A stretch of 57,675 bases of DNA, counting the filler, from Asterionella formosa (taxonomy: Eukaryota), in assembly GCA_002256025.1 (NCBI GenBank). It is 6 parts of 6 records of this genome, joined end to end, with 100 filler letters (N's around TTAATTAATTAA, not from the genome) between each part and the next. Parts side by side here need not be neighbours in the genome. Positions count along the whole stretch, not along the records: positions 48,153 to 57,675 come from NKIB01010578.1; 5 more parts are not named here. One strand, written 5' to 3'. Made by a program: the position numbers and the translations under genes. Positions 1 to 57,675 of this stretch are shown one piece after another; position 1 is the first letter of the stretch; each line of letters begins with the position of its first letter. Under the pieces are notes generated by a model. It had not been told where the DNA came from. It worked only from the letters and a program-made list of their open reading frames with translations, and did no database searches.

Positions 1-235
1 GCAAGATATAGCACCCAAGGAGGAGGATCATGAGATTAGCAAACTCGTGCTTGGAACCTCGTGTCACTTTCTTCAGGATCCAGCCAGCCAGCATTCGGAT
101 ACTGGGCTTGTTTGACTTCTTGTGACCATGGTCTGTTTCGAGCTGATCATTGTTGATTATTGACGCCGACAAAAATGGCGCCTGTGAGGACTCGATTTGT
201 CTGGCCCTGATTGCAGCTCTCAGATGGGCACTCAT
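1..235 (-). CDS. possible 5' part of a hypothetical membrane protein, runs off the window start
   Basis: Open frame from ATG at 235 (MSAHLRAAIRARQ...FANLMILLLGCYIL) to the edge. No recognisable domain. Confidence 0.3.
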   Translation of the reverse strand, partial: MSAHLRAAIRARQIESSQAPFLSASIINNDQLETDHGHKKSNKPSIRMLAGWILKKVTRGSKHEFANLMILLLGCYIL

Positions 236-1643
236 ATTGGCTATGAAAACATTTATCAAAATCAAATGCTTTACACCAGCACGGAGGAGTGATCAATCCA
301 TTGTTCTCCTTCTTTCTCAGAGCGTGCGATCAATCAAAAGAAAAAATACGATTTCTTTCATTTTTGTCAGCCGACCCTGGATGCCGATGATGCGGCTACC
401 TGACTTGTTTACTAACTATTTTAGCTACCAGGTACCGGTAGACTACATAGTACATACGGTGTAGCAGTGATACTCCACCTGTTAGTACCTGGTACCTGGT
501 ACTTCTTGGTGGTCAGTACCAGGGTACTGGGACTGTACCGGTATCAGGAGCGGTACTCCTTCTGCCATATGGTTCAGTGTGAAGTCAATGTACATAGACA
601 CTAAATAACGGTTATTACATTAGTCCAAACAATTCCTTGCTGTTCTTGTTATGGTGTCGCTATGCATGTGTTCTACATACCGGTAAGCCAATCGGAATCC
701 GTATCCCTAAACCTTCAAGAAGGTGAACAAAATCCAAAATTCGTGCGTTGGCCGCTACATAGATAGGGTACCGGGGTACCGGTATTGTATTTGGTATACA
801 TGCAGGATGAAAAGAAGTGACTCTCATCCTTTCACTGCCTTGATGTTACATGACATCACGCAGAAAATCGACGATTCCTCTTTCGTCTTTTACTGAAGCT
901 CACTCTCGTTGTTAGAGGTAAGACGATTCTGCTATTCTGAATGAAAAGAGAGTAGAAGGAATGAAACACTTTGTTAATTTGAGACGAAAAGACTGCGTGT
1001 TCAACGTGATGGTTTCCAATCGCTGCCTACACGTAGAATGAGTACGGAGTACCTTGAACAAGAACGGATCTGTGGGCTCTTTACCTATTGGCTATTTTGT
1101 CAAATGGATCCAATGGAACAGTTTTCTTTCCTTTTTTCGTGGATGGAGCAGCTTTCTCTTTGCAAGTTGCCGTTGCTTGTCAGCAGGGAAAGGACCTCAC
1201 ATTTTCGAAAGGCGGGGAGGCTTTCAGATTGGTCAATTCGTTGTGTCTGCGATTTGTTCTTTCTGACGAAGGACTCTCCTGTCGTTGTCCGTTTTTCCTC
1301 GTCCGTTCTTCGCCGCTTTTCTCGATGTATCATGTACGTCCACACGTCATTGTCTCTCTTCTATTAGACTTGGCGCTTGGTTCATGGATCGCGGGTTTCT
1401 GGAGCTTGCGAAAGGAGTTCAAACATCAGTTGACAGTCCTTAAATCATCCCAGACGCCCGCGGAACAACACGTGTGTCAACTGCGAATTATTTAGCTGAA
1501 TGAAAAAACCATGCCTATGGACGTCATGTATTTTCGAGATGCTTGTTTGATGGGATTCGTCAGCATTCGTTTTGACTATTAGAATTTCATTTATTAACAA
1601 TTAATCGTTGTCCCGTCTCTATATAGCGACTGGCTCTAACGCC

Positions 1644-3092
1644 ATGACAACAATCTCCACTATGCAATCATTTACGCAGCCAGTTTTCGCCAGTGCCAAC
1701 TGTGAAAGTCAGTATAATAATGCTCCAACAACATCATGGGGCGGGTCTGACAATGGTGCCGATGGGTTTGACTTCGACCTGTTGGCCGAATATCTTCTAG
1801 ATGATGGGTCAGCTCCTAGTGCATACACAGGAAACATGCCAACTTTTGATTTCAAGTGAGTATTTCTCAGGAACTGATTCTCTGGTTTTCATCCGACACC
1901 ATTCTCACTCAAATCGTGATCGTATGGTCGTTTTGCCACATAAAGTATTGACCCTGGTTTAACCTCTGGTGTCGTTTCACCCGAACAAAGTGATGACGGC
2001 ATGCCTATGATTTCGCCAGAAGGGCAACTGGCACCTGGATCATACCAAACCACACAGCTTTTAGCTCCATCTCAGTCTGCATATTATCAACCCTCGTATG
2101 CTCCACAAGCCCCGCAGCCAATGCAACCACCAGCCACTTTGGGCCATACTGCTTTGCTGGCATTGCCTGCGTACCAACCTACCGATATGCATACTCCAAT
2201 AATGCCTCCTGTGGCCAGCACTGCTGCCGTGGCAGCTGCGGTGGCTGGAAACAAAAGGCGTCGTGTGGATGCTCCAGTGATGCCTCCTCGAGCCCCAGCG
2301 TCTCTTGTCAATCAAGGACATGCGATGGCAATGGCAGTTCGCGGCAGACAAAAATCGCAAGCTCAGGTAGATCGTCGCCGAGAGAGAAACCGTATCTTGG
2401 CACGACGAACACGTCTCCGAAAGAAGTTCTTCTTTGAGGGTCTCCAAAAGGAAGTTACCGACTTGCAACTTGAAAATGCTGCTCTCAAGGAAATTGCCAA
2501 AAATGAACTCCCTGAAGAGCAGTCCAAGCAGCTACTGGAAGACTGCAAAGCTATGGACAACCTGCCAGAGGGCATTGCTGAAGCATGCAACGAAGGTTTG
2601 GATCTTGATTCTCAAGATTTTAGCCTTGTTCGAAGTATACAAAGATCCCAGCGGTGCTTTATTATCACGGATCCAAGTCTTCAAGACAACCCCATTGTCT
2701 ATGCCTCAGATGATTTCTTGTCTCTTACTGAATACAAGAGAGAAGAAGTATTGGGACGTAACTGTCGCTTCCTGCAAGGTACTGAGACTAGTACGCACAA
2801 GTTAGAAGAAGTACGCAAGGCTATCGCGAATGGAGAAGACGTTAGTGTTACAATGATCAACTACACGGCAAACGGTACCGCATTCTGGAACAAACTTTTT
2901 ATAGCTGCCCTCAGAGACGCACACAATAACATTGTAAATTTCATTGGCGTTATCGTGAAGGTCGCACACCCTGATCCCGAAGATCCCGAGTCTGGCAAGC
3001 GATTGCCAGGCGAGCAATCAACTGGCTCTGACGAAGACGACGACGGGGATTTCGACGACGCTGCCATGGGATTCGACTCTCATGACATGTGA
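1644..3092 (+). CDS. AUREO2: Aureochrome 2 (bZIP + LOV); exons 1644-1855 and 1946-3092
   Basis: bZIP RRRERNRILARRTRLRKKFFF followed by LOV (DNPIVYAS...GRNCRFLQG). RILARRTRLRKKFFF and NFIGVIVKV match my recollection of diatom AUREO2. In-frame GTGAGT...AAAG intron at 1856-1945. Confidence 0.93.
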
Positions 3093-3476
3093 GGATAAAT
3101 GGCGATAAAAATCACACCACACTCGAGATGCAACAGGTTTGGTACACCAGACGCACAAAGCAATCAAAATCAGCGAGTACCATTCTATTTATTATAAAAC
3201 AATTGTGACCTAACTCATGCTAAAGAAGGGAGTTGTGAAACCTATGAACACATTTTCTGATCTTTGCATTGAAAGCGCAGTCTTCGTTACTGGATTTTCT
3301 CGATTGTTTTCTTACCCCTAATGCAAAGCGAACAGTCATAGTCTGTAGCATCAATGTGGAACTCTGTAGAAGAGTCAAAACGAGTGTGCAATGAAAACTA
3401 ATTCTTTGTTCGGGGTATTGGGGCAGAACTTCGTTTTTCTAGAAATATGGCGAATGCATCGATGCTGTATTCTTCG

Positions 3477-5208
3477 TTACAAAGGTGTCCTACCATCACA
3501 GAGAATCAAATTGAAAGGGGATGGAGAACCAGGGTGACTGAGACTATTAAAGGTTGGAGAGCCGTTGCGGGCCACGCACGAAGCATGAGCCCTCCTATCA
3601 CAACCACGCAGTCCGCATTGACACGACTTCATCATTCCAGAAGCCGCTTTGGAGCAAATTGAACAAATTGACGACTTGGGAGTACAAGACGCGGTAGACA
3701 CATCTCTGGCAGGTGTCAAGGGTGGAATGTAAAATGGCTTTCGATGGTCAGGAGTATCCTTCTTTGTGGAAGCTGGAGCTTCCTCAATAGGTGGTGGATA
3801 CATGAGTGACGTTGCATCCTTTAGGCGACGTTCGAGATTGGTAATTCGAATCTTTAGCTGAGTAACTTGTTTCTCGCAAGAGTTCTTCTCCGATCGAAGG
3901 TGCTGCACCTCCTCGTCGTGGCTAGCTGCCTTTACACGCAGGCTTTGACACTCACGTTCAGCATTCCCCAAAGACTCGTGTAAACGTTGCTGCTCATGTC
4001 GAGACTTGTCTTGCATATCACGTATACCCTCATGCAAAGATGTATTCTCTTTCTGTAGCTCCTGAATAGTGCCTTTCAAAACAGAAGTCGTTGTTTCCGT
4101 TTCTGCTGCAGTACTGGCAGCATCCACCAACGTGGATCGAGCTTCACGTAGTTCCTTTTCTACCATGGACGAGCGATCTTTGCGTGCTTGCTCCACTGCG
4201 TCACGTCCCTGTATATCCCTTTTTGAATGACTCAATTCTTGCAAGTAACATTCTAGCTTCGACTCCAACTGCTTTCGTTCGTCCTCCGCCGACTTTGCTT
4301 TGAGTCTCAACTTTTCTTGTTCTTCCACTAATTGCTTCCGCTCTTTCTGAGATCTGTAAAATTCTGTCTCTCTTTGTAGCAACTTAGTTTCCAGTGATCT
4401 AGCTGCCTGCGAGATAAGCTCATGTTCTTGGTACAAGCTTTCTGTTGCTCTCTTGGTTTCATCCACGACGGACCGGAGCGATTCCAGCTGAGTGGCCAAT
4501 GACGACGCGTAGGATTCGGCCGCATCTGCGTCACATCGAGCCGAGGCCGAATTTTGACCAGCAATACGAAGGGCATCTGTCACCCGTTCCATACGATCAT
4601 TCGATGCCGCAGTGGACTCGCGAAGGGATGTATTTGCCACGGTTAACGCAGTCAGGCTGGCTTGTGCATCTTGGAGTTTCTGATTTGGATGATTCAAATG
4701 AGAAGAAACAGCAACAATGTGAGCAGATGAAATAATATTTGAGAGAAATCTAACTACCTGCACTCTCATTCACCTTTTGTAGCAGAATACATTCTGCAGT
4801 CTTCTCTTTTGCCAAATCAGCCGCATGAGCTCCAGCGTCCATAAATCTCGCGCGTTTGGTGGGCGTTGAGTCGTCATCATCCTCGTCAAGAATATCTTCC
4901 AACAAAGGACGCTTCCTAGCTTCCCTTCCATCAATACACGCTACCAGCTGCAATGCGTCTTCCACAAAGTTTTTGAGACGACTGCCTTTGCGAACAAAGT
5001 CATCCCACGCATTGTTGTTGACAGAATAATTCTGTTTTGGTGATGGCGGGAGGTTTTGTGACTGCTCGTTTCTCGAAATCGGAGGAGACAGCTGGCGTGG
5101 ACCTTCTTCCTCCGAACTGGAATCATCTGGATCTGGAAGTTTAATGTCCTGAAAAGTTATATTTGGCTGCATAGAAGCTAAGGACAACGATTCTGTTCCG
5201 CTGTCCAT
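3477..5208 (-). CDS. coiled-coil protein with C-terminal PHD/RING-like Zn finger; exons 5208-4774 and 4679-3477
   Basis: Two ORFs joined in frame by GT-AG intron 4773-4680. Long heptad E/K/L region, then CSIC...CQC...C...HASC...C. Confidence 0.75.
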
Positions 5209-6195
5209 TTCAGTGGTGACCCGGTCAGGAGAAATGGTCGGAAAACAATGTTCGTTTCGAAGTTAAGGAAATAACCAATGAGAGGGAGAGAGATTACTCG
5301 CCCTGCTTGCTCGTCTACTTGAATAGGAGCAATGGTAATGAGCGAGGCAGCAGATTATGATGGATTCAGGGTTTATGTGATTATGTGATAAATATAGTGT
5401 TACCTAGTAGTTTCAGATTGACGAAGCCATCACTTTGAAATCACGTCGGAAGCAAGAATGAAGCGCAAATGCATCATATACTAGGTATGATTTTCAGGAA
5501 ATGACTTCGACTTAGATCAGAAAATTCCTACTACCGGTATGAATTTCAGGAAATGACTACATATATGACTTCCAGGAAACGTAAGGAAAAGCTTAAAGAA
5601 AATCGCACTGTCGCATGATGTATGTTGAACAGTATCTAACGGATCGAGGTACCTGGTACCTGGTATGCTGTTCAGTGTTCACCACTCGCTCGTTTTTGCA
5701 ACACTGGAAGAATCTAATTATTTACTTCTTTAAATCGTGGAATGAAGTGAAGACGTTCTTTACATATGACGATTTATGCGCTTGTCCGTCGCGACCTTGC
5801 TGTCCGTTTCAGGATAATGACCGCAATTTCCTGATTTTTGTACCCACTCTTGTGGACATATCTAAATAATTAAAACTGTCATTGTACCAGATGCCAAGTA
5901 CCTCTTGTTGTACATATTGATGATAGGAATATCATACTGAAACCATACAAGTAGAAAATGAGAAGGACAACGAATGAGAACAATTATGCTGAAACTGCAC
6001 AGAGCGACAAAAATCGTTGGTAAACTGCACAGAGAAAGATCTGCACGCCTTTGGTTTAAAATGTGTCGAAATCCTCGCCGATGCCGCAGCAACCTACCGG
6101 TAGGTACTATTTTTCAAAAGGTACCTTACAGTTGCGTTTTTGAAGGCAAGTGTAAACAACAACAGCTCCTCTTTCTTTCTCTCTGCATCTTGTTG

Positions 6196-8140
6196 ATGAT
6201 AATGATCCAGAAGTGTGCTACGCTGGTGTTGTTGGCGTTGGTTCACACGCCGGCGGTGATCGCCAACAATCTGATGCAGGTCGATACATTTGAGCTTTCT
6301 GATCTCCTTTCTGGACAGCGCTTGCACGACTTGTCCACGACGTTGAGTACGACTGGTCTGTTGGCCATTCGATCTAGTCACTTTCGTTTCGACGCCTTGA
6401 AATTGGTTTGTCGTCGTCAGCAGAATCTCCTGGCTTACAAAGGGGACGCTACGACGAGCGTTCTATTGCAAGATGGCGTCACCACTCGCACTACTTGGGC
6501 CACAGCTACTGTCGGAACTACCCCTTTGCCACTTGGCACAGAAGCAGAGGAGCTTGACGCCTTGCGTGACCAGGTGGCTTTGGCGTCGAATGCATTCGTC
6601 AAGGCGTTGGATCGACTGTTGTCAATTGCAGACAAGGATGATGTTGACACGCCGTTGCTACGAACGGACCGTGGTGTTCAGTATTCGTCAATTGAATCCA
6701 TTGTGAAGGCGTCGGTTCACTTGGAACACTTCCACCTCTATGAAAAGGGAGACACAACATCAAATGAGGAGACTTTGGAATGGCACACTGATGCTGGACT
6801 CTTTCTAGCCTTCGTTCCAGCGTGCAATTGTCGCGGTGGAGAGGAGCATGACTCATCCCTTTGGGTTGACAATAGCCCTGTTGTGTTTCCTCCCAACACG
6901 ATTGCCATTATGTTGGGTACAGGAGCTGAAAATTGGCTTCAGACGCACCTAACACTTCGAGCGACTCGACATGCTGTCAAGATGAACGCTGGAGATCTCA
7001 GAGCATGGTACGGCATGAGTAAGTCATTCAAGTCGTGACTATATCGTATTGCGTTTCTTAGCTCAACAATTTTTTTCATCACTGACTTGTTTCAAACTTC
7101 ATGTATACACAGTGCATCTGGTTCCTGATAGTGCTATCATTCAAGCGAACCCCACACGTACCTTGGGAGAGATGCGCCACTCCATGGCTCATGGCGATTC
7201 GCCAGACATTGGCTGTGGAACTGCCCCCATCCCAACTACCTCGATTCATGAATCGACTGTGGTGGTAGCAAGACGCCGACTCTCCATGGTGGCGGATGCC
7301 AGTTACTGCAACAACTCAACCAACTTGTTCTGTTGGATGAGTTGTCTTGATATACCAAATGCCAGCCAAGCTGCGAACTATGTGGCAAATGGCAAATCTC
7401 TCTATTGTTTGGATCCTTCAATCCTTGATGCCGGAAGCGGTGTGGCAGCAGCTGAAGCTCCCTGTGCAAATAGTGCCATGAATCCCTCTTGTGTGGGAAG
7501 CTGGCAAACCACAGTGGATGGTGTCTCTGCTGTGACGTTGGTCAGGGGGGACACTAGCAACTCCACTAGCAACTCCACCAGCAACTCCACCAGCAACTCC
7601 AATAGCAACTCCATAAGTAACTCCAATAGCAATAGCAATAACAATGCTCAATTTTGCTCCGGAGGAATATCCATGTACATGGATGGCTTCAATTGGCTCG
7701 GTTCTGTCTGCGTCATCTTCCTCTTCCCCTCGTGGGTGTTGAGCACTCCAGGAAAATTGGCAGGGGCGTGCATTGGAACAATTGTCCTTTGTATTCTTCT
7801 TGAACTTTTGATTCATGGCCGTCGTCAATATATTGGAGGCACCATGTCGGCTGGCTACAAGCGCCTCGTTGCATCCGCACTTTCCTATGGCCTTCAGTTG
7901 ACCATTGGATACTTTATCATGTTGATCATCATGACATACTCTGGCCCACTTTTTGTAAGTGTGGTAGTGGGGCTTATTGGTGGACATGTCTTGTTCAATG
8001 CCCAAGACGCAGTGTTTGGAGCCAAGACGACGAGTGATACCACTAATAGCAGTAAGGATACCGACTCGGAGGAAGGTGATGTCCTCATTCCTGAGGGAGC
8101 AACTCCTTGCTGCCTTAATATATCGTCGTCTCCTGCATGA
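6196..8140 (+). CDS. signal peptide + 2OG-Fe(II) oxygenase-like domain + Cys-rich domain + Ctr (SLC31) copper transporter; exons 6196-7018 and 7113-8140
   Basis: HTD...RHAV...R facial-triad pattern. Ctr hallmarks MYMDGF..FLFPSW, TM2 MLIIM (MxxxM) and TM3 GLIGG. Intron GTAAGT...ACAG (7019-7112) joins the ORFs in frame (WYGM-MHLVP). Start could be 6196 or 6202. Confidence 0.85.
7556..7642 (+). repeat. coding AGCAACTCCACC-type repeat (Ser/Asn/Thr linker) upstream of the Ctr domain
   Basis: Translates as SNSTSNSTSNSTSNSNSNSISNSNSNSNNN, with several NST sequons. Confidence 0.8.
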
Positions 8141-8742
8141 TTCACAAGCAGCTGATGCTGTGGATTGATTCATGTTGTAAACACCGGTAAATGCTAATTT
8201 CAAAAATTAAATATATTTATATGATATACCCGGTATTCTGGTATTCCTTACATTTCATTTACCATGATTAGGAGGGGAGTGATGATACTCGGTGGTGTGA
8301 AGAATAGTTTTTTCGTTTGTTGGTTGTGATAGTTCTCCTATAGTAGTCCCTCAACTTCGAACACTATTTGTTTATGCATTCATCATTGCTGTGCAAAAAG
8401 GCAAATACCTGGATTGACCAAAATAAAGGATCTCCTTCTAAACTCTACTTTTCAAATGATTTTTCCACCTCGATTTAAATAAAGTAGAACCAAAACTGTA
8501 AACTATACCTGGCGTGTTGCCCTATTTTAATTGCCAGTTTCTCTTCAAATCAAGACCCGACCTGCAGTTTATACCATGTCATCATTTTGATCATAACTTG
8601 ACTCTTAAAAAATTTACCAACATTTTAATTCCTAATTGAATTCAAAGGAGTGATAGTGAACATGCTCAACCACTGCTGTACCATAAAACGCCGCACAACT
8701 TTCTCGTTCCAGATGTATTGAATTTATTCTTCCAAAAATAGA

Positions 8743-9531
8743 TTACCTCATTTTGTAATATCCCTCCACATGCTTGTCCACCTCCTTTTTATAATTCGGC
8801 CCATGCTGACGCACTTCTCCATCTCCGTGGAAGTTCAATGGACGCCTATAGTGACTAGTGCCAGAGAGGGGTCGTTCCCAGTGCTTGCATGCCGATCGTT
8901 CGTCCTTGACCATGGAAGCGATCTTCTGTGGAAGGAAGTTGTCTTGATATTGCGCCTCATCCTGTCTTGGCATGCGGTATTGAGGTTCCCTGACCAAATA
9001 GTTCCACCCCCGTTTCTTGGCAAAGTAGACAGCATCCGAAGCGGTCCTAAAGTTCATCTGGAGCCCAATACCAGAATATGGGTCCGCTCCACTGACCCAT
9101 CCCATTAATGGATTGATCCATTGATTGGCCGCTTCTCCGTTGGCTTCAAACGAGATTGTCCACACTTGTTCATGAACTGTCGGAGATTGCGAGGCACGTG
9201 CCGCCAGTTGCGTAATCACCACGGTTCGCTGTGTTCCATCATGCATAATGTTATCGCGCTTTCCCGCAATATCCAATGCCGCAATTTCAGCAGGATTGTC
9301 TGGCAAGACGGGTTCTTCCATCTCTGTCAAGGCCCCAGTTACCATGTAGGGGTCCAATTTGGTCATGGCTTCCACCCTGCGTTGTGTCGCTGATTTGCTA
9401 GCTTCGATTTCATTCCGAGCTTCTTCGTCTTTCTGATTGATCAAGGCAATATCTGAGATGCTGCGGATGTTGGTGCTGGTGCTGGTTCGGAGGAGGAGGA
9501 GAGTGCGGAGAAGAGGGCGAGCAGTCAACAT
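8743..9531 (-). CDS. NDUFS4: mitochondrial complex I subunit NDUFS4 (18 kDa)
   Basis: W-x-NPLMGW-x-S-x-ADP and F-x-T-x-x-DAVYFAKKRGWNY motifs. Arg/Leu/Ser-rich mitochondrial presequence. Confidence 0.9.
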   Translation of the reverse strand: MLTARPLLRTLLLLRTSTSTNIRSISDIALINQKDEEARNEIEASKSATQRRVEAMTKLDPYMVTGALTEMEEPVLPDNPAEIAALDIAGKRDNIMHDGTQRTVVITQLAARASQSPTVHEQVWTISFEANGEAANQWINPLMGWVSGADPYSGIGLQMNFRTASDAVYFAKKRGWNYLVREPQYRMPRQDEAQYQDNFLPQKIASMVKDERSACKHWERPLSGTSHYRRPLNFHGDGEVRQHGPNYKKEVDKHVEGYYKMR

Positions 9532-9548
9532 CGTGGAAGTGGATACAT

Positions 9549-9648
9549 NNNNNNNNNNNNNNNNNNNNNNNNNNNNNNNNNNNNNNNNNNNNTTAATTAA
9601 TTAANNNNNNNNNNNNNNNNNNNNNNNNNNNNNNNNNNNNNNNNNNNN
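9549..9648. other. artificial scaffold linker (N44-TTAATTAATTAA-N44); also at 19176-19275, 28803-28902, 38428-38527 and 48053-48152
   Basis: Identical 100-nt linkers with six-frame stops. The intervening segments are sorted by length. Confidence 0.97.
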
Positions 9649-9840
9649 TACAGCCGCCAACGTAAATGTCAAAGAGGCTGTCCGATAAAACTGAAATGCA
9701 ACTCATCTTTTGATATTGCATTCACATCAATCACCACACGGCTCTGCAACAATTGAGTCGATGCACACTATACTTTAGTTTGATTCAATCTTCCTCTCCG
9801 CTCACAGCCGCAATCTATTCCATCTGCTTTCTTAACCATA

Positions 9841-10650
9841 ATGCCGAGACTAGGCGATGACGATGCTCCCCCTCAACGGAGAAACATGCCACGATTCCCA
9901 ACCAGCGCATATCCCAAACCTGGATCATCATTGAACAATGTAATTATGCTGTTGGCTATTGCATTCATCTTGCGTAATATTTTCTTTACCGTAAGTTAAT
10001 TGGAGAATAATCGTTGGTTTTGCCGTTCAATTCGTCGATTTACGTTTTTTGTTTTGCGTTATCGTTTATAGGATTATCGAACAGAAGAAATCAAGGAACT
10101 TGCAGCAAGTGGAAAGAGTCCCGAAGAAATAAAAGACTTTGTACCACAAAGCTCCCTTGAGCGACGTCAGACATTGATCAAAAACAAGAATGAATTTGAT
10201 CAAATGAAGCTAGAAATTGCCTCTCTGCGGGAAGAATTACAAGATATTCGTAAAGTAGTTCACCAGCAAAATGAGGAAGGAATTGGGCGTTATAACATGA
10301 GTGAAGCTCGCAAAAATGGTCTCAATTTACAGGCAAATAAAGAAGGAGAAATTATCCGCCACAAGAAACGAGTTGTTCAAAAGATTATCCAGAAACCCAT
10401 GATCCTTACACTGGTTGAGCAAGTTGACGACAACCAGCCAGAGACTGGCCAGCTTGGAGGCGTTGACGGGATTTCCGGTAGTCACATAGACAAGGATGAC
10501 GAAAGTGACGTTGCTGAGGAAGTAACTGACGAAGCTGCAGGAACTGTCACGAAACCTATTACAACTGCTGTCAATGCGGAAAAATCTCACATTCACCTCT
10601 CAAAGCGAAGTGAGGGACAGATGGTGGCAGTACGAGAGCACATCAATTGA
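9841..10650 (+). CDS. hypothetical single-TM coiled-coil protein; exons 9841-9990 and 10072-10650
   Basis: ATG at 9841, TM-like VIMLLAIAFILRNIFF, phase-0 intron GTAAGT...ATAG in frame with ORF 10174-10650. Confidence 0.75.
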
Positions 10651-11042
10651 CCACTGGCAACGCCATCTACAATGGAAGGGGTGAGAAAGTCAGATATGAA
10701 GAAGGGGGGGGGGGGGGAAGTGTACAAGGCAAGTAACCTATGGACACATAGTTTTCCGAGAATTTTAGCAATTACCGGTACATGGATTTGATATGGCGCA
10801 TTGGCAGCAGGAGCTTCCCCAGAAACGATGATAATCGGCATTAAGCGGTCAGCGGGCAAACAACAATTATATAAAAGCTTAGGCATATAACAGTTGTCTA
10901 AGAATATGTGGCAATGACAGATGTGTGTCGTTTAGAGTGCATACATGTTCTTCTACTATTGACGAACTAAACACAAACCCATTTTGAACAAATCTCAAAT
11001 CAACCCTTGCAAAATTCATTTCGAAAGCGAAGGACTGAACTG

Positions 11043-14036
11043 TCACGCTCTGTTTCGAACCCGTGGAAATGTTACTTGACTTGGAATGCCTGGCCTGAGT
11101 ATCGGTGTCGAATATGTATGTAGAACCTTTCTCTTCTTGTGATTCGATTCACTAAGAGCAGATCGACCAGTGGAAGTATTGAGTTTCGAAGTGGTCACAG
11201 AAGCCTTTTGGATTTCTTTCTTGGCAAAATCCGATACTCTCCTGCGCTTGCTCACTTCTGTCTTGAGTTTGCTTGGTTCCTTCATTGAAAAACTCCAGAC
11301 AGGCGCCCGGATCTGGCTAGCCACCGTGATGAGTGAAGAAGAAGGAGCAATATCCGGAACTATCACTGGAGCCTTTTTTCCGAAAATTGCAACGTTTTGA
11401 CCATGTGCCTCCCTGAGCGAAAAGCATGAGATTGGAGATTCATGTGTTGCATCCAATTTACAGATTCTCCGTTTGCCCAATATTGAGTTTTGTTGCGACA
11501 AGGTGGACAGTGTATTTGTCGGCTGCGTGATCGCTCTACATTCCATGACAAGTACCTGTGCCAGTGTCTTTGCGCTACCGAAAGTCATTTTGCGCTTGAC
11601 TCTCCTTCGGGTTTGTTCGGGTTGTAGAATATTGGTCCCTGACAGATTTTCATTCCCAATGTAGTCCCATTTGCCCCTGTCGGTAATTGATGTCATCTCG
11701 TCACCTGATATAGGCTGACAATTACGGGTTTCCTTTGTTCCCATCGAATGTCGAGTTCGCGACGTGTGACAATCGGAATCACTCGGTAAAGTGGAACAGT
11801 ATGACGTTGCAGCCGAGCTCGTCTTGAATTGTTTAATATGCTGGCTCGCAATCTTTGATATTAAACGTCTTGGATTGAGACCATCAAATGCAAATCCGTT
11901 TCTAGATATTTGCTCAACTTCATTCTTTGGTCTCTTGCCCTTCGCAATTAAAGGATCGAGAGCGCATTTGCCTAAAGATATTTGCACAAGCTCATTGTTA
12001 TGTTTTGTCTCCCTTTCTTCTTTCCTTTGATCCATCAGTTTTGAGCACTTGCGTCCATCCTTCACTGCCGAGCCTTTTGAATTCCGATTAGTCATCGAGC
12101 TCATATTTGGGACACGAGCCAATTCAAGCGTATTTGACCTCAAATGTAAAGAATTTAGAGGTCCTGATAACTGGGAACCAACAGTATTGGTTGGTTCAGG
12201 TGCAGAATACTCGAGCAATACAGAAGCTGATGAGCCTGAATAAGAAGTCGAAAGCCGTGTTGATCGTTCAAGATATAATTCAACATATTCACCAACTAAG
12301 TCTTCGCAGTCAAATACTTTGCAAGATAGCTTCTGTTTCTTTGATTTGTTCCAGCTAGCGAATTCAACGCTTTTACTCGCTAGGGCTTCGAAGTCGTAGA
12401 CCTTGCATGATGCCATTTCCCCACCTGCTTTAGTCCAATTGGAAGCAACTGGTGTTATTGCAGTTGTCACTTCGACATCCTTAAGAAAATCTCCCACATC
12501 ATCTTCTTCAATCAGTCCCTTAGGAAGGCTCACGGTGTCGCGAAGGTTGGATTGTGTCGTTAAATGTAATTCTGTCTGCTTGCTTTCGCAATTAAACTCT
12601 AAACCGTTCTCTAGAGAAGCACTTCGAAAGGATTTTTCGGTCGTCAATGTTATTGAGTCAATAAATATACTTTGATCACCTCGATTCACTTTGGAAGTAT
12701 TGTCCCCATGTGTGCCGACAAAACCCGAAAACGGAATCGACACAGGACGGGAAACCTTGGGTTCAACCTGACCTCGAATGGGAATATAGTGTCTCAACGA
12801 AGGCGAAGAAATAGACACCTTTTCCGTCAACGAAAGTGGTTGCAAATTCTGCTGTAAGGAATTGATATGGAACGGATCAATGTGTCGAATCAATTTTGGT
12901 GGTCTCACAATAGTGCTGGGACACGAGCTGCCTTCAGAACACGACCGCTGTGCTCTTGGAAGTACTAGATGCTCATACTCACAGTCGCTTTCATAAATCT
13001 CAAAATTTTCTGTTTGATTAAGACTTACTTCATTGATATGACCATCGTGGATACTATCGGGACATTGACTACTGACATCCAAAATAGAGCTGTCAGAAGC
13101 GTGCTGAGCCCCTTGGTGAGTTGATACTTGTCTGTTTTTGAGTGTCATATCGAATTCGACCCGAGATATGGTTTTGATGCATCCAATATAAAACACTATG
13201 ACGGATGCCGAAGCCAGAAGGCCATAGACCATAAAACAAATTGAAAAGGCACTTTTCGATGCACTGTTTTGATTCATGAGCTGAAATGAAGTGCTTCCAT
13301 GGAGGTCAACCTGTATAATAGTTTGGGGTTTTCTATTGTTGAACGATCGCAAGCGATTCCCTGAAACATTCGATAGTATTCTTGCCAATACAATTGATCT
13401 ATTTGTGCCTGCAGAAGATTCTACAAGGGACACAACGAATGTCCGCATGTAGTCTTGACATTCAAAAGGTATAGGGACAAAAAATGACAGAATAGTTATT
13501 CCATGCAAAGTTTCGTTGATATTGCTCCATTGAGGCATGGCCGTTCGATTTAGCTTCACAAGGGATCCTGAACATGATTCGATCGGACTTGGAAGCTCAT
13601 CTATAGTAACCTTCCATTTCTGGTCAGTGAATATACCGTCGGTGAAAACAATGGAATGCCCGGTCTTTGTAGGTTGTATAATATCAATGGAAACATGAAC
13701 TTGAAGGATGATGTGCTGGTTGACAAATGTGCTTTTCTTGAGCACGAAATCACGTCTAGTAGGAATACCTTCCTCGTTACTGGTGTAAGAAGGACGATTT
13801 GCAGTCTGATTAGGCGCCAAACAATCTGTTTCGTTCAAATCAGAATTTTCCGCGAGCTTTTGCAATGATTGATTAGCGCTCTCGGATTGACCGGTAGTTG
13901 ACAGACTGGAAGCGATCGTTGTGAAAGGATTGCGTTCGTCGGCATTGCATGTGTAGATCATGACAAATAGAAACAGAACTGAATTCCAAAGTTTTGTCGC
14001 GGCTGATCCGAGCCCTTTCTTCCGTTGTTCCGCCAT
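11043..14036 (-). CDS. 997-aa hypothetical protein: N-terminal hydrophobic segment, one TM helix, long Ser/Lys-rich tail
   Basis: Uninterrupted 3-kb ORF. TM-like FSICFMVYGLLASASVIVFYIGCI. No recognised domain. Confidence 0.7.
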   Translation of the reverse strand: MAEQRKKGLGSAATKLWNSVLFLFVMIYTCNADERNPFTTIASSLSTTGQSESANQSLQKLAENSDLNETDCLAPNQTANRPSYTSNEEGIPTRRDFVLKKSTFVNQHIILQVHVSIDIIQPTKTGHSIVFTDGIFTDQKWKVTIDELPSPIESCSGSLVKLNRTAMPQWSNINETLHGITILSFFVPIPFECQDYMRTFVVSLVESSAGTNRSIVLARILSNVSGNRLRSFNNRKPQTIIQVDLHGSTSFQLMNQNSASKSAFSICFMVYGLLASASVIVFYIGCIKTISRVEFDMTLKNRQVSTHQGAQHASDSSILDVSSQCPDSIHDGHINEVSLNQTENFEIYESDCEYEHLVLPRAQRSCSEGSSCPSTIVRPPKLIRHIDPFHINSLQQNLQPLSLTEKVSISSPSLRHYIPIRGQVEPKVSRPVSIPFSGFVGTHGDNTSKVNRGDQSIFIDSITLTTEKSFRSASLENGLEFNCESKQTELHLTTQSNLRDTVSLPKGLIEEDDVGDFLKDVEVTTAITPVASNWTKAGGEMASCKVYDFEALASKSVEFASWNKSKKQKLSCKVFDCEDLVGEYVELYLERSTRLSTSYSGSSASVLLEYSAPEPTNTVGSQLSGPLNSLHLRSNTLELARVPNMSSMTNRNSKGSAVKDGRKCSKLMDQRKEERETKHNNELVQISLGKCALDPLIAKGKRPKNEVEQISRNGFAFDGLNPRRLISKIASQHIKQFKTSSAATSYCSTLPSDSDCHTSRTRHSMGTKETRNCQPISGDEMTSITDRGKWDYIGNENLSGTNILQPEQTRRRVKRKMTFGSAKTLAQVLVMECRAITQPTNTLSTLSQQNSILGKRRICKLDATHESPISCFSLREAHGQNVAIFGKKAPVIVPDIAPSSSLITVASQIRAPVWSFSMKEPSKLKTEVSKRRRVSDFAKKEIQKASVTTSKLNTSTGRSALSESNHKKRKVLHTYSTPILRPGIPSQVTFPRVRNRA

Positions 14037-14662
14037 GTCCTTCTTTTCGTCCTACCGCGGGAACAACAGGATCCCTAAATTCCTCCGCCCTTAAAATGTG
14101 TTGAGAGATGTTTCAATCAGTGCAAGCCTGTGATAACTGGAAGTCAAGGTCCAGAACAAGATTGACTGTTTTGCCTGATTAGCTCTGAGTGTGAGGAGGG
14201 TCAATATTATACACACGCACTGTGCATGTACATAATACACATGACGAAATAATTGCTTGAGAAGCGATGTGAGGACGGTCGGCATCAAGTTTTGGCTTTC
14301 ATCCAATCTGCTCGGGGTCGCAAGAATACCAGTACCAGTTCCGGTACGCTACCGGGTACGTAAACAATGAATATGAGGGAGTATTACCTCGTCTTTCGAC
14401 TAATCGGTGCAGCAGGACCACATGACAGTAAATCAAAGAAAGTCTGTTTCAGTGCGCTTGTTCTTAGGGAGAAAGTCGACAACACCAGCAATCGTAAATC
14501 AATCCCTGAACATGCACCAAAGGATATGGTACCAGCACCAGGTAATTAGAAGTTGTTGATGGGGGAGGAAGAGGCGAAATAAAAGGCTGAAAGTAATAAT
14601 TGCAATGTATAAAAACTTTAGAGAGCCTCTTTATCGCATGTGAAGATATCTGATCTTCAGAA

Positions 14663-14734
14663 TGCTGTTTGGCGCAGGGGAAGCGTGTTGGGCTCATAAC
14701 CCAAAGGTCCGAGGATCGAAACCTCGAACAGCAA
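14663..14734 (+). tRNA. tRNA-iMet: initiator tRNA-Met (CAT)
   Basis: Acceptor stem TGCTGTT/AACAGCA. Anticodon stem TTGGG-CTCATAA-CCCAA with three G-C pairs. T-loop ATCGAAA (A54, A60). T-run terminator downstream. Confidence 0.95.
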
Positions 14735-15199
14735 TATTTTTATTTCCTCGTTTCCATAACATTACCAATGCACTACCGACCCTGACCGTTTCGTCACACT
14801 TTTCGGGCTAAGAACGTGTGCTGTCCATTTCCTTCTAAACGCCAATTTTACGTGCGGAATCGATAGCTGGCTCACCCTTCGTAGTCTCTAAAACTTACTT
14901 CCATTTTAAAAATATGGTATAATTACAAAGTTATGTTCGTTTCCCCAAATAACGTCCTTTTTCGGGTATTCCAGAATTCTTACCAATTCGCGAAGTTCCC
15001 CGCGCTACTGGCGCACTGCAGTAGAAAAAAAAAGCATGGTACATGTACTTGCTAAAGATTTAGCATTCTTGTAGAGTCATGTCCAAATATGTACTCTATT
15101 GTATTTGAACTCCTCTCGACTCTAGCTTAGTACCTAGGTAGTTTCAACTGTTGTTAGTATGGGGGTTAAAGTAGACTAGCTCGTTCCTCTCTACAGATA

Positions 15200-15940
15200 C
15201 CAACAGATGCTTTAGTAGCATTTATCAATCCCTCTTTGTCCAATTTCATGACATTGATTAGTGAAGGTCCACATAACAATCGTATCCTCATTATGTATGG
15301 CTGCATCAGCAATCAATGGAGTTATATCAGGCACAAGTGCAAGCTTCTTCTGCTCCAATGATGCTACCAGCCACTGCCACCTTCTTTCGCTCCTTATTCT
15401 GCATCTCAAATTTTCTTTGCAAGTGACCTTGTTTCCTATCATGCCCTGTCATTTTCTCCATGAATCTCACCAACAATAGACCTTCATTCACCTTTTTAAT
15501 TCTTTCCATTTGGTTTGCTGAATTCAATATCCTAGAGTAGCTCTCCATGTTTCCCTCCACCATGATGATTCTACTCCGCCTGGCAATCTTCTTTTTTGCT
15601 CGAACACCAAGCAACAATTGCATCAGATATTACAGAAACATGTAATACATCTTTGATTGTAGGTTGTAGCAGTGAAAGTTGGTCCCCACTTATAGACGTA
15701 TCAAGGAATGCTGATGCCTCCAGATTACTATCTAGCTTATTCCAGAATTGCCGACTGACAAAATTTGTCATGTGATCGAACCAGACTTTCAGCAGTACAT
15801 TGCAGTTTCGGTCTTGAGTGTATTTTTTCACCATCTTTTCGGGTTTCCAAGAATCCCATTCAAATGATTCACTGCTTTCTTGTGAGATAAATCCGACTGA
15901 TTCTGTGGAGGTCGTCTGCGCCGTAAAGGAATCGATCTAA
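15200..15940 (-). pseudogene. frameshifted ORF remnant, probably transposon-derived
   Basis: Overlapping ORF pieces 15571-15834, 15327-15623 and 15212-15442 in different frames, in a TE-rich context. Family not identified. Confidence 0.35.
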
Positions 15941-15981
15941 TAGAGCAAGTAAACAAGAAGCAAGAAAATGAGCACAGAGCA

Positions 15982-16142
15982 AAAACTCTGGGCGTCACCT
16001 ATTACTGGCATTGTTGCTTACCCTCTTATGTCACCAGACCCTTTCAGCTTTGCCTATTCTTGAAAACTCTGGGCGTCACCTATTACTGGCATTGTTGCTC
16101 ACCCTCTTATGTCACCAGTCCCTTTCAGCTTTGCCTATTCTT
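15982..16142. repeat. 81-bp tandem duplication
   Basis: AAAACTCTGGGCGTCACC...GCCTATTCTT at 15982 and 16063, with 2 mismatches. Confidence 0.9.
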
Positions 16143-17401
16143 ACCTTGTCTTTGGCCTCCCAGACATAGTTGGATTGTTGGATTTGAATGTAAGTAAGCG
16201 AGAAGAGGAAGTGACGCGAATTCATAAAGATGATTTACATTCATCCACCAGTGCGCCAAAAACTGAGTTGGCGATGTCCATAAAATCGTCGTACCTTTAT
16301 TGCGTATCTTTTTATGACGGATTCGGGTAGCGCGCCCAGCAGCATTCGAGACATCATTTATAATCATGAAAAATTCATACACATGTGATAGAAGTGGACT
16401 AAAATAGTTTCGACAACTTTCATANNNNNNNNNNNNNNNNNNNNNNNNNNNNNNNNNNNNNNNNNNNNNNNNNNNNNNNNNNNNNNNNNNNNNNNNNNNN
16501 NNNNNNNNNNNNNNNNNNNNNNNNNNNNNNNNNNNNNNNNNNNNNNNNNNNNNNNNNNNNNNNNNNNNNNNNNNNNNNNNNNNNNNNNNNNNNNNNNNNN
16601 NNNNNNNNNNNNNNNNNNNNNNNNNNNNNNNNNNNNNNNNNNNNNNNNNNNNNNNNNNNNNNNNNNNNNNNNNNNNNNNNNNNNNNNNNNNNNNNNNNNN
16701 NNNNNNNNNNNNNNNNNNNNNNNNNNNNNNNNNNNNNNNNNNNNNNNNNNNNNNNNNNNNNNNNNNNNNNNNNNNNNNNNNNNNNNNNNNNNNNNNNNNN
16801 NNNNNNNNNNNNNNNNNNNNNNNNNNNNNNNNNNNNNNNNNNNNNNNNNNNNNNNNNNNNNNNNNNNNNNNNNNNNNNNNNNNNNNNNNNNNNNNNNNNN
16901 NNNNNNNNNNNNNNNNNNNNNNNNNNNNNNNNNNNNNNNNNNNNNNNNNNNNNNNNNNNNNNNNNNNNNNNNNNNNNNNNNNNNNNNNNNNNNNNNNNNN
17001 NNNNNNNNNNNNNNNNNNNNNNNNNNNNNNNNNNNNNNNNNNNNNNNNNNNNNNNNNNNNNNNNNNNNNNNNNNNNNNNNNNNNNNNNNNNNNNNNNNNN
17101 NNNNNNNNNNNNNNNNNNNNNNNNNNNNNNNNNNNNNNNNNNNNNNNNNNNNNNNNNNNNNNNNNNNNNNNNNNNNNNNNNNNNNNNNNNNNNNNNNNNN
17201 NNNNNNNNNNNNNNNNNNNNNNNNNNNNNNNNNNNNNNNNNNNNNNNNNNNNNNNNNNNNNNNNNNNNNNNNNNNNNNNNNNNNNNNNNNNNNNNNNNNN
17301 NNNNNNNNNNNNNNNNNNNNNNNNNNNNNNNNNNNNNNNNNNNNNNNNNNNNNNNNNNNNNNNNNNNNNNNNNNNNNNNNNNNNNNNNNNNNNNNNNNNN
17401 N

Positions 17402-18258
17402 TGCTACTGTGAATCATCGCCAGAGGATCCTGTCTACTAGTACCACAGGGCATCCTTGTCGATGGAATGATAAAACATTAATCAACTTTGATACTTTTGC
17501 TCGAGGCATCCAGAATGGTGGAGATGCCTTAAAAGATGTGGAGTTTGAGCTTAAAGAAAAAGATCGGAATGGAGCAGTTGTTGTATCCATAAAGTATAGT
17601 AAATGCTTTTTGATAGTTGACAATGGATATCTAAAATGGTCTACAACAGTGCCTCCAACCAAAAACCCAGAAACTGAACAAGAACTTAGATGGTCTGAAT
17701 GGCTAGAGTCACTTAGAAAAGATGTGGAATGTACCTTTGGAATACTCAAGGGATGCTGGCGGATTTTAAAATCAGGCATCCGAATACATGGAGTAACAGA
17801 ACCTGACAAGCAAGGTCAGGTCTGGCTAACATGTTGCGCATTTCATGACATATTTCTTGATATTGGCTGATGGCTTAGACCTGCAATGGCAAAATGGTGT
17901 TTTAAGTGACTGGGAAGGACCATTAGGCCAATTAAATTTAGCTGAAGCACCTTTTGCTATTCAAAGGATAAATGCAGTTGCAAGACCACCAGCGGTACTT
18001 GGATTAGCCAGCTTGCAAACAATTGATACCTCTGGAATGGGTCCTGGTAATGATGGTGATGGAGAAATTCCTGATGCAATTCACAATTTAGTGCCGGATC
18101 CAAATGACAATTTCAATATTGAAGTGCTAACAAAGAATGTTGATACAGTTCGAGTGGTCCGGCATTTAAGTTTACATTTCTTCAAGAGTAAACTCATTGA
18201 ACATTTTGATATTTATGGAAACAAAACAAGATTGTTTGTCCATCACTTCGTAATGTAA
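17402..18258 (+). mobile_element. PIF/Harbinger (DDE_Tnp_4/Plant_tran) transposase, C-terminal part, frameshifted, 5' end lost in an N gap
   Basis: RWNDKT, LIVDNGYLKW and ESLRKDVECTFGILKGCWRIL motifs. Confidence 0.85.
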
Positions 18259-18379
18259 ATGATCATCCCTAAACCATAAAATTATCTATTTAGAAACTAA
18301 AAGAAAAGTAGTATGAGCATAAACTAAATTAGATTAATGGGCACCAACATCTGTGAATAAAATTTCCACATTCCCATCA

Positions 18380-18930
18380 TCCCCTTGTTTCAATACCCGG
18401 TCGGAACATGATGTGGCTACTGTGAAACCATGCTGTTACTACGTTAGTACTGTGAAAGTGTAGGTTTGCCCTACCAGCATTCCCTTCTTCGCCTTGCTTG
18501 TTTCAATACCTGGTCGGAACATGACGTGGCTACTGTGAAACCATATCTATTACTACGTTAGTACTGTGAAAGTGTAGGTTTGCCCTACCAGCATTCCTTT
18601 CTTCCCCTTGTTTCAATACCCGCCGCTTGGAACATGACGTGGCTATTGTGAAACTATATCTATTACTACGCTGGTACTGTGAAACTGTAGGTTAGCCCTA
18701 CCAGCATTCCCTTCTTCCCCTTGTTTCAAATACCTGCCGGTCGGAACATGACGTGGCTACTGTGAAACTATACCTATTACTACGTTAGTACTGTGAAACT
18801 GTAGGTTTGCCCTACCAGCATTCCTGTTTTCCCCTTGTTTCAATACCCGGATGGAACATGATGCAGGTACTAAGAAACTATACCTATTACTACGCTGGTA
18901 CTATGAAGCTGTAGCTTTGCGCTACCAATC
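18380..18930. repeat. tandem array, 5 copies of a ~110-114-bp unit
   Basis: GTTTCAA(A)TAC recurs at 18387, 18500, 18610, 18723 and 18837. The whole unit is conserved, with two TACTGTGAAA-type boxes per unit. Confidence 0.92.
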
Positions 18931-19280
18931 TAATGTCTATTACTGAGTATGTCAGTGCTGCATCGCTTCCGATCCAGCACTTCTTGCCCACTGTCTAATC
19001 CTATAGTAGACAGACCATTATCCCTTTCTGCTTCCTTCTGTCACAGACACGTTTCTCTTGACATTCGCACGCTAGTATCGATAGTGCAATATATCACTTG
19101 TTATCTGGGCGGAATGGCAAATGTTCCGAGTGCTACAAGGAATGGAACGGTATTGGTTGTGAAGGGGATACCAATNNNNNNNNNNNNNNNNNNNNNNNNN
19201 NNNNNNNNNNNNNNNNNNNTTAATTAATTAANNNNNNNNNNNNNNNNNNNNNNNNNNNNNNNNNNNNNNNNNNNNTATCA

Positions 19281-20033
19281 TCACAGGTCTTGTTCCTTCT
19301 TGTTGATCTGATACACAGCTCGTGCTAAAAAGTCAGTAGCATCTTCTTGAAGTGTCCCAAAGTCAGTCCAATCTGACATTCGACATGATTTTGAAACTGA
19401 ATGATGAAATAGACGAGCCCAGCAAGTAACAGAATCTGACTTGTCAATGGCTTGATTGTGCAAGGATGCAAGGATCAAAAAATGTGAGAGAATGGTTACA
19501 GGATTGTTGTTGTTGTTGTTGCTGGAGGCCGTTGTCGTTGTCGTAGTACTACTAGTAGTAGCACGATGAATAACTTGTTTTGCCAATTCATGCACTTGCT
19601 GAAAATGCCGATATTGATCCGAATGTTTTTGAAGTGATGAAATGGCTAAATGAAACATACTGATTGCCATTACCAATGTTTCTATACAAGACATTTTGCC
19701 AGGCAGGAAGTCAATCTCATCAGAAAGTAACAATTCCATTGGAATAGCAAGGACCTTGTTGTAGTAGTCACCATTCGTCTTGTTTGTTGCAACAACAATA
19801 CGGCGTGAGTGAAGTCGAGGTGTTGTCTTGTACTTTTGCAACAAATCATGTCCCTTGCGTTCTAATTGTTCACGTGCTACTACTGAAGCTTCGCTTTGAT
19901 TATTCGCATCATGACGATGAAATGAGGCAAGCTTGACTGCCGTCTTGAACATTTGTCGAGACTCGGTATTGTGGCCATTGTCGTACAGGATTCCTCCAAT
20001 ATTGTTTAGGACGACACACAGATGAAGTGACAT
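19281..20033 (-). CDS. hypothetical protein (TPR-like N-terminus)
   Basis: 250-aa ORF with LNNIGGILYDNGH..ESRQMFKTA and poly-T/N tracts. Confidence 0.6.
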   Translation of the reverse strand: MSLHLCVVLNNIGGILYDNGHNTESRQMFKTAVKLASFHRHDANNQSEASVVAREQLERKGHDLLQKYKTTPRLHSRRIVVATNKTNGDYYNKVLAIPMELLLSDEIDFLPGKMSCIETLVMAISMFHLAISSLQKHSDQYRHFQQVHELAKQVIHRATTSSTTTTTTASSNNNNNNPVTILSHFLILASLHNQAIDKSDSVTCWARLFHHSVSKSCRMSDWTDFGTLQEDATDFLARAVYQINKKEQDL

Positions 20034-20959
20034 GGTGTGTTTGTTGGTTGGATTGGATTGGATTGGTTCCTATAGTTAGTGATATTTAGTTGTAAAGGTA
20101 ACGTTGCTGTTAGTTTTGGAAATTATTTGTTTTATGCCGATAAACCACGAAAATTTCTGTTCCCTTTTCCGACTATGTACCAATACATCTGCCACAGAAC
20201 GTGGTGCCTATTTATTAGATATAAATCGTGATAAGAGCAGTTGTAAGAACCGTGCGATCGTCTGACGTCGCGTTTCTTTTTTGGTTTTTGTACATCGATG
20301 CATGAACTGGAGTACCGGTAGTAACCAGGTACCAGGTGTGAAGTCATTTCAACCAATAAAACGTATGCCATCGTGTGTTAAGTACTCTGAGTCCCAGTTA
20401 CCAGGTACAAGGTACCATACCGTTGTGTACTGGATACCAGGATCACGACTACTTGGTACCAGGTACCTGGTACCAGCAAGTTGCGGTCATTTTGCCGAAA
20501 CTGAAACGTGGCACCGGCAGGCACTCAAATTCGATTCCTCCGGAATAATTACTTAGACATTTAGGAATTTCAAACGGTTTCACGCTGGCCAATTAATTTC
20601 AATTATATCAAAATCTAATTTTAAAGAATAATTTTCTGAAAAAAACAGGAGTTTCCCAACTTTGCTACGATTGGGGTTTTTTCCGAATCATAATTCTGAG
20701 TGTCGAGATTCCTTATTCCAGAAAGCTCCTTGTTTACATCCATTTCATACTCCTATGATACGGGTACCAGGTACCATGGCACCAGGGAACCTGGTAATAT
20801 GAATTTAGAGAAGTGAACAGCTGTGGTATATTACCAGCACATCATATGGTGAACACACGGGTACGCACCATGCATGATGTTCTCTATACTGTTCATACAT
20901 ACATATTTATATGATTGCTCATGTAACGAACTTGAGAAATTCCCCATCACTTTGCAAAC

Positions 20960-21860
20960 CTAATCCGGCCACACTTGATGCACATGCACAATTTTTGGGG
21001 TGTTTGCTGGTACTCCATTTGCTAACATTCGCATACAAGTACTTCTACAATACACCTTGCCTTGAAAGAATGGACAGAGTGGGCAGCTATTTTTCAGATG
21101 ATCATTCCGGCCACAATGTAGTAGTATGCATTGCGCATTTGCATTCCAGATTGTAGTGGTTGTGGCCTCCGGTTCTTCTGTTAGCAGCACACCGGTTCCA
21201 TAATTCTTAGCTGGCTTCTTGTTTTGCCTTTCTTGCTGCACAGTTTCAAATCGTGCTGCATGTATCTTTTTGTTTGTATTCGTTTCCATTGAATTGCGCT
21301 TTGTAGACGGCATAGTCGTTCCACGCTTTTCCTTTTGTCTCCAGAAGGATTCTTGTAGTTGTGACATTACTATGCCACATCGTTTGTAGACATCTTTCAT
21401 GTACATTGTGGTTGTTCAGAAATCTAAGCCACTCCTCCATACTGTAGGCCAGCACCAGATCCTGCAAACGCTTTGTTTTTTGGACATATCTTGAAACTGC
21501 ATTGATCATTGCTACATTTAATCTGTGTATCAAAGGGATGATATGACAATAATAGGAAGCTTTTCGGCTTCGACTTTTGCTGCAATAATAACCATTAACC
21601 AATCATGTTTTACACATTCTTTTGTCATCTCCTGATATTTTCCAATGCTCACTTTTTTCCTGCTTTTACATGACACCATGTCTCAGAACAATAGTCATGG
21701 CAGCAAGACAAGTAGTTGATTGGTGCCTCCCTCCGAGGATTCAATGAATTTGTTGAGAGAGTGGTTACGATTTTTCTTGATCCAGGCTCCATAATAAATC
21801 TTCAGTCGGACACTGTTTATTTTGGCACTTGGCATCATCATGCATGACATTTTTCATGCA
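20960..21860 (-). pseudogene. degraded Mutator-like transposase
   Basis: Across frameshifts reads RLKIYYGAWIKKNR..., CHDYCSETWC and HPFDTQ/LNVAMINAVSRYVQKTK, which resembles the TQxNExxNxxxxxxxPK motif. C-terminal Cys cluster. Confidence 0.5.
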
Positions 21861-22029
21861 TGGTGACGGGTACATGTATACCACCAGCAGGTAGGGAGTA
21901 CATGATACCAGGTTTTCAGAAGGTGTTTGATAACACGCATGACAAGTGCTTTAACACATGGCCTACTAATCCATCCTCGAAAATGAATATACATTTTTAT
22001 ATTCATTTATCAAGAATGAAAGTATATAC

Positions 22030-22681
22030 CCATATACATCATTGTCCAGGACCTCCTAATGTACACTGCCATGAATGAATTTGACTGGTTTTACATCCTA
22101 AGGGGGGCCCAGGACAATGAAGAGATTTCCCTAATACTGGAACTAAGTAAATTTCACCAGTTCTACAGGATAGCGCACATTCTTCTAAGATGTATTAATA
22201 TAACAATTATTTCCGTGATGTGAAAAATGAGAGAAATCTTCACCTTGCAAGAAAAGCGCGACATCATGTTGTTATTGGCAATCTCAATTTTCGTTTTCAT
22301 TATTAGTGTTATTACTTTACTTCTTTTACGATTGTATTTTCCATATCTTTCTTAATACAGGTAGCAAGTAGCAAAGCGTCGTTCTCAATTTTCTTGGAAA
22401 TAATTCCGTATTTTCGTCATGGTCAAGAAGATTGCAACAACATGATGAAGGATTCTCCAGGAGGTGCTTAGTAGCTACTACAGTCACTACCTATTATCAT
22501 CTTCTCTTGTGTTTAGTATGTACAAAAGAATCGCAACATGACAGCTAAATAATTTTATACTTGTGCCTTCGAGGACAAAAAGAATCAAAGCATGTTACAT
22601 TGTCTATGACAAGAAAATTGTTGGGTGTTTGGTTCCACCTCAAGAAAAATGTACAGGGAGGTCCAGGACAATGAAGTATGG
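22030..22681. mobile_element. candidate MITE with ~32-bp imperfect TIRs
   Basis: Left end CCATATACATCATTGTCCAGGACCTCCTAATGTACA versus reverse complement of the right end CCATACTTCATTGTCCTGGACCTCCCTGTACA. TSD unclear. Confidence 0.55.
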
Positions 22682-23239
22682 CCTATGGTAATGCCTTGAC
22701 CCATTGAAATGACTTTTTAGCTGTTTATCATCAGTTCAGTTCTACCTGACAAAGTACTGGTTCCAGGATTCTGTATACCTCCACCGGACAATCGTCCGGT
22801 ATTTGAGAAAATGATCAAACTGTTGTTCATCAAGACGAACACGGTGAAGCTAGTGATTTTCGGTTGAAGTTTAGTGAAGACCACCTTCACGGCGTTATAC
22901 CGGACGATTGCACGGTAAATATCTAGTACTAGCTTGCAGAAGCTCTCTACTGAAGGCTAATTTTTTAAATGGAATCCTGATTGAGCGAAAATGTGCCTTT
23001 TTTGTCAGTACAAGTGTGATACATACGTGGCTTCAACTATAATTTAGAATTGCACCAATCAAAATCACTCTAACGTATGACATATACCATTTCTGTGAGT
23101 GCAAGTATGGTACATAATAATTATTTTAATAACTTCTATATTTTTTGCGTGCACATTCATTATCACATTTATATTGCTCATTTGCACATTCTTGGTTGCA
23201 TCATCTTCCTTTTGTGCTCACCATCATGATGCCATATGT

Positions 23240-24660
23240 CCCTCTTCATCCTCATGGCACTCCTTTACAAGAATTCAATGAGCAGATGATGATGGACAAG
23301 GGGACATGCTGGGCAAACATTTCTGACAGTTTGGCCTATTTTTGCTGGTGTGTCAAACACAAATCAGGATGGCTTTCAGCATATGCCCAGAACAAGATGA
23401 TTCTTCTTGACATGGTGGCTGCAGCACCAGGCATACGTAAAAGGGAAGAAAAAAATCGTGTTAAAAACGGATTTGTTGAATTGATTCAGCATGCTGCAGA
23501 GGAAGCTATCATGATGCTTTCTGCAATCACTCCAGCAGGGTGTATGGTATATCTCCAGAGCCTTTGCCATTCTTGGACACAAGATTGGCTGTCCAAGAGC
23601 TGCTATGGGAATAAGCGATCAACGCTATTCAACTAATTCAGGCTACATAATGGCACAGGCTTCACAGTTGATTTTGAGCTGGAACCACTTAGCAACCTTT
23701 TGCATAGTTTTTATCAGATTATTGCAGTAGAGAATCATTATGGGTTAGGAGAGATTTGTGAGGGTAAGGACCCCACGAACAATCAACTATATCACCTCCT
23801 TTGTACTTGGTTCATTGAGTTAAAAGTTAATTAAATTTTTATAGCATGTTAAAGCTATCCAATGATTGCACTTGTGCCCACTAAAATGGAAACAATTAGT
23901 ACCAGCCAGGTTTATTCATCTGTATGGTACAAGAGTACCTGTCTCTTTGTCAGCCTCACCCCCAGAACCCTAGGGACTAGATAAAAGAAAAACAGGTGGA
24001 GAATGCAGGACTCGAACACGCTACCTCATGAGCGAGGTGTGCTAACCAATTAAGCCATTCCCCTACTTGGTTCATTGAGTTAGGAACTGGTGATGGCATT
24101 TGGGGTCACCTATTCCTGGCCTTCACTTGGAATTTGATTTGCAGGGTCAATAATACAAGCCAAATCTGCTTGTCACATATGGAGTGGACTGACGATGCTT
24201 TGTGTGTAAATACTTTGCAAACACCAAGACAGATCAGAAAGGGACTCAAACAAAATATTCTAAACATATTTATGCAAATCCAACTGAGTGGGTAGGTAGT
24301 GTATCCTATATTTTATCTTGGTGTGTACTTGGGAAGATTTAATAATGTTGCTAAAGGAAATAGTTGCTTATTCCCTGGTCCCAATCAATTTAAGAGATTT
24401 TTATCTATTTTAAAGCAGAAGCCAAGAAAGGACAGCTATTTGAATAAGGTATTGAATCAAACAACATCAGTATACACAGTATAAGGAAGGGGGTTGCTAC
24501 TTATGTTAGTGTCTACCCAGGGGTAACTTCATCAGGTTCTATCACTGTAAATGGAGGGTGGTCAATGGGCAGAGTCAAGGACATTGATGTCCAGTGATAT
24601 GAGCATTTGTGGGAAGGTTGCTCCTTAAGTGGTCTACACATGGTACTTGCATGATTTTCT
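23240..24660 (+). mobile_element. degraded Crypton-type tyrosine recombinase
   Basis: FTWNLICRVNNT (catalytic R), KHIYANP, LFPG.NQFKRF and IHSIRKGVATY...GGWSMGRVKDI (HxxR and W). Many stops and frameshifts. Confidence 0.8.
23823..24063 (-). mobile_element. tRNA(Ala)-derived SINE, 241 bp
   Basis: 19-bp TSD TACTTGGTTCATTGAGTTA (23804-23822 and 24064-24082). A box TGGCTTAATTGG, B box GTTCGAGTCC, acceptor stem GGGGAAT/ATTCTCC, AT-rich tail. Confidence 0.85.
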
Positions 24661-25380
24661 TCCTCTCCCCCTAATATGTTTATAAAATCTGAAACTTATG
24701 GTAATAAAACTAGTTTCCAATGATGCTCCTATCTCCTATGTATGTACCAATTGATGTACTACCCAATATATCAGCATGTGGATGCAGGAGGTACCTGGTA
24801 CCTCCTGGTAAAATATATGCTCAGGGCGGTCTTTGCCGTAGTCACGTGATTATTTTCGTATTCTATCGCCTATTACTTTGTGGTGAGTTGCCCCCTGGTA
24901 CACACCTGGTACCCTGGTACCAGGTACCAGGTACCTGAGACCAGGTTACAGGCAATGTTCCATATCACCATGCTCCTTGAACATTATTTATATGTATGCA
25001 TATATATGATAAATAAAAAAATAATAATAAATATCATTTATGATGTCGTTCTGTTGATTTCGACATCAAGGATGGCATACGAACGGATTCTGGATTCCGT
25101 CCTCTTTTACACTCGTGTGTGGAAAATATCGTATGTAGCCTATTCATATCTGACCTACGTAAATGTCGAAGTGTTTGGTGAAACTGAAATCTTGTGACGA
25201 AATCATTCAATCAGAACAATTCTAACACAACAGCTAGGGTCTATTCCGGACTCCTCTTTATACATAATGCATCATACCATTTGGCTTTTGTTGTCACAAA
25301 AAATTTATTTTGTTATTTTGAGTTGAGAAACAAGCCATACTTTCCCATCGAATCACACACACATACCCACACACATCATC

Positions 25381-27132
25381 ATGGGGTGCATTTCCAGCTC
25401 TCCTTACTCCACGAGAGGCAACAGACTCCGAGACCCAGCTGACCTGGATGAAGTGATTGTCCCAATCAAGTGAGTGTGTTGATATATTATTGAGTTTATT
25501 ATTGTCTTGACACGAGTATTCTGTTTCATTTTATTGGGATACATTTTAGGGAGTATCTTTTTGTTCGCCATTGTGTGGTGCAGAAATCATTCATAGTCCC
25601 TATTGCACGACGAACCGACCGTAATGATGATATACTAACAAGGGCTTGTCTGACCCCCACACCCCCCACACACAAAAAAGGTACTTTGGAACCTATCGCA
25701 ACGGCAATGTTTCTATTCCTGATTCCATTATTGGGTTGCCTGGATGTCACGACAACGAATCCCTGGCCTCGGATCCCAACCTTGTCCTGTACGAAGCTGA
25801 AATAGATCAAGGCCTAGCCTTCCGTACCTTCCGACCAGCCTACGCATGCGTCTGCACCCCATGGGGCGCTGCGTACATTTTGGCTCAGGGCTTCAATGGC
25901 ATAAAGGAACTATTCGTCTTTGATCAAACATGTTGTTGGGTCCGGAAAGAATATTCAGCTCGAACCTTTTTCCGTGTCCATCCAAATCGTATTGCTATCA
26001 ATTATCCACAATTCCGTTTCCCCTATGCACCATTGGGATGTGGCTCATGGAGCAGTGATCATATTAAGAACCATCCCTTTGATCGTGGAGCCTTTGGATT
26101 TAGACGTGTCCATTGTGGGACAATGGAATACTTTTTATGTTTGTGGCCACTTTCAGGAGCTGTCGTAGCACGACAACGGTGTCCGTGCAATGGGCCACTT
26201 TGGAATCGCATGTGTACCGATTGTGGTGGATGGTGGTGTGATGAATGGATATGTGATATCATGTGTTGCTCGTATCGATATTATGGACTTGCTGATGGTG
26301 ATGAAGTGGCCGCGGCAGCCAACATTGCATTACAAGCCTACTATGAAGGAAGGGCCATGACCAAAGATGATATGGACCGCTGTTTGGAGTATTGGCGAAC
26401 AGAACTTTCTGAATTGTATGATCCAAAAGGCAAAGCAAGACCAGTGTGTTGCAAGGGATATGACATGCCCCTGTGCAGATGTTTACTCTGTTATGAATAT
26501 GTCTTTCACCAAAAGAGAGAAATTCCTTTCAAGGATGATGAAGTAACAAATGAACTGGCTGAGGTAAATTTATGCTTTGATTTCATATTTGGAATACATG
26601 AATGTATATGTATATATTTGTAGTACTTTCTTATTATATGCGCACAACATGGGTTCTCTCACACATTTTGTTTCTTTGATCTCATGTACCCATATTTTCA
26701 TAATTTTTTTGGAATATTTGATGTTTGTGTTCTGTCTCCAAGGTATATGCCCGCTCGGAATATCTTCGACGAAAGCAAATTACCATTTACAAATCATTTA
26801 TTGCCAAACAACGCACAAGCACTGTATGTCGAAAGTGTGGATGTCGACGGTGTCATGGTCGGAAGGGGTGTTGCTTTTGTACAGAGGGATGCAATCACAT
26901 GGATCGCAAGGCGGGAGAACCAGCACCACCATTTGATCATAGAGACATGGATGATGAAAATGATGCTTCCATCATACTTCGCAAGGTTATGGGGGATCCT
27001 CCTTCTAATGTGGTATACACAAGATGGGAATGGAGTGACATAGAGCAAGCAAATGTTCTTGTTACCATCAACCAAGTAGTGGATCAAGTGGACGAAGAAG
27101 AAACGGCAGCGTTGAAATTACATGCCATGTGA
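25381..27132 (+). CDS. Cys-rich hypothetical protein with N-terminal MGC lipidation motif; exons ~25381-25469, 25681-26563, 26743-27132
   Basis: In-frame GT-AG introns 25470-25680 (TACTAAC branch site near 25633) and 26564-26742 join ORFs 25646-26623 and 26725-27132. Confidence 0.7.
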
Positions 27133-27457
27133 GAAGGAAAATATATATATATATATATTTTTTATGTGCCATGGTGGAATCAACCATCCTATTCACGTAT
27201 GAATCTTTATTTTGTTTCATTGGTGCATACAGGTATTTGTGAAAGGAGAGTGGCGCAATTCTATAAAGTATTTAGTCGTTAGTTTGAGAACGCTTTTTTT
27301 GCATAATTATTGCATAATACATACCATACCGCCATCCAGTACACAAGTTGTTTCGAAGGCCTTGGAGCAAGGATGGACAATAGGACACCCATTACATGAT
27401 ACAACATGAATGTTACAAAAAAGACAATGACCTCGTCCAACAAAATACACGTTAAAA

Positions 27458-28802
27458 TTACTCATTCCAATCAAAGATTGATGCCCGACTCACCACCGCC
27501 TTGATGGGGCTTTTGTGATCAAGACGTTCCAGCTGCATCATGTCATTATTGTCATTCTTCATGACACAGGTATAAGTAATACACCACCCAATCAAGGACA
27601 AGCCTGAACACCACATGAGGACTGTGTCACCGTTACTACCACAAAAGACAAATGTCCCAACCAACGCTCCTGCCTTGCCACATGCAGCACACACCCCATT
27701 TAATGTTGACCGACAAGATGTACTAAATGTCATACTTGGCAACATGAACGTAGTACAGTTGGGACCATAGTTGGAACAGAAAAAAGTGGAACCATAGAGA
27801 ATCAATAGGAGCATGTGATTGCTCCCCAATGCTTGGAAATAGACACTCATTGTGGCATACAAAAACCCCATGAGAAAAAAGCCTTGCAATTGTATATACC
27901 GTGGAGATTGTCGCCCGACAGTGGCAATGCTAATAAAGTAACCTGGTAATGCCATGAGAGCAATACAAAAGGCATCCCTAGCGGTGGATTGGACAGTTTC
28001 TGATGCGCCAAAGGCAGAGGATAGTACCATTGGTTGGAATAGGGTGTTGGCATAAAACATAATGTCTGTATAGAGCAGAGACATGGTCAGATATCAATGT
28101 CAAGGGAGAATCAGAAAATGATGCAGTATGACTCAATGGTTATACAGGATTGTATTGTATTTTTTCACGTACCAAAAAGGAACCAACACCCTGCCGTTCC
28201 CAATAGTTTCATCCATAAATTCTCTTCCATCCAAATGGCCTCCCATAAAGAGATGGATGCTGTTCTCGTGTTGGTAGTTGTAGGAGTAGTTTTATACCTG
28301 TATTCTAGATTTTCATTGACTGGTTTGTGTTGTTGTAGACGCAATAGTGTCAAAAGAATTCCTGGTAGACACCCTCCTCCCAACAACACTCTCCATGCTA
28401 TTTGATTTGGTAGTAGTTGTATCAATCCCCATGCCACAGCGGGGACAACCAAATATCCCACCCCTTGCATACTAAACACTAATGCCACTGATTTAGGACA
28501 CGAGGGGGACGATAGTGTAGCAGCCAATGGGTATACTCCACCACATCCTAATCCCAATATAAATCTCCAAATTGACAAGATGAGTACAAGACGTTGTCCC
28601 ATGGAACAACACGCCGATCCAAGTGATCCAACAATTTGTAGTCCCATACAAAGTGCCATGGCAACATGGCGACCGCAAACGTCACCCAATGTTCCACCAC
28701 ATAATTGACCCAGTATCATACCAGCAATAAGTGCTGAGGAACATAGAGACTTGATATTATTATCAGAGTCATTCCTTGCAGTAGTAGTTTGTAACATTGG
28801 CA
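27458..28802 (-). CDS. MFS phosphate:H+ symporter (Pho84/PHT1 family), 5'-truncated by linker; intron 28172-28066
   Basis: GQLCGGTLGDVCGR, RFILGLGCGGVYPLAAT, WFLFDIMFY (after splicing), NYGPNCTTF and GVCAACGKAGA. Confidence 0.9.
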
Positions 28803-28902
28803 NNNNNNNNNNNNNNNNNNNNNNNNNNNNNNNNNNNNNNNNNNNNTTAATTAATTAANNNNNNNNNNNNNNNNNNNNNNNNNNNNNNNNNNNNNNNNNN
28901 NN

Positions 28903-29703
28903 AGCAAACAGCTCTCCCGTAGGAGGATTCTCCATTGTCGCTGGCAAAACAGCATTCCTAGCCCCATCTGAAGGGTTCCGCGCACCATTCTGAGATGTCA
29001 TGTCAGTCTTACAGTACCCAGGACAGCAGCAATTAATCTTAATCTCTGGGTTTTCGTTTGCCCAAACTTTTGTGGCTGCAATCACAGCCAATTTGCTCAT
29101 TCCGTAGTTGCTATTTCCCCATCCCTGATTTAGATGCTGCCCAGATTTCACATCCATTTCAAACTTGACAACTAGAGTCTTGAGCGCTGGCATAGTTAGT
29201 GACGACGATCTGAATTGGTCCTTAAGCTCTTTCGACTTGATTTGGTTTAGATGACCCGACATGCTTGCAACATTGACAATACGAGCATCGCTTCCCTTCT
29301 TGACAAGTGGAAGCAGTTTTTCCGTCAAATCCACTGTGCCTCTAAAGTTGATATCTAATGTGGGTGTACATTGCTCCACAAACGGAGTCGGGTCAGCGCC
29401 TTTGTACGCCATTGCAGCATTGTTGACTAAGCAATCTACCTTGCCGAATTGTTTCTCTAAGGATTCTCTCAAATCTTCATGAGAATCTACATCACCTAAA
29501 GTCAATGGGAGGCAAGAGATACTTGCCTTGTTTCCTGTCGATCCAGCAATCTTGGTCACGGCCGCTTGGCCTCGGACTGGATCTCGGCATGCGAGAATAA
29601 CATGTTGAAAGAGGCCGCTCGCGCCAAGTTGCAAGGCAATGAAGAAACCAATGCCCTTGTTGGCTCCTGTTACGACAGCAACTCGACCGGAAGTTGGTGT
29701 CAT
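28903..29703 (-). CDS. carbonyl reductase-like SDR (CBR1 type), 3' end truncated by linker
   Basis: VAVVTGANKGIG, LVNNAA, YGMSK (YxxxK) and CCPGYCKTDMT. Confidence 0.92.
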
Positions 29704-30299
29704 GATGGAATGATGTTGACCCTGAATGCAGATGATGAAAATGTTAACTTCTCGTTGTGTGATGTTTGATATATATGTAGAAGATATTATACCTATGCAA
29801 AATATATGTATTATGTGCCGGTATGTTTTATGTACCGGTAAATAATATTTCATGTGAAGAATGTTGTCCATGCTTGTGATTATTCACAAATTCATAGTGC
29901 CGGTATACATATGTATAGGCGGTACCTGGTGCTGTACCGTATATCGGTATATAGATGTCATACCAGTAACAAAATAAATTTGGATTATAGATTCTGATTG
30001 GTAGCTAGTAGTACAGAAACATTATTTACGGGGAAGGCCCGGTAGGTGTTCACCTTCGACTCAGTTCCTATGACTCGTCCCATGCCTACCGGATGAGATA
30101 GGCTGGCTTTCCATATCAAACTCCCTTAAGTAACTTTCTATAATGTTAAATCATAATTCGTCATTAAATGCAAGTGGTGTTCTGATCATCGAAATCGTGT
30201 TCACCTACTTCTACTGGTAATGGTATTCAGCAACTGGAAGACGATTTGCTTATAGTACGGTTCACCAGTTAGTGACTTGTATTAGTCATAGTCTGCAAT

Positions 30300-31800
30300 T
30301 TCTTGTTGTTGTCAGCAATTTCTGATCGTTGCCAGCAAGTTCTAGTAGTTGTCAGCAGACTTCTAGTCATATGTAGTCACCAACAAAATGTCAATGGACT
30401 ATTAATTGATATTGTTGTACTTTACCACCACATACTTCATTGCCTGCTACCACTTGGGCCTGAGCTTCCTGTAATTTTTCGCGGTACATTCTTACAACAT
30501 CCATTAAATCCTTTTACCGCAAGAGATGCTTGAGCTAATTCTGTATTTGCACTTTGAGAGGCAAGTGTGTGTCATTTTGTGTACAAGGTTCATTTGGTTT
30601 TGAAAATTCTATCAGAGCTTCGATAACTTGTTCTTCCAGGTTTTCAACCTCATTGCCATGTTTTATTGGTTTTTAGTTGAAAAGGGAGCTTGGCAACTTC
30701 AAGTTCATCCTCTGCAGGTACATGTATTAGACTGTCTCAAGCAACACCATCACTCAAACTTGGCACTGCGTAGGAACGGAAATTTGCTTTTGAAAATTCT
30801 ATCAGAGCTTCAATAACTTTTTTCAGGTCAAGGTCATTGCCATGTTTTCTTGATTGTTTTCGTTTTAAAGGGAGCTTGGCAACTTCAAGTTCATCTTCTG
30901 CAGGGATATGAATTAGACTGTCTCTAGCAACATCATCACTCAAACTTGGCACTGTGTAGGCATCGAAATGTGGCACCTGTTGAAGCAATATATGATAGTA
31001 CAATCAATAAGACTGGTTTTGAGTGACATTGTTGTCAAAATTGTCATGTTGACCAGAAAAATTCTTAGTTTTCTTGAAACAGATATTGTAATGTGCATTC
31101 AGTAACTCCATAACCTCTGACAGTTGTTTGTAGTAATATCAATTCCAAGGTATTCAAACTGATTGTGTTTGAAGGCCATAGATCCAATTCATATCATCAT
31201 CGATGGCTGTCCATGTAGGAATTCAATAATTCTTCTCTCAAACTGCTTTATGGGGAAATCTCCTTGCATCCAGCTCATTCATAATTGGTGTATTCCCAAG
31301 ATCCAAAACATCTTGACAATGTTTCTCATCAAAGAAAACATTAATTACTCAATAGTATGTGCCATGCTTCTTAACATATTTGGGAGCAGTTGCAGCATTT
31401 TTTTCCTTTTATCCTTGGGAGGTCAACCATGTTTCTTAATGATCTGGTAAGATCTTTCAGAATCATCATCGAATAAAATATCGGCAGTAAAATGCAGACA
31501 ATTCTTGGGAAGGAGATAATTCGGATTCTGTACTAGAATCATTGGCAATGTCTTCTCTGGTGGAAGAAAGGTGCTATGATACTAGACATGGAGACTTCCT
31601 TGTTGACCATTCAGAAATTCCATTTCTTTTCAGATACTGGCTGCTTTGGTATTTTGGATGACTTTTAGATGTACCCCATAAAATCTCAAAGGTCAATAGC
31701 CTTTAACTGCAATTTTTTGACAAGTGATGAGTAGCATAATGACATGAGTAGCTAGCGATAATAATTGCTGCTGATTCCTCCGCCCAAAATCTGTCGCTGT
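30300..31800 (-). pseudogene. degraded homolog of the Harbinger accessory ORF at 55300-56800
   Basis: TYY*VINVFFDEKHCQDVLDLGNTPIMNELDARRFPHK aligns with TFFHVINVYMCNKHRSDVLRLGQPPTLAEFDARRFRHK. Confidence 0.7.
30597..30960. repeat. diverged ~190-bp tandem duplication
   Basis: TTTTGAAAATTCTATCAGAGCTTC...CATCACTCAAACTTGGCACTG occurs twice, at ~30598 and ~30788. Confidence 0.85.
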
Positions 31801-32153
31801 TGTTGCTGTTTGAGATTTCAATGGTGTCTTTGTTGATTAATTTAATTATATGGCAGATATAAATTTCATAAAATTAGTGTTACAGTATTTCTGAGAAACA
31901 ATAAATGCGTTGCTGGAAGCAATATATAACCCGAATGTGTGAGATACAAAAAATTGGGTCGTGCTACATATTTTCCATTTTGTATCTGGTTAAGATTGGC
32001 CCTGTGAATGACAAAAGATTTCAAAGGCAAGCTCCAGATTTTAAGATCATCATGAACGCTTTTAGACCCTACATAAAAAAGTAAGTCTCACTTGAAAAAA
32101 GGCGATACTTTCTTACTGATGGGCATCGATGTTTTCATTTGGGCCGTACGAAA

Positions 32154-33215
32154 ATGACAGGAAGAAATGATAATATCGAACCCTTCACTTCTGTTGCGCC
32201 TGGACGTCTCTGCCTCTTCGGCGAGCATCAAGATTATTTAGGCCTACCAGTGATTGCACTGGCGTTGCCTTTGTGTTGTTCAATCCGAGTGACACCCATA
32301 GCAAAATCAACGGTGCTGACGCTAACCTTCCAAAACAAAATATGGAGCGTTGACATGAATCAGTTGCCGCCAAGGCAAAACAGTAATGATGACATGCAGG
32401 ATTTTGCACTGGCCGCCGTTCACGAAGTGGTGGAGGCTGGTTGGGACATTCAATGTGGCGCAGAGTGTGTCTCCCAAACGGATATTCCACTGCAATCGGG
32501 ATGCTCCTCATCTTCTGCATTTTGCATATCTTGGGTCCAAGTTTTGGCCAAACTTTCCAATGTTGCAATAGCACCAATGGAACTAGCGCAAATGGCTCAT
32601 AGGGCGGAAGTCCTTCACTTTGGAGCGCCGGGTGGCACAATGGATCATGTGACTAGTGCTATTGGGGGAATTCTTAGAATCGGACCTGGTATGTGGGACT
32701 ACGAACAACTAGACCAGCCAAATGAAGGAGTATGGGTACTTGCAGATTCGGGGCAACCCAAAGATACTCTTGGTCACTTAAAGCGATGTAAATTCGACCG
32801 ATTGGCATTATTTGAACGATTGGGTGAAAATTGGAACAACGACTGTACGACGTTATCAGCTTACGAGACACGTTTACTGGAAACAACAAGAACAAATTTG
32901 CAAATGGAGCAACAAGCTGCCAGTGAATGGAACCTTGCATCTGGAATGACCCTTGGGGGATGCATGGATCGACACCATTGTGCTCTGCGAGACGGTCTTG
33001 AGCTCAGCACGCCCCGACTGGAACGGATGAGAGAAGCAGCTCTGCAATCAGGCGCTTGGGGATTCAAGGTTGTTGGATCTGGAGGAGGTGGTTGTGGAGT
33101 CGCTTGGTCATCGAATGATTGTGCGGTCGAAGTTGGGAAAGCGATGGAGAGTGCCGGCTCAATCAAGACCTGGATTGTTCGCACTGCATTTCCGGGAGCT
33201 CACATTGTGGCCTAG
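32154..33215 (+). CDS. galactokinase-like GHMP kinase
   Basis: APGRLCLFGEHQDY, IPLQSGCSSSSA, GGTMDH and KVVGSGGGGC motifs. Confidence 0.88.
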   Translation: MTGRNDNIEPFTSVAPGRLCLFGEHQDYLGLPVIALALPLCCSIRVTPIAKSTVLTLTFQNKIWSVDMNQLPPRQNSNDDMQDFALAAVHEVVEAGWDIQCGAECVSQTDIPLQSGCSSSSAFCISWVQVLAKLSNVAIAPMELAQMAHRAEVLHFGAPGGTMDHVTSAIGGILRIGPGMWDYEQLDQPNEGVWVLADSGQPKDTLGHLKRCKFDRLALFERLGENWNNDCTTLSAYETRLLETTRTNLQMEQQAASEWNLASGMTLGGCMDRHHCALRDGLELSTPRLERMREAALQSGAWGFKVVGSGGGGCGVAWSSNDCAVEVGKAMESAGSIKTWIVRTAFPGAHIVA

Positions 33216-33374
33216 TATTCATTCAGGACAAACCACAAATCACGCAGTTAACTATTATTCATATATACTAATACTTGACTATGTACCAGTAATTCAGAAA
33301 TATTTTGAATAGGACTGTATTACTTATGATTATTTCTTATTCATGCCGTTCTGCGATACGGTACCTCCTTCGTA

Positions 33375-34418
33375 TTACACGCCTTGGATATACTGGGACT
33401 CGGGAGAATCAGGTCGAAAGACCGGTTGCAAGCCATCGTCAAATTCTATCAACACTTTACTCTCGACTCCATACTCCTTTCCAATGACGCTTCGGGCTTC
33501 CTTGGCCACTTGCCGACATGACTCTACCAAGTTCGCGGCTGACTCTCGTCCGATCCCACCAGCTTTTTCGAGAGTTCGAATTTGCTTGACAGCTTCCGAG
33601 AGCGCATCCACCAATAGCATGGGAGAAACCAACACTGGGCTCGCTCCTTCCAAAGTAATTTGCTTTCCATCAGGTGCCGTAATGATATTTGGCTGTGGAC
33701 ACAGAAAATGCTGAAGTTGATTGGCTCTAATCGAATCCACGTCCGTCCGCAACAACTTGTTCAATAAAGCAACACCGGGGGGGATGGTTTTTTCCATTTC
33801 TTCTTGGCATCTCGTGTAAATGTGTTGCAATATTTGCATGCGATTGGCATCTTGGCCTGGCACAAAAGTGCCGCCAGCAGGTACTGTCGGTGCGGCCGCG
33901 GCGGCATCGGACATGTTCATGTTCAAGACAGTGAAGAACGCCGTGTCGAGCTTCCCATCGCGGCATGCCTTACCAATGGCGGCATCTAGTTTTCTAATTT
34001 CTCCAGCATCTAGCAATTCCGCCAAAACAGCTCGTCCTCCGGCCAAGCTCGAGTCAACAATTGTCCGAAGCGCCATTGCCACGGCGCGGAGGGCAGGATC
34101 TGATGAATTCTCTGACTGGCGCAACTTGACAATGAGCCGAGGGTGCATTGTAGGAAGATTCTGTATCAACAAGTCTTGCAGCGTCTGTGGTTCTTGAGAG
34201 GATTGACCGTATATATCCTTGATCAGTGCCCATTCGGAATCTTCAAGGGTTACTGCTGCATCTTCGCTGCTAGCGACTTCGGAAAAGAGGCGGAACGTCG
34301 ACGGTAAAGTGAAGATGCTTCTAGAGGCCAGCGCTTTTGGGGGTCTAATTTTTTGAGGAGCGAAGGCCGCAACCGAAGCGGCGGATACAAGGAGGAGGAG
34401 GGCTGTAACGAACCTCAT
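33375..34418 (-). CDS. plastid-targeted hypothetical protein (weak resemblance to the plant At4g37920 family)
   Basis: Signal peptide followed by an ASAFAP-type motif (VAA-FAP) and transit peptide. Helical body. The family resemblance is from memory only. Confidence 0.75.
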   Translation of the reverse strand: MRFVTALLLLVSAASVAAFAPQKIRPPKALASRSIFTLPSTFRLFSEVASSEDAAVTLEDSEWALIKDIYGQSSQEPQTLQDLLIQNLPTMHPRLIVKLRQSENSSDPALRAVAMALRTIVDSSLAGGRAVLAELLDAGEIRKLDAAIGKACRDGKLDTAFFTVLNMNMSDAAAAAPTVPAGGTFVPGQDANRMQILQHIYTRCQEEMEKTIPPGVALLNKLLRTDVDSIRANQLQHFLCPQPNIITAPDGKQITLEGASPVLVSPMLLVDALSEAVKQIRTLEKAGGIGRESAANLVESCRQVAKEARSVIGKEYGVESKVLIEFDDGLQPVFRPDSPESQYIQGV

Positions 34419-34847
34419 GGTGATCTTCCAGTTCGAATGGCGGAGATAGTGTCACAATATATCAATCTGCCTGCCTGTAAGATTTGTTAGTATTATATTA
34501 TGCACACCGCGAAGTCAGATCACGAGCGAGTACCACAGGCGACTGGTACAGGTACCATAAAATATGTATGAAGCCTTTACTATATATACATAAAATGAAC
34601 CCGTACATCGTCAAATTCAAGTCTACCAGTCGTATGATCTGCCTGGTACCTGTAGTGTATTAACATTCCACGTGTTCATATAGCACTGAATGACGTATAA
34701 GCCGGTTATTTTATACCCGTCCTGCGTTTCTGTCCATTATGATGTGTCAAAAACGGAAGAAGGCTCCATCAATATTTCTATTTTCGCTCTATTTTAGTTT
34801 ACCACAACAGACGGACTGTGTACATAATAAACACTACCGTAATCACC

Positions 34848-36867
34848 ATGTCCTTTCTGTCTTCGAGAAAGTACGCGTCGTTGGCTGTGATTGGCCTACT
34901 CGCCATGGGTAGCTCCATTGAAGCGTTCGGTCCGACAAGATCTCGCGCCTTTGCGTCGTCATCTTTCAGCGTTGCATCATCCACCCTTTTATTTGGAAAG
35001 AAATCGGCCCGCAAAGGCACTGGAGGTCCTGGCAAGAAAGGGGCCGGCCAAGTACCCCAAGAGAAGCAATCTGTGAAAGATGCTCGCTTCGATGCAGCCA
35101 CTCGACAGTTCATGTTCACCATGGTGGGGTTGAGTAAGACTTTGCCCGACAAGTCCAAGCAAATCTTAAAGAATATCCACTTGTGCTTTTATCCAGGAGC
35201 CAAAATTGGTGTAGTCGGGTTGAACGGGTCCGGAAAAAGTACATTGTTGAAGATTATGGCAGGTACGTTGATTCTATATTTCAATTGTAACTTTACTTTT
35301 ACTCTGCCCCTTGTCTTGGCTGACATTAAGCATTTACGACACTCTCGCAGGTGTCGACACGGAGTTCGAGGGAACAGCCCGTCCCCTCCCTGGCGCTTCC
35401 ATTGGATATTTACCACAGGAGCCAGCCTTGCCATACGAAACTGTACAAGAATGTGTCGATGACGCAGTAAAGGCTAGCCGAGCCACTCTGGACGAATACA
35501 ATGCACTCTCGCTCAAACTGGCGGATCCCACCATTGACGAGGAAACAATGGCCAAGACCATGGAAGCCATGGAACGAATGAACGATCGAATCGAAGCAGG
35601 GAATTTGTGGGATCTTGACAGAGTAGTATCTCGTGCCATGGATGCACTTCGCTTGCCACCTGGTGATGCCAAGACAGCAGTTTTGAGTGGAGGAGAAAAA
35701 CGTCGTGTTAGTTTGTGTCAACTATTGTTGTCGAACCATGATATGTTATTGCTCGATGAACTGACCAATCATTTGGACGCAGAGTCTATATCGTGGCTGG
35801 AACAATTCTTGGCAGATTTCAAGGGAACTGTTGTTTGCATTACCCACGACAGATACTTTTTGGAAAATGTGGCCGGGTGGATTCTGGAGCTAGACCGTGG
35901 AGAAGGTATTCCTCACGAGGGCAATTATTCGGCGTGGCTGGAGGCCAAGAATCAAAGATTGGAGGGAGAAAAGAAGCAAGAGTCTTCAGCGGCCAAGGCT
36001 GTCAAGGCTGAATTGGAATGGGTACGATCAAACCCAAAGGCCAAGGCTGTCAAGAGCAAGGCCCGCCTCAATCGCTATGAAGAGCTCTTGTTAGCGGCGG
36101 CGCCAACGGAGATGCGTAACGCTGGTCAGATTTACATTCCTCCTGGTCCTAGATTGGGTGATGTTGTTATTGATGTGAGCGAGTTGCGAAAGTCATTTGG
36201 GGAACGCCTCTTGATTGATGGACTTGACTTTTCTCTCCCCAAAGCTGGTATTGTTGGGGTTGTCGGCCCAAATGGAGCCGGAAAATCAACCTTGATCAAA
36301 ATGCTAATGGAACAGGATAAACCCGACGCTGGAACCATCACAATTGGTGATACCGTCAAAATAGTTGGCGTTGGTCAAGAGCGAATGGATGCATTGGATC
36401 CAAAGAAAACAGTGTATCAAGAAATCACAGATGAAATGGACGAACTTGAATTGGGCGATCAGCGCGTGCTCTCCCGTGCCTATTGCTCTTGGTTCGGTTT
36501 CAAGGGTGGCCAACAACAGGCAATTGTTGGAAACTTGAGTGGTGGTGAGCGCAATCGGGTCCAACTTGCCAAGTTATTGAAGTCTGGCGCCAACATGATC
36601 ATTCTCGACGAACCGACGAATGACCTAGATGTGGAAACCTTGCGATCTTTGGAGGAAGCCTTGCTGGCCTTTGCTGGTTGTGCACTAGTAGTTTCGCATG
36701 ATCGCTATTTTTTGGATCGCGTGGCAACTCATATCTTGGCTTGTGAGGGAGACTCGAAGTGGTTTTGGTTCCCAGGCAACTACCAAGAGTATGAAGAAAA
36801 CCGACTGGCGCGACTAGGCCCATCGTCCATCAAGCGAATCAAGTACGCGCCATTGGTCAATGCATAG
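34848..36867 (+). CDS. ettA: plastid-targeted ABC-F translation throttle EttA (YjjK/ChvD); exons 34848-35262 and 35351-36867
   Basis: FYPGAKIGVVGLNGSGKST, ELDRGEGIP.EGNYS.WL, IYIPPGPRLGD and two ABC domains. IEA-FGP presequence. GTACGT...GCAG intron. Confidence 0.93.
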
Positions 36868-37064
36868 ACCTTCAATAAATTTATAAGACTGCAGTCATGA
36901 AAAGACATGACCATTTTATTGCATTTTTCATCTTAAAAGGATTAGCATGATATCTTCTACATGTGCGCTCTGGCTTTTATCATATTATTGTCGCTTGATA
37001 ATAAATGAAAGCCATCATTTTGCTTTGCAATAGCGAAACAACGACTTGTACCCAACAATCCGAG

Positions 37065-38015
37065 CTATGATTCAATCTGTTTTCCAGTTGCAGGTGACAA
37101 CGACGATGATGGGACCAACATCCGATGCGTTGTTTTGTTAATCCATTCCCTGACCATCATCATGAGAGCACTTTTGAGGACAGTATGTAGCAACTGTAGA
37201 TTACATCCCTTATACAACGCTACTAGGCCATTGCGTTGGTATTCTTCTTTGAGACACGTGAACAATGAGGTTGTATTTTTGGACGTGACCATGAGCATTA
37301 CTTTTGCTCGAATGAGTGGATAGGTGGCTATTGTAGCTAAAAATTTTGAAAGTAGGCCAATTGCAAAGGCTTCTCTCATGGACAGAGCTTTGTTTGTATA
37401 TTTCAAACGACGTGATTTCAGCACGTCAAAAACGGTGTAATGGATCGATGGGTTGATGCAAAGTAACAGTGATGGCCACAATCCCTTCCACAAGGAACCC
37501 TTGTCTATGCTATCGCCTTGTATTGTCAGGTCACGTAGCTGGTTCTCCTTCTTTCCTTGTTCATTCATTGATGAGTCGACGTCTCTTGCTTCATCTTGCT
37601 CTCGTACGTCTTTACATTCTAGCGTGAGTGCTGATGTTTGGTGCCTCGACGCAATGACATCCAAGGGCAGTGTTATGCCTGTGTTTAGCATGGCAGCCAC
37701 GGCGGATAAAAGCAGCTTCGATATTGTGGATATCTGGCGATTATGCGTATGAGTTTGAGTGATGGTCCACCACGAAACGATGTAGGAATCAATATAAAAG
37801 TAACAAAAGCTCGATGCAGCCGTATGGAGTGTTTTGGCTGGAAGGCCCCGAACGAGACTTGCCGCCGGAGTCGTCGTCGAAGCCTGCATGTTTGTTTTGA
37901 TAACGTCCATGGGATAAAATGCCCAGAGAGCAACGAGAGCGCCCATTACCCCAGAAATCGCGTCCGCCAGGGCAGTCTTCTGCCAGACTTCAGTGGTCGT
38001 TGCTGCTCGTCCCAT
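37065..38015 (-). CDS. mitochondrial carrier family protein, peroxisomal PMP34/ANT1-like
   Basis: Three Px[DE]xx[KR]-type repeats (YPMDVIK, LPLDVIA, YPLIRAK) and LWKGLWPSLLLCINPSIHY. Confidence 0.85.
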   Translation of the reverse strand: MGRAATTTEVWQKTALADAISGVMGALVALWAFYPMDVIKTNMQASTTTPAASLVRGLPAKTLHTAASSFCYFYIDSYIVSWWTITQTHTHNRQISTISKLLLSAVAAMLNTGITLPLDVIASRHQTSALTLECKDVREQDEARDVDSSMNEQGKKENQLRDLTIQGDSIDKGSLWKGLWPSLLLCINPSIHYTVFDVLKSRRLKYTNKALSMREAFAIGLLSKFLATIATYPLIRAKVMLMVTSKNTTSLFTCLKEEYQRNGLVALYKGCNLQLLHTVLKSALMMMVREWINKTTHRMLVPSSSLSPATGKQIES

Positions 38016-40169
38016 GATTGTTTGGCGAGAAGTGAGAGTTCCTCAAAGTCAATGGAATTGTTCAACTGTGTTGCTTCTAGCAAAACAAAAACCACTCTGG
38101 AGGTGCAAATTGCCAACTGCAGAGCGTTTCTTTCATTCCAATAATTGTTTTTTGAAGGGCAGCATTCCCAGGTTGATGAATGGACTTTGAGACAGTGTCA
38201 ACACAGCTGCAACAGCCATCAAGGATGCATCAATTAGCTACATCAAACTAAGCTGATGATGACACTATGTAATAAATAAATAATTTTAACGATACTACGA
38301 AACTAATCCCAATTCAAGGCGACAGTAAAGGAACTCCTACGTAGCTAATAAACATACGTGCACAAAGAAAGCTCCAATAAAATGCAGAAGGTATTTGGTC
38401 CTTTCCACTTGCAACTCCCAATTCCCANNNNNNNNNNNNNNNNNNNNNNNNNNNNNNNNNNNNNNNNNNNNTTAATTAATTAANNNNNNNNNNNNNNNNN
38501 NNNNNNNNNNNNNNNNNNNNNNNNNNNTAATATAGTGATGATCAGGAATGCATGCATGATACTCTGATCAAATAATGAACGTGATGTATTCAGATAATAT
38601 ATAGATATATTCAAGTAAGCATTTTGATGTATTCAACTAATTCATGTGATCCATTCAAAATCAACTAGGCTTATTTACGTGATGGTCACTTCATGTAATA
38701 CGCGGCTTAGATGTGGATGTCGTTGCTCAGTCCCAAGTTTTTGACTCAAGACTTTGAAGCTGTAGCTAGTTCTGATGATTCATCACTCCCCCCTAGCAAT
38801 AATAGTCTACTAGTTGCTTTTTTGCCTTCTTCTTCTCGTTCTTGTTGTTCACTTCTCCTTCTCCTACTTCTTGATTTAAATTCATCTCCTAGACCAGCCA
38901 TGGTCAATTTACCATTTGAATCAAAGGCAGTATGTAGAGTAACTTCATTCTCTGTACTACTACCACTACTAGATGAATTTACGTGGTGGCCAATATGAAA
39001 ATTTTGACCATCATTACCCCAAACTCCACTGATTCCCCAAAAGCATTTCACTCATGATTATACAAACAAATCTAAAAGCTCTTGGGAAATCACTTTTGCA
39101 AAGGAAACAGTGGTGATATTGAGCAACATGGTGATCTGATCGAAGCAAACTAATTGGCATGATACTCCTTCCTGCAGTACTAGGGATAAGGATTATATAT
39201 TTTTCCCAGACCTGCGCAACGATAAATAATATTTTCTTGCAACCAGCCTTAGGACACCGGAGTAATTCATAAATGCATCCGTTCAAGAAACTATCTTGCT
39301 TGTCCGCCCAAGATTGAAGTGCCAGATGTAAGTCAATAGGTGATGTTTTGCATATACTGTACTAACATACTAGCTACCGGTTCTAGGTACTGCCTGGTAC
39401 CAGTACCAGTACACTACTGGTACTATGTACTCCGGAGTACATAAATGTATGCGTTGAAAAAATATGGCTGATCTTGCCTCTCCGCCCATGTACCTGTTAC
39501 TCCAAGACTTAGGCACCACAGTTCTGGTACCAGGTACAGCTGCCCTGGCACTGGTTGCAGGACCAGGATCAGTTACGGTACCTGGTACCAGGTACCTCCT
39601 GGTACTGGTAATTTGTTTTCTAGCTATTACCGGTATGTCGTCTACATTTCGACATGCCAGTATTCACCGAACGGACTCCTGCCGCTGGCGGACCCACCAT
39701 GAGTCACAACTTGACCACTAGCAAGTTGTGGTAGTTTGCTTAAATAAACAATTTAATCTGGGATAAAGGTAGCTAAATCTTTGATTCAGCAAAATTACCG
39801 CTACGTCAGCCCTTCGATCATTCGGTCATTGCTACACAGTGCGGAACTCCATCACGTGGGGATATGTCGTCACATGTTAAAAACCTACAAAGAAAACGAA
39901 GTAACCTCAAAAAGAGATGGTCAAGATTGTTCAGTATGTCATTCGAATAAATGAATTAGCAGTATCTTGCTCTCATGCGTACGACTGGATGAAACGCACG
40001 TAAAGAAACCGTTTAAATCTGTGAGTGGAATTGCTGGGAATCATCTTTGTCTCAAAAATTCAGTAACAGCCGAACGTAATTGTCATTTCCATAAATTGTA
40101 CCAGGTACACTAAAATCACTCTCTTCGTTCTCTCCTCCATCCCTTCGATTGACCGAGCGCTCCCACACA

Positions 40170-43100
40170 ATGACCACCGCCTCTACAAGCGACCCCACGT
40201 TCGAGCAACCTCCCGGGGACTTTGCCTGCGAGCGGAACAACTCGCTTGTGCCTCCCCGCAAAGGGGGCTTGGCCGCGCAAGTCGATGCCAGCATCAGCAG
40301 CAGTCTGGGCGACTTGGGGACTGGCGCGGGGAAGCCTGCCTTTCCTCTGAAAGGTCCCCAGCCCCTGTCCGTCTTGGCCAATGAGCGTACTCGTGCTGCC
40401 TTGTGCGACCTCATGGAAGGAGCTCTGACTGAGACGCGCACTCCGGCAGTCGACGAAGAAGCGCCCACCATGGAACAAACCATGATTCAGAATGTCTTGC
40501 AGCTGTGCGTCGAGCTGCGGGAGAACGAATCCAACGACAAGACGGCGGAAGTTCTGGCTGCGGCCTTGGCCTCTCTTGTTCTCAAGTCATCTCCCGAGAC
40601 GGGCATTCACCCCTCCGAAGTGCCTTATCGCCAACAAGTCTTTGGGACAAATGCGTTGGCAGAACGCAAGCTGGACAGCTTCTGCAAGCTCTGCTATGAA
40701 GCTGTGCAAGACTTCGTCCTCATCATGTTGATCGTTCTGGGCGTTATCAGCATTGTTGTTGAAACGACCTACGGACTTGATCCAGGGGAGACATGTGGAA
40801 CCTGTTGGATTGAGGGCGCTGCCATTCTCATGTCAGTGTGCATTGTCGTCCTCGTCACAGCAGGTATTGATTACGCCAAGCAATTTGCGTTTTTGACTTT
40901 GACCAAGTCTCTACATGAAACCAACACCAAGGTCGTGCTCCGCAATGGAGTTTCTGTCAGTATCATTGATGATGACATTGTCGTCGGAGATATTTTGTCG
41001 GTCAATTCTCATAACTTGGCCAGCATTCCAGCTGATTGCGTCTTACTTGGACCCATGGCAGATTTGAAAGTGGATGAAAGTACCTTGACGGGGGAGAGTA
41101 AGCTCATTGCTAAACGTCCTGGAGATGTAGTTTTGAGTGGCACATCGGCAATTCAGGGAAGTGGCAAAATGATTGTCATTGCAGTTGGGCCAAACTCAGT
41201 CAGTGGCAAAATTCGGGCTCGCGTTTATCAAAGCAAGGAATCCGAGGACGATGATCTAGAAGGAGATGATGTCAATAGTCCACTTTTTGTCAAGCTGGAT
41301 ACAATTGCAAAAACCATTGGATTGATTGGGACGGTGTGTGCCATTTGTGCCTTTGCGGCATCGTGCATTATTGGATTGGCCATTGAAAAAGATCCAATTT
41401 CAAACATTGTCGATTACTTGATTGTTGCCATTACTGTCTTGGCTGTCGCCGTACCAGAAGGATTACCCTTGGCAGTTACGCTGGCATTGGCCTTTTCATC
41501 TAGCAAAATGATGAAGGATCAGAATTTGGTCAAGCATTTGGATGCATGTGAAACCATGGGCTGTGCAACTACCATTTGTACTGACAAGACAGGTATGTGT
41601 TTGTTATTGTTCTATTGCTTCGGATTTATGGTTTTTGTTATCGAAACTCATGCACACATTCTACATCTACAGGAACATTGACTGCCAACAAAATGACCGC
41701 AAGGGCTATTTTTATGGGCATGAAGAACTATTTGGTGACAGACCCAACCGTCTTGCTAGGAGACTTTGTGAAGTCACTCAATGCTTCCAAGACAGCCATT
41801 GATTTGCTATGCAACCTCATTGCCATTAATACTATGGATGAGACAACCTTGTATCTGGACAAGGAGGGCAAATTAGAAGGTTCTAATGGCAATCCTACCG
41901 AAGTAGCACTCTTGATGTTGGTGCATGAATTGGGACTGGACTACAAGGCCATTCGGGATACCACACGAGGACGATCAGAACAAGGCTCTTTGGCTGATTA
42001 TTTGTCAGAGGGAAAACAGTTCGGCTTTAGTTCGGCCCGGAAAATGATGAGTTGGGCAGTCCCTCGGGACGGTGGTGGATATCGCCTCTACACCAAGGGT
42101 GCTCAAGAAGTCATTTTCGATCGGTGCACTCAATACATGTTGCCTGACGGGACAACGGAACCCTTGACACCAGCTGAGTCAGAACTATACAAGAGTGCCG
42201 CAATGACTTATTCACGTCGTGGTATGCGATGCTTGGGATTAGCTTATCGCGATTTGCCGCCTGGCTTTGATTTGGAGCAACTTCATGCAGCTGTCAAGAA
42301 TTCAGATGGAGCACAAGCTCTTGAAGCTGAAACAGATTTGACGGCAGTTGCACTTGTTGGCATTGAGGATCCACTTCGTCATGAAGTTCCTGCAGCCATT
42401 GAGAAATGTTACCGAGCTGGAATTGATGTCCGCATGGTGACTGGAGATAACCCAAACACAGCTGTGAGCATTGCCTACCAAGCTGGAATTCTTCGAGACG
42501 AACACTTTGTGGAATATGGTACAGGAGAAAAGGTAGCGGAAAATCTGAAGGAAAATGTAATGATGGAAGGGAAAATTTTTAGGTCCAAGGTATACCGAAA
42601 AGGTGAAGCAGGCAAGGATGAATTTGACCAAACCGCTTTCGACAAGATTTGGCCTCATTTGCGTGTTCTCGCAAGAAGTTCCCCCGATGACAAGCTTACA
42701 TTGGCTCACGGGTTGAACCAGTCGACCTTGTATGCTGATAAGGAAGCATGCAAGCGCCTTTTGAAGGATCACAATATTGTAATATTCCCAGATCGGCAGG
42801 TCATTGCCATGACAGGTGATGGTACCAACGATGCTCCTGCTCTCAAGAGATCCGACATCGGGTTTGCGATGGGTATCTCTGGCACTCAAATTGCCAAGGA
42901 CGCAGCTGATATTATCCTTTTGGATGATAACTTTGCGTCAATTGTAACAGCTGCCAAGTGGGGAAGGAATGTATATGCATCCATTCAAAAGTTTTTGCAA
43001 TTTCAATTGACCGTCAATATTGCCGCCGTAGTGACAGCCTTGACTGGTGCCTTTGCTTACCAATCCGCACCTCTTGCCGCCATTCAATTACTCTGGGTCA

Positions 43101-43841
43101 ATTTGCTCATGGATTCCTTAGCCAGTTTGGCTTTGGCATCCGAGCCCCCAGTTGATGCCCTCTTGGAGAAGCCACCTGTGAATCGCACAGAAAGTATGAT
43201 TACCAAACGAATGTGGGCCAACATGCTTTTACATGCTACCTACCAACTGATTATCGTCATGACAATCCTGTTCGCTGGTCCTGACCTTCTCGATCTGCCT
43301 CCAGGAAATATAGCAGAAGCCAATGGCGAGAACTCTGTTCACTATACGATTATTTTCAACTCATTTGTGTGGATGCAACTCTTTAATGAAGTTAATTGCC
43401 GAAAACTGAAGGGAGAACGTAAGTATACTGTATTTTTGTGTTGGCATGGAATTTTTTATTTCGCCATTTTTTCATATAGTAACAACTTTTTCCTTCATCT
43501 TCCTCCTGCCGTTGCTCTACGCAGACAATGTATTTTCTGGCATTTTTGACAATTGGATCTTTTGTAGCATTTTGTTTGGAACTGCAGGTTGTCAAGTAAT
43601 CATTGTCCAATTTGGAGGTGTTGCCTTTCACGTTGCTGACGGTGGACTTGATGCTAAGTATTGGGGACTGTGCATTGCTCTTGGTGCCGGGGAGTTGGTG
43701 TGGCAACAAGTGATTAATGTTTTTTATCGCTTTGCTCAATCGTACAATGTGATGCGCAATCGGAAGAGACTAACAAAATCCGGATCCTTGGCAAGGCGAA
43801 TTGTGGAAGATGGACATGTGCACCATCCTCATAATGAGTAA
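40170..43841 (+). CDS. P2B-type (PMCA/ACA) Ca2+-ATPase; exons 40170-41592, 41673-43418, 43525-43841
   Basis: ESTLTGES, VAVPEGLPLAVTL, DKTG|TLT (split by intron 1), MVTGDN, TGDGTNDAPAL and LLWVNLLMDS. Confidence 0.95.
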
Positions 43842-44079
43842 AACTGCTTTTACAATGATGTGATTTGGAAAGCTAGTGGAATCAATCGACGCAAGGAAAT
43901 AACGTTGTCTCACAATTCTCAAGGATGAATAAGTAGTGCAACTATATTAATGGAAATAGATCTTGAGTTATGCTCTGGTAATTCTTGTTTTGTCGGAGTT
44001 TTTCCAGTCACAGCAGATACTGAACATTACTACACTTGATAATTTTGCCATGTTTCCATCTTATGTCTTCGTTCATTGT

Positions 44080-45100
44080 CTTTTGAAGTCATTGACTCTT
44101 TTCAAGAAAACCCAAACCACTTCAGTGCTCTCCTTTAGTTGCTTGACCAAAGGGTGACATGTGGTGGAAGTGCAGACAAGTCAATGCAACACCCGCACTT
44201 TAGCAATTGTTGTGAATTAACTCTAATTGCACTATCAATGACACTCCGTCTGTGGCAAGTCCCACCCAAGTGAAGGAGCTGTCTAAGTAAGTTTCATTTT
44301 GGGTCTATTCTGAGTCATTTTTTTAAGTAAATGCTCCCGATAATTCCAAATGAAACATTGGGCTACCAAAGCAGCAAACCCCTGAGGGGACAAAAATTTC
44401 GACACTTCTACCTTAGATTATCCACCCGTCCCATTGGATAGCATCGAAGCAGAATTGGTTATCATGAAGGGCAAACCAAAGATTAGAACATCAGTCAAAG
44501 CAAAAGACTATTTTTCGAAACAAATGATTGAGGGCTATTTTACTACTTTGAACATATTTTTTAGTTAAAAAGGGGGATGGCTTAGTGGCTGGTTTAGCAA
44601 ATTGCCTTTGATCTGAGGTTGTGAAATTCACTTCCAACCATTTTTTGAGAGGCATCCTTGGCTGGGTTTGACTCCCACACTCCATACCACCATTCTGCAC
44701 AGTTTTGTCTGGTGTGCAAGAAATATTAGGTTGCCCCCCCCCCTACAAGCAGCTTGTGCTGCCTTCCAAGGCAGTCGGAGTTTCCCCTAAACTGCGGCTA
44801 AGACAATCACCTTTTGGTAATGTGGTTGGGAACTCACCTACACTAACAAAACTAGGGAGGCACATATTTTGTCAGCAGGTAGCACAATGAAAGACTTGCC
44901 TTGAAATAGGAGAGTACAAATGGGCTTTAAAACATACAATCCTTTTTAATATTATATGCACCTTTCAGTTCAGAATAATTTTTAAATAGTACTAAGGGCT
45001 GTTTGCTGGAGAATTATCGGAGCTTGCACTTCATGATCAACCAAGCTGCAAAGTTTGGGTACAACTATACATGAACACAGGGAATTCTAAATAACCAGAG
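44080..45100 (-). pseudogene. highly degraded ORF, possibly a DNA transposase (hAT-like)
   Basis: Short frames including a CxxC and a GLATDG-like segment, with many stops. Weak evidence. Confidence 0.25.
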
Positions 45101-45607
45101 GAACAGTAAAAGTGGTTTTCGTTAGCTAGAAGAGATATTCAGCAATGACACTTGACAATCAACAATGAAGGCACTGATGAGCCAAGGATTGTGATAACTT
45201 GTCTGACACCAGCCGCAATGGACTTACCTTCGCCTCCTTCACATCCTTTGTTTTTCTGACAAGCAGGCGGCCACCACCAAACAAGCTCTATCCTCCCAGC
45301 AGTGGATATTGTCACTACTTTTACTAGTAGATTGGATAGAATAGGCATCTTGGGATTACATGGGGCGACAATAATTGTTTTTGTTGCTTGAGGATGCTGA
45401 TGACGCAGCAATGAAATATACGCATTGGCTGGTGTTTCTCACCAATCCAAATGGCCAATCAGGCAAGAGTATGATTGATGCTGGTGAATTTGAGTATAAA
45501 GGTGGCTTGCATATAGGCTAATATAACATTAAAAAGAAATTACTTAAGAACAAAATGTTACCCCTATGTGACAATGACATTTTCGAAGTTATCCACAGGA
45601 TGTACTA

Positions 45608-45719
45608 ACTTTCATAAAAATGGCTTTAACTGGCGGTAACCACTTTAGATGTGAGGTCTGATGCACATGAACTGCAACCTCTAGGAATGGTTACCAGTTA
45701 ATGCCATTTTTCAGAAAGT
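45608..45719. repeat. ~112-bp inverted-repeat element (MITE-like)
   Basis: ACTTTCATAAAAATGGCTTTAACTGGCGGTAACCA versus reverse complement of the right end ACTTTCTGAAAAATGGCATTAACTGGTAACCA. Confidence 0.65.
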
Positions 45720-46652
45720 CAAAATTGTTTGGGTGGCTATGGAGAGGTAATTATCCATCAGCATTCTGATGGAGTAGGAGAGAAACCATTTATTTGGCCA
45801 TATTTAGTAATGTATGTCAACTTATGAAATGCTATTGCCCTGGCATCCAAATCTTCTCCTTAACGACAAGCGCTCCATGTGAAAGGACAAAGATGATCTA
45901 GAGCTGCAGCCAACACCATGTTGGCTGAGCACATCAAAGCAAACAAATTGTCGCATTGTTACTTGTTAGGGTCAAGGATAATAGATTTGACACAGATATA
46001 CGTTCAGGGACCAGTTTTAATTACTTTTTGTAGAAGGGTCCTGTATGTAGGGAAAGAAACCATCATCATCAGACTTGTGTACATCGTTAGTCGTCACATA
46101 ATAGCTACGTATAATTAACGGAAATACCGGTATACAATGTTTTCCAATAGTAATTAAGTACCAGCACCGGTTACCGTTGCATCCATCCATAGTATGTATG
46201 ATGCGGATCATTCTCAGTAAATAATTTCATTGCAACCTCCTCCCTTCCTCTTTTTTCACACAGAAATAATGGCAGTCTATTTCGGCAGTCAAAATTAGGG
46301 GGCTATTGAAATCTGGTCATCAAGAATGTAACAACATGAGAAATATCGAATGGGCAATTCTACTATTGACTGCCTAATGCAATAAGTGAAGATGTGAAAT
46401 ATTTATGTGGTCCATGTTTTCTATGAAGGGCAGTTGGCGCAGCGCCGGGGGCGTCGTTTGTATTTTCCCATGCCTATATGTATGTCCGCCCCTCCCCAGC
46501 CTCGACAAGAAGAAATACTCGCAGGCGTCGTCCACCTACTGCTTTAATCGTGTCATAGGTGTGAGCACAGTGCGCACCTCGTCGCAGCAAAGAAGTGTGT
46601 CTGAAGGGAGGAAATAATTGCAAAATCGCACCCAGAAATAAAGGAAAATACG

Positions 46653-48052
46653 ATGATGAGACGTCGGATAACCCTGCTCCTGCTTGGACTATTGGCAGTG
46701 CCCACATCGTCTCAAGCATCCAACTGTACCGTCGTGTTGTATCATTCTGATCTCAATCGAGATGATCGGTTGGATCAATCGGAGTATGTTATTGCAACAG
46801 ACATTATGTCTGGGCGCGCCTTGAATATCTTTGATGAGTACTTCAGCAATATTCCGCTGGTATTGCAACAGACATTCGAAGACTTGAGATGTCGATGCCG
46901 CAGTAGCAGTAGCAGTAGCAGTAGTAGTATCAGAAGCAGCCGTGTGAGCGATTGCTGCGGCAACAGCGATGCCACCATCGATATTACAGGAGCATCTCCG
47001 TATTCAACTCCGACCCTTTCCGATGTACAGTTCTTGAACGATACTTGCACGCAATTGGAAAGGACAATTCGTCGAGTCTTATCATCGAGTTACGAAACGA
47101 AATCGCAAGTGTCCGTTCGACAAGCAACGCCAGCGCCAACACCGTCACTTACACAATGTGAAATTGCCATGGTCATTGCGGATCGGGACAAGAATGATTT
47201 CTTAGATCAAACAGAATATATTGTTTTTGTCAATCGATTGTCGTCAAATGCCTTTGGCAGTTCCTTTGATACTTTACCGGACGTTTTGCAAGAAAATTAC
47301 TTTACTTTGTACACTGTTGGTGCCGGAATCGATGTCATGGGATCAAAGCCAGGAGTTAACACGACGTCGGAGCAACAAGCCCATTTGGATACTGTTTGCT
47401 CGAGTACATCCGCGGCCATTGGTGCTGCCTTGGGAGGAGGATCTCCAGTGGCAGCAACTCCGACGACCGCTGTGCCCACAACGCGAATACCAACGACTTC
47501 GCCACTTCGTCCAGTAGCTGCACCGACAAATGTTCCAACCAGTTCGTCGGTTAGTCCAACCACAATGCCAACGAATGTTCCAACGACGTCGGCATCTGGT
47601 CCCACAACATCCATTCCAATACCAACGACAACCACTCCATTACCCACAACATCCTTGTCAACGTGTACTATTAGTTTGACGATATCGGATCGGAATCAGA
47701 ATGACTATTTGGATCAGTCCGAATATGTAACCTTTGTCAATCGCCTTTCGAGTAGCACATGGCAAAATTCAAATTTTATGGAATTGCCCCTTGTGTTGCA
47801 AAACAATTACTATTTTCTGGCAGATGGTAACTCCAATGGAATCAACGTGCAAGGATCCAAACCAGGCTCATCGCCGACAGCAAATCAAACAGCAAATCTG
47901 GAAAACATCTGCTACCAAACTGATGTTTCAATTGATTCCGCTCTCAATCCAACGCCGACTGTTAGTCCTGGAACAACAACTGGACCGTCGCAATCAAGCC
48001 CAGAACCAACATTAAGTCCAGTAAGTCCTGTGCCCACTACAAGCCCTGCCAC
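46653..48052 (+). CDS. secreted protein with at least 3 Cys-bounded EF-hand-like repeats and Pro/Thr mucin linkers, 3'-truncated
   Basis: Signal peptide. Loops DLNRDDRLDQSE, DRDKNDFLDQTE and DRNQNDYLDQSE, each followed by LP/IPxVLQ..I[DN][IV]xG. PTT-rich spacers. Confidence 0.85.
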
Positions 48053-48152
48053 NNNNNNNNNNNNNNNNNNNNNNNNNNNNNNNNNNNNNNNNNNNNTTAA
48101 TTAATTAANNNNNNNNNNNNNNNNNNNNNNNNNNNNNNNNNNNNNNNNNNNN

Positions 48153-48280
48153 TCACATGAAACCGTTAAAAGTAATCTTTTTTACGTGAAGAGTGGCATT
48201 AATGCATGTGAAGTACCACATAATTAACACTCATACGTAGACGAAATTTCGAAAAGTGGCGTATTTCGCGTCTTAGATGT
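48153..48280. repeat. ~128-bp repeat, copy 1 (copy 2 at 50738-50866; diverged partial copy near 50472)
   Basis: TCACATGAAACCGTTAAAAGTAA...AAATTTCGAAAAGTGGCGTATTTCGCG.CTTAGATGT in both copies. Similarity ends abruptly. Confidence 0.88.
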
Positions 48281-48759
48281 GTCTCAACTTAGACCAGTTG
48301 CTGTTTGATCGAAGACTGCTTACAGAATGATCCTTTTAATCATCATTAGATCATATCTAGTTTGCTTCTTTAATGTTCCTTGATTTTGCGGACATATCTG
48401 TAATTGTCTTGTCAATCATTTATTGATTTGGCCTCTATGTCTGATCGCCCTCTAGAGTCCATTTAAAAGGTTAGCGAGAACTTCTCCTGAAAGTTCCTCT
48501 CTAATCTGTGGCATTTACACGAGATATTTAACCATGTGTCCTTGAATCAATCATCTAGAGGATTGTGGTACATGTTCCAAATCAGGTCACTAGAGACGAA
48601 AATATATTGACACTCTCATAACCTGATCTGGAATCAGGAATCTCTATATATTTCAACTTCATAGATAATATTTTAAAATTAAAATACGTGGATATATGAA
48701 TTTATGTATTGTTTACCATCACACTACAACAATCAGCAGCTGCTCAATCAATTGAAATT

Positions 48760-48940
48760 CATTAGGTGACGGAGCGTGCGCAATACCACGTTCTCGTACA
48801 AACATCCTAACATTGTTGGTATCTATAGGTGATGGAGGGCATGCAATAACACGTTCTCTAACAAACAAGGTGACATTGGTATCTATAGGTGATGGAGGGA
48901 ATGCAATAACACAGTCATGTAGAAACAGCTCACCATTAGT
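48760..48940 (-). repeat. 3 copies of a ~60-bp repeat that may encode a ~20-aa unit
   Basis: TAGGTGA[CT]GGAG...GCAATA.CAC recurs. Minus-strand frame reads VIA(F/C)PPSPIDTN..LFVRER. Confidence 0.7.
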
Positions 48941-50737
48941 TCTTATATTTACTGGTGATCATGCATCATTTATGAGTACCGAAAAGTATTATCTGTAAAG
49001 CCTTGTGTTTATATCCTATTCGTTCAATAAATGCATATTGATCATATGATAATGATGGTATTAATATAAAAAACTAATAATGAAAATTAATTTTTAGTAG
49101 TAGGATATATGGATGTTAAAAAGAAGATCAAAAAGGTAAATATTGTTATCTGTGATCTAATTTTATTGACAATCTTTTCTAAACAGAAAGCATGATCTGT
49201 AATTCATAAACTTTTATTCATGTATCCTACAAGTTTGATCAAAGCATATTTATCATATGATAAACGGTGTCAATTATATGAGAAAATAAATCATCTAATT
49301 ATTATATGATTTGTACCAAATGAAAAATTTTGCATCATGACTCCCGCTTATTGAGGGGCTTAATTAAATCACTTACTTGTAGGAACAAGAATTGATACAG
49401 TACATCATGTCAAGGAAAACAATGATATTATATATTCGAATTATGTATATGCTGAACTGATTATAGTATACACATGATGTGAGATGTAAAGAGTGTCTTC
49501 GAACTATGAAATTGTTCAACTGTACACACATTTATACATTTACCAAAATTTAAAGATTTATACATGGCTAACACATTTGAAATCATGTTTAAATGTCCCT
49601 TTTCATGCATACCGGTAACACATCCTGTTTTGAAAGATCACATCAGCCACATGACAAGAAAAACTGAAGTGACGCTACAACACAACAAGGATAAATCTTG
49701 TGGCTTAGATGGATTGAAAATGAAAAATTGAATGGAATCTAACCATGATACATCAAGGTCACATGCCAGGAAGATCGATTGTTGGATTCACAAAGACTAA
49801 ATGATCGCTTCCTTCTCAAGTGATTCAATAGCGCATTTTCATTCGGTTAGAAACAGCCAATGTGGACAAAAGAAAATTGGTAAGTGCTCTTGTTGGATCA
49901 ATGCGCAATTTTTAAAACATAACTGACTCATGAGTGGTTTCTATCTTTCAGGATAATTGAAATCAAAAAGTATTTGTTGTAAGTTATAAATGACCATATT
50001 ATTTATTGATGTGTACTTATGCGATACTGGACAGTCATATTATAATTCAGAAATGTTCGAGAATATATCAATAATTAGAAGAATTTTTTGTGGTGTAAGC
50101 AAGCAAACCATTACTAACAAATTTCTGCCTCTCATTGTCACTACGATTAGGATATCAATACAAATTGTAAATGAATCCGCATCTTATTTTGGTAGCAATA
50201 TTAAATGTTTTGTTCCGTACCTGTTTTGTCCTCATTAGGGTTGGTTGTTGCTTGCATGATCCTCACGAATCATGTCGCGATATTTCTCGAGATCCATTTC
50301 GCTCCGTTTTCCTCAATCAAATAAGGGCAGATTGCAATCAAACAATTAGTAGTGAAGTCGTCTTTCGCAATGATTTATCCTCTAAAAAATTTATCTTGAA
50401 CATTTAAATGTTTTGTTGTAACATCAACTAGTCCTGCCTTGGAAATAACTGTATGATTGTGAACCAGCCATCACATGAAACCACGATAAGTAATATTGTT
50501 CAGCAAAACAGTAAATATTATTTACGTGAAGTGCACAACCATAAACTGTACCTGGTAGCATGAATTAAGACACCACAAATATCCTTACTATTTAACAAAG
50601 GAAGATGTATGTCGTAAATGAATTAGCCACGAGAGCAGGATCTTAGTTGAACTTTGAAATGAATTATTTGAATCATCAACTAATTCAGTTTCGAGTTCAA
50701 AGTTTATTGGGAAATCTTCACATGAAACCGTTAAAAC

Positions 50738-50866
50738 TTCACATGAAACCGTTAAAAGTAACCTTTTCTCCGGGAAGAGTGGCATTAATTCATGTGAAGT
50801 ACCACATAATTAACACCCCTACGTAGAACAAATTTCGAAAAGTGGCGTATTTCGCGGCTTAGATGT
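50738..50866. repeat. ~128-bp repeat, copy 2 (probable transposon end), preceded by a 21-bp tandem duplication
   Basis: Direct repeat of 48153-48280. TTCACATGAAACCGTTAAAA is duplicated at 50717 and 50737. Confidence 0.85.
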
Positions 50867-52572
50867 AGGACCTATGGAAAGGAGCAAAAAGGTAAGCAAA
50901 TGTAAAACCGACGTAACACATAAGAGGAAAAATGAGCAAACAGCGATGTGAGGGCAAACAGAACAAGGTAGATGAGTGATTGGCAAACATTTCCTTTCTC
51001 AGTTGAGTGACAGTGAGGACAGTGAGTTAGTCTATAATCGACGTGAGAAGTGTGGGAAGCAAGGGGAAGGCTCAGTCAACCATAGGAGTCGCCATCATGC
51101 TGCAGGAATCAAAGAACAAGATAAGGTGGTGGCATAGGGTAAGGATGGCGAAAAGGCATTTAGCAGGTTGAAAGATAGAAATAATTTCTAAATATAGCAA
51201 GATTACAATCTATTTCACCATATTTTGAGCAGTCACTTTGATTAAAATTACAATCATGTGAAAATAAATATATAATGAAAGAATATACATCACATGATAT
51301 TGGTTTGGATAATTATATGGTCTGTTGTTTATTATACGCATGCTTGACATGAAAATATACTTATAGTAGGCATTTATCATATATATAATAAAAAAAGTAT
51401 TATGTGGCGAAAAATTCTGTGTCAGTTAGCATAGGATACCTGTGATCTTATAGATGTAATACATTTTATTTGCAGATGCTTGTTGACATTGCATTCATCT
51501 GCTACTTCGACTGCCATCATTCTTATTATTCATATGATGAGTGGAAAAGTCAAAGAGAAGCAGCAACATTAGTATCCTTAACATTGTCAGTACCAATACC
51601 TGTATTTTCGTGGAGACATTAGCTATTTTCGTCATGGTCAAGGTATTGATGAACTCAGCAATCAACAGAAGTGTTGAAGTGGAAAACAGTGAACTACATA
51701 ATTTATGAGTGGTCAGAGAGAGACACAACTCTAGCTAACCTTGCCGGTGCGATGACGTTCTGGGATGCACATGGAAGCCTGATGGGATTCTTAGGAACCC
51801 AGAGGAAGACTTCAGGGTTCTCAACACAAGGCTGAGATGACATTCTCCAACTGATCACAACGACTACACTCTATTACCGGTATTTGCTTTGTATGCAAAA
51901 ACAAATCGCATATAGCACAAGCGCTTCCTCGGGCGGGTACCTGGTTCCATGGTGCAGTAACGTTACGCTTGTTAGGAGCATACCGGTAATCCAGCCATAA
52001 ATAGCTTCTAACGGTCGTTTTACGACAAGGAATCTACTCGTATTTTCCCTGTTGAATGCAACTTGCTACATACTGATACTGTGCACAAATACGAACCCAG
52101 AGAGGGAGCAGTATTGTCGCCCCCAAAAAAAGCTACAATAGAGTATGTACATGTATGCTAAATATATAGTGCAGATGCAGAGATCGATTCGGTGCTTTCT
52201 CGTTCGACGACAAAACATACATCACGGAAGACACGCACAAGAAACATCGACCCGTCGTCTCGTAGCACAGAGTGAAGGTAGGCCTGTATCTAGCAGCTCG
52301 TAGAAATTTTAAGACAGAAAAACAAAAAACTGAAGGGAGAGTAAAAAATCTCACAATGAACATATGAAATTCATAAAATACAATTATTTTATAAACCAGA
52401 TGGCATACCGGTAGTTTGCCTTCCGGATACACGCAGAAGGAATCCAATTCTTAGATTTGATCCCTTGACATCATCAGTGGATAGGGTTCCATTCGCTCGG
52501 ACACTTATCATGTGGATGTGATGACAGTCGATGTTCTTGGAGAATGAGAATAAAATTTCATATGCTTAGTAC

Positions 52573-52830
52573 TTAGTGCTCCTCTGCATCATTCACTTTG
52601 CCAGACGGATGGATCAAAAATTCGGCAAGTGCCAGTTTCGCAATGAGTGCTTCTTCATCATTTGTCGACGTCATTTGCAGTACGCGATCTTGTTGTTGCT
52701 GTAGTTCTTCCGGATGCCCACGGAGGAATCGTTCAGCGCTTTCTACAACGTTTGGCTCCATCATGTTGAGTAGGACTGCGGCAACACAACAGCCAGCAAC
52801 GAGAGCCAAGAGATTACGAGCAAGAATCAT
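52573..52830 (-). CDS. small secreted protein or gene fragment with RxL propeptide-like motifs
   Basis: Hydrophobic leader, then RFLRG and RVLQ. A possible downstream exon is disrupted. Confidence 0.45.
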   Translation of the reverse strand: MILARNLLALVAGCCVAAVLLNMMEPNVVESAERFLRGHPEELQQQQDRVLQMTSTNDEEALIAKLALAEFLIHPSGKVNDAEEH

Positions 52831-53104
52831 GGTGTGGTTATGTGTTGTGTGTATAGGAGATGATATGTTTTGTCTAAAATGGATTTATCGAGATTGATGA
52901 TTGTGTGGTGATTTTTTTAGTAACGATACATATTTTACATGTGGGAACTTGGTGCATTTGTTCTTTTTGGTGGCTGATGGTGATGGCATCATCGGTGTCT
53001 CGTTGTGATGTTGTAAGATAGAGTCCTCCTACCGGTAAATGCCACTGAACGTTCCTGAACATTCTACATTGTTTGGATACGGAGTGACTACTGGTACTGG
53101 AACC

Positions 53105-53196
53105 AGCAAGTTGCGGGCATTTTGCTTAAATAAACATTTTGATCTGGGACAAAGATAGCTACCTTTTTAGCTTCAGCCAAAATTACCGCAACTGCT
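53105..53196. mobile_element. ~92-bp MITE family member (related copies at 39720-39801 and a left end at ~20476)
   Basis: TIRs AGCAAGTTGCGGGCATTTT / AAAATTACCGCAACTGCT. Core TAAATAAACA.TT..ATCTGGGA.AAAG.TAGCTA is shared with the 39.7-kb copy. Confidence 0.65.
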
Positions 53197-53880
53197 TGCA
53201 GGTACCTGGTACCATTTATTGTGTCATTGTTGTAAGGTGTCAGAAAACTCTTTGATAACGACAGCAATTTGTACATAAAGGAGTACCAGGGTAGGTACCT
53301 GGTACTGGTCGTCTAGTAAACCCAATGTACTGGCATGTAACAAGTTTTTTTAGAGAAAGCAACTGCCGGTACCAGTACCAGTGTACCTACCGGTAGTCTT
53401 CGTACATTATGTAAATTCATTCCGGTTTACCGGTACCTGGCAGTAAGTAGTCTGCAGATATGTGGTGCACTGTGGTGTCGGCGCCGTCAAACCCAACAAG
53501 CACCATACCCGATACCGGTCTATCGCAAGATATAGGATAATGATCAAGCAAGAGGAAACCACGATTTTTCATGCTTCTTAGAGTCGTTCTTATCATTTTC
53601 GATTTGGTATCATTTTTTTGAAAAAGTATCATGTAATGGCTACTCAATTTAAACCGAAAAAATCCATTCTCCACAAAAATAAAAATGAAATTGTATCACC
53701 AAAAAGTATCACGAAAATTCAACGGTTATGGGCTGGCTACAATCATGTGCATATCCCTCCAGGCTTCCCTCCAGACTATTTCGATAATTTTCCATGACTA
53801 AAACCATGTAGGAAAACTACGCGTATTATGTACCAGTATAGAATATATAGCTGACATACCTGCTAAATTCTTGATTTGCC

Positions 53881-55250
53881 ATGAGTCAACACAGACATGC
53901 AAGATTGTCTATACACTTCTTCTTACACTTCCGCTTGATCAACGATGGCAATGATGATTATGTTAATGATGTCATCAGTAATCAATTTTTTGATAATGAA
54001 AACAACCATAAATTCTTTGATTATGATGACCATGATCAATTATTTATCCTTTGTCATCTGGCTCTGGAGGCTGAAACGAAAGTTAAAAAGAGGAAGGCGA
54101 AATGGGAGCATGAAAGAATGTCATGGCATTCTCTTGTCAAGAAGCTGTGTCATGAGGACGTTTTGAAAAGACTTATAGAATGTCCCTTCGAGCCTTTAAG
54201 AAGTTGGTTTACTTGCTGGAGAGTGATGTCATTGGGAATTTCTCCAAGTGCGGTACAGCTACTCCCATTTACCCAGAAATTGTGCTGGCTGTTGGCATTT
54301 GATGGTTGGCTGGAGGCAGCTACATGTTGACATTTGTCATGCCTATGGATGTAGCATAGCTTCAATCTATAGATGCCGAGACTTATTTCTTGAAGCTGTG
54401 CTTAACTGTGATTATCTGAAAATTATATTTCCTAAAACAAGGAGTGATTTTGTGAAATTGGCTATAGCCTTTGAACAAAAGAGCATGGAAGGGTTGATCA
54501 GAGGGTGTGTTGGTGCTATTGATGGTTTTCACGCTACATGACTGTGGAAACAATCCAGGAGCTTTTTATTCTGGACATTAGTACATGACTTATGGTATCA
54601 ATGTTCAGGCTATCTGTGATGTTGAGAGTAGATTTATATTTTTTGGGGTGATTGCTCCTGGACGATGCAGTTATCAAGTTGCGTTTGAGAGAACTGCTCT
54701 ACCCAAAAGAACTGCATTATTTGATTCTGGTTTCTATCTTGTTGGTGATGCAGCATATACATTGTCAGATGTCATGTTAGTTCCATTTGTTGGTTCTCAG
54801 CATGATGACCAAACACAAGATGCCTATAATTTTCTTCTTTCCCAGCTACGGATTAGCTAGGATAGAGATGGCATTTGGTTTGTTACAGACAAAATGGGCT
54901 GTTCTAAAAAGAAACTTAACAACTGGCTTGGAAACAACTGCAAAAGTGCTTGAGGTATGTGCACGGTTGCACAATTATGTCATAGACGAAAATAAAGTTG
55001 ATAAGGATATTTCTGGGTCATCTGGAAGTGATGAGTCAGATGACATCCAGGAGATTTTAGCTGAAATCACCCCAGTCTAAATTCTCCACTTGGTTGGGGA
55101 TATTTGCCAACGGTTGAGAAATTGGATGTAATGCCTGGTTGTTCTGTCATTCGAGATGTTATTCTTGAAAGAATTGCTAACATGGGTTTACAAAGACCTC
55201 CAGGTAATATTGAAAGAAAAAGGTTGGAATTACATGAATTAAATTTAATG
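53881..55250 (+). pseudogene. Harbinger DDE_Tnp_4 transposase, frameshifted
   Basis: GCVGAIDG, YGINVQAICD, YLVGDAAY and RIEMAFGLLQTKW...CARLHNY across four frames. Confidence 0.9.
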
Positions 55251-55299
55251 TAGATTATAATTGATTGTTGAAAAAAATTATTCATTTCATTGTGTCACC

Positions 55300-56800
55300 T
55301 TGAGACAAGAGATTGAAGACCTGATCACGCTTTCTTTTACACAATGCAATTTCTAAACGAGCTTGGACAATGTCAGAACTTGAAGAGTCATATTTCTTTT
55401 CGAGTTCTTCCAGTTCCTCCCGCGCAACTCTTAGCTAGTCGGACCTTATACTTATCCAAGACATCCAGTAGATCATTTTCTCTGCGTGGTGCAGTTGTAG
55501 ACTCAAGCAGTCTGAGTTTTGCAACATTTGACTTCTCAAATGATTCCAATGCACTTGCAAGTTTTGATAAGATGATGTAGGTTTTTGCGTCAAGATTGCA
55601 TGTCTTCCCTTCTTTCTAACACTGAAATTGCTTGAAGATTTTGATTTTGATGACAATATGGTGGCAGTATCGTCAATGTCTGTACTCTCACGGAAGCAAG
55701 GCATAATTTGGTAACAGTGGTATAGCAAAATTCAATAGATGCGGAACTTGACACAACCAAAGATGGTAGTAATATATGAAATGACATGACCCAACAAAGT
55801 TGACAAAATCATCATGATTGCCTGATTGTTTGTTTTTTGGATAGGCAACTTGATAATGATGATTACTGTACCCCACTACCAATGAAAAGTCTTTCGAAGT
55901 GAGGAAATCATATTTTTTGCGTAGTCAGCATCAATTCCAACTTGGTCCCAGTATTCATCTTCGGGAAATGCTAGAATGGTACAGTCGTCATCCTCATCAT
56001 CAATATATGTGACAACAAGTCGATCGAAAATGAACTTGTGTCGAAATCTTCTTGCATCAAATTCAGCCAGAGTTGGTGGCTGACCTAGACGCAAAACATC
56101 ACTGCGATGCTTGTTGCACATGTAGACATTAATGACATGGAAGAATGTGTTGCTGCAGATCACAGCATCTGGAGGGGTTGACTTTGCCTGTGCCTTATTC
56201 TTTTTCGCTTTTTTTACAGGAGGGTTCACTTCCTCTTGTTCAAACTGAGGATCAACCAAAGACTCATGTGGCAGCACTGCTGTTGCCTCTTGAACTTTGT
56301 CGTTCCTTTCATCATTATCATCTTCGCAATCTTCATCAACTTTGAATTCCTCGTCATTAATTGATGAAAGTTCGTGATTATCATTATCACTATCCAATTC
56401 AATGTCTGATTCATTGACATTGAAAGATCTAGGGTATATCCTCTGTGACAAGCTGTCTCTCTTCAAAAGTCGAACAATCAAAGCAACAGTGAAAGCCTTC
56501 TTCGCATTTTTGTATCCAGAAACTTTGTATCTGACGCAAATTTTTCGGAGAACCTTGACTGAGATCTGCTTCATTGCAACACCTTTGATGAAAATCACCT
56601 GTGTCCTTGCTTTCACTATCAAGCACAAAGTCATCAGGAAGTATGAGGGAGTCAACAAATCGATCGACTTCAGTATCTGTAGCAAGAGACTGCATTGTAT
56701 TGTTGAAGGTGGTGGGTTGATCTTGATATAAAGTGGTCTCCACATCAACAGTTGTTGTTTGCGTTTGTGTGACTGGTTCCATATGCGGTTCCATTTGCCT
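55300..56800 (-). pseudogene. Harbinger accessory ORF2, convergent with the transposase, frameshifted
   Basis: ORF 55876-56748 plus flanking fragments lie inside the TIRs. Basic LRKICVRYKVSGYKNAKK segment and an acidic tract. Confidence 0.7.
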
Positions 56801-57350
56801 TGCTTGTAGTATCTTCAGGGAGATTCCAATGACTGATCTGTAGTAACAAATACACAAAAACACTTGGGAGTTACAAGATCGCCAATATAAGTAAGTGGCA
56901 AGTATAAGTTTCTTTCTGGTGCTGTATAATTGTATCAATGGTGTTGCTTGGACGATGTAGTATGCAGCCAGCATAAAATTGAAGGAATAGTATATGCCAT
57001 TAATATTATTGGTGGTGCCTTGCCTTGCAGGCTTATTTTTGGTTATTTTATTAGTGACAACGGAAAGGATACCCGCATGAAAATGTCAGTATCACTGATA
57101 TTGTTTTTGGAGGGGGCAAAAAAAGGTATCAATTTTGTATCAATGATACAACATTGATACCATCAAGTTACTGTTGCTGATACCGTGTTTTGATACCAAC
57201 CGTCACTTTTTGCCCGCAACCCGGAAATGATACAGCAAATGCGGAATGATAAGAACGACCCTTAGTACATAGCTACCGGTATGTAGAAGAAGCAGCCCAT
57301 TCAACATGGATATGCAGTACCAGGTACTCCTACCACGTATTACTGAAGGA

Positions 57351-57675
57351 AATACACGCCCGAGGTGGTCTCTTGCCTGCGAGGTACCTGGTACCTGGTA
57401 CCTGGTACCTGGTACTGCAGCTGCTGCTGCTGCAGCTGCTGGGTTGGCTGACCGGGGAAGGACGGTTTTACCTACAGGTACGCAACAGGTATTCGGGAAC
57501 CAGGTACCAGGTACTTTACTGGTACCAGTATACATGTGTTCGAGGCTGGGTGGCGCGAGTAGGTTGACCGTACGAGTGGCGCCCCCGGCGCTGCGAGAAG
57601 GTCACCCTACGAGTGCCATCCCAGTCGAGTACACATGTATACGAGAAGGCAAGTAGCCGCCGAGAAGGGTATTGT
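57351..57675 (+). other. fold-back element with periodic CGAG/CGAG tandem G.A pairs, interrupted by a ~143-bp GGTACC-array insertion
   Basis: Hand pairing puts five CGAG pairs in register once 57384-57528 is removed (see findings). Confidence 0.8.
57384..57526. repeat. insertion bounded by (GTACCTG)n on the left and (CAGGTAC)n near the right, with an internal (GCT)n run
   Basis: GTACCTG x4 at the left end and ACCAGGTACCAGGTAC near the right end. Flanked by AG on both sides. Confidence 0.8.

Follow-up and report, generated by a model that had tools for sequence, protein, structure and literature searches.

The terminal repeats of parvoviruses and adeno-associated virus (AAV) are composed of a terminal palindrome and a non-palindromic D sequence, and their circular and concatemeric forms contain 'double-D' junctions with a single palindrome. 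In minute virus of mice, one orientation is fixed by a GA/GAA mismatch bubble of the left-hand hairpin. Drosophila FB and Galileo are reportedly fold-back elements with long structured inverted repeats. At the RNA level, tandem sheared G·A pairs occur in kink-turns, C/D boxes and loop E, and the retroviral constitutive transport element (CTE) contains two-fold symmetric internal loops. IS200/IS605 elements, Helitrons and Replitrons carry strand-specific imperfect end hairpins, which are protein-recognition signals on single-stranded DNA. Replitron hairpins are short, and the describing paper (PMC10288648) reports none in diatoms.

The window analyzed here is a stretch of 57,675 nucleotides from the diatom Asterionella formosa (assembly GCA_002256025.1), and the locus under study lies at its right-hand end, where the initial annotation had marked a long fold-back element with a pattern not known to it from any named family. 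Rfam searches gave no match: for positions 56500-57675, the best hits had E values of 0.3-10 and 14-22 bits vs. gathering scores of 47-249, and 0 matches at E<=1 were obtained with three related metagenome loci (L001, L002 and L003). Likewise, no description of such a hairpin was found in the literature searched, mostly at abstract level.

Each of the nearest known systems differs from the diatom repeat in a defining feature. As in parvoviruses and AAV, the palindrome lies exactly at the tip and is followed by a short inverted-repeat part outside it, junction copies carry one palindrome between both extensions, and purine-purine mismatches make the strands or orientations unequal. In contrast with those viruses, the diatom repeat occupies thousands of chromosomal sites, shows no sign of coding capacity, folds into a rod of ~95 pairs instead of a T or Y shape, has six regular G·A sites rather than one bubble, and was found in both orientations relative to one body at none of nine ends; nor was a Rep-like gene found. 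It shares with fold-back transposons and MITEs a high copy number, non-coding sequence, long terminal inverted repeats (TIRs; putative in the diatom repeat), internal short-period structure and frequent rearranged copies. However, the left end of a fold-back transposon pairs with its right end, whereas in the diatom repeat pairing takes place within each end. There, CGAG faces CGAG, and not CTCG as in an ordinary inverted repeat. The hairpins of IS200/IS605, Helitrons and Replitrons measure 10-20 bp and lie on one strand at both ends without being inverted, compared to 199 nt for the diatom hairpin. With the tandem G·A RNA motifs and the CTE it has in common 5'-YGAR-3' opposite 5'-YGAR-3' and a long hairpin with the same loop sequence in its two arms, but no 3-nt bulge abuts the G·A pairs, since a C-G pair intervenes at every asymmetric loop, and the sixfold periodic repetition is a feature of the diatom hairpin and not of kink-turns, C/D boxes, loop E or the CTE.

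Table 1. Features of the hairpin locus, in window coordinates.
Feature	Coordinates	Strand	Remarks
Outer left arm of hairpin	57340..57383	+	First repeat base 57340; TGAA half-site 57344-57347; CGAG at 57361 and 57380
Secondary insertion, 145 nt	57384..57528		Small fold-back outside the hairpin family; missing from other copies
Inner left arm	57529..57583	+	Three stems, separated by CGAG at 57541, 57556 and 57573; based on folds
Apical CCC loop	57584..57586	+	Based on folds
Right arm	57587..57675	+	CGAG at 57594, 57610, 57626, 57642 and 57661; continuation known from L001-L003

The ten CGAG words on which the initial annotation was built were all found at the positions claimed (Table 1), and CTCG, the word expected in one arm of an ordinary inverted repeat, was indeed absent from 57351-57675 (0 occurrences) and from everything beyond 57000. 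The whole window contains 120 CGAG words, that is, ~0.7 per 325 nt, compared to ten in 57351-57675, where successive words are 15-21 nt apart and three right-arm sites have the longer word CGAGAAGG in common. The pattern CGAG-N10-18-CGAG-N10-18-CGAG was matched six times in the window, always on the + strand and within 57541-57664, while shuffled sequences yielded a mean of 0.06 and at most one match (0/100 reached six). No second copy of the hairpin core was found elsewhere in the window, in which only the GGTACC heptamer runs recurred. Over 57527-57675, the window copy and L001 were 100% identical (149 nt).

Once freed of the insertion, the hairpin measures 199 nt. In its minimum-energy fold, every left CGAG sits opposite a right CGAG, as had been claimed (5/5 in register); C1 and G4 of each word pair with G4 and C1 of the mirror word, leaving a 2x2 G·A/A·G loop at all five sites. 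By eye, a sixth site of the YGAR type (TGAA opposite TGAG) forms the outermost internal loop, with one half beyond the window end. The right arm stops 12 nt short of the end of the 199-nt palindrome, so the element is cut by the window end, as the annotation had stated. The stems it had listed do pair overall but are less perfect than described: the outer stem (57365-57379 / 57646-57660) has three mismatches and two G·T pairs, 57560-57569 / 57600-57609 contains one T·C, and 57545-57555 / 57614-57625 contains a 1-nt bulge.

The two strands were far from equivalent. RNA parameters gave the flagged region -183.4 kcal/mol on the + strand (z -12.0) and -149.1 on the - strand (z -7.2); DNA parameters gave -87.3 and -77.9, respectively. 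When both strands of the insertion-free hairpin were folded, the CGAG sense of L001 reached -112.5 kcal/mol compared to -84.8 kcal/mol for its complement. Similar values were obtained for L003 (-110.6 vs. -84.4 kcal/mol), while L002, which carries a short form of the hairpin, gave -40.5 vs. -28.5 kcal/mol; the energy gap between strands was thus 26-28 kcal/mol in the two full copies and 12 in the short form. The claim that G·T wobbles favor the + strand also held, with nine G·U pairs on the CGAG sense of L001 vs. two on the complement. Taken together, the 5/5 CGAG register, the fold energies and the nine vs. two G·U pairs indicate that the structure belongs to one strand. The CGAG sense is moreover fixed relative to the rest of the repeat, since the CGAG strand ran 5'->3' from tip to body at 9/9 ends with a known body and in the opposite orientation at 0/9, which, with the wobble bias and the energy gap, supports the annotation's view of a strand-specific element.

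We then mapped four public sequencing runs onto the 1,676-nt stretch 56000-57675, namely an algal sample (X1), a wastewater run (X3), a run from a single named organism (X8) and a metatranscriptome (X19). X1 contains 0.84 of the words of the stretch and could be its source, and uncovered parts in X3, X8 and X19 were not counted as evidence. In X1, 23,894 contigs fell on the stretch and the summed depth rose from 19,067 in the bin 57288-57343 to 1,564,177 in the bin 57344-57399; because of this jump, a separate and very abundant repeat was taken to start near 57340. Pieces of the stretch were present in 24 runs of 17 studies, which sampled freshwater, marine and wastewater sites. RNA libraries account for six of the 24 runs and include a poly(A)-selected one, although all six could contain DNA and their contigs carry no strand information. 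Shares of around one third fit a situation in which only repeats are deep enough to assemble.

Copies were also recovered by other routes. One exact-pattern scan of metagenomes provided the three loci L001, L002 and L003, while exact-pattern scans of viral contigs and of genome contigs gave 0 matches. An exhaustive HMMER search with an ORF from the hairpin returned nine matches, two of which were dropped as chance matches, namely P0004, an ORF over a long tandem repeat, and P0009, a repeat protein from bacteria; in all, the hairpin-ORF searches contributed eight further protein records (P0001-P0003, P0005-P0008 and P0010). A search with an ORF from the adjoining body, B, gave 29 protein clusters, and an ORF from its far end gave three longer records (P0040-P0042). 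These records were placed back on L001 by tblastn; copies beyond the three loci are thus mostly translations of spurious ORFs, with their DNA inferred from the reading frames. Of the identities that the annotation had offered (ncRNA, replication or packaging signal, non-autonomous mobile element), the last gained support, as the fold-back is the terminal domain of a repeat found in thousands of X1 contigs and in numerous further runs.

The stretch 57384-57528 had been regarded as an insert, which is proved by natural copies without exactly that stretch, L001 and L003 being uninterrupted. In the runs, a joined form (57381->57527) skips 57382-57526, that is, 145 nt with a cut ambiguous by 2; it was present in 22 contigs of X1, one of X3, two of X8 and six of the RNA run X19 (31 contigs in four runs). 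The insertion is itself a small fold-back with arms made of (GGTACCT)n / (ACCAGGT)n heptamer runs, and most of it (57395-57523) recurs with one difference in an unrelated 1,759-nt contig of X3. The outermost stem of the window copy is broken by two substitutions (57342 and 57350) and, because of these and the 145-nt insertion, the window copy is a decayed, dead one.

Arrays of GGTACC(A/T) heptamers, often forming small fold-backs, are scattered in intergenic DNA of the window, which has 44 GGTACC in 57.7 kb; besides 57384-57528, they lie at 485-503, 5645-5665, 20411-20476, 20763-20776, 24790-24936, 39526-39597 and 53201-53214. By eye, the window, L003 and P0005 all have GGTACC-like runs within ~10-45 nt of the tip of the hairpin, a hint that the two element types may share a target preference.

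Comparison of the copies defined the order of the repeat from its first base: the 199-nt hairpin, a non-palindromic extension of ~28 nt, and an AT-rich, non-coding body that measures 900 nt or more. The outer boundary was readable in 11 copies, eight of which have unrelated flanks (the window, L002, L003, P0003, P0005, P0007, P0008 and P0034), while the other three (L001, P0001 and an X8 contig) have the same left flank, F_L. Inward of the hairpin, body B was found in six copies (L001, L002, L003, P0007, P0034 and P0035) and a different body, B', in three (P0002, P0003 and P0006). As B' is the reverse complement of F_L, the three F_L copies are composites that read reversed B', one hairpin and then B. 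The hairpin and extension therefore adjoin two bodies with the same inward polarity (six B, three B'), and no contig spans an entire element. To the right of the hairpin, L001-L003 have more than 500 nt in common, whereas their left sides differ. In L001, a 32-nt segment just left of the hairpin matches the conserved sequence on the right in reverse complement at 26/32 positions, and a fold of L001 including this inverted extension reached -158.0 kcal/mol vs. -129.8 for the opposite strand. The extension in X8 has another sequence, of which the left and right versions again match each other (loose ends 57339 and 57674).

GGCAA/TTGCC words were enriched in the loci, with 17 in L001 and 11 each in L002 and L003, compared to ~1.5-1.9 in shuffles (for L001, 1.8 ± 1.4, largest 7 in 500). 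They are spread over F_L, hairpin and B in L001, with GGCAA(T/G) in both orientations in the body, and constitute an enrichment of subterminal short repeats of the kind that marks TIR DNA transposons. Homology between F_L and B was not significant, the local alignment scoring 38 vs. 28.8 ± 4.0 in shuffles (largest 43). No conserved ORF was found in the shared body, the ORFs of L001 and L003 being short and not conserved in frame. Past the end of L001, body B stays conserved for a while, and P0040-P0042 then part from one another at different positions, a sequence pattern that fits internally deleted non-autonomous copies. Among the copies recovered, none had both ends or both flanks; no target-site duplication was seen in them, and no transposase, Rep-like gene or autonomous copy was found. 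Because no copy with both ends was seen, B and B' may be two subfamilies rather than two ends.

Deletion and rearrangement of the hairpin were observed repeatedly. A short form with the joint 57379->57626 was present in 12 contigs of three runs, as well as in L002, P0034 and P0035. Among the rearranged copies, P0010 combines an outer part of normal sense with an inverted inner part, P0001 carries a partial tandem duplication, and in P0006 half a hairpin is joined to F_L; palindrome-driven rearrangement seems frequent. At 400-1008 of L002 (locus coordinates), to the left of its short hairpin, lie phage-like genes encoding a tail-fibre-like C-terminus and a small protein. The latter ends in WIAEGNT, a motif whose codons, by eye, fall on the ~20 nt with which the repeat begins. 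The L002 contig (coverage 1.5) is probably an assembly chimera.

The hairpin was less diverged than the body. L001 and L003 differ at 4/202 hairpin positions and 47/508 body positions (Fisher p = 3e-4), a 4.6-fold difference; only four hairpin positions differ among the three DNA copies. Pairing survives two of these four differences (G·U -> G-C and C-G -> U·G) and is lost at the other two. Among the X1 variants listed, 57625 T>C was the only one in the hairpin proper, and it turns a G·T into a G-C pair. By eye, CGAG is lost by C->T in diverged copies, namely at the L003 site matching 57610 and in P0005; as CGAG contains a CpG that decays in old copies, its constancy in young ones is no proof of selection.

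From these results, the flagged fold-back is very probably the terminal domain of a mobile repeat. As for the kind of repeat, our tentative choice, held with somewhat less than even confidence, is that hairpin and extension form a self-palindromic TIR of a non-autonomous DNA element and act as a single strand. Copy number, the sharp tip, the 9/9 polarity, the inverted extension, the GGCAA words, the constraint on the hairpin and the strand bias all lend this reading support; against it, it is not obvious why a cut-and-paste transposon, which moves as double-stranded DNA, should need a fold specific to one strand.

The main rival to a DNA element is a retroposon, in which the hairpin would be an RNA structure at the 5' end of a retroelement (SINE-like, other non-LTR or non-autonomous) and B and B' would be two subfamilies with a common head. 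Such a head would act as RNA, be it as a promoter, a stability element or a handle for a reverse transcriptase or packaging protein. We consider it unlikely, even though it accords with the sharp 5' boundary and variable left flanks, with a head more conserved than the body, with an RNA-parameter fold that favors the would-be transcript sense, and with the presence of the repeat in six RNA libraries (one poly(A)-selected), including six RNA contigs with the joined form. The composites L001, P0001 and the X8 contig, with their 26/32 inverted extension, are hard to explain by retroposition, and the GGCAA words, in both orientations and in both bodies, resemble DNA-binding sites. By eye, A-box-like and B-box-like words are adjacent (57551-57572) and not spaced as in tRNA heads, the body exceeds 900 nt, a tail or 3' end was not seen in the copies recovered, and no Rfam small RNA matched. 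Another retroelement reading, which we rejected as extremely improbable, takes the repeat for the start of an LTR, so that in copies preceded by F_L an internal region would be followed by the 3' LTR, the remaining copies being 5' or solo LTRs. It drew on a T-TG start (by eye), on purine-rich bases just left of the tip in several copies and on a word resembling a tRNA primer-binding site (PBS) at the end of L001. That word is private to L001 and does not match the 3' end of the window's initiator tRNA; because three other copies (P0040-P0042) read on there through conserved sequence, the repeat does not end at it. Furthermore, F_L followed by an opposite-sense hairpin and then unrelated DNA, as in P0003 and in part in P0002 and P0006, is impossible for an LTR.

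The design of the hairpin might also be a by-product. A functionless, unstable palindromic minisatellite, at most a source of small RNAs that silence the family, would have a 16-nt unit (CGAG plus a palindromic 12-mer) that puts CGAG opposite CGAG automatically; 57529-57540 / 57630-57641 and the apex are indeed near-palindromes flanked by CGAG (by eye), deletion derivatives are common (the 57379->57626 joint of 12 contigs in three runs, L002, P0034 and P0035), and the inner part of P0010 is inverted. Nevertheless, three arm pairs are mutually complementary without being palindromes, which needs compensatory change or a structured origin, and the 4.6-fold lower divergence of the hairpin, the nine vs. 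two wobbles favoring one strand and a polarity fixed at 9/9 ends all speak against this account, which we regard as distinctly unlikely. Very unlikely, in our estimation, is a role in duplex DNA only, with the ten same-direction CGAG words as direct-repeat binding sites that mark the tip side of the palindrome and with incidental G·A pairs. Short subterminal repeats are usual in DNA transposons, all ten words share one orientation at a spacing of 15-21 nt, and three right-arm sites have the longer CGAGAAGG in common, but the pairwise complementarity of the spacers and the nine vs. two G·U bias would be left unexplained.

Other candidates were set aside. A fold-back MITE, in which the whole element is one hairpin, was dropped because of the right flank conserved over more than 500 nt in L001-L003 and the 29 protein clusters; a Helitron, because the tip reads ...CAGCAA where the hairpin would be 3', not CTRR (by eye), and the hairpin measures 199 nt; and a kink-turn, because each of the five sites is a symmetric 2x2 loop with a closing C-G pair at either side, without a 3-nt bulge.

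Returning to the self-palindromic TIR of a non-autonomous DNA element, the TIR would comprise ~230 bp, the outer 199 bp of which are self-complementary, and B and B' would be the two subterminal regions of one element, with copies bearing both bodies as head-to-tail junctions that retained a single palindrome. When an end became single-stranded during replication, transposition or transcription, the strand starting at the tip would snap into a rod ~95 pairs long, in which six stacked tandem G·A sites would recur about every 16 nt, which in an A-form helix amounts to ~1.5 turns. Along with the GGCAA words, the G·A sites may give polarity and regular landmarks to an otherwise symmetric palindrome, putatively read by an element-encoded protein. 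A more specific version, which we deem quite improbable, has single-stranded hairpin termini and a fold-back intermediate (rolling-hairpin-like or HUH-like), the six phased G·A sites fixing the processed orientation and the junction copies being circular or concatemeric relics; if true, it would be a new route for a eukaryotic cellular repeat to thousands of copies.

If the DNA-element reading holds, this transposon end is built on a principle outside the usual catalogue: each terminal repeat would be a long hairpin, the symmetry of which is broken, on one strand only, by evenly spaced and thermodynamically stable purine-purine pairs. It would also suggest that an abundant diatom repeat passes through a single-stranded stage, and provide a natural case of tandem G·A sites arrayed in phase to serve as a scaffold for recognition. 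A phased, strand-specific mismatch design of a mobile-element terminal hairpin is undescribed in the literature searched. On the practical side, the family, which occurs in data sets from freshwater, marine and wastewater sources, breaks assemblies and is misread by gene callers as protein-coding: no fewer than 40 of the protein records retrieved are spurious translations of the repeat.

Several other features of the window were recorded. A decayed PIF/Harbinger-type element occupies 53875-57267, with frameshifted DDE_Tnp_4 pieces at 54582-55080 (E 4e-11), a 312-aa ORF on the minus strand (55876-56814) and an end (57034-57267) rich in GATAC/GTATC words by eye. Harbinger-type remnants and another high-copy stretch thus lie just upstream of the hairpin, and the stretch from 56000 onward is as deep in X1 as the hairpin repeat. 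At 2001-3089 (+), the window encodes a bZIP and LOV/PAS protein of the aureochrome type, the nearest atlas clusters of which are commonest in Bacillariophyta; because of this protein, the host was placed among diatoms or other photosynthetic stramenopiles. Paired 44-N runs at 9549-9648, 19176-19275, 28803-28902, 38428-38527 and 48053-48152, that is, every 9,625-9,627 nt, look like masking rather than biology, and a 977-N gap lies at 16425-17401. Finally, a tRNA-Met gene was located at 14663-14734 (+), with initiator hallmarks by eye, namely an anticodon stem containing three G-C pairs and a T-loop that reads AUCGAAA.

Follow-up and report, generated by a model that had tools for sequence, protein, structure and literature searches.

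Results

Genomic context and features of the locus

The window, i.e. the whole stretch of 57,675 nucleotides of Asterionella formosa DNA that was analysed, has a G+C content of 41.5% and is eukaryotic and diatom-like in character, encoding a bZIP-PAS protein, a P-type ATPase, an ABC ATPase and other ordinary nuclear genes. The bZIP and PAS protein (2001-3092) has an aureochrome-like architecture as judged by its Pfam domains. Paired runs of 44 N recur every ~9.6 kb (9549-9648, 19176-19275, 28803-28902, 38428-38527 and 48053-48152), and there is one run of 977 N (16425-17401); these runs look like masked stretches and not like biology. Contigs of four public runs from four studies (X1, X2, X6 and X7) were compared with positions 48153-57675. 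In this part two direct repeats of 128 bp (48153-48280 and 50739-50866) are 92% identical, and a joint from 48257 to 50657, which skips 2399 bases, is present in all four runs; possibly the pair reflects a nested insertion, or the solo and the full form of another repeat.

Near the end of the window lies a palindrome of ~165 nt, the left arm of which is interrupted by a 145-bp block at 57384-57528. The features needed to describe this site are as follows.

46440-46535, minus strand: partial, diverged paralogue of the host palindrome in which GCCTGCGAGTAT is unbroken, an empty site (local alignment)
53559-57675, no strand assigned: many-copy repeat that contains the palindrome and runs past the window end (summed contig depth)
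57359-57383, plus strand: outer left arm of the host palindrome, ending GCCTGCGAG (folds; loose-end consensus of other copies)
57384-57528, plus strand: inserted block, missing from other host-repeat copies and from the paralogue at 46440-46535
57383-57415, plus strand: left array, GGTACCT x4.7 (Tandem Repeats Finder, 100% matches)
57415-57441, plus strand: CTG/CAG triplet run of 9 triplets (repeat scan)
57442-57498, plus strand: unique filler of ~57 bp, probably copied from the donor locus (its 20-mer 57446-57465 matched donor contigs)
57499-57528, plus strand: right array, ACCAGGT x2.3 and then TTTACTGGTACCAG (identical to the donor through the last base of the block)
57529-57670, plus strand: inner left arm, centre (~57585) and right arm of the host palindrome (inverted repeat I1; fold z = -5.1)

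The host sequence to the left of the block has its last base at 57383 and restarts at 57529 with TATACATGTG. The block itself begins with four complete GTACCTG units (57384-57411), which are followed by GTACTGCAG; towards its end there are two CAGGTAC units at 57501-57514, with one further unit at 57475-57481, and a partial unit CTGGTACCAG at 57519-57528, which ends in CCAG at 57528. With T-type units on the left and A-type units on the right, the two arrays face each other, and AG flanks the block on both sides (57382-57383 and 57527-57528). A sequence-only reading of this stretch, which had described a block that begins with (GTACCTG)x4, carries the reverse-complement CAGGTAC near its end and has AG on both flanks, was accurate on all three counts. 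The block also carries inverted arms of 16-19 nt (I2 and I5), which are made up solely of heptamers, and an inverted-repeat search revealed no similarity between the two ends of the block beyond the heptamers. A source of the filler inside the window was not found, the best other matches being 9-14 nt long.

The host palindrome belongs to a many-copy repeat

In all four runs the summed contig depth, which is not equivalent to copy number, is tens to hundreds of times higher in the bins covering 53559-57675 than in those covering 51969-52922, with the highest value of all in the bin 53559-53876, and up to 97 variant contigs per site of the repeat were seen in X1. The raised depth together with the variant contigs indicates that the palindrome sits in a many-copy repeat. 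A second long copy of the host repeat (53000-57675) was not found within the window, and the palindrome had no match in Rfam at gathering thresholds, where the only match in the window was a tRNA (14663-14734). No Pfam family was assigned to the host-repeat ORFs 55879-56814 and 56432-57085 (minus strand) or to P0001, a relative of 502 aa with 88% identity, and in a protein atlas these ORFs matched unnamed stramenopile clusters only. GGTATCA/TGATACC motifs recur close to both ends of the visible part of 53559-57675.

Some host-repeat copies join 57379, 57380 or 57383 to 57626, 57628 or 57629, skipping 245-247 bases with a 4-base CGAG ambiguity; such copies therefore also lack the inner ~101 bp of the palindrome and keep a short hairpin form. 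The paralogue at 46440-46535 represents half of the palindromic module. It is located ~120 bp upstream of an ORF, delimited as 46653-48104 or 46653-48052, whose Ser/Thr/Pro-rich product has a hydrophobic N-terminus and is unrelated to the proteins of the repeat; the palindromic module may also occur independently of the large repeat.

The block is an insertion younger than the palindrome

In contigs of the four public runs 57381 is joined to 57527, so that exactly 145 bases are skipped with a 2-base ambiguity ('cut +2'). This joint was found in 21, 12, 8 and 8 contigs of X1, X2, X6 and X7, respectively, with 38-39 letters on its shorter side, and these contigs represent further copies of the host repeat in which the site is empty. 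Loose contig ends at 57383 run on as TATACATGTGTTCGAG, and the consensus of the loose ends of other copies before 57527 is ...GGTGGTCTCTTGCCTGCG. Furthermore, the paralogue aligned locally to the block-deleted host with a score of 52, compared with a mean of 20 +/- 2.7 and a maximum of 30 for shuffled sequences; against the intact host the score was 37, and the right-hand part alone was aligned. When the block was deleted by script from the host sequence (57355-57675), the DNA folded into a single hairpin with a helix unbroken through the insertion point, at -48.2 kcal/mol against -29.1 +/- 3.7 for 200 shuffles (z = -5.1).

This confirms that the block is a true insertion in one of the many copies of a palindromic repeat, and the empty sites in the contigs and in the paralogue establish that it is younger than the palindrome. 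Both the restoration of the hairpin upon deletion of the block and the relative age of the two had been proposed in the sequence-only reading, and the empty sites that it suggested seeking in other copies of the hairpin do exist.

The interior of the block is contiguous at another locus

A metagenome scan for exact copies of the 20-mer 57446-57465, which lies in the core of the filler, returned nine matching stretches, diverged copies escaping a scan of this type. Five of them (L001, L003, L004, L006 and L009) represent a single eukaryote-like locus with a G+C content of 0.43-0.44, referred to here as the donor locus, the flanks of which are unrelated to the host repeat; the remaining four (L002, L005, L007 and L008; G+C 0.62-0.71) were rejected as chance matches. 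None of the nine matches placed the filler in a host-repeat context, and none placed it in a third context. The five donor contigs are near-identical haplotypes from metagenomes of other samples; four of them are similarly named and may not be independent of one another. In BLAST searches against the window L009 gave E = 2.7e-53 and the other four donor contigs gave 4e-49 to 8e-49, the largest value being 7.6e-49. Aligned with positions 57395-57528, L009 showed 126 matches, 4 mismatches and 4 gap columns, and L001 and L003 each showed 123 matches, 8 mismatches and 3 gap columns against the block.

In the five contigs the donor locus holds ~127-134 bp of the block as one uninterrupted stretch, which extends from the last left unit through the CTG/CAG run and the filler to both CAGGTAC units and the terminal CTGGTACCAG. 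It follows that the filler and the right array had existed together elsewhere, and that the arrays arrived with the filler. The filler differs from the donor by two substitutions (TTCGGGAACC versus TTCCGGTACC). The CTG/CAG run has 4 triplets in donor alleles of the L001 type and 8 in L009, as against 9 in the block, so that the block resembles the L009 type plus one CTG. In the left array only the last GTACCTG unit has a counterpart in the donor contigs, the three extra units (21 bp) being without one in all five. The donor region itself contains no long open frame and is packed with arrays.

The homology between block and donor ends exactly at the right edge of the block (57528): past CCAG the donor continues as GTACCAGG and the host as TATACATG. 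On the left side, unambiguous homology starts from ~57402, and 57384-57401 is pure array, in which the boundary is not fixable. In both donor allele types CCAG directly precedes the unit before GTACTGCAG, which reads GTCCTG in L009 and GTACTG in L001, in each case one base shorter than the GTACCTG of the block. With the cut shown by a slash, the left junction of the donor is CCAG/GT(A)CCTG-GTACTGCAG, its right junction is GGTACCAG/GTACC, and that of the host is GCGAG/TATACA. The donor has CCAG at both boundaries, which matches the host GCGAG with AG in common, and a microhomology of AG exists at both boundaries if, for the left one, the three extra units are assumed to have been gained later; at 2 nt, such a match has a chance of ~1/16 per junction and is statistically weak. 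Both ends of the copied stretch also share the same repeat-unit phase, after CCAG and before GTACC.

Heptamer arrays are abundant and change by whole units

GGTACC is the most over-represented hexamer in the window (44 observed versus 8.4 expected), and GGTACCWGGTACC has 13 matches in the window versus none in each of 100 dinucleotide shuffles. Similarly, TACCWGGTA (25 occurrences) and TACCGGTA (19) occur at ~50 times their second-order expectation. As judged by titles and the opening parts of abstracts, no literature on GGTACC-type arrays in diatoms was found. Another stretch of ~145 bp, at 24790-24935, has GGTACCT x2 on its left (T-type) and GGTACCA x2-3 on its right (A-type), and its interior is unrelated to the block. 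At 18369-18927 there is a 114-bp tandem repeat of five copies (86% matches) with a variable spot containing CCGG or CCTG; no clean heptamer insertion was found among these copies.

The donor contigs differ from one another by three whole units of 7 bp, namely TACCAGG in L001 and GGTACCA and TACCAGT in L003. The last of these looks like a duplicated degenerate unit, that is, a neighbour duplication rather than a fresh stereotyped insertion. In addition, a 6-bp GGTACC between GGTA repeats is missing from L004, L009 has a 12-bp duplication in its CTG/CAG run, and the contigs also differ at an ATCAG microsatellite, with few substitutions over the unique parts of the ~2 kb donor locus. The arrays are among the most changeable sites of this locus. 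Adjacent units have the same middle base more often than different ones (6 versus 2 in the window, 7 versus 1 in L006). Given the whole-unit changes and the shared middle bases, unit slippage would explain both the growth of the arrays and the four-unit left array of the block. A T-type left unit and A-type right units taken over from the donor, with the left unit multiplied to four, would account for the head-to-head look.

A small transposon resides in the same kind of array

An element of ~95 bp, CAAGTTGCGG...CCGCAACTGCTTG, is located at 53105-53199 between GGAAC-CAG and CAG-GTACC, outside the inserted block, and further copies or ends of it lie at 20473-20510 (after GGTAC-CAG) and 39722-39804 (after TAG). 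Its general pattern is CAAGTTGCGG...CCGCAACT(G)CTTG with CAG on both sides inside GGTACC arrays, one copy being preceded by TAG. In the reads, the CTG at 53192 is missing from other copies, the ends of which thereby become perfect inverted repeats, and summed depth is raised in the bin that holds the element (52923-53240). TA-duplicating ends (CCW...WGG) had also been considered; in front of the copy at 39722 stands TAG instead of TA-CCA, and ends of CAAG...CTTG with CAG or TAG flanks fit all three copies, so this reading was dropped. The element fits a CWG-duplicating (NuwaI-like) MITE, CWG duplications being given in PMC4482050 as the defining character of the NuwaI group of PIF/Harbinger-like elements.

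Discussion

Relation to known systems

The block resembles filler DNA, as produced by synthesis-dependent microhomology-mediated or polymerase theta-mediated end joining, in that its source lies elsewhere with the donor kept, that a 2-nt microhomology is found on both sides of the junction, and that a repeat-rich donor template invites repeated dissociation and re-priming. It differs from the usual local templated insertion in its length of ~130 bp and its unlinked template. With a donor elsewhere (five of the nine metagenome matches being one locus), microhomology at the junctions and a one-off occurrence combined with empty sites in homologous copies, the block would belong to this known kind. 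[quoted passage not shown]

Like the MITEs of the Tc1/mariner Stowaway-like and PIF/Harbinger NuwaI groups, the block is small, has inverted ends, has an empty paralogous site and sits among arrays. Unlike the former it has no TA duplication and unlike the latter no CWG duplication, the flanks GCGAG and CCAG sharing AG only. Moreover, the complementarity of its ends is that of generic heptamers and not of element-specific terminal inverted repeats, and by the exact 20-mer scan it occurs at two loci in all, i.e. its own and one other, with no further copy in the window. Slippage in micro- and minisatellites, through which near-identical haplotypes come to differ by the gain or loss of whole 7-bp units, accounts for the left array with its four units; slippage alone does not provide for a 60-bp unique filler that is present at two loci. 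Telomerase-mediated chromosome healing is comparable in that short G/T-containing repeats adjoin a presumed break, and it differs in that the arrays of the block pre-exist at the donor, the repeat is palindrome-based and no chromosome end is involved.

Proposed origin of the block

We regard it as probable (about 0.65) that the block is ectopic filler DNA, which was copied or captured into a break in the palindrome arm and subsequently altered by slippage of its left array. Long palindromes are prone to breaks, and a double-strand break may have arisen in the left arm of the long palindrome of the many-copy repeat, presumably owing to this fragility. The broken end ...GCGAG-3' would then have paired through AG with ...CCAG in an array of the donor, synthesis would have crossed the donor as far as the next ...CCAG, and the new strand would have been released and joined to the other end, with AG used again. 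In this way ~130 bp of an array-rich intergenic locus from the same kind of genome would have been copied, or else captured as a fragment, and the left array would have grown from one GTACCTG unit to four through unit slippage, either during the synthesis or afterwards. Templated insertions are less usual when they exceed 100 bp and derive from a distant template than when they are short and local, and for this reason a captured free fragment with these borders would explain the block as well as templated copying does. Whereas the insertion, its donor, the exact right boundary, the AG at both donor boundaries and the whole-unit changes of array length are observed, the break and its cause, the polymerase, the joining pathway and the time of the unit gain are inferred.

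Alternative explanations

The block might instead be a tiny non-autonomous mobile element with heptamer-array ends, mobilised at a constant phase of GGTACC by a transposase or some other nuclease, a possibility that the sequence-only reading had offered as its second choice and that we consider unlikely. Its inverted arms of 16-19 nt and the equal phase of the two ends of the copied stretch would suit such an element, and genuine small transposons do sit inside such arrays in the window. However, the arms consist of heptamers and nothing more, and the equal phase is also expected when AG is used twice. The 20-mer of the filler occurs at one other type of locus, and a self-comparison of the window showed no other dispersed array-bounded duplicate, its nine pairs consisting of seven local tandem pairs, one 128-bp direct repeat and one MITE. 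Flanks of GAG and CAG, or AG, are neither a TA nor a clean CWG duplication.

To a similarly small degree, ectopic gene conversion may be invoked, in which the host copy acquired heptamer units first and a later break then used the donor arrays as homology, copying what lay between them. The arrays are dispersed through the DNA of the window, and in one other host-repeat copy 57383 and 57537 are separated by TATACCGGTAGATT, apparently a micro-insertion of CCGG type in the same TA-rich place; that copy has two further substitutions and comes from a single contig. Nevertheless, the left junction reads GCGAG-GTACC and not GCGAG-TA-CC, as expected from units added at TA, and among the copies listed there is no intermediate with a short array at the site.

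We also give little credence to a broader reading, according to which GGTACCW arrays are dispersed joints and array-bounded segments are lifted from one place and set down in another, a micro-mobility free of any transposase; small circles formed between units of equal phase, or template switching seeded in the arrays, may serve as its routes.

The sequence-only reading had suggested that both 3' ends of the break were extended with the same 7-mer and then joined, the extension being due either to an activity resembling telomerase or reverse transcriptase or to snap-back synthesis on GGTACC; we consider this very improbable. The T-type left and A-type right arrays do face each other, and three GTACCTG units have no donor counterpart; yet at the donor locus the filler is continuous with both the right array and the last left unit, so that none of the three was made at the break, and no complementarity exists between the two sides beyond the heptamers. 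De novo repeat synthesis is accordingly not found for the right array and the last left unit, and repeat addition could apply at most to the three extra units (21 bp).

Finally, an assembly artefact, in which the assembler spliced the block in, deserves scarcely any weight: the host is a many-copy repeat with arrays that recur elsewhere in the sample, the loose ends at 57383 and 57415 agree poorly with each other, and no contig among those listed bridges the filled junctions, but the host consensus restarts at the very next base after the block, which is unlike a chimeric join, and host and donor have no long word in common at the junctions.

Implications

If the origin as ectopic filler DNA holds, the locus is a clean case from nature in which a diatom-like alga mended a broken long palindrome with sequence taken from an unlinked locus, and recipient, empty sites and donor are all available for it. 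An exotic repeat-adding activity would then be unnecessary at the site of the block. GGTACCW arrays change by whole units between near-identical haplotypes, and they can mark the borders of copied segments. Should the arrays indeed act as joints, they would reshuffle intergenic DNA in this diatom lineage. A single case is insufficient for a general claim; if array-bordered patches are common, the arrays would drive intergenic rearrangement in the lineage.
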